DNA of 64,000 bases, taken from positions 13,934 through 77,933 of IMG/VR virus record IMGVR_UViG_2823261200_000003; one strand, given 5' to 3'. A model generated the notes under the pieces. That model was not told where the DNA came from. It saw only the letters and a list, made by a program, of their open reading frames with translations, and ran no database searches. The translations under genes and the position numbers were made by a program. The stretch is from a virus (taxonomy: Duplodnaviria; Caudoviricetes). Below, in pieces: positions 1 through 64,000 of the stretch (within the stretch, counting starts at the first letter, position 1; each line of letters starts with the position of its first letter).

Positions 1-769
1 CCCCATATATTTTTTTTGCAAATCCACTGTGTGCATCTGGCTTGTTATTCAACGGATTTGGCAATGCTTTCACATTTTCAGGTTGTGAATAATCATCTTC
101 CCAACGGCGGTTGTTCAGGTATGTTGTCGGATGTAATTTTTCAAAACCGAACTGCCCAAGTGAAAATCGCCTGCGAATATCCAAAACGAGCATATCGGTA
201 AACTCACGAATGGATTTACCTGATGACTTAAACGCGGTGCCAAAACTTTTTAGTGCTTTTGCACGGTTGACTTTAACCAAGCCTGCCTGCCAGAAATCGG
301 CAAAACACAGCTCAAATTCAGATTGCTCAACCGAGCTTTTTTTATTTATTTTTTTATTGTTATTTTGAGTAGTGTTTTTATTGTTATTTTGTGTGTGAAC
401 TTTTTTCACAGGATCTTGTGAACTTTCTTCACAGGTGCTATGAACTTTTTTCACAGGTGAACTTTCTTCACTAGTGAACTTTTTACACAGGTTAGGCGTG
501 AAAACATTCACCCCTCTTGCCCCTTTTTGGCGAGTTAATAACCCGATTTCCGTTAAACGATTGCAGGCATCAATCACTGCTCGGTTACTCAACCCTGTCA
601 CTTCCATTAGTTGGCTAATAGAAATCGCGTCATACTCTTTATTCCAGCCTTTCGTTTTACGCACGATCACTAAGTAACATTTAAGCTCTGATCCCGTTAA
701 ATCACGAATAAGATCATCAACGACCGAATTAGGCAGTTGGAAAGAATTTGGAATAAATTGATTGCTCAT
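1..769 (-). CDS. Phage replication initiator (lambda O-like), 3' end outside window
   Basis: Read by hand from ATG at 769: [44 protein letters not shown]; contains iterons; start overlaps stop of upstream gene. Confidence 0.8.
395..491. repeat. Five ~18-bp iterons (GTGAACTTTYTTCACAGG), putative origin of prophage A
   Basis: Direct repeats at 395, 418, 440, 457 and 474 inside the initiator gene, next to an AT-rich tract (335-390). Confidence 0.85.
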
Positions 770-1554
770 AGCCCCACCGCCTTATCTTGTGTAAATTCAC
801 CGTTCCACGTTGCTTTCATTGGCAAATTGCCTTTCACATACCATTCATAGAGCTTTGCCGCCCCTTTCTTTAGCAACACAGGTTTATAAGCGATAAACGG
901 CTCTTTGCCGTGCTGAGCGATTTCTGTAGTTTCCTCCGTGAGATATTGATCTCGGGCATAGGCTTTTACTCGTTTGGCTTTCCCGTCTTGATAAAGCCAA
1001 TTTTTGCCTAACAGAAACTCACCCACTTTTAACGAATTTACCCCGTTCAAGCCTTTCACAAATTCAAATGGCGAAATCCCATTACGGAAATAGCTTTCCA
1101 TTGATTCGATTTGTTCGGATTTTTGCTTGCTTTCTAACAAGGCTTGGTGTTCGCGAACTAATGCGAGTTGTTCACTTTCTTTTGCATCTGCCCAAGCCCG
1201 AGCGGCTGCCACAGGATCGTTAAAATTAGGCAAAAGTGCGGTGTTTTTTTGCTGATTTTCTAGTTCATTTAAACGATCAATAATCTTGGCTCTTAACTCA
1301 ATCCGATAGCCAGAAACTAAAATCATCGTTTCTCGTTTTGGTAAACGAATTTCACTTGTTAAACCTGTTTCAGGATTTTTAACAATAAAAATCCCTTTAA
1401 AATCAAGACTATCCATATTTGGATAGAGTTCATCAAGCATATTACGAATATCACGCATAACGTGAGCGTGTTGTTTTTCACATAATTGAGCAATTTCGCG
1501 ACTGCTCATCGTAATACTTGATTTTTCTGTATTTATCGGTAATAATTCTGTCAT
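766..1554 (-). CDS. Rha-family regulator/antirepressor
   Basis: [22 protein letters not shown] Rha motif; C-terminal domain nearly identical to that of 48621-49439. Confidence 0.85.
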
Positions 1555-1607
1555 CTATGTAGCTCCTTATAGCTCTTAATTGCCACCGCGGCAACGGTGG
1601 TTTTTTA

Positions 1608-1636
1608 TTGCTTAAAATTTACTTTTTTCTTACAAT
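1608..1636 (+). promoter_or_regulatory. Sigma70 promoter of the 1668-2075 moron
   Basis: TTGCTT-17-TACAAT. Confidence 0.65.
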
Positions 1637-1667
1637 CCGAATTATTTTTGCAGATAGTAGGTTCGCT

Positions 1668-2075
1668 ATGGATATTTCCCCTATTTTCACGTCTGTCAAA
1701 ACTACTCTTGATTTGCTCTCTGGTCTTGAAAGCAACGCTGTCTTGAATGAGAGAGTTGCTTTGCTCAAGGATCAAATTGAAATACTCAGATATGCTCACG
1801 AAACGGCTCAAAAAGAACTGTCCGAATATAAAGAAAAGTGTGCCGCACTTGAGAATGAAATAGCGAGTTATCGCCAAGCTGAACAATTTATCTTTGAACA
1901 TGGTGCGGCGTTTAAAAAAACCTCTAGCGGGTACATCGAAGCGGTTTATTGCCCAAACTGTCTCACGGTCGCAGGAGGAAGTTTCAGCACATTCCCGTTT
2001 CAGTGTGGAAAATGTAAGTGGCGAAGCATGTTTAAGGTTTCTGAATTTAAAGGCATCTTTAAATCTCTGCCGTAA
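1668..2075 (+). CDS. Moron: coiled-coil plus C-terminal Zn-ribbon protein
   Basis: Opposite strand to the early operon, own promoter, CPNC...CGKC motif; absent from the same position in prophage B. Confidence 0.75.
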   Translation: MDISPIFTSVKTTLDLLSGLESNAVLNERVALLKDQIEILRYAHETAQKELSEYKEKCAALENEIASYRQAEQFIFEHGAAFKKTSSGYIEAVYCPNCLTVAGGSFSTFPFQCGKCKWRSMFKVSEFKGIFKSLP

Positions 2076-2092
2076 GCTCATTTTCTATCTCC

Positions 2093-2533
2093 CTATTGCT
2101 TATGAATAGCAATCGCCACTTCGATCGCTTTTGCCGTGGTCTGTTGTGATTTGTGCAATAACTTATGCAACACATCTTGCTCTTCCTGCGTCAGTACGCC
2201 GTCGCTCAAAAACTCGTTGAGCTTGGCAAATAAAATCCCACGCTCTGCCAGTTCTTGCAGTTGTAACTGCGATAGCTCGACTAAGTCAGTTTCGTTTTCG
2301 TTCGGTACAGCAAAACTCACCTTGCCTAAACGCCGATTGATTTCATCCGACCAATTACTTACGCCATATTCAAGCTCAATGGCAATCAATTCTTCGCAGG
2401 TGAAACGCTGTCCTTTCGTTTGATAAAGGCGGTTATTCAATGCCTGCTCTGTCATACCAAGAAAGCCCGCAACGGCTGCTTTTCCACCTTGGCACTTTTC
2501 TATCATTTCAATAATCGTTTTCTTCATTGCCAT
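2093..2533 (-). CDS. CII-like / YmfL-family regulator
   Basis: HTH-like N-terminus, located directly after cro; identical protein at 50178-50618. Confidence 0.75.
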   Translation of the reverse strand: MAMKKTIIEMIEKCQGGKAAVAGFLGMTEQALNNRLYQTKGQRFTCEELIAIELEYGVSNWSDEINRRLGKVSFAVPNENETDLVELSQLQLQELAERGILFAKLNEFLSDGVLTQEEQDVLHKLLHKSQQTTAKAIEVAIAIHKQ

Positions 2534-2581
2534 AAATTCCTTGTGGATTTTGTGGTTTTGTTTTTGGGTGGAGGTGGTAAA

Positions 2582-2809
2582 TTACTTTGCAACTAACTCG
2601 GGCCATCTCGTTTCCCAATCTGGGATTAAGTCTTGCCGTGTTACAAAATGATCTGAGTGCTGTTCAATAAGCACGCATAACTCAGCTCCAAGACGTGTGT
2701 TTTTTGAGATGGCTTTGCGTAAATAATTAACCGTCGTGTTACAGCGAGTCGCAAATTCAATTTGCTCGTGCTTTGATAATGTATTTAGGTATTTCTTTAG
2801 CTTTTCCAT
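2582..2809 (-). CDS. cro: Cro-like repressor (YdaS type)
   Basis: 75-aa HTH divergent from cI, VTRQDLIPDW tail. Confidence 0.85.
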   Translation of the reverse strand: MEKLKKYLNTLSKHEQIEFATRCNTTVNYLRKAISKNTRLGAELCVLIEQHSDHFVTRQDLIPDWETRWPELVAK

Positions 2810-2843
2810 AAATGATCTTCAGGTGATGAAAATAGCCAAATAA

Positions 2844-2895
2844 TACCTAATGGTAAAAATAAAATCAATACCTTTTGGTTGTTTACCTTGTGGTA
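2844..2895. promoter_or_regulatory. OR operators of prophage A (TACC-N4-GGTA x3)
   Basis: TACCTAATGGTA 2844, TACCTTTTGGTT 2869, TACCTTGTGGTA 2884; same motif recurs at pL. Confidence 0.8.
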
Positions 2896-2933
2896 ATTGA
2901 TATTAAAATGCAAGTTATTTTAAGGAGCTTTAA

Positions 2934-3617
2934 ATGGATAAAAGAGAACACCGAAGACAAAAACTTCAAGAGCTGATTAATGATGTTGCAAATGGCACTG
3001 TATCTGAATTTGCTAAGTTAGTAGGAAAAGAGCCGAGCTATATCTCTAGAATGCTTTATCCTGCCGATAAACCTCAGGCTAAGCCTATTGGGGAAAAAAT
3101 GATTAGCCATATTTGCAATGCATTAAATATTCCTACTAATTGGTTTGATAGCGATGACAAATTACCTCAAATACAGTCTTCTAAATATCAGATCGAATTG
3201 TTATCTGATATAGAGGCAAGTGCTGGTTATGGAGTTGTAGGCGGAGATACTTATAGTGCGGTTGAGTTAATCCAATTTTCTGAAGAACAATACACAATGC
3301 TTTTCAGTAATATCCGCTCTGAATATATAAAAATTGTTAATGTGCGGGGCGATAGTATGAGTCCAACATTCGAAAGCGGAGATTTGCTTTATGTTGATAC
3401 TCGGATCAGGCATTATGACGGTGATGGTATTTATATTTTCATTTATTCAGGCTATCGACACGTCAAACGCTTGCAAATGGCAGGCTCAAAATTACTCGTG
3501 CTTTCCGATAATAAAGCGTATAAAGAATGGGAAATCAATCGGTCAAATGAAGATGAATTTTTCATAGAGGGAAAAGTAATGGTTTCTCAATCTCAAGCAA
3601 TTAAACGATTTGGATAA
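2934..3617 (+). CDS. cI: CI repressor (HTH + S24 autopeptidase)
   Basis: ASAG cleavage site, VRGDSMSP catalytic Ser, VKRL catalytic Lys. Confidence 0.95.
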   Translation: MDKREHRRQKLQELINDVANGTVSEFAKLVGKEPSYISRMLYPADKPQAKPIGEKMISHICNALNIPTNWFDSDDKLPQIQSSKYQIELLSDIEASAGYGVVGGDTYSAVELIQFSEEQYTMLFSNIRSEYIKIVNVRGDSMSPTFESGDLLYVDTRIRHYDGDGIYIFIYSGYRHVKRLQMAGSKLLVLSDNKAYKEWEINRSNEDEFFIEGKVMVSQSQAIKRFG

Positions 3618-3731
3618 CTTTAAGTAAGTCTGGCGTAGCGGTTGAGCATAGGAGTTATTTGTAGCAAGACGGAAGTTGAATTTTAGTAGCCAAATAAAGC
3701 TAATTAGTTTTAATTTGATAGGGATTAAATA

Positions 3732-4094
3732 ATGACAGAAACAAATATTGAAAAAGTAAAAGCACTTTTATTACAAGAACAAAGAGGAAAGATTAACAAA
3801 GAGGAGATCATTGAAGAAATTGCAATGGGGAGAAATCCATTATTAACGGCGAATGATATTGCTAATAGGCTTAGTATACCGATTGAGGTATTTCATCAAT
3901 GGGTGAAAAATGCTGATCAAAACTATCAAATTCCAGCTAATTCTTTGGTTGGTATGGCTAGAAATACAATCATCAACAGCACATTAAATCGAACAGAAAC
4001 TAATAAATTTGCTAAACCCGATTTCTACATCGGAAATTATCCAAGATGGACGTTAGATACTTTTAAAACTTGGTTAAGAGCAAATTTGAAATGA
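3732..4094 (+). CDS. AlpA/Xis-like winged-helix protein with internal insertion
   Basis: LLTANDIANRLSI...FAKPDFYIGNYPRWTLDTFKTWL; homologue at 51833. Confidence 0.7.
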   Translation: MTETNIEKVKALLLQEQRGKINKEEIIEEIAMGRNPLLTANDIANRLSIPIEVFHQWVKNADQNYQIPANSLVGMARNTIINSTLNRTETNKFAKPDFYIGNYPRWTLDTFKTWLRANLK

Positions 4095-4198
4095 AAAAGG
4101 CAAGGATTAACCTTGCCTTATTAGATAGGATAAACCTATCGACACTTTAACAAAAGACACTCAGGTATAACCCTAAGGCTTCGGGACGTAGCCATCAA
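4094..4198 (-). ncRNA. Candidate structured ncRNA (RNA antitoxin/regulator of the HEPN Abi)
   Basis: Promoter TTGACC-17-TAGTAT, CCCGAAGCCT core, two hairpins, terminator AAGGCAAGG-N5-CCTTGCCTT-TTT; same layout at 52227-52332. Confidence 0.7.
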
Positions 4199-4203
4199 AG
4201 CGA

Positions 4204-4232
4204 ATACTACTAAAAATAATAATACAGGTCAA
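4204..4232 (-). promoter_or_regulatory. Promoter of the candidate ncRNA
   Basis: -35 TTGACC (4232-4227), 17-bp spacer, -10 TAGTAT (4209-4204). Confidence 0.7.
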
Positions 4233-4241
4233 GTAATAAAA

Positions 4242-5054
4242 ATGTTATTATTACAGCAAATAGATGCAATATCATTGAGTCGCCTAACTCCTTATAAGAA
4301 TTTATGCACATCAAACAACAAATTGGAAGAATACAAACTTGCAACTTGCGTATATCTTTCTTTGCAACACCGCACAGGAATATTTTTTTCACTCATACAA
4401 GAGCTTGAAGTTGCAATTAGAAATGAAATGAGCAAAATTTTGAAAAATCATGTCGCACCTAACAAAGATCTGTTAGCTTACTTTTGTTTTTTAGCTTGTG
4501 ATAATCAAAGTCAGCTTTTAACAGAGAGTAAACGAAATCTAAAGCTTGGGATTGCTAGCCTCCTTAATTTACGGATAAACCAAATTACAAATGCTAGAAC
4601 AACAGAAAGAACACTAAAAAATAGAAGATTAAATGAAAATGATCTTATTGCAGCTATAACATTTGGTTTTTGGGTACATTTACTTAACGATGATATAAAT
4701 AAAAATCCTCATTTTCTTTACTGGTCTAATATTTTTTCTCCGCTACTTTTTGGGGGGAGATTTAACTCAACTGTAGATATTTTTAAATCATTGAGAACAA
4801 TATTAGCCTTTCGCAATAAGCTATATCACCAAGAACCAGTATGGAAGAAGCGTAATGTCAATACTCCGCACAAAGCACTCTCTGAGCTTCAGAGGAAATA
4901 TCAACTATTTCTTACTTATTTAAGTAAGATAGCCCCATATAGAATCAAACTAAGAGAAAAGGCTACACTTCAAAAATGGTTAGATGAGCTTAATTTCAAT
5001 CCAGAAGTATTTGATTCAGAAATAGATAAATTAAAAGCACAATCATTCATTTAA
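4242..5054 (+). CDS. Abi-like (AbiF/AbiD, Abi_2-related) HEPN RNase
   Basis: ISLSRLTPY, ELEVAIRN, ITFGFW and the RxxxxH motif RNKLYH-QEP. Confidence 0.85.
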   Translation: MLLLQQIDAISLSRLTPYKNLCTSNNKLEEYKLATCVYLSLQHRTGIFFSLIQELEVAIRNEMSKILKNHVAPNKDLLAYFCFLACDNQSQLLTESKRNLKLGIASLLNLRINQITNARTTERTLKNRRLNENDLIAAITFGFWVHLLNDDINKNPHFLYWSNIFSPLLFGGRFNSTVDIFKSLRTILAFRNKLYHQEPVWKKRNVNTPHKALSELQRKYQLFLTYLSKIAPYRIKLREKATLQKWLDELNFNPEVFDSEIDKLKAQSFI

Positions 5055-5281
5055 TATATCCTAGTTACCTAATCCACCTCCGCCCTAGTGGCGATTTTCT
5101 TTTACCTAAAATGCCCCCCTCACTCATTAAACTCATTCCTTTTATCTAAAAAATCTACAAAACTACCCCATTACCATTCCTTTACTACTCAAAAAACAAG
5201 CAATCAAACAAATTTTTTCAAATTATTTTTCTTTATAAATCAATAGCTAATTATGAAAGGTGTTATTTTTATAAAAATATT

Positions 5282-5322
5282 TACCTAAAGGTATTTACAA
5301 TTAAAATACCTTTAGGTAATAT
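5282..5322 (+). promoter_or_regulatory. pL promoter with two OL operators (prophage A)
   Basis: TTTACA-17-TAATAT overlapped by TACCTAAAGGTA and TACCTTTAGGTA. Confidence 0.8.
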
Positions 5323-5350
5323 ACACCCATCAAAACGAAACAACGTTTAA

Positions 5351-5363
5351 TGCTCTTTAACAA
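5351..5363 (+). promoter_or_regulatory. boxA antitermination site
   Basis: TGCTCTTTAACAA consensus, followed by hairpin AAGCCCTG-CGGTAA-CAGGGCTT. Confidence 0.8.
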
Positions 5364-5591
5364 TCAAGATGAAATAAAAAGCCCTGCGGTAACAGGGCTT
5401 GGATAATTAAACTTCGCGAACAGGTGTTTGTCGGTTAGTGTCCATAACAAGCCCGATACAATGTAAGCAGTTTTGTTTGGTCGTATAACCTTCACTTTGA
5501 GCTATAGGTTCGTGATTGGCGGCTTTTAGTCGCCAATACCACTGACCATTAACACCTTTGAAAATTTCAAAATACATAGAGGTAACTCCTT

Positions 5592-5813
5592 ATGCAAAAC
5601 GAAATGAAACGCTATGCAATTTCTTACTTCTTCAAAGGAAAGAAGTGGTGTTCAGATGTCTACGCCAACTCATTTGAAGAAGCACAAGAAAAAGTCAAAG
5701 CAATGTCCCAAGCAACTATTGATGGTGAGCTTTACTGTTCAATATATGTTCCAGTCAAGCCACAATCACGCATTGCAAGGTTGCTTTTAAAGCTACTACA
5801 TAAATTTAGCTAA
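5592..5813 (+). CDS. Conserved phage hypothetical protein (first pL gene)
   Basis: GAGG RBS; identical protein at 53592. Confidence 0.75.
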   Translation: MQNEMKRYAISYFFKGKKWCSDVYANSFEEAQEKVKAMSQATIDGELYCSIYVPVKPQSRIARLLLKLLHKFS

Positions 5814-5837
5814 TTCAATATTTCATCTTGGTGATGA

Positions 5838-5850
5838 TGCTCTTTAACAA
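5838..5850 (+). promoter_or_regulatory. Second boxA site
   Basis: TGCTCTTTAACAA; also at 53838; homology between the two phages ends just after it. Confidence 0.8.
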
Positions 5851-5857
5851 TTTAGAA

Positions 5858-5930
5858 CCCACTCCCCTTTTTACAAAAGGAAGCCGAAAGGTTGGCAAGT
5901 CTGTGCCAGTGGGGCTGAGGCAAACAGGCT
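5858..5930 (+). ncRNA. Candidate multi-stem RNA with pseudoknot
   Basis: CCCACT/AGTGGG closing stem encloses three hairpins (one with a GAAA loop); loop AGTCTG can pair with downstream CAGGCT. Confidence 0.45.
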
Positions 5931-6054
5931 TATTTATTCAATGCCGTATTTACGGAGAACCAAGGCAGCAGAACCGAGAGGAATGCAATGCAAAGAATCA
6001 ACCGTGATACCGAGCCGAGATGAACGTTAGACAAGTGCGGCATTGAATAAATAA
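5930..6054 (+). repeat. Long inverted repeat (17 bp perfect, 22 bp with G-U) enclosing ~80 nt
   Basis: TTATTTATTCAATGCCG ... CGGCATTGAATAAATAA. Confidence 0.85.
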
Positions 6055-6069
6055 CAACAACGGAGGTGA

Positions 6070-6387
6070 ATGATGAATATCGTCATTGAACGTAACCCAG
6101 TGAGCAAAAAATACTGCGAAAAGGCAGAAATTCGCTCAATGGGCAAGGCTGGCAGATTAGCAAGAATGTTTGCCAAATCTCGCCAGAAAAAAATCAAAAC
6201 GGGAAAACCTGACCGAATTAAGACCGCACTTGTAATGTTGCCGATTCCGTCAAAATCCCAAATTGAAAAAGCGGCGGCTCAATTTCAAGCCGTCAAACCG
6301 AATTACCACAAAGGCGAAATCGGCGTAAATACCGTGCGGGCCACACAAAAAATCCGCCGTGGTTGTCAGGAGTTAATGAGGATTTAG
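6070..6387 (+). CDS. Basic hypothetical phage protein
   Basis: GGAGG RBS; K/R-rich. Confidence 0.7.
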   Translation: MMNIVIERNPVSKKYCEKAEIRSMGKAGRLARMFAKSRQKKIKTGKPDRIKTALVMLPIPSKSQIEKAAAQFQAVKPNYHKGEIGVNTVRATQKIRRGCQELMRI

Positions 6388-6390
6388 ACG

Positions 6391-6648
6391 ATGAAAAATA
6401 AAATTACTGATTTAAACAACCATCTTTTTAGTCAATTAGAAAAATTGTTAGATGAAGATTTAACAGATGAAGAATTAAAAAGGGAAATTGCTAGAGCGAA
6501 TGCGGTATCTGGTATTGCATCGAATATCATTCAAAATTCTAATACAGCCATTAAAGCAATGCAGCTTTTCGGTGACCGCACTATTGAGGCAGATGCACCC
6601 GATTTTTTAAGAATATCAAAGGCACAAAATGACAAAAAAACGCTTTAG
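6391..6648 (+). CDS. Conserved phage protein (partner of the following HNH-like gene)
   Basis: MKNKITDLNNHLFSQLEKL motif; overlaps the next gene. Confidence 0.75.
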   Translation: MKNKITDLNNHLFSQLEKLLDEDLTDEELKREIARANAVSGIASNIIQNSNTAIKAMQLFGDRTIEADAPDFLRISKAQNDKKTL

Positions 6649-7336
6649 GTTTACTGATGAACATATTGCTTTTATCCGTGAACATAAAGATTTAGCTCCT
6701 AAAGATCTCATTCAGGCCTTTTATCAACAATTTGGTTTGCTAAAGAATAGGCAGGTTTTTAGAAAGCTAAAAAAACGATTAGGAATTATCTCAACGGTTC
6801 AACATTGCAATCGATATACCAAAGAAGAGTTAGCCTTTATCAAAGAAAATTGCACTTTACCGCAAGCGGAATTAACCAAACTATTTAATCAAAAGTTTAA
6901 CCGTAATCAGACCGCACAAGTAATTAGGGTACTGTGTGCTAAAAGAGGTTGGCTGACTGGTAGAAATGGGCGATTTAAAAAAGGAGAACATTTAAAGCCT
7001 ATTGGTTACGAGCGATTTTGCCCTATGGCAAAAGCCGTGTTGATAAAAACAGGAGTTAAGCGTTATGAAAGAAAATCACGTGTTATCTGGGAGCAAGCCT
7101 TTGGCAAAATCCCTCAAGGATTTGTTTTGTGGTTTAAAGACGGCAATATTCAAAATTGTGAGTTATCTAATTTAGAACTAATCAGTCGTAATGAAATGCT
7201 ATGGCGACATAAGCTGAATTACCACGAATTAGACAGCAGTGTGAAACAAACTTTTAATGTGTTTATTCAACTACGAGAAAAATTGATAAAACTCAAAAAG
7301 CAACAGCAACAAAAGGACCGCATAGCAAAAGGATAA
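6629..7336 (+). CDS. HNH-like protein with two N-terminal helical repeats
   Basis: IWEQAFGKIPQGFVLWFKDGNIQNCELSNLELISRNE; repeats FTDEHIAFIREH / YTKEELAFIKEN. Confidence 0.75.
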   Translation: MTKKRFRFTDEHIAFIREHKDLAPKDLIQAFYQQFGLLKNRQVFRKLKKRLGIISTVQHCNRYTKEELAFIKENCTLPQAELTKLFNQKFNRNQTAQVIRVLCAKRGWLTGRNGRFKKGEHLKPIGYERFCPMAKAVLIKTGVKRYERKSRVIWEQAFGKIPQGFVLWFKDGNIQNCELSNLELISRNEMLWRHKLNYHELDSSVKQTFNVFIQLREKLIKLKKQQQQKDRIAKG

Positions 7337-7391
7337 GCTAAGGTGCTGTCACCACCTGAGATTGTAGGTTCAAGTCCTACTGCGGTCGCCA
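7316..7391 (+). tRNA. tRNA-Asp(GTC), atypical D arm
   Basis: Acceptor GACCGCA/TGCGGTC, G discriminator, encoded CCA, anticodon arm AGGTG-CTGTCAC-CACCT, T arm GTAGG-TTCAAGT-CCTAC. Confidence 0.75.
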
Positions 7392-7572
7392 ATTTATCAC
7401 AAGGCACACTGAGTCATTATCTACGGATTATTTTAGACCAATCTTCTTGCCGTAGTTAGTGTGCCTTGTCATAACTTTCATTCAAAACCGCATTCTTAGC
7501 CGCTCGTTTTTAGTCTTTTTCATCGTGGCTTTGCGTGCGGTTCTGAATGAGATGAGAAATAGGAGAAACGCA

Positions 7573-8271
7573 GTGAAAAAATATGAATTAACCGATGAAT
7601 ATATTGAGATCGGATTTACAACTAAAATTAAACTCTATCGCATAAAAGCTTTAGTAGCAATCGCATCAATCGGCGTTAGTGCTGGTGATTTGGGTGGATA
7701 TGTCGAGAAAGAGTCAAACTTAGATCAGAGCGGTGATGCCTGGGTGTACGGTAATGCCAAGGTGTACGATAATGCCGTGGTGTGCGGTGATGCCTGGGTG
7801 TACGGTAATGCCGAGGTGTACGGTGATGCCAAGGTGTACGGCGATGCCGTGGTGTGCGGTGATGCCGTGGTGTGCGGTAATGCCGTGGTGTACGGTAATG
7901 CCAAGGTGTACGGCGATGCCGTGGTGTCCGGTGATGCCGTGGTGTGCGGTAATGCCAAGGTGTACGGTAATGCCAGTGTGTCCGGTAATGCCAAGGTGTA
8001 CGATAATGCCAAGGTGTCCGGCGATGCCGTGGTGTCCGGTGATGCCGTGGTGTGTGAAAGATCTGATATTGTCTGGTTTTCAAACGTGGGTACGGAGTAC
8101 GGTACATTAACCGTATTTAAAACTAAGCAAGGAGTATTGTGGGCTACTAGAGGCTGTTTTAGTGGCTCTGTTGAGGAGTTTTTGAAAAAATCCGCGGAAG
8201 TTCACGATGAAAAAACGAAAAGAGAATATCAACTTTTGATTGAAGTCGCTAAATCAAGGTTGAACAACTAA
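7573..8271 (+). CDS. Hexapeptide-repeat (left-handed beta-helix-like) phage protein
   Basis: AGGAG RBS before GTG; 18 x [GD][DN]AxV[YCS] repeats; GDLGGYVEKESNL and RGCFSGS flanking motifs. Confidence 0.9.
   Translation: MKKYELTDEYIEIGFTTKIKLYRIKALVAIASIGVSAGDLGGYVEKESNLDQSGDAWVYGNAKVYDNAVVCGDAWVYGNAEVYGDAKVYGDAVVCGDAVVCGNAVVYGNAKVYGDAVVSGDAVVCGNAKVYGNASVSGNAKVYDNAKVSGDAVVSGDAVVCERSDIVWFSNVGTEYGTLTVFKTKQGVLWATRGCFSGSVEEFLKKSAEVHDEKTKREYQLLIEVAKSRLNN
7732..8055 (+). repeat. 18 tandem copies of an 18-bp coding repeat
   Basis: GGT(G/A)ATGCC(AAG/GTG/TGG)GTG(TAC/TGC/TCC) units. Confidence 0.95.
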
Positions 8272-8300
8272 TACGCCCACACGGAAGGCGTTAAACCCCG

Positions 8301-8467
8301 TCTTGTACTGCAAGATCACCAATAATCGCACTACTGCAGGTATTACAAGGGGCTAATAATGAGAAAATAGAATAATTAGTAAATTTATCATTTTCATAAT
8401 ACGTTTTAATCTCAAATCCCCCATGTTTAACGCCACAATGGGGGCAATCATAAGCAAAGGTAATCAT
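8301..8467 (-). pseudogene. 5' remnant of the Zn-ribbon/DUF4145-like gene
   Basis: Near-identical to 55377-55542; the rest of the gene is deleted. Confidence 0.9.
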
Positions 8468-8468
8468 A

Positions 8469-8648
8469 ATGAATCTCCAAGATCATATTTATTTAATTGA
8501 TGAATTTCTTGAAGGGCAAAGCCCTGAAGTAAAACTATATACTTATTTTAAAAATCAAGATAAGGAAACGCAACATAGTTTTGTCATTGCCTTAATTGGT
8601 AAAGTGGTTAGCTCACATAAACTTTATCATCACGAATTAAACAAGTAA
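8469..8648 (+). CDS. 59-aa hypothetical protein
   Basis: MNLQDHIYLIDEFLEGQ...; identical at 55544-55723; below the ORF-track cutoff. Confidence 0.5.
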   Translation: MNLQDHIYLIDEFLEGQSPEVKLYTYFKNQDKETQHSFVIALIGKVVSSHKLYHHELNK

Positions 8649-8692
8649 CATTGACAACCGCCGCCCTACTTCGGATTAAAACAACGGTAAAT

Positions 8693-8875
8693 TTAATAAT
8701 TCCAAATCATCTCTTCAATTAGGGCGGTTTTAGATTTCCCTGTGCGTTCGCTTAATTCTGCTAAGCGTGAAATGGTTTCTTCTTTCAGCTTAAAGCCAGC
8801 CAAACGCACACCGCGTTTTTTATCACTTTTAGCTTGCAATTCTCGCAATGTTAACCCTGATTTAGGACGCCCCAT
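8693..8875 (-). CDS. Ribbon-helix-helix DNA-binding protein
   Basis: AKSDKKRGVRLAGFKLKEETISRLAELSERTGKSKTALIEE; homologue at 61754. Confidence 0.8.
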   Translation of the reverse strand: MGRPKSGLTLRELQAKSDKKRGVRLAGFKLKEETISRLAELSERTGKSKTALIEEMIWNY

Positions 8876-8919
8876 AATAAAAACCCCTTGCATTGATGAA
8901 ATGAATACATTAAGATTTA

Positions 8920-9080
8920 GGAACTGCCTAGCGATGGTGGCAGCCACCGCTAGGGCTTTTAGAACTCTAATCTAGTAAGCTGGCAGGCTCACTAAGATTA
9001 AAATTACTAGGATTAAGACTTTAATCAACATAATCCAGTTCCTTTTTGTTGCCGCTCTCAACAAGGGCGGCTTCTTCATT
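8920..9080 (+). ncRNA. Sib-like antisense antitoxin RNA
   Basis: Promoter TTGCAT-17-TAAGAT (8888-8916); spans the whole ibs ORF and RBS; terminator GCCGCTCT-CAACA-AGGGCGGC-TTCTT. Confidence 0.75.
8972..9031 (-). CDS. ibs: Ibs-family type I toxin peptide MLIKVLILVILILVSLPAY (19 aa)
   Basis: Hand translation; same length, hydrophobicity and SxxAY end as E. coli Ibs peptides; promoter TTGTTT-17-TAAAAT (9135-9107). Confidence 0.85.
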   Translation of the reverse strand: MLIKVLILVILILVSLPAY

Positions 9081-9400
9081 TCTAGCCCCTTGCTAAAAAC
9101 AAATGTATTTTAGGTTAAACTAACAAACAAAACAAGTTATTTTTTGGTTTAAGCTAAAATATTTTTTAATTTGACACCGCCCAAACTTCAGCGTAAACTA
9201 CCCCCACTTTCAAACGAAAGTCGGGATTGGCGTCCTGAGTGTTACGAGCGGTCAAAAATAACAGTCGCTCAAAGCGGCTTTTTTTATAGCCGAAAATCAG
9301 AAAATCAAAACCTTTTTAAAGGTATCCCCAAAATGGGGAACCCTTTAAAACTTCTATAAAGGGTAACTCAATTTGAGACCCCCTTTAAAAAAGTAGTCAA

Positions 9401-9475
9401 TGATGGGCTGATTGAGGGGATCGAAAGATCCACCGTTTCTCGTAACACGGTACGCCAACCTTGATCAGTTCATCA
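9401..9475 (+). ncRNA. C4-type antisense RNA
   Basis: Closing stem TGATGGGCTGAT/ATCAGTTCATCA, GAAA hairpin; CTCGTAACAC and ACGCCAA are complementary to upstream (9227-9248) and downstream (9483-9521) sites. Confidence 0.85.
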
Positions 9476-9531
9476 CCAGTAATTGGCGTTACTTGTGATG
9501 AGTTTTTAAAATTTGTTGCGAGATTTAAATT

Positions 9532-10197
9532 ATGACTACATTAACTTTTCAAACAACAACCCTTTCGGTTATCAATCAACACAATCAATCTTGGTTATTA
9601 GCTTCTGAAGTAGGAAAAGCATTGGGGTATCCACACCCAATCAAAGGCATTCAAAAGATTTACGACCGCCACGCTGACGAATTTACCCCAAATATGACCG
9701 CACTTATTAATATGCAAACCAACGGCGGAATGCAAAAAGTGCGAATTTTCAGCTTGCGTGGTGCTCACCTAATTGGAATGCTTTCACACACCAAAGTTGC
9801 CAAAGATTTTCGTAAGTGGGTGCTGGATATTCTCGATCAAGAAGTAGAGCGACAAAAACCAAAACAACTCGCCCTACCCGAACCCAAAACCTACAACAGA
9901 ACGCTTACCGCACTGGAATTGGAGGATTTGCTTTGGCTTTGGTTTATCAACCACAATATGTTGAACTTCATCAACAGCCTAATCGAACCGCTAGAAAAAA
10001 TCGGCTCGAACTTTCTTCCCTCAGCACACAGCCAATCTCGGGAATATGGCGAATTTAACCACTATATGGCACCGCTTATCGACAAACTGATTGCTAACGC
10101 CGAACTCGGTTCTGCCAACCAACTGCCGAAACGCACGCTTGAACAAGTGTTAGGTAAAACCACCACACAACGCGGTTATCACTTAACCAAACGTTAA
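9532..10197 (+). CDS. Antirepressor (Bro-N-like + P22 AR C-like)
   Basis: RIFSLRGAHLIGM...AKDFRKWVLD; QLALPEP linker; downstream of a C4 RNA. Confidence 0.85.
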   Translation: MTTLTFQTTTLSVINQHNQSWLLASEVGKALGYPHPIKGIQKIYDRHADEFTPNMTALINMQTNGGMQKVRIFSLRGAHLIGMLSHTKVAKDFRKWVLDILDQEVERQKPKQLALPEPKTYNRTLTALELEDLLWLWFINHNMLNFINSLIEPLEKIGSNFLPSAHSQSREYGEFNHYMAPLIDKLIANAELGSANQLPKRTLEQVLGKTTTQRGYHLTKR

Positions 10198-10281
10198 TTT
10201 TCACCACCGCCTTACCTTACTTTTTAGTGAGGCGGTTTCTTGCACCCTAAATTCAGTAATTTGATTAAAAAGGAAACAGAG

Positions 10282-10620
10282 ATGAAACAGCGTGGTTATG
10301 AAACACTGGTGGCAGATTACGTTAAATCAAAATTAGGTGAAAACATCACCACAAGTCAGATTGCAACGCAATATGGTGAGGTTAGCCTTTATCACAACAA
10401 TAAACTGTATATCGTAGTGTTTGATAATCCAACCACCCTACAGATAGACGACATTAATCGCCAACTCTTCGCAGTACATTTCACGCATGAGCTAATTTAT
10501 CGAACGGGACGAAAACTACTGACCTTTGAAACCCAACGCTTACTAAAACCGGAAGTAAGTTATTTACTCAGACATCTAAAACAGATGGAGAAGAAAAATG
10601 CCAATTTATCGCGTACATAG
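10282..10620 (+). CDS. Hypothetical phage protein
   Basis: AGGA RBS; identical copy at 56777. Confidence 0.7.
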   Translation: MKQRGYETLVADYVKSKLGENITTSQIATQYGEVSLYHNNKLYIVVFDNPTTLQIDDINRQLFAVHFTHELIYRTGRKLLTFETQRLLKPEVSYLLRHLKQMEKKNANLSRT

Positions 10621-10843
10621 CAGTGCTTACCACGATGGCTCAACTAAAGGATTTCGCCACGACATTAAACATAAACGGCACGACTGTTTTCGTGGTGATG
10701 TGAGGATATTTCAAATCATTGATGGATATCCACATCAAATCTCACGGAAGCGGAAACGTTTTACAAATAAAGAAGAGGCTTATCAGTGGGCAAAGCAATT
10801 TGCTCAAACCATCACAAAGCAATTAAAAAGGAAACAAAAATGA
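10598..10843 (+). CDS. Basic hypothetical phage protein
   Basis: GGAG RBS; identical copy at 57093. Confidence 0.7.
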   Translation: MPIYRVHSSAYHDGSTKGFRHDIKHKRHDCFRGDVRIFQIIDGYPHQISRKRKRFTNKEEAYQWAKQFAQTITKQLKRKQK

Positions 10844-11115
10844 ACGCACTTATCAAACATACACTACAAGCCCTACTCATTTTATTTGTCGTTATCTCTG
10901 CTCTAAGCCTTGCCGATGCCTACGCACAAACAGCGGAAGATTACTACACAAACCAAGGCTTCACATTAGAACAACTCGCCGAAATGGAACGCCAAGCCAA
11001 CCTTGAGTGGCAACAAGAACAAGGCGACTTACCGCCCAATTTAACCGTTGAGGCTGAAAAATACCTCAAAAATTACACCGCACTTTTGCAACAGGAGATA
11101 ACCAATGAACGATAG
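10820..11115 (+). CDS. Small protein with signal peptide/TM segment
   Basis: Hydrophobic N-terminus ending AYA-Q; homologue at 57745. Confidence 0.75.
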
Positions 11116-11260
11116 CGAACTTGCCCGAGCTTACGACGATTACAGCGACCGCTTGCTTGAGGAGTATTACCGCGAAGACGAGCAAGACACGGAAGAGCCT
11201 GAAATCGATGAAGACGATGATTTTTGCCATTACCACTGCATAGGAGCGGGCGGATTATGA
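11105..11260 (+). CDS. 51-aa highly acidic protein
   Basis: GGAG RBS; MNDSELARAYDDYSDRLLEEYYREDEQDTEEPEIDEDDDFCHYHCIGAGGL; stop overlaps next ATG. Confidence 0.75.
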   Translation: MNDSELARAYDDYSDRLLEEYYREDEQDTEEPEIDEDDDFCHYHCIGAGGL

Positions 11261-11481
11261 TTGATTTGAATAACAAAAACCTAGATGCATTAATGGAAAG
11301 CCTCATTCAGCAAGATAGGGTGGGCAAAGCCTACCGCAAAGCTGAAGCTACAAGGCACATTCAAGAAGCCCTTAAATGGGTTGAAATTAATGACCTGATT
11401 ACCATTGCCGAAGCCCTTTACGCGGAAGACTTTGCCAATGCCGAAATCGCCTATCACAATCACAGAGGAAACACACAATGA
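11257..11481 (+). CDS. Hypothetical phage protein
   Basis: ATGA overlaps at both ends. Confidence 0.7.
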   Translation: MIDLNNKNLDALMESLIQQDRVGKAYRKAEATRHIQEALKWVEINDLITIAEALYAEDFANAEIAYHNHRGNTQ

Positions 11482-11978
11482 AACTTTACGAAATCGCAGA
11501 AAGCTACAACAACGTAGCAGAACTCTTAGCTAACCCAGAATTTGCCGAAAATGCGGATATTATCACCGCACTTGATGCCATAGAAGATGAGTTTAACAAC
11601 AAAGCCATCAACACCATTAAAGCCATTAAACGCGTGGAAGGCGATATTGACTTACTTGATGCCGAAATCAAGCGACTAACGGCAATGAAAAAAGCCCGTC
11701 AAAACCGTATTGAGGAAGTGAAAAACTACCTTAAATACAATATGCAAAAAACGGGGATTTTCAAAATCGAAAGCCCGCTGTTCAAAATTGCCTACAGCGA
11801 ACGAAAACAAAGTGCGGTGGAAATTGACGACAATTTATTCCTTGCCAATAACCTTGATGAAAACCTTGTCAGCGTCAAAATCACCCCGAACAAAACCGCC
11901 ATTAAAGAGGCGTTGAAACGGGGTGATGATGTGATTGGGGCAAGGTTGGTTGATAGCCAAGTGTTAAGCATTAAATAG
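11478..11978 (+). CDS. Siphovirus Gp157-family protein
   Basis: MKLYEIA...EIKRL...PNKTAIKEALKRGDDVIGARL. Confidence 0.85.
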   Translation: MKLYEIAESYNNVAELLANPEFAENADIITALDAIEDEFNNKAINTIKAIKRVEGDIDLLDAEIKRLTAMKKARQNRIEEVKNYLKYNMQKTGIFKIESPLFKIAYSERKQSAVEIDDNLFLANNLDENLVSVKITPNKTAIKEALKRGDDVIGARLVDSQVLSIK

Positions 11979-11988
11979 GAGTAATCAA

Positions 11989-12876
11989 ATGCAATTTCAA
12001 AAAGCAGAACGAAAAAAATCAAAGCTCAGACTTGCCTTAACAGGTCCAAGTGGATCGGGTAAAACTTATGGGGCTTTGCTTGTTGCGAAAGGGCTAGGTG
12101 GAAGAATTGCGGTAATTGATACCGAAAAAGGGAGTGCTTCCCTTTATTCTCATTTGGTCGATTTTGATGTGCTAGACCTAGAAGCCCCTTACACCCCTGA
12201 ACGCTATCGCCAAGCAGTTAGATTAGCCGTTGAAAACGGGTATGATGTCGTAATTATTGATAGCATTACGCACGAATGGTCAGGAGCTGGAGGTTGCCTT
12301 GAGTTAAATGACGAAATCGCCAAAGCGAAATTCAAAGGAAATACTTGGAGTGCGTGGAGTGAGACCAAAGCACGCCACCGTGCTTTAATTGATGACTTAC
12401 TTGCCAGCCCAACTCACATCATTGTTACAATGCGAAGTAAAACTGAGACCGCTCAAGCAGAAATAAATGGTCGCAAGCAGGTTCAAAAACTTGGAATGAA
12501 AGCGGAACAAAATGACGGTATTGAGTATGAATTTACTACTGTATTGGATTTAATCCACGACGGCAATTTTGCTCAGCCGAGTAAAGACCGTACAGGCTTA
12601 TTCCCACCTAATGGAAATCCATTTAAATTATCCGCTGAAATAGGGAAACAGCTTGTAGAGTGGTTGGAAAGCGGTGTTGATTTAACCTTTAAAAGGGCTG
12701 AGGTTCACAGAGATAAAATGCTACAAAAAATAACGACTGCAGAAACGCTCGAATTGCTAGGTGAAATGAGTAAATATGTTACTGATAAATTTAAAGATTA
12801 TCCGATTTTATTAACAGAGTTAGAACAAGCAATTTTAGCTCGCAAAGCGAGTTTAGATAATCAAGGGGGAGAATAA
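11989..12876 (+). CDS. Sak4-like AAA recombinase/annealase
   Basis: GPSGSGKT Walker [15 protein letters not shown] Walker B, EYEF, KDRT. Confidence 0.85.
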
Positions 12877-13355
12877 TGGCAGGCATAAACAAAGCCATCA
12901 TCGTCGGCAATTTAGGCAACGATCCAGAAATCCGCACAATGCAAAATGGCGATCAGGTTGCAACAATCAGCGTGGCAACCTCAGAAAGCTGGACGGATAA
13001 GCAAACAGGCGAACGGCGAGAACTCACCGAATGGCACAGAATTGTACTTTATCGGCGGTTAGCGGAAATTGCAGGGCAATACCTCAAAAAAGGCTCAAAA
13101 GTCTATATTGAGGGGCGTATCAGAACCCGAAAATGGCAAGACCAGCACGGCGTTGAGCGTTACACCACCGAAATTCAAGGCGACAGCTTGCAGATGTTAG
13201 ATAGCCGCCAAGATGGACAAAGTGCACAAACAAACGCACCACCGCGTCAAACGCAATCAACAAAATCCAATGCTTATGCTAATGCTAAAAGTGGCAACTA
13301 CACGCCACCACCGCAGAATAATGGTGATGAGCTAGATGATGATATTCCGTTCTGA
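12876..13355 (+). CDS. ssb: Single-stranded DNA-binding protein
   Basis: [16 protein letters not shown]; C-terminal DDDIPF. Confidence 0.97.
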
Positions 13356-13510
13356 GTTGTCTAGACAATTTAAACAATATCTAAACGATTTTAGACAATT
13401 AAAAACATATTTAGCATTTAAAATCAAATAGATAGTATTGTTTAAATTAGACGATTCCTGATTATTTTTAGATGATAGCCCTCAAATGAGGGCTTTTTTA
13501 TGAGGCAAAA

Positions 13511-13828
13511 ATGAACACAGACCTACTCAACGAACGGGCCAAAACGCACGGCGATTTTATCAGCGGTGCAGAAACCTTTTATCACCTGATGAAACCGATC
13601 ATCGAAAGCCAGCTTTTTGAACGCAACAAAGTCAAAGCCTATGCCGCCACAATGATTGCCGCCAAACTCACCCGAATTTGCAACGGTGATGAAAACTTCC
13701 CCGACCACTGGGACGACATTATCGGCTATGCTCAATTAGCCACTGGTAAGCAATTTGAACCACAGCAAGCGGTAAGTGTGCCAGTTGTGGATTATATAAA
13801 AACTCAGAATATGACAGCGAACCGCTAA
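13511..13828 (+). CDS. DUF6378-like phage protein
   Basis: ERAKTHGDF...KLTRI...DHWDDIIGYA; homologue at 61416. Confidence 0.7.
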   Translation: MNTDLLNERAKTHGDFISGAETFYHLMKPIIESQLFERNKVKAYAATMIAAKLTRICNGDENFPDHWDDIIGYAQLATGKQFEPQQAVSVPVVDYIKTQNMTANR

Positions 13829-13855
13829 ATAGCGGTTTTTATTGGAGAAAAGAAA

Positions 13856-14752
13856 ATGTTTTGGTTTAAAAATGCAATGATTTACCGCTTAACAAAAGCG
13901 ATGGATTTTTCCAACCTCTCAAGCCAACTTGAGGCGTGTGAATTTACGCCTTGCGGTAGTAGTGAGGCAAGTAAATTTGGCTGGATTGCACCACTTAGCA
14001 CGAGTGAACAGCTCTGCTTTGAGGCAAATGGGCAAATCCTACTTGTGGCCCAGCGAGAAGAAAAAATCTTGCCAAATTATGTCGTAACCAAAGAGCTAAC
14101 TAACCGAGTAAAAGCGTTAGAAGAAAAAGAAGGGCGTAAACTCAAAAAAGTCGAAAGGCTGTCTATTAAAGATGATGTGGTTGCCTCTCTTTTGCCTCAA
14201 GCCTTTACCCGTAGCACCTACACCGCACTTTGGATTGATACGCAAAACCAGTTGATTTATGTGGACGCGGCTTCCGCTAAACGAGCCGAAGATGCATTAG
14301 CGTTACTACGTAAATCCCTAGGCTCATTGCCAGTTATTCCACTCGCCTTTGCAAATGACGCATCGCTAGTTATGACAAACTGGGTAAATGAAGCACCTGA
14401 TTGGCTAACCGTGCTGGAAGAAGCCGAATTGACGGGGTTAAAAGAAGATGGCATAGCTAAATTTAAGCGACAATATTTAGATAGCAACGAAATTTACTCA
14501 TTACTTGAGGCGGGAAAAGTGGTAACAAAAATCGCTCTAGAATGGGAAGGGAATTTAAGTTTTGTACTTTGTGATGATGGCACACTCAAACGCCTTAAAT
14601 TTGCTGATGAAATCAAAGAGAAAAATGATGACATTGCCAAAGAAGATATTGCTCAATGCTTTGACGCGGATTTTTTATTAATGGCTGCAACCATTTCAGA
14701 ATTAACTAAGAGATTGCTCAATGAATTTGGTGGAGAAAAGGAAAGCATATGA
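13856..14752 (+). CDS. rdgC: Recombination-associated protein RdgC
   Basis: MFWFKNAMIYRL, REEKILP, LLRKSLGSLPV, FDADF. Confidence 0.93.
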   Translation: MFWFKNAMIYRLTKAMDFSNLSSQLEACEFTPCGSSEASKFGWIAPLSTSEQLCFEANGQILLVAQREEKILPNYVVTKELTNRVKALEEKEGRKLKKVERLSIKDDVVASLLPQAFTRSTYTALWIDTQNQLIYVDAASAKRAEDALALLRKSLGSLPVIPLAFANDASLVMTNWVNEAPDWLTVLEEAELTGLKEDGIAKFKRQYLDSNEIYSLLEAGKVVTKIALEWEGNLSFVLCDDGTLKRLKFADEIKEKNDDIAKEDIAQCFDADFLLMAATISELTKRLLNEFGGEKESI

Positions 14753-15006
14753 AGATTATAAAACGATTAGCTGAACGAGTGCTTAGAGATGATTTTATTT
14801 ACCTCGAAAGAAAAGTTGCAGAAAAAGTTAGTGAATTAAGTAAAGAATATCAGAAGATAATTGAAGAGCGAGATAAAACTATTGTTGGCTTGCGAACAAT
14901 TATCGAAAATCAAAAAGCAGATATTCTTAAATTAAGAAAGAAAGTAAAAAAAAGACCGTATTTTAAGCAAAAAAACATAACAAGGAGAATAAACAATGAC
15001 TTTTAA
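14749..15006 (+). CDS. Coiled-coil hypothetical protein
   Basis: Translationally coupled ORF. Confidence 0.65.
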   Translation: MKIIKRLAERVLRDDFIYLERKVAEKVSELSKEYQKIIEERDKTIVGLRTIIENQKADILKLRKKVKKRPYFKQKNITRRINNDF

Positions 15007-15340
15007 AATTGAATCAGGGTGGTTTTTATTAGCTTTACTTTTAATTGCTACATCACTTGTTTTTCTAACTGTTAATTCTTTGGATATAGGTAATGCTTAT
15101 ATTAAGCAAGCCAAGGCTGGTAAAGATAATTTCGGCCTTATTTTTGCTTGGGCTTATTATGTGGTTGCCTTTATTTTTGATTACTTAACGAGGCTATTAG
15201 GCTGGCTTGCTCTCTTATTTTTTTGTGCTTCTGTATTTGGGTATCGCGTTGAGATAAGTTCACACAAGCCAGAGAAAGAAATACAAGAAGCTCATAAAAA
15301 ACACACTGAACATTTCACAGGAAAGCAAGTGGAGAAATAA
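14996..15340 (+). CDS. Membrane protein
   Basis: AGGAG RBS; 2-3 hydrophobic segments. Confidence 0.7.
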   Translation: MTFKIESGWFLLALLLIATSLVFLTVNSLDIGNAYIKQAKAGKDNFGLIFAWAYYVVAFIFDYLTRLLGWLALLFFCASVFGYRVEISSHKPEKEIQEAHKKHTEHFTGKQVEK

Positions 15341-15341
15341 A

Positions 15342-15647
15342 ATGCACCCAGAGCTTATTGTTTGTGCTGCCATTAAATTTATTGAGCGAAACCAAAAAGA
15401 GATTAACTTAGGTAGAAAAGGTACTGAATTAATTATTCCTATGGTTCGTCATTATTCACCTGATGGCAGAGATGTTATTGAAATCCTTGAAAATAAAGAA
15501 CTTGCAGAAGTTGAACAAGGATTTCTTACTAATAAAAGTCGGTTTGTAGATAGAAAAGAAGCATTAAAAATCGCAAAAAATAATAATCAAATTAAATTTG
15601 ATATTGGTTATGAACCAGATAAATTATATTCAGAAATGCTTTATTAA
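15342..15647 (+). CDS. Conserved phage hypothetical protein
   Basis: IVCAAI...RH...EQGFLTNKSRFVDRKEA...LYSEML motif pattern. Confidence 0.75.
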   Translation: MHPELIVCAAIKFIERNQKEINLGRKGTELIIPMVRHYSPDGRDVIEILENKELAEVEQGFLTNKSRFVDRKEALKIAKNNNQIKFDIGYEPDKLYSEMLY

Positions 15648-15664
15648 TTATAGGAGTAATAAAG

Positions 15665-16390
15665 ATGAAACCATTTGATTTAGAAAAAGCCTTAGCAGGC
15701 GAGCCAGTTAAATTAAAAAATGGATATAAAGCATTTATTAAACTGGATTTAAACAGTGAAGCTAAAAATATAGATAAATCTTATATTGGGTTATTAGATT
15801 TATTCGGATATTACACACACGAAAATATTATTATCCCTTGTAGATGGTATTCAGATACTCTGAATGCGAGTACAGACGAAGCAGGATTAACTATTGCGGG
15901 AATGTGGGAAGATCCGAAACGTTATGTGAACGGTATCGAAGTTCCTGAACCAGTAACGTTAAATACTTGGGAAAATGGTAGAAAATACTGGTATGTAAGG
16001 TTTACCGCACCTGAATGTGTGCAAGATGACCCATTTTATAAATACAGTAAAAGAGATGAGCGAATGATTTCACAAGGGGTAGTTTTTAAAACTAAGAAAG
16101 GTGCAACAGCAATGGCTAAAGCATTGTTAAATTATAACGTAGAGTATAAAAATGATGATAACGCCTATGCTAATAATGGTTGGATTGATATAAATAAACA
16201 ACTCCCACCACTAGGAACCAAAGTGATTGGTAGATGTGTTATAGATGGTAAAGTGTTAATACTTATTATTGTAAAAAAGCTTGTCGGTAGTGAGTATTGG
16301 TTTTCACCCGTTAATATTTACGGTACATTTGATGATAAAGCGGTTGATGTCACGCACTGGCAGCCACTACCAAAACTACCACAAGCCTAA
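15665..16390 (+). CDS. Mosaic phage protein with C-terminal DUF551-like domain
   Basis: MKPFDLEKALAGEPV N-terminus; WIDINKQLP...VTHWQPLP. Confidence 0.75.
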   Translation: MKPFDLEKALAGEPVKLKNGYKAFIKLDLNSEAKNIDKSYIGLLDLFGYYTHENIIIPCRWYSDTLNASTDEAGLTIAGMWEDPKRYVNGIEVPEPVTLNTWENGRKYWYVRFTAPECVQDDPFYKYSKRDERMISQGVVFKTKKGATAMAKALLNYNVEYKNDDNAYANNGWIDINKQLPPLGTKVIGRCVIDGKVLILIIVKKLVGSEYWFSPVNIYGTFDDKAVDVTHWQPLPKLPQA

Positions 16391-16513
16391 CCTAGCAAGT
16401 TAGGCTTTTTATTTGACAAACCGCCCTACTTCGGATTAAGATAACCGCACTTCCAAGCCGTTTTTTAACGGCTTTTTTTGTACCTTAAAATGATAAAAAA
16501 TAGGAGAGCACTA

Positions 16514-17008
16514 ATGATTACATATCAAGATCTGTGCAAACAGCACCAACAATTCAACCATATTTTGATTGAACGTCGCGCGATATTAAGAGAACAAATT
16601 CGGCAATTACGTTTAGCCTTAGCAATGGATTTAGGGCTAACAGAAAAATATTATAAAAAACAACTTAACGACCCAAGCCCAACAGAACCTTACGTCAGAG
16701 TAACCGATAGCGATGGAGCCCCAACTGAGTCACATCAACTTAAAGCAGAATATGATGAATTACATAATCCAAGCATTACTTTTGGTTTATCTTTAGCGCT
16801 CGAAGAAAGTGCAATAACCTACCCGAAGAAGCCTGTTAGATTGGTTATTACAGCCTATTATCTTTCAGAAAATACCATAAGATTTGTTTTTCCGAATATT
16901 GACGACACACCAGCTTTCGGAATTAATATTGATGATGACAAGCAAAGTAAGTTTTCAGTAGTTATTGAGGCTTATAAACAACTTGTTATGAAAACTTTTA
17001 CAATCTAA
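16514..17008 (+). CDS. Moron hypothetical protein
   Basis: AGGAG RBS; own TTGACA promoter at 16413. Confidence 0.7.
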   Translation: MITYQDLCKQHQQFNHILIERRAILREQIRQLRLALAMDLGLTEKYYKKQLNDPSPTEPYVRVTDSDGAPTESHQLKAEYDELHNPSITFGLSLALEESAITYPKKPVRLVITAYYLSENTIRFVFPNIDDTPAFGINIDDDKQSKFSVVIEAYKQLVMKTFTI

Positions 17009-17109
17009 TTGACAACCACCGCCCTTTAATTTAGGATATCCCCACTTTCAAACGAAAGTCGGGATTGGTCGCACGTTAGCGGCTTTTTTTGTATCTAAAG
17101 GGATAGAAT

Positions 17110-17364
17110 ATGAAAGTGAGCAAAGAAAATCAGGAATGGATTAAACAATACGCCCAAATTCACCAACTCACCGAAGAAGAAGCTGTGAATAAATTAATTG
17201 GTGAAGTGCGTGATACACAAGAAACAGCACGCCAAAATATGCAAAAGGAAATCATTGAAAGACTGCCAAATTTAAATTTTGAACAAATGCGAGAAGTTCG
17301 CCAGCTTATCGAACGACTTTACCCAACATTTTTTCAAGTTTTATCACAAGCATCAAAAAAATAA
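17110..17364 (+). CDS. Moron hypothetical protein (possible RHH-like N-terminus)
   Basis: Behind a TTGACA promoter and a truncated C4-type leader. Confidence 0.65.
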   Translation: MKVSKENQEWIKQYAQIHQLTEEEAVNKLIGEVRDTQETARQNMQKEIIERLPNLNFEQMREVRQLIERLYPTFFQVLSQASKK

Positions 17365-17488
17365 TCCCTAAATCCCACTTTACAAGGTGGGATTTTTATT
17401 TTACTATTCCGCTAACGGTGCTCAACACACCTTGACCAATAGCGGAATGAACCGCATTAAAGTGCGGTATTTTTTTATCCTGATTTTA

Positions 17489-17570
17489 TGATCGGGTGGC
17501 GTTTCGTACATACAATACCGCAAGGAAAAACGAAAGGCTGACTATTGGCAGTGTTGAAGCACCCGATCGC
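17489..17570 (+). ncRNA. C4-type antisense RNA
   Basis: Stem GATCGGGTG/CACCCGATC, GCAA hairpin; CTATTGG and GTGTTGA pair with CCAATAG/TCAACA sites up- and downstream. Confidence 0.85.
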
Positions 17571-17619
17571 CCTATCTCAACAGTAGGGAAATATAAAATA
17601 CCAATAGGATAAAAAAATT

Positions 17620-18312
17620 ATGTCTAATCAAATTCAATTTAATGCTTACAGTTTCAAATCTAATCAAGTTCGTGTAATCACCGATATTCATCAAGAACCT
17701 TGGTTTTGTGCAAATGATGTTTGTGCAATTTTAGAATATGCAAATCCTAGACAAGCAGTTCAAAAAAATTGCAACCCAAAGGGTGTATCTATTAGAGACA
17801 CCCTTACCAAAGGCGGTAAGCAAGAAATGGTTTATATCAACGAACCAAACCTATACCGCCTAATCATCAAATCACGCAAACCAGAGGCAGAACCATTTGA
17901 AGCGTGGGTATTTGAAGAAGTCTTACCGCAGATTAGAAAAACAGGTAAGTACAGTTCAGAACAGCAACAACTCGCCCTGCCTGAACCCGAAAAGAAATAT
18001 CCTTTCGAGCATAGCGAAAAAGAGCTACAAAATTTAGCGTGGGATTGGTTCGCCCTTTTCAAATGTGTGGAATTTACCAAAGACATTGTGCCAGCATTAG
18101 ATGCCATTCAATCCAAATTTGCCCCACAAGCACGGAGTATCGTCTCAGAATATGGCTCAATGCTCCGCCGTCATCAACCACTAATCCAAAAGCTCACCGC
18201 CCAATTTGAAATCGAAACTTGGGGCGATGAAAATTGGAATAGAGTACTGCAGACTATTCGGGATAACGAAATTCTTAACCCAAGAAAACGACTCCCACAC
18301 CACAATTTCTAA
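17620..18312 (+). CDS. Bro-N antirepressor
   Basis: PWFCANDVCAIL, INEPNLYRLIIKSRKPEAEPFEAWVFEEVLPQIRKTG. Confidence 0.9.
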   Translation: MSNQIQFNAYSFKSNQVRVITDIHQEPWFCANDVCAILEYANPRQAVQKNCNPKGVSIRDTLTKGGKQEMVYINEPNLYRLIIKSRKPEAEPFEAWVFEEVLPQIRKTGKYSSEQQQLALPEPEKKYPFEHSEKELQNLAWDWFALFKCVEFTKDIVPALDAIQSKFAPQARSIVSEYGSMLRRHQPLIQKLTAQFEIETWGDENWNRVLQTIRDNEILNPRKRLPHHNF

Positions 18313-18393
18313 AATTTAACCAAAACCGACCGCACTTCCCTGTGAACCGTGTGGCGGTTTTGCTTACCTCAAATTCAGCAAAAAGGTGAAAAT

Positions 18394-18510
18394 ATGTTCA
18401 GAATTTTAATGATTATCGGCTTGTTGTGGTGTGCGTTCGAACTTGATTTGAGGGCTGACTGCGATGGGCATTATTGCGGAACAGCCACAGATTTAATCAC
18501 AAAAAATTAA
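18394..18510 (+). CDS. 38-aa peptide with hydrophobic N-terminus
   Basis: AGGTG RBS; MFRILMIIGLLWCAFELDLRADCDGHYCGTATDLITKN; copy at 63243-63359. Confidence 0.6.
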   Translation: MFRILMIIGLLWCAFELDLRADCDGHYCGTATDLITKN

Positions 18511-18554
18511 CGCAACCCAAGCCTACGTTGTAGGCTTTTTTATTAGGAAACCCT

Positions 18555-19151
18555 ATGGAAAAACTCACCAAATCCAAAGCGAGGGTAAGAGCGTTTGGCG
18601 AGGTGTACACACCTCAAAAACTGGTGCAAAAAATGACCGCACTTTTACCCGAAGAGAGCTTTGAGCCTGAAAAGAAAATTCTCGAACCCAGCTGTGGCAC
18701 GGGGAATTTTTTATATGACATACTCAACCGCAAGCTATGTAAAATCCTCGTAGGTCCAAAGCACCCTTATTACAAAGTGCTGAATATGTATCAAGCACTA
18801 GCGAGCGTGTATGGCGTAGATATTCAACTTGATAACGTGATTGAATGCCAATCTCGCCTCAAATCCCTATTTTACGAACGCCTCGCAATGCTGCACGTTA
18901 AGCCTTTTGACTATTTTGTCGATCACGTCTTAATTAACAACATCAGACTAGGAAACGCCCTTGAGGACGCATTCACCTTTATTGATGTCGAGATCGTTTT
19001 CAAAGATCGTGATATAGGTATTAAGGTAGAGAAAGATAGCTTTTTGCTTAGCGAATATGAATGCCATTTGCAACAGAACACCTCTCAACTCCAAGCCGTG
19101 CGATTGCTGGCATTTGAAGATGAGATAGGGATTACCAGAAATGCAACCTAA
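18555..19151 (+). CDS. DNA amino-methyltransferase-like protein (SAM-binding part only)
   Basis: FGEVYTP, ILEPSCGTGNFL, YGVDI; no NPPY/DPPY motif seen. Confidence 0.75.
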   Translation: MEKLTKSKARVRAFGEVYTPQKLVQKMTALLPEESFEPEKKILEPSCGTGNFLYDILNRKLCKILVGPKHPYYKVLNMYQALASVYGVDIQLDNVIECQSRLKSLFYERLAMLHVKPFDYFVDHVLINNIRLGNALEDAFTFIDVEIVFKDRDIGIKVEKDSFLLSEYECHLQQNTSQLQAVRLLAFEDEIGITRNAT

Positions 19152-19181
19152 GGCTAAAAAGCCTATTTTATTGGAGGGAAT

Positions 19182-19490
19182 ATGGAAGAAACCCTAACAA
19201 TTTCAGAGGTCGCCAGTAAACTCAAAATGAGCTATGGAGCAGTTTATGCTCATCGCTTTCATTGGGGATTTTTTCAAATGGAAGGATCACGGGTATGGCG
19301 AGTCAGTAAAACAACGCTTGATCAAAAACGGCAAAAAACGCACAATGTTTGCCGATTAGACGATCAGGTCGGCGATAAGGAGAAATTATGCCGATCAGAA
19401 AAAATGAATTCGGTGTATGGCAGATCGATATTACCACACCGAGCGGCCAGAGAATTAGACGCTCTGCTCAAACAACTAAAAAACAATTAG
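19182..19490 (+). CDS. xis: Excisionase-like protein
   Basis: LTISEVASKLKMSYGAVY...WRV winged HTH, overlaps int. Confidence 0.7.
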   Translation: MEETLTISEVASKLKMSYGAVYAHRFHWGFFQMEGSRVWRVSKTTLDQKRQKTHNVCRLDDQVGDKEKLCRSEKMNSVYGRSILPHRAARELDALLKQLKNN

Positions 19491-20479
19491 CCCAAGAGCT
19501 ACACGACAAGCTAAAACACGAATATTGGCAAGTCGAACAGCTCAATAAAAAGCCTGAAAGAACCATCGAAGAAGCCCTTGTGCGGTTTCTTGAGTCGTCA
19601 AAAGGGCAAAAAAATCTCAATGCAAAAATCCGCCATACGGAATATTGGCGATCTGTGCTGGCAGGGCGAACGCTTAGCTCTTTAACAACTGATGATATTG
19701 TCAATAATCTCCCCACCCACAAAATCAGTACGGGAGAAAAGCTATCATTATCCACACAAAACCGCTACCGTAGCTCTATAATGCGAGTGTTATCGCTTGC
19801 ACAAAAAGCAGGTTGGATCGACCATATCCCTTATGTACCACGCAATGCAGAGCCAAAAGTTAGGGTAAGATGGATCACACAAACGCAAGCCCTGAACTTG
19901 ATCAACGCATTGCAATTAGAGTGGATGAAAGACGTTTGCACTTTTGCATTAGCAACAGGAGCAAGAATGACCGAAATTTTATCGCTGACCTGGGATAAAA
20001 TCGATCTTTCTCGCAATATTGCCATTGTCAGTAGCGATGTTGCCAAATCAGGGCGTGCAAGATCCTTATTGCTCGGCAAAGATGCCTTAGCCGTAATCGA
20101 AAAACGGCAATCCCAACGCCTCTCTCGTTATGTGTTCCACCGTGGACGAGATAAGCAAATCAAAGAAATTAGCTATCCTGATTTTAATCAGGCACTTAAA
20201 AAGTGCAACATCAGTGATTTTCGATTTCACGATTTACGCCACACTTGGGCAAGTTGGCACGTTCAAAATGGCACACCATTGATGGTTTTAAAAGAGCTAG
20301 GCGGTTGGGAAACGCTTGAGATGGTAAAACGCTATGCCCATCTTAATGCCGACCATTTACTGAGCTACGCAAATCACGTCAAACTTACGTCAAAGTGCAT
20401 TTTAGACACTACAAAACTTGACGCTGAGAATGATATTTTGGACTGGGAGCCAGAAAAGAAAAAAGCCGTAAGTTACTGA
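19388..20479 (+). CDS. int: Tyrosine integrase
   Basis: TGAR, FHDLRHTWAS, LGGW, RYAH catalytic motifs. Confidence 0.97.
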   Translation: MPIRKNEFGVWQIDITTPSGQRIRRSAQTTKKQLAQELHDKLKHEYWQVEQLNKKPERTIEEALVRFLESSKGQKNLNAKIRHTEYWRSVLAGRTLSSLTTDDIVNNLPTHKISTGEKLSLSTQNRYRSSIMRVLSLAQKAGWIDHIPYVPRNAEPKVRVRWITQTQALNLINALQLEWMKDVCTFALATGARMTEILSLTWDKIDLSRNIAIVSSDVAKSGRARSLLLGKDALAVIEKRQSQRLSRYVFHRGRDKQIKEISYPDFNQALKKCNISDFRFHDLRHTWASWHVQNGTPLMVLKELGGWETLEMVKRYAHLNADHLLSYANHVKLTSKCILDTTKLDAENDILDWEPEKKKAVSY

Positions 20480-20519
20480 TTTGAAAGGCTTAACTTACGA
20501 CTTAATACTAAATCCTTAA

Positions 20520-20577
20520 TGGTGCCCGAGGGCGGACTTGAACCGCCACGACTCGAAAGTCGAGGGATTTTAAATCC
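20520..20577 (-). other. attP-like junction: 3' half of tRNA-Leu(TAA)
   Basis: GGATTTAAAATCC anticodon arm, long variable arm, T arm GGCGG-TTCAAGT-CCGCC and CCA, but no 5' half; arm-type repeats CGTCAAA(C/T)TTACGTCAAA at 20377 and 20696. Confidence 0.9.
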
Positions 20578-20816
20578 TATCCATTATAAATACTTATAAA
20601 CAATAATCACTAATAAAATCAATGATCTAATCGTCTAATCATTATAATTTTATCTCATCAAATTATCAGTATTTCCCACCTTTTTATATCTATTTCGTCA
20701 AATTTACGTCAAACTAAAACCCCTTCTCCACACAACATTCTTTTCTCGTTATATTTAACATTACTTAAACAAAAAAAACGAGAGCCATCGCCCTCGTTTT
20801 ATTCCCAGCTTAGGTT

Positions 20817-21089
20817 TCAGTGATGAGCGGTAAAATCCTCCGGATATTGCCTGCGTTTCACCTCGCTTTCATAGGCGGTTTTGCAATGGTCTTTGTCGAA
20901 AAACAGCCCATTTACCAGCCGAAACCAAAACCGCCAGCGGGCTTTGGGCTTGCTCTCTAACACGGCTCGGCGGTAACAACGGCTGGAAAAGGTTTCATCT
21001 GCCCCACCGCCCGTTAAGGCGTTGCAAAGTTGGTCGAGGGCAATCAAAACGTGATAGCCCCACGTTTTAAATGGATTTTTCTTGCTCAT
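20817..21089 (-). CDS. Conserved phage protein at the tail end
   Basis: IALDQLCNALTGGGADETFSSR...HC motif. Confidence 0.75.
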   Translation of the reverse strand: MSKKNPFKTWGYHVLIALDQLCNALTGGGADETFSSRCYRRAVLESKPKARWRFWFRLVNGLFFDKDHCKTAYESEVKRRQYPEDFTAHH

Positions 21090-21720
21090 TTTGGTATTCC
21101 TCATAGGTTTGCGACCAGCCGATTGACCAGTCATATTCAAGCGGATTTTCCGCTTGTTCTAACAAAATTTTGTGCATATAGGCGTTTTCAAACATTTTTT
21201 CTTTGAGCGTTTTCGCCGCGTTCCACACCGCTTTGAATTTGTCAAAATCTAACGGTTGAGCGGTGTTATCCGCACAAATCAGGGTGAAAATACGTGGCTC
21301 GCCGTTTTCTTCCGTTTTGCCGTTTAAGTCAAAATCCGCTTTGATTTCAACCAACGTGGCACGCCCTTTTTCGTCCGTGTCCACCCATTTTTCGATTGCT
21401 GGCACGTAAACACCGCCGTTTACGCACGTATCGCGTCTGGCATTAATTTGATTGCGGATTTGGGCACGTTGTTGAGTGAGTAGCTCGGCTTGTTTTGACT
21501 CATCAAGCACCCATTCCGTGCCTTGCAATCTGTGATATGGGCTGGGTTGTGGCTCAACAAGCATCGGATAACCTTGCTCGTTGGCTACGATTTGCTTGCC
21601 TTGCGATTGCCCCTCCAGCAACGTGCGGTAGGTTTCGTCGCTGATTTTTACCGCACCTTCAGGTGCTTGTGTTAAATCTAGGTAAAATCCCGCTTTGTAA
21701 TACATTGTCATTATTTCCAT
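21067..21720 (-). CDS. Tail fibre assembly protein (DUF4376-like)
   Basis: LLEGQSQGKQIVANEQGYP chaperone motif; follows the fibre gene. Confidence 0.8.
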   Translation of the reverse strand: MEIMTMYYKAGFYLDLTQAPEGAVKISDETYRTLLEGQSQGKQIVANEQGYPMLVEPQPSPYHRLQGTEWVLDESKQAELLTQQRAQIRNQINARRDTCVNGGVYVPAIEKWVDTDEKGRATLVEIKADFDLNGKTEENGEPRIFTLICADNTAQPLDFDKFKAVWNAAKTLKEKMFENAYMHKILLEQAENPLEYDWSIGWSQTYEEYQNEQEKSI

Positions 21721-23036
21721 CTCCCGATTGCTAAAAATTGTATGCGAACATTGCCTTGATTAGAGCCACCGTGCTCATACTCGTGATAATAACAAGTTGC
21801 ATTATTAGATTTTGTTAATATATTTACATCTGCATCGTGAGAACCTCCGATAGAAGTTGTTACCTTTGAAAAAATTAATGGTGTATCAACAAAAGCTATA
21901 GCCCAGTTAAATGATTTTTCAAACCATTCATACAAATCATTCTGCCTGATTGTATAAGTTTGTATCATTGTCCCATCGGGATATTTCCTAATCTGGAAAT
22001 TGCCAATTTTTTGATAAGTGATGAGACTTTGGATTTTCTCGTCAACCCAACCCTGATACGCGACTGTTTCGTTTTTATCTACTCGGGGGAAAGCAACATA
22101 ACGAGTATCCCCATTAGCAAAGCGATACATAAAGTTAAAGCGCGGATCATCTTTAGATGCAGGATTAACTTCCCATCGCCAATAACCGCCATCGGGTAGG
22201 GTGGCGCGGACACGCTCCCATCTGTTGCCAGTAATATTAATAAGACCTGTTGCAGTGAGATTTGGTGCGGTAACATTGCCCGTAAACGTCCCGCCAAGTT
22301 CGGTCATAATGCGCTTTTGGCCAAGGTGATTGCCATTGGCGTCAAAGGCTGTTGTAAAGATATCCCAAGCAGTATTGCCCGTTAAGCTACCATAAGCAAA
22401 GCAAATCCCCCTTGCGTGAGCATTGGTGCTGTAGTGTGGGTGGGTAATGTGCATCATCAACCCATTGAGCGGGAGATTATTAAGTCTATCGCCATTAGGG
22501 CGGTAAAAGCCGCTGTAGGTATAGCCATTAGCCTTGGTGTAGTCGATGGTCTTCAAAAATGCCTCGCCACCAACCTTATCTAGCTTGATGCCGTTAAGGT
22601 CATACACTGCCTTACTTGTGGCTACGGTGTCTTCACTTTCACTGTTGGTGGCACTGGATTTTTGATTGGTACGAATAAATTCGTTAATTTCATCCAGATC
22701 GATTGCCCAGCGTTTCCATTTATCTGTATCAGCGGTATTAGGTGGACTATTTTTGTTTTGCATTAAGGCACGATAGGTTTTGCCTTGATGTTGTACATAT
22801 GCTCCTTTCGGGTAATCTAAGGTTGCTGACCATTCAGGCAAGCCTCGTTGTAAATGGTAAAGTAGATTTTCGTCAATGCGTTTGAACAGGAAGTTAAACC
22901 ATTCCATAGGTGGAATACCTTCTGTTTGTTCAAAAGTGATCCCCCATCCTCTTAACATATCAGGAAAGTTATCGATCTCGTTTCGTTTAGCTTGGCTTGC
23001 GAAGATCTGTTCGTCAGGTTTATTGGCAATGCTCAT
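21711..23036 (-). CDS. Tail fibre protein
   Basis: Follows baseplate genes; PPMEWFN N-terminus, VATSKAV fibre motif, KYPDGTMIQ tip. Confidence 0.85.
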   Translation of the reverse strand: MSIANKPDEQIFASQAKRNEIDNFPDMLRGWGITFEQTEGIPPMEWFNFLFKRIDENLLYHLQRGLPEWSATLDYPKGAYVQHQGKTYRALMQNKNSPPNTADTDKWKRWAIDLDEINEFIRTNQKSSATNSESEDTVATSKAVYDLNGIKLDKVGGEAFLKTIDYTKANGYTYSGFYRPNGDRLNNLPLNGLMMHITHPHYSTNAHARGICFAYGSLTGNTAWDIFTTAFDANGNHLGQKRIMTELGGTFTGNVTAPNLTATGLINITGNRWERVRATLPDGGYWRWEVNPASKDDPRFNFMYRFANGDTRYVAFPRVDKNETVAYQGWVDEKIQSLITYQKIGNFQIRKYPDGTMIQTYTIRQNDLYEWFEKSFNWAIAFVDTPLIFSKVTTSIGGSHDADVNILTKSNNATCYYHEYEHGGSNQGNVRIQFLAIGRWK

Positions 23037-23040
23037 TGCT

Positions 23041-23619
23041 TTACTCCGTTAATTGATAGTGAAATTTTACGCCCGCTTGTCTTGGGAGGATGTCTAAATG
23101 CTCAATGGCAAACTTCTTAAAATCCGTCATTTTATGTCGTGGAATATCAATAGATACGCTCATATCATAGTTATCCATAACCTGACATTTCACCCCAAAA
23201 ACAAACTGGCACGCGTCGATAAGGTTCGCTACCGTGCCAGTTTGATAATTTCTTAAAATTCGGCATTTAATTAAAAAGCGGTAATCGTCATCGCTAAGCC
23301 TCACCGCGTCTCTTAACGGGTCACGCTTGCGGTACCACTGTCCGCCCCCTTGCCATCGTCGTTTAAACGGCATTGCCAAAGGCGAACCACGAAAGCCAAA
23401 AAACTTACGCAACTGGTAGCCATTAATCACGCGAGGTTGCCCTACGTGTTTACCAACCAAGTCAAGATTAGCTCCTGTTGCCGTTTCAATGTCCATCACC
23501 TCAGGCAAGCGTGATAAATCGACAAATCCTTGAGCAATCTCTTGTTCAAAAAGCTTGATGGTGGCAAGGGCTTTAGGTTTATGGCGATATTGCCAGATGA
23601 GTAATTTGTGATAGTGCAT
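23041..23619 (-). CDS. Baseplate wedge protein (DUF2612-like)
   Basis: LIWQY, LDLVGKHVG, LSDDDYR, PRQAGV. Confidence 0.8.
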   Translation of the reverse strand: MHYHKLLIWQYRHKPKALATIKLFEQEIAQGFVDLSRLPEVMDIETATGANLDLVGKHVGQPRVINGYQLRKFFGFRGSPLAMPFKRRWQGGGQWYRKRDPLRDAVRLSDDDYRFLIKCRILRNYQTGTVANLIDACQFVFGVKCQVMDNYDMSVSIDIPRHKMTDFKKFAIEHLDILPRQAGVKFHYQLTE

Positions 23620-24749
23620 TATTCCACCTCAATGGTGATGTCTGAGGATAAAATGCGGGCAATTTCTCGTGGCTGAATAGGGATGTTTTCTGCCTGTTTT
23701 GTTTGCCCTTTACGAGCGATTTTGAGGGATTTTACCCAGAACCCGCCGATAGTGTTAATCGGTGAATAAAGCCTTGATAGCGAGATGGATTGCCCGATAG
23801 CAAAGGTTAATGCAGATAGTACTTTTTTAATCCCCTCTTTATCTATTTCAGTGAAGTCCTCGTAGCGTACCGCTGTGATAGCAATTTCAATATCTACCGG
23901 CACTGCACGATCGAAATAAACCGTTTGCCTTTCAAACTCAACCGCTGTGTTGCCTTGCAACCCTACCCCCGCTCCTTTATTGTGATAAATCACCTTGGCA
24001 ATATCGCGATCAAGTCCGCCATCAACAATGACGTTAATACTGTGTGGATTAACGCCTTTCTTGTCTATGGAAGCGGTATTATTCTCTAGCACCACAACCT
24101 GTTTCACATCATTGAGTTCGCTGATTTTCGCTTCTATTGCCAATACGGAATTTATCGCGTTTCTTGCTCGGCTTAGAAAAAAGCGGTGGCGTAGTTCGGC
24201 ATCGGTTTCCTCTTCTGTGCCTAGCTGGCTTGTTTCACTTGTTGTGGCAGTGGCGAGACCTAAGGTTACGGTTTCAATCGTTAGCGTTTCACTTTGTGCA
24301 ACACTAAACGCCCCTAATAATTCACTGCGGAAATCTGCACGGGCAGATCCTTCTTGATTAAGTTGCGTATCTTGCACGAGAACCCATCGCCCTTTTTGTG
24401 GATCTGAAACAACTAACCCCGCATAAAGTGTTGTGTAGGGATCGCCGGTTAAAATCACTGAGCGTAAATAGCTGTAACTGGCAGTTCGCCGAATAAGCCC
24501 AGCGTAGGCGACACGCTGATCTAGCCACGCCCCACTGGCAACATCAGGATCGAGCTGTTTATAAATCATTTCTGCGAGTTCTTCGATATCCATTCGCATT
24601 TGAGCCAATATGCCTATCATTTGCCCATCTGGTGTATCGGGAGCGAGATTAATATTTTGTCCGTAAATAGTACGGAAACCATTTTCTAGCCGTTCCACTA
24701 AGGTATCTAACCGCTCAATGGTGATGCCGTTTTCTGTTATTTTTGCCAT
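23619..24749 (-). CDS. Baseplate J-like protein
   Basis: TPDGQMIG, ASGAWLD, EETDAELR, PHSINVIVDGG. Confidence 0.88.
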   Translation of the reverse strand: MAKITENGITIERLDTLVERLENGFRTIYGQNINLAPDTPDGQMIGILAQMRMDIEELAEMIYKQLDPDVASGAWLDQRVAYAGLIRRTASYSYLRSVILTGDPYTTLYAGLVVSDPQKGRWVLVQDTQLNQEGSARADFRSELLGAFSVAQSETLTIETVTLGLATATTSETSQLGTEEETDAELRHRFFLSRARNAINSVLAIEAKISELNDVKQVVVLENNTASIDKKGVNPHSINVIVDGGLDRDIAKVIYHNKGAGVGLQGNTAVEFERQTVYFDRAVPVDIEIAITAVRYEDFTEIDKEGIKKVLSALTFAIGQSISLSRLYSPINTIGGFWVKSLKIARKGQTKQAENIPIQPREIARILSSDITIEVE

Positions 24750-24799
24750 AGATTATCCTTATTTTCGTGTATCGCGATGCTTTACATTTTTATTTAGCC

Positions 24800-25150
24800 T
24801 TAATAACTCACGCGATGTTCTAGACCGTAGATATCTAAATAATTAATTGAGAGAGTAAGTTTTCTCGTATTGGGGTCAAAACGCGATTGATAATGAGTAA
24901 TTTGTTTTACCCCTTCGGTTTCAAGCACTTGTTTTTTCACTTGCATTTCTAGCTCACTCAGATCTACCGCCCGCCCCATTTTCTCAATCCAAGGCAAGCC
25001 GTGATCTAAGTCTAAAAACCAATCATTTGCGAATGACCAAAGACGGCATTGCACATTTTGTGCTATGCCCTCAGAATGATCGGCATAATTGGCTCTGCCT
25101 TGTCCAAAGGTCCAGTCGTGATTGTGATCTAATCGTCGTACTTTTATCAT
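24800..25150 (-). CDS. Baseplate wedge (gp25/W-like) protein
   Basis: RRLDHNHDWTFG, DWFLDLDHGLPW. Confidence 0.75.
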   Translation of the reverse strand: MIKVRRLDHNHDWTFGQGRANYADHSEGIAQNVQCRLWSFANDWFLDLDHGLPWIEKMGRAVDLSELEMQVKKQVLETEGVKQITHYQSRFDPNTRKLTLSINYLDIYGLEHRVSY

Positions 25151-25794
25151 TTTGGCTGTCCTGTTGTTCCCCCACTATCGCCGCTATGGGTGTGAGATTT
25201 GCCTGATACCCCGCCTGCAATCACATCAGTTTGTCCCGTCAGCGTTCCTGTTGTTGTGGTGTTGCCTATCTGCTGTGTATTACCATTGTGCGTAATATCG
25301 CCCTTAATGGTAATGCTTCCCTCTACCATACGGATAAAGGTGTTACCACTCAATGTTTGAAGCGATAACCCTGCCGCAAAAAAATTTTTAACACATTGCG
25401 GTTGCGAACAAATACCTGGAATAAACATCGCGTCAGAGAGATCGTGAAAACGGTGATCTAACGGCTCGCTGGCGTTACCTGATTGCCACCAGCCATCAAT
25501 ACAACGTTCACTAAAAATAGCGATCCCTTCATCACCTGCACGCAACGGAAATGTTATGGCAAAGCCTCCCCCGCGTGGATAGCAGATCGGTACGTCCATT
25601 AAAGGAGGAATAGCAATACTTTTCCCATCAACTAACACCTGCTTAATTTGCACCGCAAGGCTCACCGTTTGCTTGGTCGGATGAAAATGTATAACTTTGG
25701 CGGGCAATGCCGTATGTAATTGTCGTAAGGTGTTTTGAATTTGAATATCTGTCGCACTTTCAGGTGTTGCGGTTTGATATTGGAAATCAGTCAT
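25147..25794 (-). CDS. Gp138-like central spike
   Basis: PRGGGFAITFP, RFHDLSD, C-terminal HTH metal-binding apex. Confidence 0.85.
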   Translation of the reverse strand: MTDFQYQTATPESATDIQIQNTLRQLHTALPAKVIHFHPTKQTVSLAVQIKQVLVDGKSIAIPPLMDVPICYPRGGGFAITFPLRAGDEGIAIFSERCIDGWWQSGNASEPLDHRFHDLSDAMFIPGICSQPQCVKNFFAAGLSLQTLSGNTFIRMVEGSITIKGDITHNGNTQQIGNTTTTGTLTGQTDVIAGGVSGKSHTHSGDSGGTTGQPK

Positions 25795-26627
25795 TTTTTA
25801 CTTTCCCCTTTCACTTTATTAAACTTGCCGCCAACTACGGTCATTTTGCTTAGCCAATCCCCACCTAGACCGTCACCATTATGCGAGAGTTTGACAATTT
25901 TGTACTCACCATTGAAATATTCGATAATAGACTGCACCTTGACAAGTCCGCCAATTTGCAATGCGGGATTAAGTAAACAAGTCAGCTCCAAACCATCATC
26001 GGTTTGTTCTGGCGTACCTATCATCCCCGTTGCTTGGTTTAATAATACCGCCTCATCATTAAGCACCTTGTCATAAGGAAGAAAAAGCAACTTGCCATCT
26101 TGAATTGACCAGTTTGCTTTATTATTTTTAGCGATACGATTAAGGATCTCTCGGCTATCACCATTTAATACTCTTGCACGGGGTAATTGACGTTTATTGA
26201 CGACATCTTGCGTCCCCGCCTCAAGTGCGGGCATATTTTTTTGCACTTCCGCGAGGATTTGTTCATCCGTTGCCCCTGAATTTAACGTGATATTTGAACG
26301 CCCTTGCGTGTAGGCTTGATGCCCATCTGCACATTCAAGCTCTAAAATAAAATCAAGTCCTTCACGCTTGATTTTTGCCTTAGTAATATCCCCTTGATAA
26401 ATCTGACTAATTCGCTGATACCCCACCGATAACCTCACCTTTTTAAACTGTTGGCTTAACAATTGATTGATATGATTACGGTTTAGATTCCATATTTGAA
26501 TCTGGGCTGGGTTAGGTTTTTCGCTTATGGTCTTATCGATAGAAAAAGCCACTCGCAGTTGGGTGATTGATAGGGTCTCACTGTCGCTGATTAAATCAAG
26601 TTTCCATTGCCGTCCGAACTGTTTCAT
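25791..26627 (-). CDS. Baseplate hub protein
   Basis: WSIQDG, GMIGTP, CLLNP motifs; position. Confidence 0.75.
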   Translation of the reverse strand: MKQFGRQWKLDLISDSETLSITQLRVAFSIDKTISEKPNPAQIQIWNLNRNHINQLLSQQFKKVRLSVGYQRISQIYQGDITKAKIKREGLDFILELECADGHQAYTQGRSNITLNSGATDEQILAEVQKNMPALEAGTQDVVNKRQLPRARVLNGDSREILNRIAKNNKANWSIQDGKLLFLPYDKVLNDEAVLLNQATGMIGTPEQTDDGLELTCLLNPALQIGGLVKVQSIIEYFNGEYKIVKLSHNGDGLGGDWLSKMTVVGGKFNKVKGESKK

Positions 26628-26932
26628 ACTTTGGCCTCAATAAATAGCTGACAACGATTGGCTAAATCCTCAACAGTAGTTGGATCTAAATGTGTTTTGC
26701 TTAACTCCATTAGCCAAAACTGATAGGGTTGTGATGTGCGGTGCAATAATGGCACACCAATAGCGAGTGCCATCCCTTCACAGATTGTGCGTTGGTTGAT
26801 CGGCTCGCTTACGTCCATCACCCAGCATTGCCCAATACTGTTATAACGTAATGTCAGTTTAATTTTCACCCCGTTAAAATCAAATACTTGCTCTTGATAA
26901 GGGGCGTTTGTAATTGGAAGTTGATACCACAT
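26624..26932 (-). CDS. Baseplate plug-like protein
   Basis: Position and size in the baseplate cluster. Confidence 0.65.
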   Translation of the reverse strand: MWYQLPITNAPYQEQVFDFNGVKIKLTLRYNSIGQCWVMDVSEPINQRTICEGMALAIGVPLLHRTSQPYQFWLMELSKTHLDPTTVEDLANRCQLFIEAKV

Positions 26933-26935
26933 CGT

Positions 26936-27697
26936 TTAACTCCGCAAATTATTCAGCCAAGATTTTATCTTTTCAGCCGCTTTAGGTTGAGTGATTCCTT
27001 GATTGACTTTACTCGCAGATTGCACACTTGCCCGCCCACTTTTTTTATTCCCCATTACTCCCTTTATTGATTTTGTTTCGACAATAAAAATCTCGCGGGC
27101 AGTCAGGGTAAATTCAGCCGAACCGTCCGCCGTTTGTTTTACGCTAACTGATTGTAATAGCATATTTTGGTAAAGGTGTAAGCCCGTTTGAATATCAATG
27201 GTTTCACCTGACTTTTGACAGGCGATTAAATCCGCATAGCATTTTTTTACTCTGCTGCTATTCGGTGAACTATCAAGCAGATTACCTAACCCAAAATCCG
27301 GTAAAAAAGGGGCTAAGGCTCTGACTTGCCCGAAAACTTGCTGAGCCTGAGCAGCCATTCCTAACCCTTGACTAAGTAGTCGCGTTGCTTTACTCAAAGT
27401 TTGTGCGGTTTGCATAGCAAAAGGAACAGGTAAAGGCAATTGGTTAAGAAAATCTGTTGCTCCCCGAATGTGAGGAAGCCCCAATTCAGACAATCCTAAA
27501 CCTTGCTGATCGTGATCGACCATTACCCCTACAATCGTGATTTGTTTAGGTTGCAATACGCTGTGATCCGCAATGCTTGCTCCAGACTCAATCGGATTTT
27601 CCGTAATGGATAATTCCGATTGATGGCTCTCTTCTGTCGTCGCATCTAATTTAATATTACCGATCGCACGGTTAGAAATTTGTACAAAATCTAACAT
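26936..27697 (-). CDS. Tail tube initiator/baseplate protein
   Basis: ITENPIESGASIADH; follows tape measure. Confidence 0.75.
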   Translation of the reverse strand: MLDFVQISNRAIGNIKLDATTEESHQSELSITENPIESGASIADHSVLQPKQITIVGVMVDHDQQGLGLSELGLPHIRGATDFLNQLPLPVPFAMQTAQTLSKATRLLSQGLGMAAQAQQVFGQVRALAPFLPDFGLGNLLDSSPNSSRVKKCYADLIACQKSGETIDIQTGLHLYQNMLLQSVSVKQTADGSAEFTLTAREIFIVETKSIKGVMGNKKSGRASVQSASKVNQGITQPKAAEKIKSWLNNLRS

Positions 27698-27742
27698 AAT
27701 TATTGCCTTTTTTATTATTTCCTTTTTTATCAGTTCCGTGCC

Positions 27743-27780
27743 GTAAAACTCCGTCCTTTAGGTGGGGGGGGGAGAGGATA
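27743..27780. mobile_element. IS200/IS605-like end hairpin remnant with G9 tract
   Basis: GTAAAACTCCGTCC-TTTA-GGTGGGGGGGGGAGAGGATA resembles IS605-family subterminal hairpins; no transposase nearby. Confidence 0.5.
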
Positions 27781-27786
27781 TTAAGT

Positions 27787-27849
27787 CCTACAACAAGAAA
27801 TAAAATCGCTAACGCATTAGGGATCAACCCTGAACAACTTGATTTCTAA
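27787..27849 (+). pseudogene. C-terminal remnant of an XRE-type HTH gene
   Basis: PTTRNKIANALGINPEQLDF-stop with no start codon. Confidence 0.65.
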
Positions 27850-27851
27850 CT

Positions 27852-29786
27852 TCACATTGCGAAGCTAGATTGTCCATTTTGAATTGTGCGATTGACTTCA
27901 TTAGCGATCAATTTTGCGTCTTGTTGAGGGTTTCCTGAGCTTTGCAAGGTAATGTTCGTCGTTACCTTGTTGTTGCTATTTTTTACGCTGTTATCCGCGT
28001 TATTCGCAACCGCCCCTGCGGCAGGAAGTGCGGTCGGATTGAGATCGTTTTTCTCCGCCTTATCACCGCCAAACCAGCCACTGAACCACCCTCCGCCTTC
28101 TTTGTCAGAAGAGAAAAATCCCTTTACCCCTTCAACAATCGGCTTAATGTAAGTATCGTATTTTTCCGTTACCCAATTAAACGCCGCCTCAAAAGGCTTT
28201 TTGATAAAATCAGTGACTTGAGCAAAATTCTCTTTCACATTTTCTACGCTAATTTCTTTGCCGGTAAACAGATCCCAAAGGGTTTTGACGAACGTAAATC
28301 CGGCTTTAAACGGAAAGGTGATAATCTCAATCACAGTGTTAAAAATCTCTGAGAGGGAAGACATACTAAACCATTGGGTAAATTGATTCCATTTCGCTTT
28401 TACCCATTTGAACGCGAGGCGAAACGGCGAGGTGATAATCTGCCATAAGCCCGATAGTACCGATCCGAGCATTGTTATACTCGCTTTGACTAAATGAACC
28501 ATAAGGTTAAAGAAATTTTTAGCCACCTTGATCGCCCCGCTTATCATTTTAGTAAAGCCTTGTGCAATCAGATCGCCATCACCGCTAAATATCCCTTGTA
28601 GGAAATTCCAAAGCCCATTCAGATAATCCCAAAGCCCTGAAAATAGCTCAATAACATAATGAATGCTTTCTTCCACCCAAGCCTTCATCAGTGCAAATAT
28701 CGGCTGTAGCTCCTCAAGTTTTTGTTGAATTTTTGCGATAACCTTAATCACAGGCTCCCAGGCTTTGCCAAAATAGCTTTCGCCACCTTGCATATACACA
28801 ATAAGATCGTCGATTAAGGCGATCAACCCCACTAAAGCGGCACAAATTGCGGTAACGGCGAGTAGCATTGGGTTTGTTGCTAAGGTAATGAGCAATTTCC
28901 GATTTAACCAGGCGACGGCCGCCCCGACAAGATAAATGACATTTTTCCAGCCGATAGTTGCCGAAATAACCCGATCTAACGCGTTGATAAAGCCGCTTAT
29001 AAAGCGAATGACTTTACTCAGTTTATCGACAAATTTCGTCAAGGTGCCTTTAATGAGCTGATTGTTGGTAATAAACCATTGCTTAAATATCGCAATAAGC
29101 TCTCGCACGACGGGGGATAGACGAAGCGAAACAAACTCACTCACCCCTTTAATGATTTGCCAGAACTCCGTCATAGCATCTTTAAACGCGGCTGCCTCAT
29201 CCGCATTTTCAGCCGTACCTAACGAAAGAGCTTCCGCATTTTGCAATGCTGCTTCCATTTGCTCATTGCTTAATCGCAGTGTCTGAATCATTGAGGCATC
29301 AATACCGAGTTTAGCTAACATCGCAATTTGCTGTTGTTCGCTCAACCCTTTCATTTTTTGGCGAATCTCTTCCATCATTTCAGAAGCGGTTTTCACATCG
29401 CCATTGGCTTTTTTCGCACTCAATCCATAATGCTCGAAGGCTTTCGCACCTAAGCCGACACCATTTGCTGCTTCACCGATCGTGCGAGAAAGCCCCGCAA
29501 TGGAGGCTTGAGCTGCCTCTGCGGATGAGCCATTGACTTCAGCGACTTTGCCGAGTAGTTGAATTTGTTTCGCTGATTCTCCCGTCACACGTGAAAGCTG
29601 AGCGATTTCATCAAGTGCGGTCAAATTTTTATCTAAAAAAACGCCGATCCCCACTGCCATTGCCCCGATTGCCGCCCCGACAACCCCTGCGGCTTTCCCA
29701 ACGGCTTTGAGTGTACTATCAAATTTTTTTAGTTTTCCTGTATCAGCCTCTACGGCAATTTTCACTAATAACTCACTCAGTAGCAT
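27852..29786 (-). CDS. Tape measure protein
   Basis: 644 aa, Ala/Gly-rich with aromatic periodicity; follows the chaperones. Confidence 0.9.
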   Translation of the reverse strand: MLLSELLVKIAVEADTGKLKKFDSTLKAVGKAAGVVGAAIGAMAVGIGVFLDKNLTALDEIAQLSRVTGESAKQIQLLGKVAEVNGSSAEAAQASIAGLSRTIGEAANGVGLGAKAFEHYGLSAKKANGDVKTASEMMEEIRQKMKGLSEQQQIAMLAKLGIDASMIQTLRLSNEQMEAALQNAEALSLGTAENADEAAAFKDAMTEFWQIIKGVSEFVSLRLSPVVRELIAIFKQWFITNNQLIKGTLTKFVDKLSKVIRFISGFINALDRVISATIGWKNVIYLVGAAVAWLNRKLLITLATNPMLLAVTAICAALVGLIALIDDLIVYMQGGESYFGKAWEPVIKVIAKIQQKLEELQPIFALMKAWVEESIHYVIELFSGLWDYLNGLWNFLQGIFSGDGDLIAQGFTKMISGAIKVAKNFFNLMVHLVKASITMLGSVLSGLWQIITSPFRLAFKWVKAKWNQFTQWFSMSSLSEIFNTVIEIITFPFKAGFTFVKTLWDLFTGKEISVENVKENFAQVTDFIKKPFEAAFNWVTEKYDTYIKPIVEGVKGFFSSDKEGGGWFSGWFGGDKAEKNDLNPTALPAAGAVANNADNSVKNSNNKVTTNITLQSSGNPQQDAKLIANEVNRTIQNGQSSFAM

Positions 29787-30000
29787 TTTGCTCAGCCTCC
29801 AACATTTCTACGACCACCGAATGAAAATCGAGCAAATCGCCTAAGCTATAGACCGTTCTTAAATCGTTTAGGGTGCAAAGGTTTTTCACAATCGGGGTAA
29901 AAATAAACCAATCAACTAAGGATTGGCAGGTTTGATGTCGTTTAGTGGATTGATTGAGGGTAGCATATCTTTCAGCAATCCACCCCCACCGATAAAAAAA
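29773..30000 (-). CDS. Tail chaperone GT extension reached by -1 frameshift
   Basis: Slippery T-TTT-TTT at 30000-29994; -1 frame open to VDWFIFTPIVKNLCTLNDLRTVYSLGDLLDFH...NATE-stop. Confidence 0.8.
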   Translation of the reverse strand, partial: FFYRWGWIAERYATLNQSTKRHQTCQSLVDWFIFTPIVKNLCTLNDLRTVYSLGDLLDFHSVVVEMLEAEQNATE

Positions 30001-30341
30001 TCCGCAAATTGATATCTCGTCCCGTTTATCAAAACGGGGAATAAATGCCCTCGATATTGATTAAAATGTTTATCGAGCTGATGAGATAAACGATATTGCT
30101 GACCGTGTAGATTGGCAACGGTATGATTAAGTACAATCTCTTCAATTGCCTTGATCTCAGGTGAACCTAAATGAGCTAATAATGCCCCTAATACCGATTC
30201 ACCGATTTTTGTGGTATCTTCGCCAAGCTGAATACCTTGTGCTAATTTCAATGCGTTTTTAAGTGCCGACCACGCCCCCATTGCATTAGCCGGTGTCATT
30301 CGGTATTCAACCTCATCTAATTGAAAAACAAACTCTTGCAT
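29916..30341 (-). CDS. Tail assembly chaperone (G)
   Basis: Between tube and tape measure; YQFADFF at the slippery site. Confidence 0.85.
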   Translation of the reverse strand: MQEFVFQLDEVEYRMTPANAMGAWSALKNALKLAQGIQLGEDTTKIGESVLGALLAHLGSPEIKAIEEIVLNHTVANLHGQQYRLSHQLDKHFNQYRGHLFPVLINGTRYQFADFFIGGGGLLKDMLPSINPLNDIKPANP

Positions 30342-30343
30342 TG

Positions 30344-30772
30344 TTATACTCCTTTCTCAAGATTAAGCGTCATTTTTTCAAATTCAATCACCCAAGTTTG
30401 AGCGTTATGCCCCGCCCCACGCGTAAAACCGGTTGGGGTGGTGAAATAGCCTTTCGTTGCGGTCACCACATCATCATTAAGTAAATCTCGAATAGATAGG
30501 GTCATCGGGCTAAAGGTTTTAATCGCGGATTTTTGTTGGTTAAATAATTTACTTAAATACGCATTGTCCTCAGAATGTTGCTTAATTTTTAGGGTAAGTT
30601 TGCCTGACGAATCAGGATTTGCCACAAAAACCCCTGTGCCATTTGCTCCAATTGTCCAGCTCCCCGCATCTTGATTTTGCACCGCACTAATCACATCAGC
30701 ACCGTCTGCCCAATCACTAATTTCTCTGCCGCCTAACAAAACAATCACTTGTTTTGGATCAAAAACCGCCAT
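30344..30772 (-). CDS. Tail tube protein (DUF3277-like)
   Basis: MAVFDPKQV, GKLTLKIKQHSEDN; follows the sheath. Confidence 0.8.
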   Translation of the reverse strand: MAVFDPKQVIVLLGGREISDWADGADVISAVQNQDAGSWTIGANGTGVFVANPDSSGKLTLKIKQHSEDNAYLSKLFNQQKSAIKTFSPMTLSIRDLLNDDVVTATKGYFTTPTGFTRGAGHNAQTWVIEFEKMTLNLEKGV

Positions 30773-30781
30773 AAAGCCTCC

Positions 30782-32284
30782 TTATCGGTTATAGTTAATA
30801 ATGACATCAGATTGATGGATTGCCCCCGCTAGCTTCACCGCCGTTTGAATTGGCGTAGCTTTGCGTTGCTCTCGATCGCTATCAGAAAGCGTATCCATTG
30901 GAGCGGCCCAAACATAATAGCCTTTTTCGAGATAATCGTTCGTATTGAGATTTCCAAAGCTGTCGCCAGTCCATTGACCGGGTGCAAACGCCCCGTTATT
31001 AATCCCCTCTTGGCAAACTTTTTCCACCGCTGAAATTAAAATTGCCTGCCCTTTATCGGTAAGTGGAATTTTGGTTGGGGATTTATATAACCGTGCAAAC
31101 ACTTCTTTTTGTACGGCATCAGTAAACCAATCTAAGATCACAATTTCATCCGCAAATTTACCGCCAATAACGGTTCCCTCAGCTAACATTGCTACATCGT
31201 CATAATAGGTATAAAAGTTGATCCCTAATCGTTTCGCTTTATTCGCTTCAGTTAAGGTGACATCATCTGCGGTAATGGTGGGCTGCTGTTTAAATTTGAG
31301 TGTGATGGTTGAATTATTCGCGGCAAAATTCATCGCAAGGAGGCGAGCCATTGCGGAAGACGCGGCGTACATATCATCTTTATCGTAAATCGCCAGCGTA
31401 TGATCTAAGCCGGCATCAAATAATTTTTTATAAATATTGCCTGTAGTAAATTCTAACTGTTCAGAGCGGATCACATTTGCCCCAAATAATTTTGTATTGG
31501 CTTGTGCGTATTTTGCTGCGGTTTCTACCTGCTCATCGGTTAATTGTGCGGCGAATAAGAAACCATAGAAATTATTATTGACCTCCGCAAAATTAAATAA
31601 GGCTTCACCGATCGTTTCCGCATTGAAACTTATCTGATTTTTACCGATAATCTGACTAGCTTGTCCGTTTTCCAGCTTAAGCATTGCTCCGATATAATCG
31701 CCATCGCTACTATCGGCAAAAACATAATGAAGTAACGTTGTCTTATCCTCACCTGCCGTTTTCGCACTAAAAATAAAACGGTTACCCGTTTGATCGTAGC
31801 TCACTTGAATTTTAAGTGCGGTGAGTTTTTCCTGAATTTTGCTCGCAATCGCGGCAAAATCCGCACATTCACTAAAATTTAACCCCGTTACTTTTTGAAT
31901 CGTACTGTCTTGCGTAAAGGCAAAACAGCCGTTGGTAATTTTCTTAAAGGCTTCTAGCGTATGGTTAAGGGTGGCACCCCGCAATTCATTTTTGGTCGCC
32001 TCAATGGTTTTTGCGTTTTTCTGCCAGCGTCCAATAATTAATTGTTTTGCTCGTGGGCTTTGGGCAAAAAAAGGCAATGCCGCTTTTGCCGTTTCGCTTT
32101 CCGTCCCAAAGGCAAGCTCCACCTCACGTTGGCTATTAACGTATAGATAGCGGGTTTTCATATCTGTAAACACATTCCCCGCCTCGGGGGTAAATAATAC
32201 CACTACGCCAAAATCTTTACGTGAAGCAGATTTTGGCACGGTATTAAGTTGTACATTGACAATATTCGAAATCGATAATGCCAT
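30782..32284 (-). CDS. Tail sheath protein (DUF3383-like)
   Basis: ISNIVNV, FFAQSP, KIPLTDKG, LAGAIH. Confidence 0.88.
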   Translation of the reverse strand: MALSISNIVNVQLNTVPKSASRKDFGVVVLFTPEAGNVFTDMKTRYLYVNSQREVELAFGTESETAKAALPFFAQSPRAKQLIIGRWQKNAKTIEATKNELRGATLNHTLEAFKKITNGCFAFTQDSTIQKVTGLNFSECADFAAIASKIQEKLTALKIQVSYDQTGNRFIFSAKTAGEDKTTLLHYVFADSSDGDYIGAMLKLENGQASQIIGKNQISFNAETIGEALFNFAEVNNNFYGFLFAAQLTDEQVETAAKYAQANTKLFGANVIRSEQLEFTTGNIYKKLFDAGLDHTLAIYDKDDMYAASSAMARLLAMNFAANNSTITLKFKQQPTITADDVTLTEANKAKRLGINFYTYYDDVAMLAEGTVIGGKFADEIVILDWFTDAVQKEVFARLYKSPTKIPLTDKGQAILISAVEKVCQEGINNGAFAPGQWTGDSFGNLNTNDYLEKGYYVWAAPMDTLSDSDREQRKATPIQTAVKLAGAIHQSDVIINYNR

Positions 32285-32287
32285 AGC

Positions 32288-32800
32288 TTATCTCCTTATA
32301 TTTTTGGTTAATTGCTGATTGGTTGCGACATCAACTTGTGCGATTGCTTCAAGTGGTGTTTCGATAATAATTTGATGAGATAAGGTGAGATCCATCTGCC
32401 CGCGTTCTTCATAGCCGCCACCGAGCGTTGCCGTAAGATTGCGTACAGCAGAATAATCAATGATCGCACAGTGCATTGCGTTGAATACGTCAATCATTGC
32501 TGAGCTTTGCAGTACACTGCGTAATTTATTGACAAGCGTGATCGCCCCTGTCCCATAGGCTGAAAGGCTAATTGTTGATAAACAGCTCGTGGTGATCCGC
32601 TCAGTCTTACCATTAAATGCTCGCCTGCTCTGCCCGATTTCCTCCGTTGAGAGTAAATCAACCGTAACAAAAGCACAGGGGTAACGCTGACCTTTTGGTA
32701 GATAACCACTTATCACACTGTGTTCAGGTAATTGTAAAGCCTGTTGAATGGCCTTGCGTAGTTGCACTAAGTCGAGTTGCGAAATAGTGGTAGTAACCAT
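32288..32800 (-). CDS. Neck/tail terminator protein
   Basis: Position before the sheath; YEERGQMDL. Confidence 0.7.
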   Translation of the reverse strand: MVTTTISQLDLVQLRKAIQQALQLPEHSVISGYLPKGQRYPCAFVTVDLLSTEEIGQSRRAFNGKTERITTSCLSTISLSAYGTGAITLVNKLRSVLQSSAMIDVFNAMHCAIIDYSAVRNLTATLGGGYEERGQMDLTLSHQIIIETPLEAIAQVDVATNQQLTKNIRR

Positions 32801-33071
32801 AGTCCCCCCAGTCTGTCGCACTTGTAATACGGTATTTGAAATGACGAAATAGCACTAAATCCCCGCATTTAAGCGGTTCTTGCGTAAAAATTTTCAATGT
32901 GGGTAAATAACGCTCCCCCTCAGGAAGTCGTTGAAGATCGTTAGCACTTGCGGGAATAACAATCGCCACCCTCATTTCTTCTGTGAAATCCGTTTCATCT
33001 TCGTTAGCAATAAAAACGGTTACCGTTTTACGAAAAAGACTTGAGCGAAATCGCCCTGATTGGTTAATCAT
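32724..33071 (-). CDS. Head closure-like protein
   Basis: DLQRLPEGER, DWGDYGY. Confidence 0.7.
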   Translation of the reverse strand: MINQSGRFRSSLFRKTVTVFIANEDETDFTEEMRVAIVIPASANDLQRLPEGERYLPTLKIFTQEPLKCGDLVLFRHFKYRITSATDWGDYGYYHYFATRLSATTQGHSTGFTIT

Positions 33072-33511
33072 CTCACCACTCCTTTAATTGATTGCCGTAA
33101 ACGCCCCGTATCAATTAAGGGTTTACTTGATTTCTTGCGTTTTATCGTTGAAGGTGCATTTTTCGCCCAATCACCCTGTTCAATGTTTTTCTGAACATCA
33201 GCTTGGGCAATTTGAGCGATTTTACTTAACAAATGGTGTGCGTCCTCTCCGTTGTTAATGCCCTCACGATAAAGTGCGGTGTATTTTGCGGTATTTTCTT
33301 TCAGCGTTTGCGTTAAAAAAGGACGTGCTGGAATGCGTTTATCCGCTGAACCAAACTCTAAAACAGCCGCTAAAGTCGCAAGATTAAACCCCTCTTCCAA
33401 CACCGCGTTATCCTCAGCGGGAATACCCACAGCAATATCACGTTTAGCTAACTGTTCCAGTTTTGTTGCCAGTTCTTGGATCGCATTTTCCCCATTCCAT
33501 TCCACACTCAT
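33068..33511 (-). CDS. Tail completion/neck protein
   Basis: EFG...IPARPFL, KPLIDTG. Confidence 0.75.
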   Translation of the reverse strand: MSVEWNGENAIQELATKLEQLAKRDIAVGIPAEDNAVLEEGFNLATLAAVLEFGSADKRIPARPFLTQTLKENTAKYTALYREGINNGEDAHHLLSKIAQIAQADVQKNIEQGDWAKNAPSTIKRKKSSKPLIDTGRLRQSIKGVVR

Positions 33512-33858
33512 ACCACCATCACCCCTATGCCAACAAGATTGCGTAATCGAAGATACTCCTGTCCATAAGCGGTTAAATGGTAAGCCTCACCGCCGTTAGG
33601 CGGTATAGCATAACTTGCCGATAATTCGCCCACACTTTCACTAGCCAATAACGCAATTGGTCCTCCCGCATTTTCACTCACCCTTTTACGCATTGCGATA
33701 AAATGAGCCGTTAATGCCAACACACCGCGACAATACAGATGACGCCATTGCCTTTCGTCAATCTCTTGTTTTGCATCCTCAATAAAAAAGCCGATGGTAT
33801 TATCATCGGCTCGCTCAAATTCAGGATAACGCCCCTTAAAGGCTTCAATGGTTGGCAT
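33508..33858 (-). CDS. Head-tail adaptor (DUF4054-like)
   Basis: FKGRYPEF, TAH, SESVGELSASY, TAYGQEY. Confidence 0.8.
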   Translation of the reverse strand: MPTIEAFKGRYPEFERADDNTIGFFIEDAKQEIDERQWRHLYCRGVLALTAHFIAMRKRVSENAGGPIALLASESVGELSASYAIPPNGGEAYHLTAYGQEYLRLRNLVGIGVMVV

Positions 33859-33866
33859 TTTGCCTC

Positions 33867-34769
33867 CTAATAGTCAATGTATAATGCAGAATCAGGCTCG
33901 AGGAAGGTTACGCCACCAAAAGCCATACGTAATCCTGTTTCATAAGTGACCAAGCCTTTTTCTTTCGCCCCTAATACACTCGGCGACATCGGCACATCAA
34001 ACACCACATAATTTGGATCGTTAATATAAGCAATCGCCCGTGTTTTACCCGTCGTCACTTGTGTACCAAAATTAGACGGTAACGCTTTAATTGATACCGT
34101 TTTCCCCGCAGCCGCACTTAAATTTTTTGTCAAATATTCAAGAGCGCTAATATCGGTTTTATCACGGGTAAGTAACGCAAGATGAGCCAAGTCCATACCG
34201 TCAATGGCAAAGACATTCGGCGTATCAATACGGTGTGTTTTTTCCATTCCACGCAAGAAAATCTCTTTGAAGAAGGTAACCGCCTCCTCAAAGCTCATCG
34301 TTTTCACCGCTTTTTTAACTGTCGGTGAATAAACCTCCACACCAGAAGCATTTAACAGCCCTTTTAAGCGAGTATCACGCCCGTGTCCCAAAAACGCCAC
34401 TTTCTGCAAGGTTTGTTGAGCATTTTTGTTTAATGCCATAATTTTTTGCGTATCTACCGCCACATTAAACAATTTAGCACGCTCTAGCTCAATCTGATTA
34501 TATTGCACGGTTTTGATCCAATCTACAATCGGCGTACGTGCGTGATTAAAGGTGACAGAAACTTGATCAAAGGTCGTGGTGTTATCGCCAACTAAACCAC
34601 TATCTAAATCCCCTGAAATATCTGCACCAAAGTGGATTTTTTCCGTTATCCCCACGCCACCATTTTGATCGACGTGAACAAATTGAGGAAACACAATTTC
34701 AGGGTATTTCGTTTGTGTCATTTGCCCACGCACTTGCGTTAATGCACTAGTTAAATAAGATAATGCCAT
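33867..34769 (-). CDS. Major capsid protein (DUF2184-like)
   Basis: 300 aa; GLLN, FGGV; follows decoration and protease genes. Confidence 0.85.
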   Translation of the reverse strand: MALSYLTSALTQVRGQMTQTKYPEIVFPQFVHVDQNGGVGITEKIHFGADISGDLDSGLVGDNTTTFDQVSVTFNHARTPIVDWIKTVQYNQIELERAKLFNVAVDTQKIMALNKNAQQTLQKVAFLGHGRDTRLKGLLNASGVEVYSPTVKKAVKTMSFEEAVTFFKEIFLRGMEKTHRIDTPNVFAIDGMDLAHLALLTRDKTDISALEYLTKNLSAAAGKTVSIKALPSNFGTQVTTGKTRAIAYINDPNYVVFDVPMSPSVLGAKEKGLVTYETGLRMAFGGVTFLEPDSALYIDY

Positions 34770-34781
34770 TTTAATTTACTC

Positions 34782-35234
34782 CTATAAACGTGTAATTTCT
34801 GCTAAATGTTCCGTGGCATTGATGACCACAAAATCGGTGGCAATGGTTTTACCGCTATCTTCAGCTTTATCAATCGTGCCAACCTCTTTATCGCCATTTT
34901 TCACCGCTCTTACATAGACCTTATCGCCACGCACAACGCTAACGCCCTTACCAACGGTAACCCAAACACTGTCCCCTTGCGTAATATGCATCACATCGAC
35001 CAAATCATTGGGCTGAAAATCATCTTTAATTAGCGATCGCACAATCACCCCCGCAATCACATCTGTTAGCGCACTTAATGGCTTAACGCCTCCTGTCGCG
35101 TCAATGGCAACAAACAAGCCCGCCTGAATAGGACTTTTGCCTTTAAATTGTTCTGAAGTGGTTTTCGCACTGGCTAATCCGCCTTTACCCACTTCCCCCG
35201 CAAATGTACGAGTAGTGCTATTTGCATATGCCAT
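34782..35234 (-). CDS. Capsid decoration/cement protein
   Basis: GDSVWV...GDKVYVR; position. Confidence 0.7.
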   Translation of the reverse strand: MAYANSTTRTFAGEVGKGGLASAKTTSEQFKGKSPIQAGLFVAIDATGGVKPLSALTDVIAGVIVRSLIKDDFQPNDLVDVMHITQGDSVWVTVGKGVSVVRGDKVYVRAVKNGDKEVGTIDKAEDSGKTIATDFVVINATEHLAEITRL

Positions 35235-36355
35235 TATTGTTGTCCTCCATAGAGTTTATTAAAATCAATGCCCACCGATTGAGGCTTGCTATCGTTTAAA
35301 AATGCCGAGCCTAACTGGTGATCTTGCAATTTCTTACTGATATTTTTTGCCGCTTGATACATCCCCTCAATCGCCTCATCAGAAAGGGCGGTTAAGGTTT
35401 CAGCGGGAGCAATACCACTATGAACAATCACTTTTTCTTGAATTTGTCTAACCGTATCACTATCAGCAAAACTCAAATCAGCGGAAATCATTTTTGCATC
35501 AGCCAACACAGCGGAACGTTTCTGAGCAGTTACACTCGCCTTAGCCTCATCTTCAAGTTTTTGAATTTTAGCTTTCAATTCCGCATTCTCTTTTACTAGT
35601 GCTTCATCTTTCACGTTTCGTTTCTCCTTTTCTTTTTCCTCATCAGAAGCGGCGTTTTTTTCTTTTTTAGCAGACTGTTCTGCGGGTTTTTCAGGTTGAT
35701 TCTCTCCGCTTTTTTTCTTAGGCATTTCACTGGTTTGCTCATCATCCTCTTCTTCAATTTGCTTTTTCTGCTCATCAGAAAGGCTGATACCAAAAACGCC
35801 TAAGATAGAGTCAAGAAGTTTCACTTTTTTGCTCATCGCATTCTCCTCATCGGCTAGCTTAACCGTTCCCCCGCAGCGACCTCTAGCCACAATCGCCACG
35901 TGGTTGCCGATCATCGGCGACATCTCATAATCAGCCCCATTGACTTGAGTTTGCGTCAATTTACAGTCATACCCACAAGAAAGCTCTTGAATGCCGTGAT
36001 CTTGAATAAGGCGAATGGTTTCCTCATCATAAATCCACGCCTCCCCTTTTAGCGTATCTTGATCACGCACGACATTGCGAACTACCCCAACAGAAAGGGC
36101 TTTCCAGTTTTTCGCATTTACATTTTCCTTAGGGTGGCCCACCGTAATAGGCACGCCCTCAAAACTTTTTATGGTTTCATTCCCGAATAACGAGCCTTCC
36201 GTTCGGGCAACCTTTTTCACCGCTTTTTGATTACCTACATTCAACTCACTATCTAAATAATCAAAAATCCCCACCTTAGACAAGGTAGCCGGCACGACTA
36301 AATAACCGTCTTTAGTAAAGGTGCGTGCGGTCTGTGCTTTATCATTAAATCGCAT
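35234..36355 (-). CDS. Prohead protease/scaffold (DUF2213-like)
   Basis: PITVGHP, ELSCGY, NHVAIVARGRCG. Confidence 0.88.
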   Translation of the reverse strand: MRFNDKAQTARTFTKDGYLVVPATLSKVGIFDYLDSELNVGNQKAVKKVARTEGSLFGNETIKSFEGVPITVGHPKENVNAKNWKALSVGVVRNVVRDQDTLKGEAWIYDEETIRLIQDHGIQELSCGYDCKLTQTQVNGADYEMSPMIGNHVAIVARGRCGGTVKLADEENAMSKKVKLLDSILGVFGISLSDEQKKQIEEEDDEQTSEMPKKKSGENQPEKPAEQSAKKEKNAASDEEKEKEKRNVKDEALVKENAELKAKIQKLEDEAKASVTAQKRSAVLADAKMISADLSFADSDTVRQIQEKVIVHSGIAPAETLTALSDEAIEGMYQAAKNISKKLQDHQLGSAFLNDSKPQSVGIDFNKLYGGQQ

Positions 36356-36422
36356 AGCCACTCCTTTTTTAGGCATAAAAAAACCGCACTAAAAAGTGCG
36401 GCCTGTTTTGGTTTAATTTTTC

Positions 36423-36704
36423 CTAATCGCTTGTTTTGGTTTTTTCTAAGCGTTTGATAACTTGCTCCACAGTCAAATCATCATTCATCGAAATACGGCG
36501 ATAATATTCAATGGCAAAAGGATTAGTCCGTAAATCATTAATCTTACGGGCTATCTCCGCTTTTGTGGGTTTATAGGCTTCTGCTTCGGCAAGTTCACGC
36601 TCTGTTTTTTCTGCCCTTTTCTTGTCCATTTCTAGCCAAGCATCAAAATCGGAATAACCTTCAAATTTAGCCAACTCTTTTTGCTGTTCTAACGTTAATC
36701 TCAT
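36423..36704 (-). CDS. Putative immunity protein of the MuF toxin
   Basis: Small ORF directly after the MuF-ART gene, followed by a terminator hairpin built from a USS and a near-USS. Confidence 0.55.
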   Translation of the reverse strand: MRLTLEQQKELAKFEGYSDFDAWLEMDKKRAEKTERELAEAEAYKPTKAEIARKINDLRTNPFAIEYYRRISMNDDLTVEQVIKRLEKTKTSD

Positions 36705-36706
36705 AT

Positions 36707-38104
36707 TTATTCCTCAATAAGTTCAACGAGATAAGTTTTCTTAAACCAACCTTTCTGTTGCACGTTTCTCACATAAAACCTTTTCTTAGTTTGGAATAAT
36801 ACCTCTCTTTCGTGAGGATATAAAGAGATTTGTTCAATATCTCGCCCTGTTTTGCCGTGAATGATAAATTTCACATTTCCCGAAAAGCCTATATTTTGCT
36901 CTGTTTTAGACGTGCTTGTAAATTGATATTCCTCCACAATCGCCCCTTGTTGGTAGCGGGCTAGAAAGGCTTTAAGCTCTTTCTTCGACAATTCAATATT
37001 GCGATACGTGGTTTTATTATGTACGGGTATCTTCTTCAGTGCGTTATCTAAGGTTTTTGCTAATACTAACTGCTCGGCACTGGCTGTTCCTGTCCTTAAC
37101 GCTTTATTTAATGGTCGGTGGATTGCCCCCGTATAAGCTATGACTGACATTGCCTCACTACGGGATAAGCGATACGCCGCAATATTCGGCACGATTTTAG
37201 TCAAATGCTCAGCAACAAAATTAAATGCGGTTGCTCCGATTAAGCCTTTTAATAACCGATCTTCTTCAAACTGTTGTGTGAGTCCTACCACAAGTTTTTC
37301 GCTATCTTTGCCGAAATAAGGTAAAGCAACACAACGGCAGTTTACCTCGTGCGTCGGATGTCCTGTCGGTGGTGGACTCGCCCAGCTAAAAATTTTCCCC
37401 TCGTTTTCCGCGTGGCTTTCTCGCACTCGCTCATCACCGGAGGTTGACCAGATATAGTGGGTAATCCCTAACGCCTCCTGCTGTGCTTGGTCAATCGCTC
37501 CGTTAAATTTGCTTGATTGATCTCTTGCGATCAGTTTGGCTCTTTTTTCGGTGATATTGCCAATCTCTTTGAGTGATTTAAGTAGATCACGGTTTAATTT
37601 GCCATTTAATACGGATTGATGTACTACAGTTTGCACTTTATCCAAATATTGGTTATGAATGGATTTAATCAGTTGTACATTGGCTTGAGCAAGCTGGTTT
37701 ACCTTATCGTTCACTGTAGGGTTGCTTTGAATATAGCTTTTTAAATCAAGCCCTGTGGCTTGCTGTAGGCGTTGGCTAAAATCGTTATCGTGCTGAGCTT
37801 TCGCTCGTTGAGTAAAGCCACCTGCGATACGGCTTGCCATTTCATCAATCTTTTTTTCCCCTAAGCGATTGAGCTTGTCGAGTAATGCAGTGCGATCATC
37901 ATTAGCAGCATCGTGAAATTGCGACGAAAAAAAAGTGCGGTTATTTTCCACCGCACTTTCAATTTCATCTCGCAACTGCTTCACGAACAGTAACAATTCC
38001 CGCTTATACCAGATTTCTGCCCGCCTACTGTTCTTGATCGGCTTGTATCGCTTCAGTTTGATCAGCTTGTTGTTGCGAAGAAGCTCGGGTAAATTCATCA
38101 ACAT
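36707..38104 (-). CDS. MuF/SPP1 gp7 head morphogenesis protein fused to an ADP-ribosyltransferase domain
   Basis: RAKLIARDQ, WSTSGDERVRESH, NCRC; then YT...LNKALR, TYR, FTSTS, EREVLF (R-S-ExE). Confidence 0.88.
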   Translation of the reverse strand: MLMNLPELLRNNKLIKLKRYKPIKNSRRAEIWYKRELLLFVKQLRDEIESAVENNRTFFSSQFHDAANDDRTALLDKLNRLGEKKIDEMASRIAGGFTQRAKAQHDNDFSQRLQQATGLDLKSYIQSNPTVNDKVNQLAQANVQLIKSIHNQYLDKVQTVVHQSVLNGKLNRDLLKSLKEIGNITEKRAKLIARDQSSKFNGAIDQAQQEALGITHYIWSTSGDERVRESHAENEGKIFSWASPPPTGHPTHEVNCRCVALPYFGKDSEKLVVGLTQQFEEDRLLKGLIGATAFNFVAEHLTKIVPNIAAYRLSRSEAMSVIAYTGAIHRPLNKALRTGTASAEQLVLAKTLDNALKKIPVHNKTTYRNIELSKKELKAFLARYQQGAIVEEYQFTSTSKTEQNIGFSGNVKFIIHGKTGRDIEQISLYPHEREVLFQTKKRFYVRNVQQKGWFKKTYLVELIEE

Positions 38105-39341
38105 CTTGTTGCTCCTCAAGTAACGCAATATCTTCTGCTGAGATATTGGCAAATAACCCATTTTCATTGAGTTCATTCGCCACCTGCACTTCACTCAATA
38201 CGCCATTTTGAATAAAGATATTCATTGCATTGGCAAAGCTTGTTAAGGCATTCATTTTTTGCTCAAAACTGATTTCTTGAAGGCTCGGAAACTCAAACCA
38301 CCAATCTTTCGGCTGAAACCCTATCACCATTTGGGCTAATAATGGGTCAAGCCGTTCAAATAATGGTCGTAGTCGGCTTTCTTGCAATGCGTGAATGCTT
38401 TCGTGGAAGTTTTGAATATCTTCATCACCACTGGCTAAACCGCTTACGGATTGTCCGAATAATATCGTCACAGGCATATCAGCGGCACCCGCTACGGCAT
38501 TGCGAAACTCCACTAATAACTCTTTTAATCCCGTAAAGGTTAGCTCTTTTTGTTCATACTCACTTTCACCGTCAATCAATAAGCAGTTTGTAATCGATTT
38601 AATATTTTGTATATGGCTCATTGCTTCAGTGATGCTTTCCGCCCCACCTGACGCAAGCTTAACGTTAAGCCCGGATATTTTAAAAATATCCGTCTTGCTC
38701 TCAGTGACCAACTCACCAATATTAATACTGAGCATATCAAAGCGTTTAAGCGTAGGGTAAATACCCTCTAAATCAGAAAAACCAAACAACGAATTATCAC
38801 TTTCACTGCGATACGCTCCCTGCATTAAATATAAACGGGAATGATGCACCTCAATTTGACCGTTGAGGATATAGTAATTATATTTGCCAAAATTAGCAGA
38901 AAGGATATCTGTGTTTTTATTGCCTTTTCCTTGTATTAAATTTGGCTTAATCACTAATAAACGTTCAATGACTTGATTTGAGTTTAATGGAGATTGCACG
39001 CTCGCATTCGTTAAAATGAGTACACCGCACCCACCGTAAAGGCTTGTTGTAATACAAGCCTCTTTTGTGATTTCTTGCAATTTTAAGCGACGTTCTAGAT
39101 CGTAAAAGCCATTAAGCTGTTTGGCAGCTAAATCATTCGATTTAATCTCCCGCCATTTACGCGTCATATGCTCCGCTCTTTTTAAGCAGACTTTTTGGGC
39201 AATCCAATTTTCCGCCCATAGCGTATCAAGCTCTTTTTGATTATCTGTTAATTTTACAGAGGGCTGATAAGTTGCCTGCTCTTGTCGTCGCCCCAACGCC
39301 ATTGACATTGAGGTTAAACTATCATTTATACTTGTTGTCAT
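38025..39341 (-). CDS. Portal protein (DUF1073-like)
   Basis: [21 protein letters not shown]; follows TerL. Confidence 0.88.
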
Positions 39342-40687
39342 AGTGCGTCCCAAATTGCTATGTTATTCCGAGCTAAACCACTCACCGCCATAACCAAGCT
39401 ATCTGCAAGATTAGGTGAAGGAATGCCTCGTTTTTTCATTTCTTTTTTACTCTCCACTTTCACACGACCGTTATTGTCATAATCCACGCGAGGTCGAGAA
39501 AGCTCAGCGACCAAATAATCCAATTCACTTATCTCACTTGATAGGCTAATTAATTCTTCTGATGGATAGTGATCACCGAACTTAATTGCTCGATAGGTTT
39601 TATAAAAACGATCTCTTACCGCCCACCAAGACTGAGCTTTGAGATTGGCAAACATATCTTTATTTTTTTTACCTAAGCTATATTCTCGTTCTGGATATTC
39701 CACCGCACCACTGGCATTAAAGCCTATCGCTTGTAATTTACCTTGTTGTAAAGTGCGGTTATAATGTGCTTTAACACCTGCCCCAACACCAATTGAGTCA
39801 AAAATAATTTCATCTGCGGCAAATTTAATGGCTTCATCAGCAGTACGATCTGCACTGCTTATCACATCGCCCCCTTTCCAAGAAAAGCAATCCATTACCA
39901 CCGCACCGTAAACCAAACAATTTGCGTTAGCGTCTTCTCCCTCATCAGCCACATCAAAGCCAGTCACTTTTTTACCCAACGGTTCAAAGCCTAATTGTTT
40001 ATGTGCATCAATGGCAGCCTCAATCCACACGGGCTTAATGATCACTTTATCGCTATCTGCAACGGGTTCCCCCTCCCAAATATGCCGATAAAGCTCATAA
40101 TCTTTCGCCTTGCAATCTTCCATTTCTAATCGCAAGGTTTCGGGGAAAAATGGATTGTCTGTAAAATTAACTTTAATCAACACAATATCGCTTGGCGGCG
40201 AAACAACAAAGCGTTGATAAGTATCATCAAGAATATTTTTCGGGTTAAAGGAAACCCAAATTTCAGAATATTCTTTCCGAATAGTTGGGATTAAAATTTC
40301 CCAACTCTCTTTTGACACATTTTCGGCTTCTTCCACCCAGCAAATATCAATCCCCTCAAGGGATTTAATTTTAGTTGGGTTATTTTTGATGCCGTAAAAC
40401 AGGAAAATCGCCCCCGTTTTAAGGTTGTAGATTTTGTTTTTCTGCACATCAAATTCAGATTGATAGCCATAACGTTCGATTGTGTCGGCTAACAATTGGA
40501 TAACCGAATCACTAATTGAGTTTTGCAATTCCCTGGCACAAAGAAAACGGCTATTTGAACGGCGAGCAATTTCAATTAAAAGCCTTGCTATCGTCCAAGA
40601 TTTACCGCTACCACGCCCACCATAAGCTACCTTATAACGATGTGGCTCAATAAAAGGTAAGAATTTACTAATCAGCTTTTGCGTCAT
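39338..40687 (-). CDS. terL: Terminase large subunit (PBSX family)
   Basis: [30 protein letters not shown]. Confidence 0.95.
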
Positions 40688-41180
40688 CTGAAAATAAATC
40701 CCTTAATGATCCTAATGCCATAGAGCCATCGCTTGAGGTTAAATCGACCTTTTGACTGAACATTCCCAAATGCTTACCCAACAATTCAAGGGCTTTATTC
40801 ACCGAAGAGGATTCATAAACAAATTGAGCAATATCATCACCCACAAGCTCGCCATCTTCAGATTTTCTGATTTCAGTTTTAATAACCGCTTTTTTACCTG
40901 ATGCAACTTCAATGTTTTCCAGCAACATCCGAATCACATCATCTTGCGTTATTTGAACTCGCTCAGCACGTTTGTTTTGAGCGGCTTCAATCGCTTGCTG
41001 AACTGTAGTTTTCTGTAGTAATTGATAACCTAATTCAGATGCTCTGTTTTTGCTATACCCAGCCCGAATAGCTGCTTGAGTTGCGTTTAAATCAATAAGA
41101 TATTCTTCTACAAATCGTTTCTGCTTATCGGTCAACCCACGCCCCTTAGACGTGGACTTAACCCCGTCTTTCTTTGGCAT
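40668..41180 (-). CDS. terS: Terminase small subunit
   Basis: [28 protein letters not shown]; [13 protein letters not shown]. Confidence 0.95.
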
Positions 41181-41190
41181 AGGTTAATCC

Positions 41191-41463
41191 TTATTTAATT
41201 TCTCCAGTAATACGAATTTTAAACATTGGCACATATTCAGGGTTGTGGATATTCAGCAGTCCCTCAATAAAAAAGCCGATTTGATCTGCGACAGTTAAAA
41301 CCCATTCAGGAATAAAATTAGCCGCTTCAATAATGGGGGCTTCGCTATCAATATCTTTGACATAAACAGGAATACCCCAAAGCCATCCATAATGCGTGAA
41401 GCCTTCCTCAATCAATTTCTTTTTCGACTTATAAAGCATTCCCATTTGATTTACTCCACTCAA
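41191..41463 (-). CDS. Hypothetical phage protein
   Basis: FTHYGWLWGIPVY motif; start uncertain. Confidence 0.65.
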   Translation of the reverse strand: MSGVNQMGMLYKSKKKLIEEGFTHYGWLWGIPVYVKDIDSEAPIIEAANFIPEWVLTVADQIGFFIEGLLNIHNPEYVPMFKIRITGEIK

Positions 41464-41710
41464 TCACCCCACTTAACCGCCCCGCACAAATCTCACGTTC
41501 TTTCTGCACCACTCGCAAATAAATAATCGCCTCACCATAGGTTGAACCGCTAAAGGCAGTTTGCGGGCAAGGGATTAAATAAATACTCGGCGGCAGGTGA
41601 TACTCCGTTTCAGTTTTTGTGCTGCAACCGCTTAATAACATCATCAGGCAAAGGCTCGCGGCTACAATCCTGCCCTTTAATCCTTTTATAAATAACGCGA
41701 ATATCTTCAT
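41429..41710 (-). CDS. o-spanin (Rz1-like lipoprotein)
   Basis: Lipobox LLSGC; Pro/Cys-rich; overlaps the i-spanin. Confidence 0.8.
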   Translation of the reverse strand: MKIFALFIKGLKGRIVAASLCLMMLLSGCSTKTETEYHLPPSIYLIPCPQTAFSGSTYGEAIIYLRVVQKEREICAGRLSGVIEWSKSNGNAL

Positions 41711-41975
41711 CGGCTTTTTCTCGCTGTACTTGTTCAAGTGCGGTCTGTTTTTGTGTCGTTTTCCGTTCATCTTCGAGCTGTTTTGTTCTTTCTGCGAGAT
41801 TATGGTTCAGTTGCTGTATGGTTTGGGCTTGCATTTGATTTTTGGCACTTAAGCTACTTATCCTCTGCGACTGATACCAAACCCAACCACATAAGCCCAA
41901 AATCACGCATAACCACAACAGCGAGGAATATTTACGGATAAACGGCACGATGTAATTCAAAATGCGGGCCATCAT
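41610..41975 (-). CDS. i-spanin (Rz-like)
   Basis: N-terminal TM segment, coiled coil, C-terminal Cys; start uncertain. Confidence 0.8.
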   Translation of the reverse strand: MMARILNYIVPFIRKYSSLLWLCVILGLCGWVWYQSQRISSLSAKNQMQAQTIQQLNHNLAERTKQLEDERKTTQKQTALEQVQREKADEDIRVIYKRIKGQDCSREPLPDDVIKRLQHKN

Positions 41976-42339
41976 AAAAACGTTCATCTTCACTTTTCCC
42001 ATTACCGTTCCAATCTCCACCCCAGCGAATGGTGACATTTAATTCTTTGGCCGCTCGAAACATTGCCTTCGCAATTTCCTTAAATTTATCCTGTTCTGAC
42101 CAAGGGATTTTTCCTTCAACCAGCGGGGCTAAATCCACCGCGTGACCGGTTAAATGACGGCTATTCATTGTCTTAGTCGCCCCTTGCTTAAAGAGTTGGG
42201 CTTGGCGTGCTTTTGTTCTTACCCCTTCAATCACCGCAAAATCAACGGTGCTATATTCAAGGGCTTTTCGCACGACCTTAACCAAATCACCGTGAACACC
42301 TTGTAAATGCTTTTCACTACGTTGGCTAAATTTAAACAT
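41932..42339 (-). CDS. Endolysin, M15 peptidase
   Basis: EGVRT...SRHLTGHAVD...WGGDW...DGPHFEL. Confidence 0.92.
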   Translation of the reverse strand: MFKFSQRSEKHLQGVHGDLVKVVRKALEYSTVDFAVIEGVRTKARQAQLFKQGATKTMNSRHLTGHAVDLAPLVEGKIPWSEQDKFKEIAKAMFRAAKELNVTIRWGGDWNGNGKSEDERFYDGPHFELHRAVYP

Positions 42340-42664
42340 CTTTATTCACCCGCTTTTTTAACGCCTGCATCAAATATTCACGGATTTTCTCCGCACCAAT
42401 AAACCCGAGCATTCCCCCAATAAACGAGGCAAGGCTATCAGGGAAACCAAGATGATTTAACAGCGACATACTTGATAAGGTTAAAGCACCACAAATTGCC
42501 CCATCCAATATCCGCTGGCGAAAACTCGTTTTCTGACGCAAAAAGGCAGCGCGTAGCAAAGACATAAAAAACGCCATCGTGAAACCCACAATGGCGTTGT
42601 AATTTTGATGAATATATGCCCCTAAAATAAGCCATATATTCGGATCGTTGTTTGGCATTTTCAT
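42332..42664 (-). CDS. Lambda S-family holin with Met-Lys-Met dual start
   Basis: Three TM segments, FIGGMLGFIGAEKIRE; GGAG RBS then ATG AAA ATG. Confidence 0.9.
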   Translation of the reverse strand: MKMPNNDPNIWLILGAYIHQNYNAIVGFTMAFFMSLLRAAFLRQKTSFRQRILDGAICGALTLSSMSLLNHLGFPDSLASFIGGMLGFIGAEKIREYLMQALKKRVNKDV

Positions 42665-42730
42665 CACTCCGCCTCCTTTTTGAGGCAATAAAAAGCCCAC
42701 CTGTTACAGTGGGCTATAAGTTCTGCTAAG

Positions 42731-42958
42731 ATAAAATTCCATGAGGATACAATTAAATCTATTTTATCAACCAAAATAGAATCATCTTCTCTTCCTAAAG
42801 AGGAAAAATCATCACTACTCAACATTTTAAAAGGGTTGACCGGAAAAGCCCTAGAGCGGGTAATAACGAAATTGGTAGATCTTGGATTTGAGAATGCGGA
42901 TCAAGCAATCCCTCTGCTGAAAATAGCGTTTGAGTCCTTGCAGAAATCTGTTTCTTAA
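42731..42958 (+). pseudogene. 3' remnant of a moron gene
   Basis: Startless 75-codon frame IKFHEDTIKSILSTKIESSSLPKEEKSSLL... Confidence 0.55.
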
Positions 42959-43136
42959 ACACAAGATTTGCTATTAATTCACCTGACTGATTACGAATAG
43001 GTAATAAAACCTCTTCTAGTTCCTTTTTCTGGCAAGAGTTAGGAACGGAAAGCATTAATCTATCGTTTTCATCTATCCAAAGCTCTATACCTAAAAAAGT
43101 AAAAGGTTGAATAAAACCGCTTTCAGCTTTCATCAT
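42819..43136 (-). CDS. Hypothetical protein
   Basis: GGAGG RBS; 3' part overlaps the opposite-strand remnant. Confidence 0.4.
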   Translation of the reverse strand: MMKAESGFIQPFTFLGIELWIDENDRLMLSVPNSCQKKELEEVLLPIRNQSGELIANLVFKKQISARTQTLFSAEGLLDPHSQIQDLPISLLPALGLFRSTLLKC

Positions 43137-43282
43137 TCCTCCAATATTGAGCTTCTAAGTTTCAAATAAAAAGCCCCGACCGTTTCCGATCAGGGCTGTT
43201 AAAATTCATTCGTGCGTTTTAAACGTGCAAAACCGCAATATAGATAATATGGTAGTATTTTAATGCGCACTCGTCAAGCATT

Positions 43283-43567
43283 TTAGTGATAAGAAATAAA
43301 TAATTCTGAACCACAAGCTTGAGCATATCGCAACAGTGTCATCATTGAAGCACGGCTCGCATTCTTTTCTAATTTGCTAACTGCTGGTTGAGAAATACCC
43401 ATACGCTCAGCAACTTGAGAAACAGTTAAGCCCGCTTTTTGACGTAAAGATTTAAGCAAAAATTGTAATTCTTCAACTTTTCTCTCTTGAACATAAAGTA
43501 CTTTAGTTTCCTCATCTTGCAGAAGTTTCTCTTTTACTGTTTTATAACTTACTGGCTTAACTTTCAT
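43283..43567 (-). CDS. higA: HigA-like XRE antitoxin
   Basis: LRQKAGLTVSQVAERMGISQPAVSKLE. Confidence 0.85.
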   Translation of the reverse strand: MKVKPVSYKTVKEKLLQDEETKVLYVQERKVEELQFLLKSLRQKAGLTVSQVAERMGISQPAVSKLEKNASRASMMTLLRYAQACGSELFISYH

Positions 43568-43880
43568 TGGTCATCTCCTCTAATCGCTTAAATGCTAATT
43601 CAATTTCACTTACTGGTGTTTTCTGGGACTTTTTCACAAAGGTACGCAAAATATAAATTTTTTGCCCCACAGCAAAGGCAAAGAATGTGCGTGAGATGTC
43701 TTTACTCCCTGCTCTTAATTCAAATAAACCATCTCTGATTGGTCTTGTATGAGGAAAGCGAAGCAAATTACCTTGCGATTCCAGTTTATCTAATGCATTT
43801 AATACCTTAGCTTTCATTGCGGGCGTTAAATGCTCAATTTCAGATACTGCCTCTGGGTGAAAAAACAATTCGAACATCAT
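43557..43880 (-). CDS. higB: HigB/RelE-family toxin
   Basis: PHTRPIRDGLFELR...FVKKSQKTP; upstream of its antitoxin. Confidence 0.88.
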   Translation of the reverse strand: MMFELFFHPEAVSEIEHLTPAMKAKVLNALDKLESQGNLLRFPHTRPIRDGLFELRAGSKDISRTFFAFAVGQKIYILRTFVKKSQKTPVSEIELAFKRLEEMTNES

Positions 43881-43949
43881 TATTTACACATATATTATAA
43901 ACTATGAGTTATTATACAATACTTTTACACCATAACTCAAGAGTTATAT

Positions 43950-44354
43950 TTAAGCAATAAAAATACTCTCATTTTGACTTAACATTAGCATCAGTGATGT
44001 TTCTGCTATTTTTAAGCGTTCAAAATAAGTGCGGCGACCAATCCCAAACCTCTCCAAAATCCCAACCCGCACTGGCACACGATTTCGATCATATTCCGTA
44101 TAAAGCGGCAAACGGTAAGCATAAGTTGCCATAAATAAATCGTAAAGCTCAGGTGTTGCTTTACGCATCACTAGCACGCAACGCTCGATTTCCTCAGCTA
44201 ACGACTCACTAATGGGATCAACTCGTCTTTTGCTCTCATCAATCGGCGTGGGAATGCTCACCGAAAGGCAAGGATATTCCGTGCCTAATCGTGGTGTGGC
44301 CCAATAGCCCCATTGTGTACAAACTTTTTTAATATCGTTAAAAACTAATTCCAT
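43950..44354 (-). CDS. Late antiterminator Q-like protein
   Basis: QWGYWA N-terminus, C-terminal HTH; lies between ninG and lysis genes. Confidence 0.75.
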   Translation of the reverse strand: MELVFNDIKKVCTQWGYWATPRLGTEYPCLSVSIPTPIDESKRRVDPISESLAEEIERCVLVMRKATPELYDLFMATYAYRLPLYTEYDRNRVPVRVGILERFGIGRRTYFERLKIAETSLMLMLSQNESIFIA

Positions 44355-44950
44355 TGCTTCCCTCGCTTTTCTAATAACTTCACTTTCCGCTCAAAAATCC
44401 GCTTAATCCGCCTTAAATCCTCATCGCTATAATGTCTTGGGCGTTGATCGCTTTCGATTTCTCGCACCTTTTCGATTCCCAAACGCTCAATCAGCCCTAC
44501 GCGATATTCGTGGTAATTTCCGCCCAACCATCGATTGCAGCGTTTGCATTGACCAAAAATATTAAGCGTATAAAACCTCAAGTGCGGGGCTGAACCACGG
44601 CTACGATAATGCCCCGCATCAAATCCCCCGCCTAATTTCTCGCTAATCAACGGCGTACCACACGAGATACATTCCTTATTCGCATCACGAAAACGGATAT
44701 ATTTATTCACCGCACTTTGAGCTTCAGCAATGAGTTGATTATGCGTTTTATTCTTTTCCTTAAGTGCGGTCATTCTTTTGCGAGTTTCTGCCCGTTCTGC
44801 TTTTGCAATTTTTTCCCGCTTTTTTCGTGATTGCTCTGCAGACAACTTTATCGCACAAGGTACACCGCACACTTTTTGCAGGCTGCTGACTGTCTTTGTG
44901 TAATAAGTGCCACAGACTTTGCACTTATGCTGTTTTGGTGCTTTTGCCAT
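44345..44950 (-). CDS. ninG: NinG/Rap recombination endonuclease
   Basis: YIRFRD, CISCG, DAGHYRSRGSAPHLRF, QCKRCN. Confidence 0.92.
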   Translation of the reverse strand: MAKAPKQHKCKVCGTYYTKTVSSLQKVCGVPCAIKLSAEQSRKKREKIAKAERAETRKRMTALKEKNKTHNQLIAEAQSAVNKYIRFRDANKECISCGTPLISEKLGGGFDAGHYRSRGSAPHLRFYTLNIFGQCKRCNRWLGGNYHEYRVGLIERLGIEKVREIESDQRPRHYSDEDLRRIKRIFERKVKLLEKRGKQWN

Positions 44951-45138
44951 TAAACTTCCCAACCTTCCATAATCATTAATTCATCTCCAATCTTGACAAC
45001 CCCACAATTCAAGCGTAGGATTTACCACAGGTCTCAAAAGCCTATAACGAACGGTAATTCACCCCGTTAGCGTGATTTTTTTGTATCTGGGTTTCTCCTA
45101 TTTCTCATACCTGATACAAAAACAACAACTTAAATCAA

Positions 45139-45218
45139 TGGTCGAGAGTGCGAGGAATATAACACCGCAAGGGAATAACTCCGCTCGATTCGTTACGAGT
45201 TTTGAGCTCTCGACCGCC
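45139..45218 (+). ncRNA. C4-type antisense RNA
   Basis: Stem GGTCGAGAG/CTCTCGACC; TTCGTTA and TTTTGAG pair with TAACGAA/CTCAAAA sites up- and downstream. Confidence 0.85.
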
Positions 45219-45254
45219 CTAGTAAGGGAATTTCTCTCAAAAGGAAATAACGAA

Positions 45255-45950
45255 ATGAAAACTCAAATTCAATTTAACACCTTTAACTTCCATTCCAATT
45301 CTGTTCGCGTCATCAAAGATCCCAATCAAGAAATCTGGTTTTGTGGTACTGATGTTTGCGATGTCTTAGGTTATGCCAACTCAAGAAAAGCCTTGCAAGA
45401 TCACTGTAAATCATCTGGTGTAACGAAACGTTACACCCCTACCAAAGGCGGAAATCAAGAATTAACATTTATCAATGAACCTAACCTATACCGTTTAATC
45501 ATCAAATCACGGAAGCCTGAAGCTGAACCATTTGAAGCGTGGGTATTTGAAGAAGTTCTCCCACAAATCCGCAAAACAGGTAAATACAGTTTGCAAAATT
45601 CTCAACAACTCGCTTTACCTGAACCCGAAAAGAAATATCCTTTCGAGCATAGCGAAAAAGAGCTACAAAATTTAGCGTGGGATTGGTTCGCCCTTTTCAA
45701 ATGTGTGGAATTTACCAAAGACATTGTGCCAGCATTAGATGCCATTCAATCCAAATTTGCCCCACAAGCACGGAGTATCGTCTCTGAATATGGCTCTATG
45801 CTTCGCCGTCATCAACCGCTAATCCAAAAGCTCACCGCCCAATTTGAAATCGAAACTTGGGGCGATGAAAATTGGAACAGAGTACTACCGACTATTCGGG
45901 ATAACGAAATTCTTAACCCAAGAAAACAGCTCCCACACCACAATTTCTAA
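45255..45950 (+). CDS. Bro-N antirepressor (inserted against the nin operon)
   Basis: Bro-N motifs; C-terminal domain almost identical to that of 17620-18312. Confidence 0.9.
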   Translation: MKTQIQFNTFNFHSNSVRVIKDPNQEIWFCGTDVCDVLGYANSRKALQDHCKSSGVTKRYTPTKGGNQELTFINEPNLYRLIIKSRKPEAEPFEAWVFEEVLPQIRKTGKYSLQNSQQLALPEPEKKYPFEHSEKELQNLAWDWFALFKCVEFTKDIVPALDAIQSKFAPQARSIVSEYGSMLRRHQPLIQKLTAQFEIETWGDENWNRVLPTIRDNEILNPRKQLPHHNF

Positions 45951-46014
45951 AACTCTCTAAAATCCAACCGCACTTCGGTGCGGTTTTTGTTATACTGCCC
46001 TCAAGGAGGACAAA

Positions 46015-46257
46015 ATGTTAAATTTATTCAATCTATTAAAACGCCCCATCGAAACCGAAACCTTAGATGCCTGGGCGAAAATTCTTGAAGATATTGCAAA
46101 AGTTGCCCTGCTTGCATTGCCTGTGGTAATATTTGGGCAAAATCACTTTTTATTTAAACTCGCAAGCAGCTTTGCTTTATTGCTTATCGCCTATTTAGCG
46201 TTAATCGGTGGTAAGCAAATCCGAAAACACAAACCCTACTTATCAAAGGAGGATTAA
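46015..46257 (+). CDS. Small two-TM moron protein
   Basis: GGAGG RBS; extended -10 TGTTATACT. Confidence 0.7.
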   Translation: MLNLFNLLKRPIETETLDAWAKILEDIAKVALLALPVVIFGQNHFLFKLASSFALLLIAYLALIGGKQIRKHKPYLSKED

Positions 46258-46353
46258 ATGGCACTTACAATCGGATTATTTACCCTTGCCGCTGTAATGT
46301 TCGGCATTGTAATGGCGATTAATCACGCCGTTAAAAAAGATAAAAATGCTTAA
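46258..46353 (+). CDS. 31-aa single-TM peptide
   Basis: GGAGG RBS; MALTIGLFTLAAVMFGIVMAINHAVKKDKNA. Confidence 0.7.
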   Translation: MALTIGLFTLAAVMFGIVMAINHAVKKDKNA

Positions 46354-46407
46354 TTTTTTAACCGCTCTTTTGGGCGGTTTTATTATTCTTACCCAACAGG
46401 AAAAACT

Positions 46408-46488
46408 ATGAATCTCACTATCGGACTTGGCGTTTTCGCACTTGTTATGGTTGCTTGGGCAATCGCTGTACATAAGTTTGTTAAATAA
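46408..46488 (+). CDS. 26-aa single-TM peptide, paralogue of the previous one
   Basis: AGGA RBS; MNLTIGLGVFALVMVAWAIAVHKFVK. Confidence 0.65.
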   Translation: MNLTIGLGVFALVMVAWAIAVHKFVK

Positions 46489-46519
46489 CCCCTTTGCCAA
46501 CCGCTCTTTTGAGCGGTTT

Positions 46520-46945
46520 TTAATACCCGTAAAACCCTTGCTTGTCGCTAAATCTCACGCCTTGCTCCGCAGCCCAAGCATCAACATAATCAATTAGACT
46601 CGCTAACCGCTTCACACCCATTTCTGCCGTGCTTTCACGTAAGTTCAACACTTCGCCCTCTAGCCCAATCGCCATTTCAGCTTGTCCGCCCTTTGCAATG
46701 TTATGAGCGGACACCATAATCATTTTCCACGTTTCAATATCTCGCTTTTTGCCCTGAAACTCGCATTGTTTGGCAATATCGCCAAGCATTGCGTGGAGTT
46801 TTGCATTCTGTGCTAACGTACGCGTTAAGGGCTTTATTTCCACCACTAAGGGATTTTTATCATCAAGTGTAAAGGAATGTATCACCCCGATGGCATTGGC
46901 TTGTATGCGTGCGTTACGCAAGAAAAAGCGTTGTTTAGTTTCCAT
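46520..46945 (-). CDS. ninB: NinB/Orf recombination protein
   Basis: RTLAQNAKLHAMLGDIAKQ, WK, STAEM. Confidence 0.9.
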   Translation of the reverse strand: METKQRFFLRNARIQANAIGVIHSFTLDDKNPLVVEIKPLTRTLAQNAKLHAMLGDIAKQCEFQGKKRDIETWKMIMVSAHNIAKGGQAEMAIGLEGEVLNLRESTAEMGVKRLASLIDYVDAWAAEQGVRFSDKQGFYGY

Positions 46946-47165
46946 CGCTTTCAATCCCTAACTCATCAAGGCTAAAATACCCACAAGATTTTGTGCGATT
47001 CACCCACACAAATTCCCCCATACGATCGTGTTTAGCTTCTTTCAGCTTCCCTTCGCAGCGGAATCTATCGTCTGAATATTCACCAATAAAAGCATTCACA
47101 GGTTGCCTATCCCATAAATCCGACAGTTCTCCACCGCACTTCGGGCATTTATATTCATTCATCAT
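46935..47165 (-). CDS. Small Zn-finger protein
   Basis: CPKCG...C...CGY; translationally coupled. Confidence 0.7.
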   Translation of the reverse strand: MMNEYKCPKCGGELSDLWDRQPVNAFIGEYSDDRFRCEGKLKEAKHDRMGEFVWVNRTKSCGYFSLDELGIESDGN

Positions 47166-47845
47166 AAAATCCCCAAAGCTGCTTTGCAGGCGGCAATGCC
47201 GCGCAGGTTAATCTCACGCTGTCTTTCTGGCGGCACAAAGCTCGGTTTCGCTGGCAGGGTGATTTGCGGTTTAGGCAACGTTTCACCCGCTTCCAAGCGT
47301 GCTGCCATCGCTTTCAACGCTTTGCTCACTGCTTTGCACAATTTTTCTTCCGTGGCTTCTCGGTTGTTGCAATACAAATCCGTCAGCAGCCAATATTCCG
47401 CATCGCTCTCAAAGTGGAATTTGTGGATTTCCAGCATTCCGTAGCCTTGGAATTTCTTGAGTCGTTGGTAAAGCTCGTCCTCGCTCGGCAAGCCTAACGC
47501 TTCGTAACGGTCTTGCTTGCACCAAGAAATGAATTTGCCCACGCTTGGAAAATAATCATCAGGTTTCGACCGCACTTTGCGCATTCCTGCACGAACTTGC
47601 TCAATGGTGCGAATATTATTTTCCGCAAAGCCTAAAACCCAAGTACGCTTGGTAATGGGTAGCTGCACTTCGTCAAATTGGCTACGCATTGCTGGACAAG
47701 CGGCGAATAACTGTGAAAAAATCTGATCAACCAATTTTTCAATCTCATTGGGCAAGCGTTGTGATTTTTGCTGTGGCTGACCAGGCAATTTAGCTTGCAT
47801 TCCGATTGCACTTTGCATTGTTTGCGGATTAACTTGTCTGATCAC
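47162..47845 (-). CDS. Lambda P-like helicase loader
   Basis: KRTWVLGFAENNI...QVRAGMR...PSVGKFISWC. Confidence 0.88.
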   Translation of the reverse strand: MIRQVNPQTMQSAIGMQAKLPGQPQQKSQRLPNEIEKLVDQIFSQLFAACPAMRSQFDEVQLPITKRTWVLGFAENNIRTIEQVRAGMRKVRSKPDDYFPSVGKFISWCKQDRYEALGLPSEDELYQRLKKFQGYGMLEIHKFHFESDAEYWLLTDLYCNNREATEEKLCKAVSKALKAMAARLEAGETLPKPQITLPAKPSFVPPERQREINLRGIAACKAALGIL

Positions 47846-48624
47846 AGCATTCCCCTCCAACCTTCCTCGGTGTTCCATTCAATCGCATTCAATTCTGAAA
47901 CTGTTTTACGCTGTGGTTTTGCGTTATTTTTCTTCACCGTGAGCTGATCCCATTTCTCCCGCAATTTGGCAGGGCTGAGAATATTGGCTTTCCAAAACGA
48001 ATCTTGGTTTGCCCACTGGAACAGCTCGCAAATTTCCCTATGCGTTCGCCCATCTCGTTCACGCATCAGGCGGATTTCATTCGCCCAGCTGTCGAAAGAC
48101 GGCGCTTTGACGCTGGGGTTAAGTTTTTTAACTAATCCAAAAATCCATTGCCCGGCAGTCATATCGTCATCGGAAAATTTAAACCGAGATTTTTTGCCCA
48201 CGCTGCCGTCCGAAATTTTTTCGGACGAAGAAGTATGGTTAATTGACTGGTTAATAGAGAGACTGGTTATGGTGCTAGCTCCTGGCATACCCCCTATGCT
48301 ATCTGCTGGCATACCTATGCCATCTCCTAGCATACCCGTGCTATCTGCTGGCATACCCTTATCAAGGTGCAAAATATAAAGATTAGAGCTTGAGCCGTCT
48401 TTATTTTTGCGAGCTTTTTTAGAGATAAACCCCATTTGAATTAATGCCTCAATATGCGTTCTTGCACTGGCTTTTGAGATTTCACAAACATCGGCAATAT
48501 ATTGATAGGAAGGAAAGCAAATGCCATCATCATTAGCATTATCTGCTAATTTCAATAAGACTAATTTACGCAAAGGATTACCGACTTTAATCTCCATTGC
48601 TTTTGCCATTAAAAGTAAACTCAT
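47842..48624 (-). CDS. Replication initiator (wHTH N-terminus, O-like C-terminus)
   Basis: KLVLLKLADNANDDGICFPS; WANEIRLMRERD, FWKANILSPAKLREKWDQL. Confidence 0.9.
   Translation of the reverse strand: MSLLLMAKAMEIKVGNPLRKLVLLKLADNANDDGICFPSYQYIADVCEISKASARTHIEALIQMGFISKKARKNKDGSSSNLYILHLDKGMPADSTGMLGDGIGMPADSIGGMPGASTITSLSINQSINHTSSSEKISDGSVGKKSRFKFSDDDMTAGQWIFGLVKKLNPSVKAPSFDSWANEIRLMRERDGRTHREICELFQWANQDSFWKANILSPAKLREKWDQLTVKKNNAKPQRKTVSELNAIEWNTEEGWRGML
48273..48357. repeat. Four ~19-bp iterons (TGCTATCTGCTGGCATACC), putative origin of prophage B
   Basis: Direct repeats inside the initiator gene; unrelated to the iterons of prophage A. Confidence 0.85.
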
Positions 48625-49439
48625 AGCCCCACCGCCTTATCTTGCGTAAATTCACCGTTCCAATTTGCTTTCATCGGCAAATTGCCTTTCACATACCATT
48701 CATAGAGCTTTGCTGCTCCTTTCTTTAACAACACGGGTTTATAAGCGATAAATGGATCTTTACCGTGTTGAGAAATTTCTGTGGTTTCTTCCGTGAGATA
48801 TTGATCTCGGGCGTAGGACTTAACGCGTTTTGTTCGGTTATCTTGATACAGCCAGTTTTTGCCAATCAAAAACTCACCCACTTTTAACGCATTAACCCCA
48901 TTCAACCCTTTCACAAATTCAAATGGAGAAATTCCATTGCGGAAATAACTTTCCATCGAAGCGATTTGTTCAGATTTTTGTTGATTTTCCAGTAAAGCCT
49001 GTTGCTCTCGAACCAATGCCCGCTGCTCGCGTTCTTTTGCGTCTGCCCAAGCCCGAGCGGCAGCAACAGGATCGCTAAAGTTAGGCAAAAGTGCGGTGGT
49101 TTTTTGCTGATTTTCTATTAAAGTATCAATTTTTAAATCACACCAAACTGCAAAATCAGCATTGAGCCAACGGGCAAAATTCACTGCTAATTTAGGGTGC
49201 AACCAAGTTCCTTGTTCAATGCCACCTTGACGCACAACAACCAAGTCATTTGCCGTTAGGACAATATTCCCAACGCTTAAATTTCGAGCTAATGCATTGA
49301 TATATTCTTTTGTTTGAACCGTTTTTAAATAATCTTTAACAAATTTATCAAAATGCTTTGCAATAGCTGTCGCATTCAAATAATGATTTTCATTGAAAGA
49401 AACGCTAACATCATTATAAAAAAAGTGCTGAATTCTCAT
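48621..49439 (-). CDS. KilA-N domain antirepressor-like protein
   Basis: YLNATAIAKHF...QGTWLHPKLAVNFARWL. Confidence 0.9.
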   Translation of the reverse strand: MRIQHFFYNDVSVSFNENHYLNATAIAKHFDKFVKDYLKTVQTKEYINALARNLSVGNIVLTANDLVVVRQGGIEQGTWLHPKLAVNFARWLNADFAVWCDLKIDTLIENQQKTTALLPNFSDPVAAARAWADAKEREQRALVREQQALLENQQKSEQIASMESYFRNGISPFEFVKGLNGVNALKVGEFLIGKNWLYQDNRTKRVKSYARDQYLTEETTEISQHGKDPFIAYKPVLLKKGAAKLYEWYVKGNLPMKANWNGEFTQDKAVGL

Positions 49440-50131
49440 TTTTTCTCTGCTCCTAAACTCATTGCAAATGCTCTTATTTCTCCTTGTTCATCAAGAAACC
49501 ATTCACCAATAGTTCTATATTTATCAAATTTTTTGTGCAATTTACTTTCTTCATCACCGTGAATTAAAGCTAACACTTCAAAATGTGCTCCAGCTTGCGT
49601 TTCTAGTGTTCTAATGCGTTTTTTAGGAGAAATGCTTTTTCCTATTTTTATAAGATTAGATTTAGGATTGAACACAATATAAGTAAATATTGAATTCTCT
49701 TTTTGGTCTTGATGATTTGCGGGATATGTTACCCAGATACCAAATGCTTCAAGGTAAAATGCAGTACGTTGAAAATCTGAAAAAGCTTTTGAAATGAAAG
49801 GATAAAAACTAAAAAGCTTTTCACATACATAGGCTATTTGTTTAAAAGAGTTGATATTATCTAAACTCTTTTGGCTTTCAGATAAAATTTGTTCTTCATT
49901 TGCTTTGAGAATATTTTGGCAAGCAATAGCCGAGCATTCTTGAAATTTTTGTAAAATAGTAAAACCAACACACATAGCATCTTGCAAAGGTAATTCACCT
50001 TTTTCTATAGCTTGCATCAATAGTTGATCCTTTAAGATTTCTGAAAGGCGTTTTTCGCATAGCTCCGCAATCTCACGACTGCTCATTTTTATGCTTGCAT
50101 TTTGTTCCGAAATTATTGATAATCTGCTCAT
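49436..50131 (-). CDS. Chimeric protein: Rha-like start fused to a T5orf172/GIY-YIG-like domain
   Basis: MSSREIAELCEKR N-terminus; TYIV...IKIGKS...RIRTL...ESKLHKKF...GEWF. Confidence 0.8.
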   Translation of the reverse strand: MSRLSIISEQNASIKMSSREIAELCEKRLSEILKDQLLMQAIEKGELPLQDAMCVGFTILQKFQECSAIACQNILKANEEQILSESQKSLDNINSFKQIAYVCEKLFSFYPFISKAFSDFQRTAFYLEAFGIWVTYPANHQDQKENSIFTYIVFNPKSNLIKIGKSISPKKRIRTLETQAGAHFEVLALIHGDEESKLHKKFDKYRTIGEWFLDEQGEIRAFAMSLGAEKK

Positions 50132-50177
50132 AGATAATTCCTTTTTAATGAATTACCACCGTTGCTGCGGTGGTTTT

Positions 50178-50618
50178 TTATTGCTTATGAATAGCAATCG
50201 CCACTTCGATCGCTTTTGCCGTGGTCTGTTGTGATTTGTGCAATAACTTATGCAACACATCTTGTTCTTCCTGCGTCAGTACGCCATCGCTCAAAAATTC
50301 GTTGAGCTTGGCAAATAAAATCCCACGCTCAGCAAGTTCTTGCAGTTGTAACTGCGATAGCTCGACTAAGTCAGTTTCGTTTTCGTTCGGTACAGCAAAA
50401 CTCACCTTGCCTAAACGCCGATTGATTTCATCCGACCAATTACTTACGCCATATTCAAGCTCAATGGCAATCAATTCTTCGCAGGTGAAGCGTTGTCCTT
50501 TGGTTTGATACAGGCGGTTATTCAATGCCTGTTCTGTCATACCAAGAAAGCCCGCCACGGCTGCTTTCCCGCCTTGGCACTTTTCTATCATTTCAATAAT
50601 TGTTTTCTTCATTGCCAT
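50178..50618 (-). CDS. CII-like / YmfL-family regulator
   Basis: Identical protein to 2093-2533. Confidence 0.75.
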   Translation of the reverse strand: MAMKKTIIEMIEKCQGGKAAVAGFLGMTEQALNNRLYQTKGQRFTCEELIAIELEYGVSNWSDEINRRLGKVSFAVPNENETDLVELSQLQLQELAERGILFAKLNEFLSDGVLTQEEQDVLHKLLHKSQQTTAKAIEVAIAIHKQ

Positions 50619-50666
50619 AAATTCCTTGTGGATTTTGTGGTTTTGTTTTTGGGTAGGTTTGGTAAA

Positions 50667-50852
50667 TTATTTCTGAGAAGGGAAAGGGCGAACTTCTTCG
50701 GCTCGAACTTTTCCCGCTTCATCAGGGATCACAAAAATATTTCTTGCTTTATAAAGTGCTTTACTAATTGCTCCCTGAGTTACGCCAACAGCTCTAGCGG
50801 TGGCAGCTTGTCCGTGTGTTTTCACATAATCAGATAATGGAATTCTATTCAT
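50667..50852 (-). CDS. cro: Lambda-type Cro
   Basis: RIPLSDY...GQAATARAVGVTQGAISKA...AEEVRPFPS matches the lambda Cro pattern. Confidence 0.92.
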   Translation of the reverse strand: MNRIPLSDYVKTHGQAATARAVGVTQGAISKALYKARNIFVIPDEAGKVRAEEVRPFPSQK

Positions 50853-50887
50853 AGGAAACCCTTATTATTTATATTCAGACAATAATT

Positions 50888-50950
50888 ATTACCGCCAGTA
50901 AAATAAAGGTCAATATTTGCGGTAATTTTACTTTTACTACTGTTGGTAAT
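50888..50950. promoter_or_regulatory. OR operators and pR of prophage B
   Basis: ATTACCGCCAGTAAA, AATATTTGCGGTAAT, ACTACTGTTGGTAAT; minus-strand TTGACC-17-AATAAT. Confidence 0.75.
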
Positions 50951-50981
50951 ATGCTTTAAGAAAAACCGAGAGAAATGCCCA

Positions 50982-51749
50982 ATGAGTACACAAAAAAAGA
51001 AAGAGCTCACATCGGAACAAAAAGCAGAATGTGAGAAGCTAAACGCTATTTACGAGCAAAAAAAATCAGAACTAGGACTAACACAAGCTTCTGTTTCAGA
51101 GAAATTGGGGATTAATCAAAGTGCGGTTAATCACTATTTAAAAGGAACGAATGCCTTAAATGCCAACATTGCAAGTAAGTTTGCAAGATTATTGAATATT
51201 ACAGTGGATCAGTTCAGCCATCGCATATCGAATGAAATTAAACAAATGGCTGATACATTAGATCAAGAAAAGTTAAATGAAATTATCTTATTAGAAAAAC
51301 GTCCGAAAAATTCAGTGACAATCCCATTGCTAGACATCTATGCAGCAGCGGCACCAACTGGAATTATTAATGTAGATTATCCAGAAGTGATTAAAGAAAT
51401 TACGATTGATCAAGATCAAGTTTTAGAGCTGCTAGGGCGTAAAACCATTCAGGGGATCAATCTGATCAATGTGCCAACAGATTCAATGAGCCCTACAATT
51501 AACAAAGGTGATGTCGCTTTTATTGATGTTACTTGTCGTTGCTATGCAGGAGAGGGAGTTTACGCTTTTGTTGATGAATATGGAGAATTGTTCATTAAAC
51601 GCCTACAAAAAGTGCCAAATGGCGGAATAAAAATTTTATCGGACAATCCTCACTACGCCCCATTAGATTTTACTCAAGAGGAATTGGAACGTTGTTACAT
51701 TATGGGGAAATTGGTCAAAGCACTGCCATTACATATGATTGATCTATAA
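50982..51749 (+). CDS. cI: Lambda-type CI repressor
   Basis: MSTQKKKELTSEQ...YEQKKSELGLTQ lambda-like arm and HTH; DSMSP and IKRL S24 motifs. Confidence 0.93.
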   Translation: MSTQKKKELTSEQKAECEKLNAIYEQKKSELGLTQASVSEKLGINQSAVNHYLKGTNALNANIASKFARLLNITVDQFSHRISNEIKQMADTLDQEKLNEIILLEKRPKNSVTIPLLDIYAAAAPTGIINVDYPEVIKEITIDQDQVLELLGRKTIQGINLINVPTDSMSPTINKGDVAFIDVTCRCYAGEGVYAFVDEYGELFIKRLQKVPNGGIKILSDNPHYAPLDFTQEELERCYIMGKLVKALPLHMIDL

Positions 51750-51832
51750 ACTCAAACATAATGGGCGTGGAGGTTGAGCATAGGCAGGTTTTGTAAAAAT
51801 AATAACTTACTAATAAACTAAGGCAAATAAAT

Positions 51833-52240
51833 ATGATTAAAAAATTTGAAGATATTAAAGATGATATTGTTGCATCTCAACTTTCACAATCCTATGAAAA
51901 GGTATTAATAGATAATATGTTACAAGGGAAACGAGAATTACTTTCAGCGAATGATATTATAGAAATGCTTGGAATTTCTTCTGACGAATTTAAAGAAATG
52001 CTCGATCTTCCAAATCATGTCCTTTTTGCGTCAAATGCAAGAGCTGTCTTCGATCTTACTAGCCGATTAAATCCTGCTAATGCAAAATATGAACTCATTA
52101 ACACAGAATTAAAACAAAGTACAAAACTCCCTAAACCAGACATTTACATTATAGGAAAAGCAAGATGGGCAAAAGGAACTATCAAAAATTGGTTAGAAAA
52201 TCAAACAGGACATAGTACAGATAAAGAAAAGGCAGGTTAA
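51833..52240 (+). CDS. AlpA/Xis-like winged-helix protein with internal insertion
   Basis: LLSANDIIEMLGI...LPKPDIYIIGKARWAKGTIKNWL; homologue of 3732. Confidence 0.7.
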   Translation: MIKKFEDIKDDIVASQLSQSYEKVLIDNMLQGKRELLSANDIIEMLGISSDEFKEMLDLPNHVLFASNARAVFDLTSRLNPANAKYELINTELKQSTKLPKPDIYIIGKARWAKGTIKNWLENQTGHSTDKEKAG

Positions 52241-52332
52241 CCACCTGCCTTCCTGAACCGCAAACAAGCGGCTCTCACACTTTACAAAGCTTGTCGGCTC
52301 CTACGTCCGAGGCTTCGGGCTCATTACCAGTA
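52227..52332 (-). ncRNA. Candidate structured ncRNA (RNA antitoxin/regulator of the HEPN Abi)
   Basis: Promoter TTTACT-17-CATAAT (52366-52338), CCCGAAGCCT core, CTTTGTAAAGTGT box, hairpin, terminator AAGGCAGG-N7-CCTGCCTT-TT. Confidence 0.7.
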
Positions 52333-52373
52333 GACGCATTATGACAAAAAACAAATAATGAGTAAAGAAAAAA

Positions 52374-53117
52374 ATGTTATCAAAACAAATTACGAGTATT
52401 TCACAAAGCAGGTTAAGCACTTATCTGCTTTGTTTTTATCAAAGTGATCAGTCAAAACAAAAAGAAGCCATTGCTATCTATACCGCATTACAACATCGTG
52501 CGGGTATTTATTTTTCTCTTATTCAAGAAATAGAGGTCGCATTAAGAAATGAAGTGAGTGAATTACTTCGCCAAGCTGCCCCGAATAACGATTTATACCA
52601 ATTTTTTCACTATTTAGCACAAGACAAAAATGCACCACTTACAATCGAATCACAACGCCAACTAAAAAAAGCAATTAGTGAATGCAATAAAAAACATTAT
52701 GATGAGAACGACATTATTTCTCACATTAGCTTTGGTTTTTGGGTAAATCTTTTTGATTACGATATAAAGAGAAATAAACACATTATTTACTGGCAAACCG
52801 TCTTAAAACCTATATTTAATCGTAGGTTTAATAGTTTCAAAGACTTATACAACACATTGAAACAAGTAATGCGTTTCCGTAATCGCCTCTACCATCAAGA
52901 AATAATTTGGAATAAGAAAACATCAAAGCATCCAATTCAAGCACTTAAAAATTTAGAGAAGACCTATACTCAGTTTGAGCAAGTGTTACAAAAAATTGCT
53001 CCAGAAAGATTTTCCTTTCGACAGCTATCACAAGCATTAATTTGGCAAAGAGATATATTCTTTGACCAACAACTCTTCTGTGCTGAGATTGGCATCTTGC
53101 CAACACATATTAAATAA
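52374..53117 (+). CDS. Abi-like (AbiF/AbiD, Abi_2-related) HEPN RNase
   Basis: ISQSRLSTY, EIEVALRN, ISFGFW, RNRLYH-QE. Confidence 0.85.
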   Translation: MLSKQITSISQSRLSTYLLCFYQSDQSKQKEAIAIYTALQHRAGIYFSLIQEIEVALRNEVSELLRQAAPNNDLYQFFHYLAQDKNAPLTIESQRQLKKAISECNKKHYDENDIISHISFGFWVNLFDYDIKRNKHIIYWQTVLKPIFNRRFNSFKDLYNTLKQVMRFRNRLYHQEIIWNKKTSKHPIQALKNLEKTYTQFEQVLQKIAPERFSFRQLSQALIWQRDIFFDQQLFCAEIGILPTHIK

Positions 53118-53282
53118 CCTAAGCCGCCCCAGTGGCGGTTTTCTTTTACCTCTAATCCCCTAAAACCATTTTCGCGACATCACGAAAATGATATTTCAGC
53201 AAAATTTATTTCTCAATTTCTGCCTTCTTACCTCTTTTTGCTTAAAAAGTAATCAAACAAGCAAAATTACCTTAAATAATAT

Positions 53283-53322
53283 TACTTGCGGTATTTACAA
53301 TTAAAATTACAAGCGGTAATAT
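53283..53322 (+). promoter_or_regulatory. pL promoter with two OL operators (prophage B)
   Basis: Same TTTACA-17-TAATAT as prophage A, but operators are TACTTGCGGTA and TACAAGCGGTA. Confidence 0.8.
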
Positions 53323-53591
53323 GCACCTATCAAAACGAAACAACGTTTAATGCTTTTTAACAATCAAGATGAAATAAAAAGCCCTGCGGCAACAGGGTTT
53401 GGATAATTAAGCTTCGTAAATAGGTGTTTGTCGGTTAGTGTCCATAACAAGACCGATACAATGTAAGCAGTTTTGTTTGGTCGTATAACCTTCACTTTGA
53501 GCTATAGGTTCGTGATTGGCGGCTTTTAGTCGCCAATACCACTGACCATTAACACCTTTGAAAATTTCAAAATACATAGAGGTAACTCCTT

Positions 53592-53813
53592 ATGCAAAAC
53601 GAAATGAAACGCTATGCAATTTCTTACTTCTTCAAAGGGAAGAAGTGGTGTTCAGATGTCTACGCCAACTCATTTGAAGAAGCACAAGAAAAAGTCAAAG
53701 CAATGTCCCAAGCAACTATTGATGGTGAGCTTTACTGTTCAATATATGTTCCAGTCAAGCCACAATCACGCATTGCAAGGTTGCTTTTAAAGCTACTACA
53801 TAAATTTAGCTAA
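53592..53813 (+). CDS. Conserved phage hypothetical protein
   Basis: Identical to 5592-5813. Confidence 0.75.
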   Translation: MQNEMKRYAISYFFKGKKWCSDVYANSFEEAQEKVKAMSQATIDGELYCSIYVPVKPQSRIARLLLKLLHKFS

Positions 53814-53837
53814 TTCAATATTTCATCTTGGTGATGA

Positions 53838-53850
53838 TGCTCTTTAACAA
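53838..53850 (+). promoter_or_regulatory. boxA site
   Basis: TGCTCTTTAACAA; variant TGCTTTTTAACAA at 53351. Confidence 0.8.
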
Positions 53851-54280
53851 TTTAGATAAAACACCTTGTCGCCTGATGGTGAGTAGTTAGTCAAAGCGTG
53901 GAAGACCCTATAGCCCCACCGCTACAACAGCATTATGCCCAATAAGGGAAACAGACATAATCCGACAAGGTGTTTAGGTGAAAGCTGGTCGCACATAATA
54001 AGGTGCAAGGGAGTAGCCGAAAAGAACAGTAGGACTTTTTGATTATTTTTGACCGATCCGATGACTCGTAGTGAGGTTGAAAGGAATGTTGAAGCAAGGG
54101 CGAGGTAACTACCAAAGCGGAATTAACGAAAAAATAATCTAGCAAACGCGGCTATAAGGGCGTGACAGCTTGGAGAGACAGCACTCATTCAAAACCGCAT
54201 TCTTAGCAACTCGCTTTTAGTCTTTTTTCTTGGTGGCTTTGCGTGCGGTTCTAAATGAGATGAGAAATAGGAGAAACGCA

Positions 54281-54709
54281 GTGAAAAAATATGAATTAAC
54301 CGATGAATATATTGAGATCGGATTTACAACTAAAATTAAACTCTATCGCATAAAAGCTTTAGTAGCAATCGCATCAATCGGCGTTAGTGCTGGTGATTTG
54401 GGTGGATATGTCGAGAAAGAGTCAAACTTAGATCAGAGTGGTGATGCCTGGGTGTACGATAATGCCGTGGTGTCCGGTGATGCCGTGGTGTGTGAAAGAT
54501 CTGATATTGTCTGGTTTTCAAACGTGGGTACGGAGTACGGTACATTAACCGTATTTAAAACTAAGCAAGGAGTATTGTGGGCTACTAGAGGCTGTTTTAG
54601 TGGCTCTGTTGAGGAGTTTTTGAAAAAATCCGCGGAAGTTCACGATGAAAAAACGAAAAGAGAATATCAACTTTTGATTGAAGTCGCTAAATCAAGGTTG
54701 AACAACTAA
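54281..54709 (+). CDS. Short allele of the hexapeptide-repeat protein (3 repeats)
   Basis: Identical flanks to 7573-8271; repeat tract only 54440-54493. Confidence 0.9.
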   Translation: MKKYELTDEYIEIGFTTKIKLYRIKALVAIASIGVSAGDLGGYVEKESNLDQSGDAWVYDNAVVSGDAVVCERSDIVWFSNVGTEYGTLTVFKTKQGVLWATRGCFSGSVEEFLKKSAEVHDEKTKREYQLLIEVAKSRLNN

Positions 54710-54840
54710 TACGCCCACACGGAAGGCGTTAAACCCCGTGCAGACATAAATACTCTTAACCTTGCCCACTGTAACAGGTGGGCTTTTTTAGCAAAATCTA
54801 AAAAATATTGCTCATATTAATTAGTGAGTATTGAAGGAAT

Positions 54841-55542
54841 TTAGCTCTTATTTTTATCAATATCATCTTTTGAGCTCTCAGGGATCATTGCTGGCAAGGT
54901 AAAAGTATATTGTAAAAAGAGTTGGCTAAATAATCTTAGCTCCTCCAATTCATCGAGTGTAAAATCATTATAGGTATGAGAAGCTTCAGCACTTAATGTT
55001 CTAATATGCAATGCAAAATTCTTCAAATCTTTGGTAAGTTTTCCCTCTTCAAATAACTTTTCAATACGCTTATTTAATTTTGCTCTGCTATCATTCTCTG
55101 CTAATTCACACAATGCACGCTCTAAAGTTGAGCGATATGCATTTCCAGAAGCTTTGACAAAATGCGGTTTAGCTTTTACTTGTAAAAAAAGATCTTCAGC
55201 TGTCAGAAGCTCTTCTTCTACCGAACTAGGTAAATATTCGGGAATTTCTGCAGTTTTCGTATTATTAGGATAGAATTGAATCCATCTCCCATCGGATAAC
55301 TCCTGTAAATTGTAATTATTTTTACTAGTTAAAAGAGAGCGAATTCTGTTTAGCTTTTGTTTAGAATGTGAATCATCTTGTACTGCAAGATCACCAATAA
55401 TCGCACTACTGCAGGTATTACAAGTGGCTAATAATGAGAAAATAGAATAATTAGTAAATTTATCATTTTCATAGTACGTTTTAATCTCAAATCCCCCATG
55501 TTTAACGCCACAATGGGGGCAATCATAAGCAAAGGTAATCAT
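54841..55542 (-). CDS. Zn-ribbon + DUF4145-like (HEPN superfamily) moron
   Basis: CPHC/CNTC; YRSTLERAL, LNKRIEKL, IRTLSAEASH, YTFTLP; antisense to the early operon, AT-rich. Confidence 0.8.
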   Translation of the reverse strand: MITFAYDCPHCGVKHGGFEIKTYYENDKFTNYSIFSLLATCNTCSSAIIGDLAVQDDSHSKQKLNRIRSLLTSKNNYNLQELSDGRWIQFYPNNTKTAEIPEYLPSSVEEELLTAEDLFLQVKAKPHFVKASGNAYRSTLERALCELAENDSRAKLNKRIEKLFEEGKLTKDLKNFALHIRTLSAEASHTYNDFTLDELEELRLFSQLFLQYTFTLPAMIPESSKDDIDKNKS

Positions 55543-55543
55543 A

Positions 55544-55723
55544 ATGAATCTCCAAGATCATATTTATTTAATTGATGAATTTCTTGAAGGGCAAAGCCCT
55601 GAAGTAAAACTATATACTTATTTTAAAAATCAAGATAAGGAAACGCAACATAGTTTTGTCATTGCCTTAATTGGTAAAGTGGTTAGCTCACATAAACTTT
55701 ATCATCACGAATTAAACAAGTAA
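55544..55723 (+). CDS. 59-aa hypothetical protein
   Basis: Identical to 8469-8648. Confidence 0.5.
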   Translation: MNLQDHIYLIDEFLEGQSPEVKLYTYFKNQDKETQHSFVIALIGKVVSSHKLYHHELNK

Positions 55724-55911
55724 CATTGACAACCGCCGCCCTTTGATCTAGGATATACCTACTTTCAAACGAAAGTCGGGATTTGCAACCTGAACTATGA
55801 GAGCGGTGAAAAAGATAGACGCTCAAAGCGTCTTTTTTTATAGCCGAAAACTAGCCTAATCAAACCTTTGAAAGGCAACGTCAAATTGACGTACCCTTTC
55901 AAAGTAGTCAA

Positions 55912-55985
55912 TGATGAGCTAGATGGAGGGATCGAAAGATCCGCCGTTTCTCGTAGCGGTATTGCAAACTCTGTCTAGTTCATCA
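55912..55985 (+). ncRNA. C4-type antisense RNA
   Basis: Stem TGATGAGCTAGA/TCTAGTTCATCA; TCTCGTAG and TTGCAAA pair with CTA(C/T)GAGA and TTTGCAA sites. Confidence 0.85.
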
Positions 55986-56040
55986 CCAACGATTTGCAAC
56001 GTTAGTGATGGTTTTAAAACTTAAACTACGAGAAATCAAA

Positions 56041-56685
56041 ATGACTACATTAACATTTCAGAACAAAACTCTTTCGGTTATTAATCAAAAAAATCAAATT
56101 TGGTTGTCTACTTTGGAAATTGGTGAGGCTTTGGGTTATTCACGCTTTGATAGTGTAACAAAGATCTATGAACGCCACGCTGATGAATTTACCCCAAATA
56201 TGACCGCACTGATTAATATGCAAACCAACGGCGGAATGCAAAAAGTGCGAATTTTCAGCTTGCGTGGTGCTCACCTAATCGGAATGCTTTCCCACACTAA
56301 AGTAGCTAAAGATTTTCGTAAGTGGGTGCTGGATATTCTCGATAAAGAAGTAGAACGACAAAAACCAAAACAACTCGCTTTACCCGAACCCGAGAAAACA
56401 TACACCTTTGAATTCACCGAGTACGAGCTTGAACAACTTGCTTGGCTTTGGTTCAGCCACAAAAGAATGAACACCTTACTTGCTGACCTTTACGAACCTC
56501 TCAATGCACTTGGATCAACTTTCAGCGGCAGTGTGTACAGCCACGCTCACGAATATCACCGCCACCACGAGGAAAGCCAAGCCACAATGCAACGCCTGAT
56601 TGAGCCGTTCAAACGCTCCACCAAGCTCAACTGGCAACGAGTGATACCAAAAATCACCCCAACAAGAAATTATCTCGATTTCTAA
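56041..56685 (+). CDS. Antirepressor (Bro-N-like + P22 AR C-like)
   Basis: N-terminal domain like 9532, C-terminal domain like the 62519 cassette. Confidence 0.85.
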   Translation: MTTLTFQNKTLSVINQKNQIWLSTLEIGEALGYSRFDSVTKIYERHADEFTPNMTALINMQTNGGMQKVRIFSLRGAHLIGMLSHTKVAKDFRKWVLDILDKEVERQKPKQLALPEPEKTYTFEFTEYELEQLAWLWFSHKRMNTLLADLYEPLNALGSTFSGSVYSHAHEYHRHHEESQATMQRLIEPFKRSTKLNWQRVIPKITPTRNYLDF

Positions 56686-56776
56686 AATTTAACCAAAACC
56701 GACCGCACTTCCTCGTGAACCGTGTGGCGGTTTTCTACACCCTAAATTCAGTAATTTGATTAAAAAGGAAACAGAG

Positions 56777-57115
56777 ATGAAACAGCGTGGTTATGAAACA
56801 CTGGTGGCAGATTACGTTAAATCAAAATTAGGTGAAAACATCACCACAAGTCAGATTGCAACGCAATATGGTGAGGTTAGCCTTTATCACAACAATAAAC
56901 TGTATATCGTAGTGTTTGATAATCCAACCACCCTACAGATAGACGACATTAATCGCCAACTCTTCGCAGTACATTTCACGCATGAGCTAATTTATCGAAC
57001 GGGACGAAAACTACTGACCTTTGAAACCCAACGCTTACTAAAACCGGAAGTAAGTTATTTACTCAGACATCTAAAACAGATGGAGAAGAAAAATGCCAAT
57101 TTATCGCGTACATAG
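56777..57115 (+). CDS. Hypothetical phage protein
   Basis: Identical to 10282-10620. Confidence 0.7.
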   Translation: MKQRGYETLVADYVKSKLGENITTSQIATQYGEVSLYHNNKLYIVVFDNPTTLQIDDINRQLFAVHFTHELIYRTGRKLLTFETQRLLKPEVSYLLRHLKQMEKKNANLSRT

Positions 57116-57338
57116 CAGTGCTTACCACGATGGCTCAACTAAAGGATTTCGCCACGACATTAAACATAAACGGCACGACTGTTTTCGTGGTGATGTGAGG
57201 ATATTTCAAATCATTGATGGATATCCACATCAAATCTCACGGAAGCGGAAACGTTTTACAAATAAAGAAGAGGCTTATCAGTGGGCAAAGCAATTTGCTC
57301 AAACCATCACAAAGCAATTAAAAAGGAAACAAAAATGA
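57093..57338 (+). CDS. Basic hypothetical phage protein
   Basis: Identical to 10598-10843. Confidence 0.7.
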   Translation: MPIYRVHSSAYHDGSTKGFRHDIKHKRHDCFRGDVRIFQIIDGYPHQISRKRKRFTNKEEAYQWAKQFAQTITKQLKRKQK

Positions 57339-57449
57339 ACATTCAACACGTTAATTTTCACGGCGAAATTCATATTCATCTTCACATTAACCTTCAACAA
57401 GAAACGCAATTAAAGCCCGCTTTTATGCCTATGGCGGGCGAAGAATGGG

Positions 57450-57656
57450 TTAAGCCTGACGATTTTTCTCCTCAATCTCAATCAGATCAGCAATCTTGAA
57501 TGTTTCCCAAATTAAACGGGAATAAAGTTGCTCAAGGGTAGGTTCTTTATTTGCCCTTTGTAAACGGGACTGCAAGGTGCTGGCAATCTGTTCTTTAGGA
57601 AGAATGCTCGCCGCCAACTGCAACCTTTCTGAGTACGTTAAATTTTTCATTATCAA
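57450..57656 (-). CDS. Small antisense moron protein
   Basis: AGGAGAG RBS; lies in a ~410-bp insertion absent from prophage A. Confidence 0.55.
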   Translation of the reverse strand: MIMKNLTYSERLQLAASILPKEQIASTLQSRLQRANKEPTLEQLYSRLIWETFKIADLIEIEEKNRQA

Positions 57657-57744
57657 TCTCTCCTATATTGGTTGTACGCAAACGCCAATATACCACGTTG
57701 GCGAGCGTGGTTAAATAAATCGCCGAAATATAAGGAAGCGAAAA

Positions 57745-58020
57745 ATGAACGATCTTATTAAACATACACTACAAACCCTACTCTTTCTTGTTGCCATTAT
57801 CACCGTGCTAAGCCTTGCTGATGCCTACGCACAAACAGCGGAAGATTACTACGCAATGCAAGGTTTCAGCCCTGAACAACTCGCCGAAATGGAACGCCAA
57901 GCCAACCTTGAGTGGCAACAAGAACAAGGCGACTTACCGCCCAATTTAACCATTGAGGCTGAAAAATACCTCAAAAATTACACCGCACTTTTGCAGGAGG
58001 AAATAAACAATGGCAAGTAA
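57745..58020 (+). CDS. Small protein with signal peptide/TM segment
   Basis: Homologue of 10820-11115. Confidence 0.75.
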   Translation: MNDLIKHTLQTLLFLVAIITVLSLADAYAQTAEDYYAMQGFSPEQLAEMERQANLEWQQEQGDLPPNLTIEAEKYLKNYTALLQEEINNGK

Positions 58021-58645
58021 AAAACGCAAGTATCTTTACAAACTCATTCAAGACCCTGTTTCATTTTATTGGCACGGTGAATGTTGGATTGATGACAAAT
58101 TATGGAAAGCCACATTAAAAATGGTGAATCAAAAAGTGGCAATCAACCTTCTAAATAAAATTATTGATAGCTACAACTTACAACATTCAGGAGCGGTGAA
58201 AACCTCAACGGTTATTCCAAACTTCGACCTTGAAAAAACTTCTCCTTATCAAGTTATTCTGCCCGCAATGCCAGATGACAAATGGAAAACTGCCACACCA
58301 AAGCCCCAAAATACGCGTGAGTTGTCCGTTATTCCAATGCGAAAAGAAGAACCCACACAGACAAAGGAAGTCACAATGAACACCGAAAGCCCACAAGAAA
58401 TCCAAACCGTAACGATTAAAACCCAACGTAAAAAAGTCACGCCACGCAAGCCGTTTACGCCTTATGGATTGAACGGCTATCTCGTGGACAAAAACGGCAA
58501 AGTACGGCTAATGCTTGACCGCAAAGCCAACGCCCAAACTATTACGCTTGAACCTGAAATGTTCGCAATGCTTGCGGATATGGTCAAGGCGACACAAGCA
58601 CAGGAGAGGAACAATGAGTTACCTACAAATCGCACAAACCTATGA
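58010..58645 (+). CDS. Hypothetical phage protein
   Basis: GGAGG RBS; 211 aa. Confidence 0.7.
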   Translation: MASKKRKYLYKLIQDPVSFYWHGECWIDDKLWKATLKMVNQKVAINLLNKIIDSYNLQHSGAVKTSTVIPNFDLEKTSPYQVILPAMPDDKWKTATPKPQNTRELSVIPMRKEEPTQTKEVTMNTESPQEIQTVTIKTQRKKVTPRKPFTPYGLNGYLVDKNGKVRLMLDRKANAQTITLEPEMFAMLADMVKATQAQERNNELPTNRTNL

Positions 58646-58895
58646 TCGCAAAAGCGACCGATTGTTAGAAGCCCATTACGCTGAAGATGGCTTTGAAGAA
58701 CGGTTACAAGCAGAAATCCAACGCATTGATGAGCAAATCAGAAAGGGCGATGAAACGCTCTTTGACGAGTTCACCCAAACCCTGTGCGACAACGATTTAT
58801 TTTGGCTTGCCGTAGGAAGCGGAGCGGATTACCTCCCCTACCGACAACAAGCCATCGAGAAATTAGCCAAGCAACGATTAGGAGAACGACAATGA
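58614..58895 (+). CDS. Acidic hypothetical protein
   Basis: YDRKSDRLLEAHYAED resembles the N-terminus of 11105-11260. Confidence 0.7.
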   Translation: MSYLQIAQTYDRKSDRLLEAHYAEDGFEERLQAEIQRIDEQIRKGDETLFDEFTQTLCDNDLFWLAVGSGADYLPYRQQAIEKLAKQRLGERQ

Positions 58896-59905
58896 CTAAC
58901 CAAATCACGCAACCACAAAAACCCAAAAGCCCCCCAACATTAAAACAACTTTTTCAATCGCCACTAATAAAACAAAAATTACAAGAACTAGTGGGGAAAA
59001 ATGCAAGCACCTTTGCCACAAGTGTTATACAAATTGCAAACAGTAATGCAATGTTAAAGACGGCAAAGCCAGAGAGTATTTTAAATGCCGCTTGTATGGC
59101 AGCAACGCTAAATTTACCCCTACAAAATGGCTTAGGTTTTGCCTATCTCGTCCCTTTTCGCACAAAAAGAAAAGTGCCTTTAGTTGATACCGAAGGTAAC
59201 GTAATACTTGATAGAGATGGTAAGCCAAGAACGAAAGAAGAATATGTCGTAGAAGCCCAATTCCAAATTGGCTACAAAGGCTTTATTCAGCTTGCACAGC
59301 GTAGTGGACAATTTAAACGCCTTGTTGCTCTGCCTGTTTACAAAAAACAACTGGTCAAAAAAGATTTTATCAACGGCTTTGAATTTGACTGGGAACAAGA
59401 GCCAGAAGATGGCGAGCTACCGATTGGTTATTACGCCTACTTTAAATTGGTGAATGATTTTTCTGCCGAGCTTTATATGACCCACGAGGAAATCGAAAAG
59501 CACGCGAAAAAATATAGCCAAACCTACCGCACTTATCTTGAAAAGAAAGCCAAAGGACAATGGGCAAGCAGTGTATGGGCAGACAATTTTGAAAGTATGG
59601 CATTAAAAACTGTGATGAAGTTACTACTCTCAAAACAAGCTCCACTATCCGTAGAAATGCAAAATGCGGTACTTGCAGATCAATCCGTTATCAAGGACAG
59701 CGAAAATGGCGAATTTGATTACCCTGATAACAATATTGAAGACGCTGAAATTGTAACGATGAATGTCAGCCAAGAAACCTTTGAACAATGCAAACAAAAT
59801 ATTCTCAATCGAGAAACCACTTTGCAAGCACTCTGTGATAGCGGTTTTGAATTCTCACCAGAGCAATATGCACAATTGGAAGCGTTGGAAAATAACAGGG
59901 AATAG
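58892..59905 (+). CDS. recT: RecT-family annealase
   Basis: LGFAYLVPF, QFQIGYKGFIQLAQRSG, W...FESMALKTV. Confidence 0.92.
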   Translation: MTNQITQPQKPKSPPTLKQLFQSPLIKQKLQELVGKNASTFATSVIQIANSNAMLKTAKPESILNAACMAATLNLPLQNGLGFAYLVPFRTKRKVPLVDTEGNVILDRDGKPRTKEEYVVEAQFQIGYKGFIQLAQRSGQFKRLVALPVYKKQLVKKDFINGFEFDWEQEPEDGELPIGYYAYFKLVNDFSAELYMTHEEIEKHAKKYSQTYRTYLEKKAKGQWASSVWADNFESMALKTVMKLLLSKQAPLSVEMQNAVLADQSVIKDSENGEFDYPDNNIEDAEIVTMNVSQETFEQCKQNILNRETTLQALCDSGFEFSPEQYAQLEALENNRE

Positions 59906-59907
59906 CT

Positions 59908-60555
59908 ATGTACCAAATGAAAGCTAGATGTTCAATGCTACACCGCTTGCTACCAGAACCTAAAGCAAAATCAGAAACCATTTCAGCCACTGCCAAAAGT
60001 GCGGTACGGGAAATCGTTAAATTTGATCTGTTCGGTTATCAATCCTTTGACGGCAATAAATACACTGAAAAAGGCAATGAACTCGAAGATCAAGCAATCC
60101 GTTTGAGCGGTTTAAAACGAGGGCTTGCACTCAAGAAAAACACAGAACGCCGAGAGAATGATTGGATCACGGGGGAATGTGATATTTATGTCCCAAGTCA
60201 AAAGCTCATTATTGATACAAAATGTTCTTGGGATATTGGCACTCACCCATTTTTTACGGACGAAGCAGCAGAGAAAGCAAAAAAAGCGGGCTATGACATT
60301 CAAATGCAAGGTTATATGTGGCTTTGGGATTGCGAAGAAGCTCAAATTGATTTTTTCCTTTTGCCAACCCCTGAAACATTAATTCCAACTTGGCAAGATC
60401 CCGCAAAATTTGTCGATTTAGTCAAACAAATCCCACAACATAAGCGAATTACAACCGTAACGATTAAACGAGATGAGAAGCTCATCGAAAAAATCAAACA
60501 AAAGGTCGAAGTCGCCCAAAATTATTATCAGCAACTTATTATGGAGGCAACGTAA
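59908..60555 (+). CDS. YqaJ/lambda-exonuclease-like PD-(D/E)XK nuclease
   Basis: KGNELE, TGECD, IIDTKCSW, YDIQMQGYMWL. Confidence 0.85.
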   Translation: MYQMKARCSMLHRLLPEPKAKSETISATAKSAVREIVKFDLFGYQSFDGNKYTEKGNELEDQAIRLSGLKRGLALKKNTERRENDWITGECDIYVPSQKLIIDTKCSWDIGTHPFFTDEAAEKAKKAGYDIQMQGYMWLWDCEEAQIDFFLLPTPETLIPTWQDPAKFVDLVKQIPQHKRITTVTIKRDEKLIEKIKQKVEVAQNYYQQLIMEAT

Positions 60556-61035
60556 ATGGCAGGCATAAACAAAGCCATCATCGTCGGCAATTTAGGCAAC
60601 GATCCAGAAATCCGCACAATGCAAAATGGCGATCAGGTTGCAACAATCAGCGTGGCAACCTCAGAAAGCTGGACTGATAAGCAAACAGGCGAACGGCGAG
60701 AACTCACCGAATGGCACAGAATTGTACTTTATCGGCGGTTAGCGGAAATTGCAGGGCAATACCTCAAAAAAGGCTCAAAAGTCTATATTGAGGGGCGTAT
60801 CAGAACCCGAAAATGGCAAGACCAGCACGGCGTTGAGCGTTACACCACCGAAATTCAAGGCGACAGCTTGCAGATGTTAGATAGCCGCCAAGATGGACAA
60901 AGTGCACAAACAAACGCACCACCGCGTCAAACGCAATCAACAAAATCCAATGCTTATGCTAATGCTAAAAGTGGCAACTACACGCCACCACCGCAGAATA
61001 ATGGTGATGAGCTAGATGATGATATTCCGTTCTGA
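60556..61035 (+). CDS. ssb: Single-stranded DNA-binding protein
   Basis: Identical protein to 12876-13355. Confidence 0.97.
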
Positions 61036-61113
61036 GTTGTCTAGCCTAGACAATTTCAGATGATTTTTAGACAAATCGCCCCTTATTGAAGGGATTTTAT
61101 TCAGGACTTAGAT

Positions 61114-61419
61114 ATGAGAAAAATTATTCAAATTTGTAGTGATAGTTATCATAACTCAGAAACTGGTGCTTCAGAAGAAAATTTATTTGCACTATGTGAT
61201 GATGGCTCAGTTTGGCGAAAGATAGAGTTATTTACTGGCTGGGAGCGATTGAAGCCAATACCGCAGGACAGCCTAGAATATGAACACTATTTGACATCAT
61301 CCATCAATAAATTACTGGAAAAAGATAGAAAAAATGGATTAAGCAAAGAAGAAATACAAGATTTAAAAGATTTGCTTAAAGAACAAGAAGACTATGAATT
61401 ATATGGGGTTAGAGGATGA
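61114..61419 (+). CDS. Hypothetical phage protein
   Basis: RKIIQI...LFALCDDGSVW...W..L.PIPQ. Confidence 0.7.
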   Translation: MRKIIQICSDSYHNSETGASEENLFALCDDGSVWRKIELFTGWERLKPIPQDSLEYEHYLTSSINKLLEKDRKNGLSKEEIQDLKDLLKEQEDYELYGVRG

Positions 61420-61718
61420 ACACAACCGAACTTTTAAATGAACGAGAAAAAACGCACGGAGACTTTGTCAGCGGTGCAGAAACTTTTTATCACCTGATGA
61501 AACCGATCATCGAAAGCCAGCTTTTTGAACGCAACAAAGTCAAAGCCTACGCCGCCACAATGATTGCCGCCAAACTCACCCGAATTTGTAACGGTGATGA
61601 AACCTTCCCCGACCACTGGGACGACATTATCGGCTATGCTCAATTAGCCACTGGTAAGCAATTTGAACCACAGCAAGCGGTAAGTGTGCCGGTTGTGGAT
61701 TATATAAAAAAAGCCTAA
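61416..61718 (+). CDS. DUF6378-like phage protein
   Basis: Homologue of 13511-13828. Confidence 0.7.
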   Translation: MNTTELLNEREKTHGDFVSGAETFYHLMKPIIESQLFERNKVKAYAATMIAAKLTRICNGDETFPDHWDDIIGYAQLATGKQFEPQQAVSVPVVDYIKKA

Positions 61719-61753
61719 CTCCAACTGTTAGGCTTTTCCGAACAGTTGCGAAG

Positions 61754-61936
61754 TTATGAATGGTCTTGCTTAAACAACTCAACCGCCTGCTGAATAATTT
61801 GATACTGAGGCACATCTTGCTCACGGCTAAGTTGCTCAATCAACGCTATTGTTTCTTCGGGGAGCTTATAGGTTTTTGCTCGAACGCCACGTTTAGCGTC
61901 GCTTTTTGCTACAATTTCAGCCATTGTTTTAGCCAT
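61754..61936 (-). CDS. Ribbon-helix-helix DNA-binding protein
   Basis: AKSDAKRGVRAKTYKLPEETIALIEQLS; GAGG RBS. Confidence 0.8.
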   Translation of the reverse strand: MAKTMAEIVAKSDAKRGVRAKTYKLPEETIALIEQLSREQDVPQYQIIQQAVELFKQDHS

Positions 61937-61977
61937 ATAAACCTCTTGATCTCAAATTCATTATTGATTATGATTGG

Positions 61978-62135
61978 AGTCATTGGGGGACACTTCCACA
62001 TATCCCCCGCTGAATTAGTGTTTAGTAAGCAGGCAGGCTTACCAACATCAACACTAATAAGATTATGATGATTTGTACGGATTTCATCATTCTTACTCCG
62101 AGTTGCCCCAGTTTCCACAAGCTGGGGTTTCTTGT
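61978..62135 (+). ncRNA. Sib-like antisense antitoxin RNA
   Basis: Promoter TTGATC-17-TATGAT (61946-61974); covers the ibs ORF; terminator GCCCCAGTT-TCCAC-AAGCTGGGGT-TTCTT. Confidence 0.75.
62022..62090 (-). CDS. ibs: Ibs-family type I toxin peptide MMKSVQIIIILLVLMLVSLPAY (22 aa)
   Basis: Hand translation; GGAG RBS; promoter TTGCAA-17-TATAAT (62191-62163). Confidence 0.85.
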   Translation of the reverse strand: MMKSVQIIIILLVLMLVSLPAY

Positions 62136-62387
62136 ATCAAGCCCCTTACTTGATGTAATGCCATTATAAGTGTACTAATATTTTATTGCAAGCACTTTTA
62201 TAACAAAATCCCTTATTGACACCGCCCAGCTCTTATATTAGGATATAACCACTTTCAAACGAAAGTCGGGAATTGGCGTTCCTGAAATTGTACTGGCGGT
62301 TAGAATTGGTAGTCGCCTAAATGGTGGCTTTTTTTATAGCCGAAAATCAGCAAATCTACCTTTTGCGGAATTTTCCGCAAAACCCAA

Positions 62388-62461
62388 TGATGGGCTGTAT
62401 GGGAGATCGAAAGATCGCCGTTATCCAGTACAACGGTACGCCAATCTCGTACAGTTCATCA
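62388..62461 (+). ncRNA. C4-type antisense RNA
   Basis: Stem TGATGGGCTGTA/TACAGTTCATCA; CCAGTACA and ACGCCAAT pair with TGTACTGG and ATTGGCGT sites. Confidence 0.85.
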
Positions 62462-62518
62462 CCAGTAATTGGCGTTACTAGTGATGAGTTCTAAAACTTA
62501 TGTACTGGAGAATGTCAA

Positions 62519-63161
62519 ATGACTAATTCAAATTTAATTTCTATTTTTAGTGGCGTTATCGCAAATCAATCAGTTCAACTTTGTAATGCTCGCTCTCTTC
62601 ACGAATTTTTAGAAGTGAAAAACCACTTCAAAGATTGGATCAAAGATCGCATATCAGACTACGGCTTTGTTCAAGACGAAGACTACATCATCGTCACCCA
62701 ACGCACTAACGTGCAGACCCCGCAAGGAATATCACATCACCCTTGATATGGGCAAAGAACTCGCAATGGTCGAACGCAACGAAAAAGGGCGACAAGTTCG
62801 CAAATATTTCATCGAGTGCGAACGCAGGGCTTTGCAACAACCGCAACAACTCGCCCTGCCCGAACCAGAGAAAAAATACACATTCGAGTTCACCGAGTAC
62901 GAACTCGAACAACTCGCTTGGCTTTGGTTCAGCCACAAAAGAATGAATACCTTGCTTGCTGACCTTTACGAACCACTCAATGCCCTTGGCTCAACTTTCA
63001 GCGGCAGCGTGTACAGCCACGCTCACGAATATCACCGCCACCACAAAGAAAGCCAAGCCACAATGCAACGCCTGATTGAGCCGTTCAAACAATCCACCAA
63101 GCTCAACTGGCAACGAGTGATACCAAAAATCACCCCAACAAGAAATTATCTCGATTTCTAA
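62519..63161 (+). pseudogene. AntA-type antirepressor, frameshifted near 62711
   Basis: [11 protein letters not shown]...WIKDRI in one frame, [22 protein letters not shown] in another. Confidence 0.8.
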
Positions 63162-63242
63162 AATTTAACCAAAACCGACCGCACTTCCCTGTGAACCGTG
63201 TGGCGGTTTTGCTTACCTCAAATTCAGCAAAAAGGTGAAAAT

Positions 63243-63359
63243 ATGTTCAGAATTTTAATGATTATCGGCTTGTTGTGGTGTGCGTATGAACTTGATTTGA
63301 GGGCTGACTGCGATGGGCATTATTGCGGAACAGCCACAGATTTAATCACAAAAAATTAA
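63243..63359 (+). CDS. 38-aa peptide
   Basis: Copy of 18394-18510 with one amino acid change. Confidence 0.6.
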   Translation: MFRILMIIGLLWCAYELDLRADCDGHYCGTATDLITKN

Positions 63360-63403
63360 CTCAACCCAAGCCTACGTTGTAGGCTTTTTTATTAGGAAAC
63401 CCT

Positions 63404-64000
63404 ATGGAAAAACTCACCAAATCCAAAGCGAGGGTAAGAGCGTTTGGCGAGGTGTACACACCTCAAAAACTGGTGCAAAAAATGACCGCACTTTTACCCG
63501 AAGAGAGCTTTGAGCCTGAAAAGAAAATCCTCGAACCCAGCTGTGGCACGGGGAATTTTTTATATGACATACTCAACCGCAAGCTGTGCAAAATCCTCGT
63601 AGGTCCAAAGCACCCTTATTACAAAGTGCTGAATATGTATCAAGCACTAGCGAGCGTTTACGGCGTAGATATTCAACTTGATAACGTGATTGAATGCCAA
63701 TCTCGCCTCAAATCCCTATTTTACGAATGCCTCGCAATGTTGCACGTTAAGCCCTTTGACTATTTTGTCGATCACGTCTTAATTAACAACATCAGACTAG
63801 GAAACGCCCTTGAGGACGCATTCACCTTTATTGATGTCGAGATCGTTTTCAAAGATCGTGATATAGGTATTAAGGTAGAGAAAGATAGCTTTTTGCTTAG
63901 CGAATATGAATGCCATTTGCAACAGAACACCTCTCAACTCCAAGCCGTGCGATTGCTGGCATTTGAAGATGAGATAGGGATTACCAGAAATGCAACCTAA
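63404..64000 (+). CDS. DNA amino-methyltransferase-like protein (SAM-binding part only)
   Basis: One amino acid difference from 18555-19151. Confidence 0.75.
   Translation: MEKLTKSKARVRAFGEVYTPQKLVQKMTALLPEESFEPEKKILEPSCGTGNFLYDILNRKLCKILVGPKHPYYKVLNMYQALASVYGVDIQLDNVIECQSRLKSLFYECLAMLHVKPFDYFVDHVLINNIRLGNALEDAFTFIDVEIVFKDRDIGIKVEKDSFLLSEYECHLQQNTSQLQAVRLLAFEDEIGITRNAT

Follow-up and report, generated by a model that had tools for sequence, protein, structure and literature searches.

A conserved opposite-strand RNA element beside a distant AbiF-like HEPN gene in two diverged prophage loci: a candidate antitoxin

What occupies the gap between a small ORF and an abortive-infection (Abi) gene that two diverged prophage loci keep in the same form? 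The 64-kb window, i.e., the whole stretch of viral DNA analysed here, carries these two loci, A and B. In both, the plus-strand gene order is as follows: a cI-like repressor gene, a small ORF, the gap, and the Abi gene. At locus B, the module sits directly downstream of a cI-like gene (50943-51749, plus strand) whose product matches Pfam HTH_3 and S24 peptidase. Small ORF B (51833-52240, plus strand, 135 aa) is followed by gap B (52241-52373) and the gene for Abi B, an AbiF/Abi_2-like HEPN protein (52374-53117, plus strand, 247 aa). Locus A consists of a cI-like gene (2934-3617), small ORF A (3732-4094, plus strand, 120 aa), gap A (4095-4241), and the gene for Abi A (4242-5054, plus strand, 270 aa). 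The Abi proteins are 40% identical and the small ORF products 30%, in line with the clear divergence described in an earlier note on this DNA. The same note took the cI proteins to be unrelated. They are strongly diverged and can be aligned only in the C-terminal S24 peptidase part; since that part aligns at 31% identity, the pair is diverged, not wholly unrelated. Both copies occur within one record, each in its own prophage immunity region.

On the minus strand, both gaps display a promoter-like site, three stems designated P1, P1b, and P2, and then a hairpin followed by a T-run. This is the order of elements that the earlier note had proposed, and each was found in its place. The promoter-like site of locus B, TTTACT-17-CATAAT next to the Abi ATG, was recovered by the scan at 52366-52338 (minus strand) as a consensus match, with a TG preceding CATAAT; that of locus A (TTGACC, 17 bases, TAGTAT) lies at 4232-4204 (minus strand). 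The predicted small RNA B extends over 52222-52331 on the minus strand, about 110 nt, both ends being predictions. It begins with a single-stranded 5′ segment ahead of P1. P1 (52317-52312 with 52290-52285) encloses P1b, the TCGG/CCGA hairpin (52310-52307 with 52297-52294). A single-stranded UAAAGUGUGA (52284-52275) separates P1 from P2, the GAGCCGC/GCGGTTC hairpin (52274-52268 with 52261-52255), and a terminator-like hairpin followed by a T-run was located by the terminator scan at 52253-52227. This last hairpin overlaps the final codons of small ORF B, and the overlap of the RNA with coding sequence is about 20 bases at most. The minimum-energy fold of RNA B (-43.1 kcal/mol, z -3.36) has exactly this layout of P1, P1b, P2, and terminator. 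The predicted small RNA A (4090-4198, minus strand, about 109 nt) is laid out likewise, with P1b as CUUAGG/CCUGAG, P2 as GAUAGG/CCUAUC, CUUUUGUUAAAGUGU between these two hairpins, and a terminator hairpin at 4119-4097 from the terminator scan; its minimum-energy fold is -34.8 kcal/mol (z -4.37).

Helix P1 changes how the shared sequence boxes are to be read. P1 pairs CCCGAAGC with GCTTTG, a pairing that the first reading had overlooked, so that two of its boxes are the opposing strands of one helix. The CGAAGC-GCTTTG pairing is obtained both by RNAalifold on a plain MAFFT alignment and by RNAfold on single sequences. The element CCCGAAGCCT, proposed as invariant, is indeed exact in B (52310-52319, minus strand) and in A (4176-4185, minus strand), these being the only exact copies in the 64 kb; among relatives, only its CCGAAG portion is kept, along with TTTG and TAAA. 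A further box, CTTTGTAAAGTGT (52277-52289, minus strand, in B), was said to be retained in both copies. The A counterpart reads CTTTTGTTAAAGTGT, with two extra T; therefore, this box is not identical between the copies. Two other features were considered and rejected. The first was a pseudoknot joining the 5′ segment to the P1b loop. Inspected by eye, C/U in the 5′ segment does not vary together with G/A in the loop, the exceptions being L005, L012, and copy B. As for an RNA-encoded peptide, the 7-codon ATG frame of copy B is absent from those B-type relatives that read CAACGG there.

To what extent is the element conserved, and with what is it linked? A covariance model, R1, was built from 16 sequences, with hits counted at E ≤ 1e-5. 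In the whole window it finds just two sites, RNA B at 96.3 bits and RNA A at 50.3 bits (E 1e-11), and it also matches relatives outside its training set (e.g., L031 at 4e-8 and L053 at 4e-13). Over 41 sources it gives 40 hits (33 distinct rows) in 39 of the 41, and all 40 lie directly upstream of an Abi gene on the opposite strand. Counted by locus, 40 of 42 related loci have the element next to their Abi gene, facing the other way. Two A-like loci, L045 and L047, carry at the same place a different, shorter RNA-like element that R1 misses. When whole genomes were searched starting from the RNA, a divergent Abi-like ORF was found 23-92 bases away in 8 of 8 loci, and no unlinked RNA copies were found among 151 Pasteurellaceae genomes. 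The small ORF accompanies 38 of the 40 hits. In L009, from a Bergeriella chromosome, RNA and Abi gene are flanked by a permease gene and ileS, and the pair stands there without cI or small ORF; both neighbours face the other way, so that there is no same-direction upstream operon. Plasmid relatives at about 31% identity, from E. coli (L067) and Vibrio (L068), gave no R1 match upstream even with filters off. At the protein level, roughly 20 clusters reach E ≤ 1e-30. Among 400 genomes from the class of one source genome, G001 (one genome being unscored), protein matches at E ≤ 1e-15 were found in 2, one of them G001, and among 401 genomes from the order of a second, G002, the single match was G002 itself. 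Viral contigs scanned with more distant representatives gave no further loci, and GenBank phage records gave no DNA match to either locus.

The pattern of change supports a conserved fold. The 33 distinct rows fall into three subtypes, and one variant type was studied besides. Stems are paired in 95.2% of 561 cells, compared with 26-47% when partners are slid; these cells are not independent events, since 27 of the 33 distinct rows belong to one subtype, and the alignment used for the pairing and strand counts was fitted to the minus-strand model and leans towards that structure. In 9 of 17 pairs both positions have changed, i.e., stem sequences differ while pairing is kept, as had been claimed from the two copies alone. 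Shuffles reached the observed value in 0 of 500 trials on four measures and in 4 of 500 on a fifth. RNAalifold on the plain MAFFT alignment finds the same three stems. Invariant across relatives are only CCGAAG, TTTG, and TAAA, plus a 5′-segment pattern, ..TG...A.G.., and the three motifs (CCGAAG, UUUG, and UAAA in the RNA) are kept between subtypes whose proteins are just 40-48% identical. In the B type, there are few versions of the 5′ segment, and the P1b loop is nearly constant. The idea that the first 12 or so nucleotides are free to vary thus did not hold. Also in the B type, 268 of 273 pairs show higher identity in the RNA core than in the abi DNA (84% versus 75%). Taken as sequence evidence, these data confirm a real conserved structured RNA element, above chance.

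The minus strand is favoured for this RNA gene, i.e., the strand opposite Abi, on four sequence-derived grounds: the G-U excess, the side of the T-run, the kept promoter-like site, and the more stable fold. On the minus strand, the cells include 75 G-U pairs against 3 A-C, which bears out the earlier argument from two stems of the B copy. Read on the plus strand, 82.4% of cells are paired, and most stems are Watson-Crick and could form on either strand; the 75 G-U cells turn into A-C mismatches, and each of the 33 distinct rows has such a mismatch halfway along P1. After the last hairpin, there are 6.2 T per 10 nt on the minus strand versus 1.8 on the plus, and for 30 of 31 distinct 3′ ends it is the minus strand that has the larger T count. 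The corresponding plus-strand folds reach -33.3 kcal/mol for B and -29.5 kcal/mol for A, versus -43.1 and -34.8 on the minus strand. The -35/-10 pair keeps its position in all subtypes. In RNA B, the -35 box covers the abi ribosome-binding region; in the L008 type, it overlaps the abi ATG, which is 15 bases from the extracted segment. On the plus strand, the scan finds a weak promoter-like site in gap B (52331-52359, TAGACG-17-AATAAT) and none in gap A. A search of public sequencing runs gave best shares of 0.13 and 0.10, with no strong carrier of the window. One run holds a 212-base contig over 52090-52301, that run's RNA label being a guess, and a second holds contig pieces within both ORFs; in neither case do contigs inform on strand, RNA ends, or expression.

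Sequence and model point to the Abi protein as a remote relative within the AbiF/Abi_2 HEPN group. Abi B matches Pfam Abi_2 (PF07751) at 26.8 bits (E 7.7e-6; gathering cut-off 25.6), and no Pfam model matches Abi A at E ≤ 0.01. The best defence-library match for all four subtypes is PADLOC PD-T4-5 (PDLC04038), with E-values of 2.7e-16 (Abi B), 1.3e-15 (Abi A), 6e-13, and 1.6e-9, the matches spanning profile positions ~11-240 of 309 in a library without curated cut-off. The PADLOC AbiD model matches the L008 protein alone (E 0.005). Abi B contains an R-x4-H motif, FRNRLYH, of the HEPN R-x4-6-H catalytic type, whose residues R169, N170, and H174 (R-N-x3-H) do not vary across 44 aligned sequences. 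The AF2 model of Abi B has a pLDDT of 96.9, and Foldseek against the PDB places 8vz6_A at the top (probability 1.00, TM 0.52/0.45, 270 columns, E 0.08), all other hits having TM ≤ 0.21. FRNRLYH aligns with RNSCCH of that chain. By sequence, the sole PDB match is likewise the PbAbiF protein of 8VZ6, at E 0.061. Identity to 8VZ6 is 16%. The 8VZ6 entry is PbAbiF bound to its ncRNA (Prevotellaceae bacterium, AbiFr). BLASTP against the AbiF of phage phiC2 gave no significant match.

AbiF with an RNA antitoxin is already published as a type III toxin-antitoxin system, in which AbiF is the toxin and the ncRNA blocks the HEPN site (PMC12373285, PMC13064643, PMC12737573). What differs in the present loci, on sequence grounds, is an opposite-strand RNA with its own predicted promoter that is unmatched by the Rfam abiF motif. 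The comparison is with the AbiFr of 8VZ6 and with RCd22/AbiFCd of C. difficile prophage phi027 and phage phiC2, i.e., type III systems of abortive infection. Common to those systems and the present loci are a single HEPN protein that adopts the Abi_2/AbiF fold and carries an R-x4-H motif, one structured RNA of about 100 nt adjoining the gene, an intrinsic terminator, and prophage carriage. The P1/P1b domain also has the topology, shape, and polarity of the Rfam abiF consensus: the outer stem has 6 bp, a single nucleotide bulges out 5′, the inner stem is short, and the internal loop lies on the 3′ side. In contrast, AbiF ncRNAs as described lie upstream of the gene on the same strand (PMC12373285), whereas the RNA here is predicted on the opposite strand, driven by a separate promoter and pointing away from abi. 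Such an arrangement would rule out co-transcription with the toxin. The present loci also differ in the co-conserved small HTH ORF and in lying downstream of cI and not in a lysis module. Searched at E ≤ 10, neither strand of either gap matched the abiF motif, RF03085; as a positive control, the same search finds the motif upstream of phiC2 abiF at 37.6 bits. Nor did Rfam as a whole yield a family for either gap, all hits being chance-like (E 0.27 to 7.5).

Other known systems resemble the loci in part. PD-T4-5 is described as a distant AbiF/D relative, a plasmid-borne abortive-infection defence with a toxin-antitoxin-like look, reported as a single gene (PMC9519451). The closest plasmid relatives examined are L067, at 31.5% identity, which may not be PD-T4-5 itself, and L068; it is these that lack the R1 match. 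ToxIN, AbiQ, and the classic type III systems likewise combine an RNase toxin, a cis-encoded RNA, and abortive infection, features that would hold here by analogy. In those systems the antitoxin consists of tandem repeats, which are encoded upstream of the toxin, share its transcript, and are cleaved by it; at the present loci, the RNA strand is opposite, the toxin fold is unrelated, and there are no tandem repeats (Tandem Repeats Finder returned 0 rows in both loci, i.e., no repeat array). For type I antitoxins and cis-antisense phage RNAs, of which lambda OOP is an example, base pairing is the mode of action, and a conserved fold is not required. The present RNA is like them in being a small RNA with its own predicted promoter opposite protein genes, its terminator overlapping the 3′ end of a neighbouring ORF, and unlike them in that fold and short motifs are conserved across subtypes.

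The small ORF matches no Pfam, NCBIfam, or PADLOC family. Small ORF A matches PHROG 597 at E 7.6e-5, and small ORF B matches this family, "DNA binding protein", weakly (E 0.003). Confidence in the AF2 model of small ORF B is low (pLDDT 64). RacA, TorI, and the GIsul2 excisionase come up as fold matches to this model, all of them weak (E > 1) and to be taken as leads. Small ORF B is probably a winged HTH protein of the MerR/excisionase type, with an insertion.

We propose that each locus is a toxin-antitoxin-like abortive-infection module in which a HEPN RNase toxin is held by an opposite-strand RNA antitoxin, a reading to which we assign a probability of roughly 0.55. Abi is predicted to be an RNase toxin by analogy with AbiF, and the RNA is probably its antitoxin on the same analogy. 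The module would work as follows. From the prophage immunity region, a sigma-70-type promoter of its own would produce an opposite-strand RNA of ~105-110 nt. Its first base would lie ~20-45 bases from the start codon of abi, and in L009 farther off, at nearly 100. The RNA would head away from abi and stop at an intrinsic terminator that coincides with the small ORF's 3′ end. As in the published AbiF-ncRNA pairs, it would bind a HEPN dimer and block the active site. The conserved motifs may contact the HEPN protein, the likely contacts being hairpin P1/P1b and the always single-stranded UAAAG motif. A phage that shuts down host transcription or degrades this RNA would then free the RNase, and the cell would arrest. 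Transcription of the RNA, binding to the protein, neutralisation, and the release trigger are each what we infer for this module. The promoters of RNA and abi probably compete, because the RNA promoter overlaps the abi ribosome-binding and promoter regions. The two copies might also cross-talk, since both RNAs carry the single-stranded UAAAGUGU and CCGAAG; no support emerged for the orthogonal pairs that the earlier note had suggested. Weighing against the antitoxin assignment are the opposite strand, the lack of an RF03085 match, the remoteness of the AbiF likeness, the other RNA type in L045 and L047, the plasmid relatives that R1 does not match, and the co-conserved small ORF, which could be the true partner.

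Could the RNA act without binding the protein at all? A purely cis-regulatory RNA would lower expression of abi, and perhaps of the small ORF, either by pairing with cI-operon transcripts that read through the gap or by promoter competition or polymerase collision. The layout lends itself to this: the RNA gene sits between two plus-strand genes, so that a read-through transcript would be fully complementary to the RNA; read-through is plausible because few T follow the plus-strand hairpin; and the RNA -35 box overlaps the abi ribosome-binding region, or the ATG in the L008 type. Yet plain antisense action needs no conserved sequence or fold, the stems covary, the CCGAAG, UUUG, and UAAA motifs persist across subtypes with 40-48% identical proteins, and the Bergeriella copy has no operon upstream in the same direction from which to read through. 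We regard this reading as possible and rather doubtful. Much less probable is a plus-strand structure that would serve abi as a 5′ leader or attenuator, like RCd22 and the abiF motif in Clostridioides difficile. Published AbiF ncRNAs lie upstream and on the gene's strand (PMC12373285), the phiC2 control illustrates this, and the 82.4% of cells that pair on the plus strand would allow most stems. A leader would have to tolerate the 75 A-C mismatches, including the one in mid-P1 of every distinct row, carry its terminator hairpin at the 5′ end with the T-run on the wrong side, and adopt a fold 5-10 kcal/mol less stable, and we consider it very unlikely.

The small ORF itself might be the real antitoxin or regulator of Abi, in a type II layout, leaving the RNA an accessory as a terminator or as a phage small RNA with other targets. 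Its presence upstream in 38 of the 40 hits, its divergence in step with Abi (30% and 40% A-B identity), and its HTH-like features speak for this; the Bergeriella locus, which keeps RNA and Abi without the small ORF, the stronger constraint on the RNA than on abi in the B type, and the absence of a family match to known antitoxins speak against it and make it improbable. The least probable reading makes the RNA a guide in the manner of a proto-crRNA, which would direct the HEPN protein to phage or host transcripts complementary to it, its variable parts setting the target. Its appeal comes from the proposal that Cas13 derives from AbiF and its ncRNA (PMC12737573, PMC13064643). A guide of this kind, which the earlier note had raised, finds no hypervariable single-stranded stretch to reside in: variation between subtypes falls mostly in covarying stems, the B-type 5′ segment and P1b loop are conserved despite a difference of ~25% in abi DNA, and a repeat array is lacking.

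A tentative extension of the antitoxin reading draws on the type I likeness as well. One RNA might serve both as a protein-binding antitoxin (type III) and, at the level of transcription or by antisense action, as a restraint on abi (type I), expressed from an independent divergent gene with interlocked promoters, and the co-evolving winged-helix protein might tune the pair from within the immunity region. If so, the "single-gene" PD-T4-5 clade needs searching for RNA partners, and the dosage of a guide-like RNA and of its HEPN effector would be uncoupled, as in separate crRNA and cas13 units.

AbiF with its ncRNA is a recently recognised type III system and a proposed ancestor of Cas13 (PMC12737573, PMC13064643). 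In the papers cited here, the RNA partner is in every case an upstream leader that is co-transcribed and bears a single Rfam motif. The loci described here add a clade remotely like AbiF/PD-T4-5 whose RNA is of another kind, with clear covariation and no Rfam match. If this RNA is an antitoxin, the RNA partners of HEPN Abi proteins would be more varied than the abiF motif, searches restricted to the upstream region on the same strand would miss such partners, and "single-gene" Abi_2-like defence genes may be two-part systems. The two diverged copies in one record constitute a natural pair for the specificity of RNA-protein recognition.

The window belongs to a record of 77.9 kb that is classified as a provirus. 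Loci A and B, its two prophage copies of the module, share one gene order on the plus strand: a cI-like repressor, a small ORF, a gap, and the Abi gene. In locus B, the repressor lies at 50943–51749, the small ORF at 51833–52240, and the Abi gene, after a gap of 133 bases, at 52374–53117. The corresponding genes of locus A are at 2934–3617, 3732–4094, and 4242–5054, with a gap of 147 bases. Abi A and Abi B are 40% identical, the small ORFs are 30% identical, and the repressors can be aligned over the C-terminal S24 peptidase part only (31% identity). In contrast, a 146-aa minus-strand protein (2093–2533 and 50178–50618) and a 73-aa plus-strand protein (5592–5813 and 53592–53813) have identical products in both prophage-like regions. 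With identical flanking ORF products and diverged repressors and Abi modules, the immunity regions have a mosaic look. A 233-aa ORF (54841–55542), which lies downstream of locus B and is read from the minus strand, begins with an N-terminal CxxC...CxxC zinc-ribbon-like start. Rfam matches in the window at gathering score, listed together, fall at 9255–9480, 55809–55990, 62383–62466, 17490–17576, 45140–45223, and 7316–7388. They comprise three C4 antisense RNAs, two copies each of Aggregatibacter sRNA 82 and sRNA-Xcc1, and one tRNA; each sRNA 82 copy lies directly upstream of a C4 antisense RNA copy.

Read on the minus strand, gaps A and B have the same predicted fold in single-sequence folding. 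This confirms the core observation of the earlier note, i.e., that an RNA architecture is conserved in a second, diverged locus. Every gap element listed there is at its position in the window. The conserved boxes are present in both copies, except that copy A reads CTTTTGTTAAAGTGT, not CTTTGTAAAGTGT, and two boxes taken as separate, CGAAGC and GCTTTG, pair as the two strands of one stem, helix P1, in RNAalifold and single-sequence folds. From 5′ to 3′, the layout is a 5′ single strand, P1 enclosing hairpin P1b, single-stranded UAAAGUGU, hairpin P2, and a GC-rich hairpin with a T-run after it.

Abi relatives were gathered from genome, viral, and metagenome contigs, and a covariance model of the RNA, R1, with 17 base pairs was built on 16 distinct upstream regions. 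On 41 sources, R1 gave 40 matches at E ≤ 1e-5, representing 33 distinct rows; two sources, L045 and L047, had no match. Standard pairs occupy 95.2% of 561 cells, and sliding the 3′ partners by 1–3 columns lowers pairing to 26–47%. Nine of the 17 base pairs show changes on both sides, so the claim that stems differ while pairing is kept holds. Shuffles reached the observed value in 0 of 500 cases on four measures and in 4 of 500 on a fifth, in an alignment that was fitted to the model and in which 27 of the 33 distinct rows are of one subtype, the shuffles ignoring relatedness. RNAalifold on a plain MAFFT alignment finds the same three helices. Single-sequence folds reproduce them in every subtype, the exception being L009, a chromosomal locus without P2.

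The element is structured and conserved, and its sequence favors the minus strand, as the earlier note had proposed. Four lines of sequence evidence agree. Paired columns hold 75 G-U cells versus 3 A-C cells in the minus-strand reading. The 10 bases past the last hairpin contain on average 6.2 Ts on the minus strand versus 1.8 on the plus strand, and 30 of the 31 distinct 3′ regions are T-richer on the minus strand; the script picked the wrong hairpin in the exception. Every subtype has a −35/−10 pair spaced by 17 bases, in most cases TG-extended, whose distance from the RNA core is constant though its sequence differs. Finally, the minus-strand fold is 5–10 kcal/mol more stable than the plus-strand fold. 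Public sequencing runs yielded contigs only; a 212-base contig in one run, whose RNA label is a guess, is identical to window positions 52090–52301, and one end falls within the RNA gene, short of the CCCGAAG box.

The RNA element is strictly linked to an AbiF-like HEPN gene. All 40 R1 matches lie directly upstream of an Abi gene, on the opposite strand. Whole-genome searches with the RNA as the starting point gave a single match per positive genome, and a divergent Abi-like ORF starts 23–92 bases from the RNA in eight of eight loci; among 151 sampled Pasteurellaceae genomes, only 6 carry the RNA. Of 273 pairs within the B type, 268 show stronger conservation of the RNA core than of the abi DNA (84% vs. 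75% identity). Two metagenome contigs, L055 and L054, keep an intact RNA (101 and 99.5 bits), and a script search found no full-length abi ORF of at least 200 codons beside it. The abi frame of L055 has an apparent shift about 30 codons in. This could be a broken toxin gene with the RNA kept, or an assembly error.

The Abi proteins of L045 and L047 are A-like, and both loci retain the minus-strand layout of promoter, terminator, and T-run. Their RNA-like elements (L045:1350–1441 and L047:908–999, minus strand, metagenome loci) are shorter and different: GGACGUAGG is kept and pairs downstream, and the differences between the two copies preserve stem pairing. Since their GUAAAG sits in a hairpin loop, UAAAG is the one motif that stays unpaired in most forms, with UAAAA in its place in L009 and L031. 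More distant Abi relatives (31% identity) occur on a 3.1-kb E. coli plasmid (L067:1–360) and a Vibrio plasmid (L068:1250–1500). Neither has an R1 match; a GC-rich hairpin flanked by runs of T or A lies about 100–130 bases upstream of each gene, and these loci may have RNA partners of their own.

Abi B barely passes the Pfam Abi_2 cut-off, and Abi A has no Pfam Abi_2 match. PADLOC PD-T4-5 is the best model for all four Abi subtypes (E 2.7e-16 to 1.6e-9); PD-T4-5 is described as a plasmid-borne abortive-infection defense distantly related to AbiF/D (Vassallo et al., PMC9519451). Against PDB sequences, a 44-sequence Abi profile has a sole match, 8vz6_A (E 0.061), in which the R-N-x3-H motifs line up. 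The Abi AlphaFold model (pLDDT 96.9) has the same entry, "PbAbiF dimer bound to ncRNA", as its sole clear structural match (probability 1.00, TM 0.52); the remaining matches have TM ≤ 0.21. The subfamily is small, with 20 of 1.84 billion cluster representatives at E ≤ 1e-30, 131 at E ≤ 1e-10, and 1371 at E ≤ 1e-3. The small ORF matches no family in Pfam, NCBIfam, or PADLOC searches. Its low-confidence model (pLDDT 64) has a helix-turn-helix, a disordered insertion, a beta-hairpin, and a helix, with a weak predicted resemblance to MerR/excisionase-type winged helices (E > 1).

AbiF with an upstream ncRNA is presented as an established type III toxin–antitoxin system in PMC12373285, which also describes RCd22 of C. 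difficile as co-transcribed with abiF, carrying two abiF motifs (RF03085), and binding and neutralizing its toxin. In the structure of PbAbiF with its ncRNA, the HEPN site is reported to be blocked by the RNA (PMC12737573, PMC13064643). An Rfam search detects RF03085 upstream of phiC2 abiF on the same strand (37.6 bits, the positive control) and none in gap A or B, on either strand, at E ≤ 10. In the RF03085 consensus structure, the outer stem has 6 bp, the 5′ bulge 1 nt, the inner stem 3 bp, and the 3′ internal loop 6 nt. In the minus-strand reading, P1/P1b equals it in topology and polarity, a resemblance rather than demonstrated homology. In the published class, however, the RNA is on the same strand and co-transcribed, which the predicted arrangement here is not, and the RNA contains the abiF motif, which is absent here. 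Full-text literature searches, supplements and Zilberzwige-Tal et al. 2025 excepted, retrieved no account of an Abi_2 protein whose RNA partner lies on the opposite strand.

Other roles have to be weighed. As a plus-strand leader, the element would be read with its 75 G-U cells turned into mismatches, one of them mid-P1 in 33 of 33 distinct rows. The RNA could also have a purely antisense or interference role. A guide RNA, as suggested in the earlier note, has the least support among the rivals, as the single-stranded parts are conserved and not hypervariable. The orthogonality of the A and B pairs is likewise unsupported.

The small ORF itself might be the true antitoxin. An ORF of 98–140 aa ends at the RNA terminator in 38 of the 40 R1 matches; of the other two, one is cut by a contig end and one is L009. 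There (L009:2291–3244, Bergeriella denitrificans chromosome), an amino-acid permease gene and ileS flank the RNA–Abi pair, no prophage is visible around it, and neither repressor nor small ORF is present; nearly 100 bases separate the RNA 5′ end from the ATG. Since L009 keeps both RNA and Abi, this pair is the unit that is kept intact, with the small ORF as a third component that is frequent in prophages.

A functional reading of the RNA with Abi is plausible by analogy, if unproven. An RNA of about 105–110 nt would be transcribed from its own promoter, bind the HEPN dimer, and mask the active site; the likely contacts are P1/P1b and UAAAG, which is always single-stranded. On infection, the RNA would be lost and the RNase freed. 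The −35 box of the RNA overlies the abi ribosome-binding region or, in the L008 type, the ATG, and the conserved 5′ motif UGGCAA is complementary to a plus-strand −35-like TTGCCA. Because of this overlap and complementarity, the RNA and abi promoters may, speculatively, exclude each other. So far as can be judged, the locus would operate like an AbiF system.
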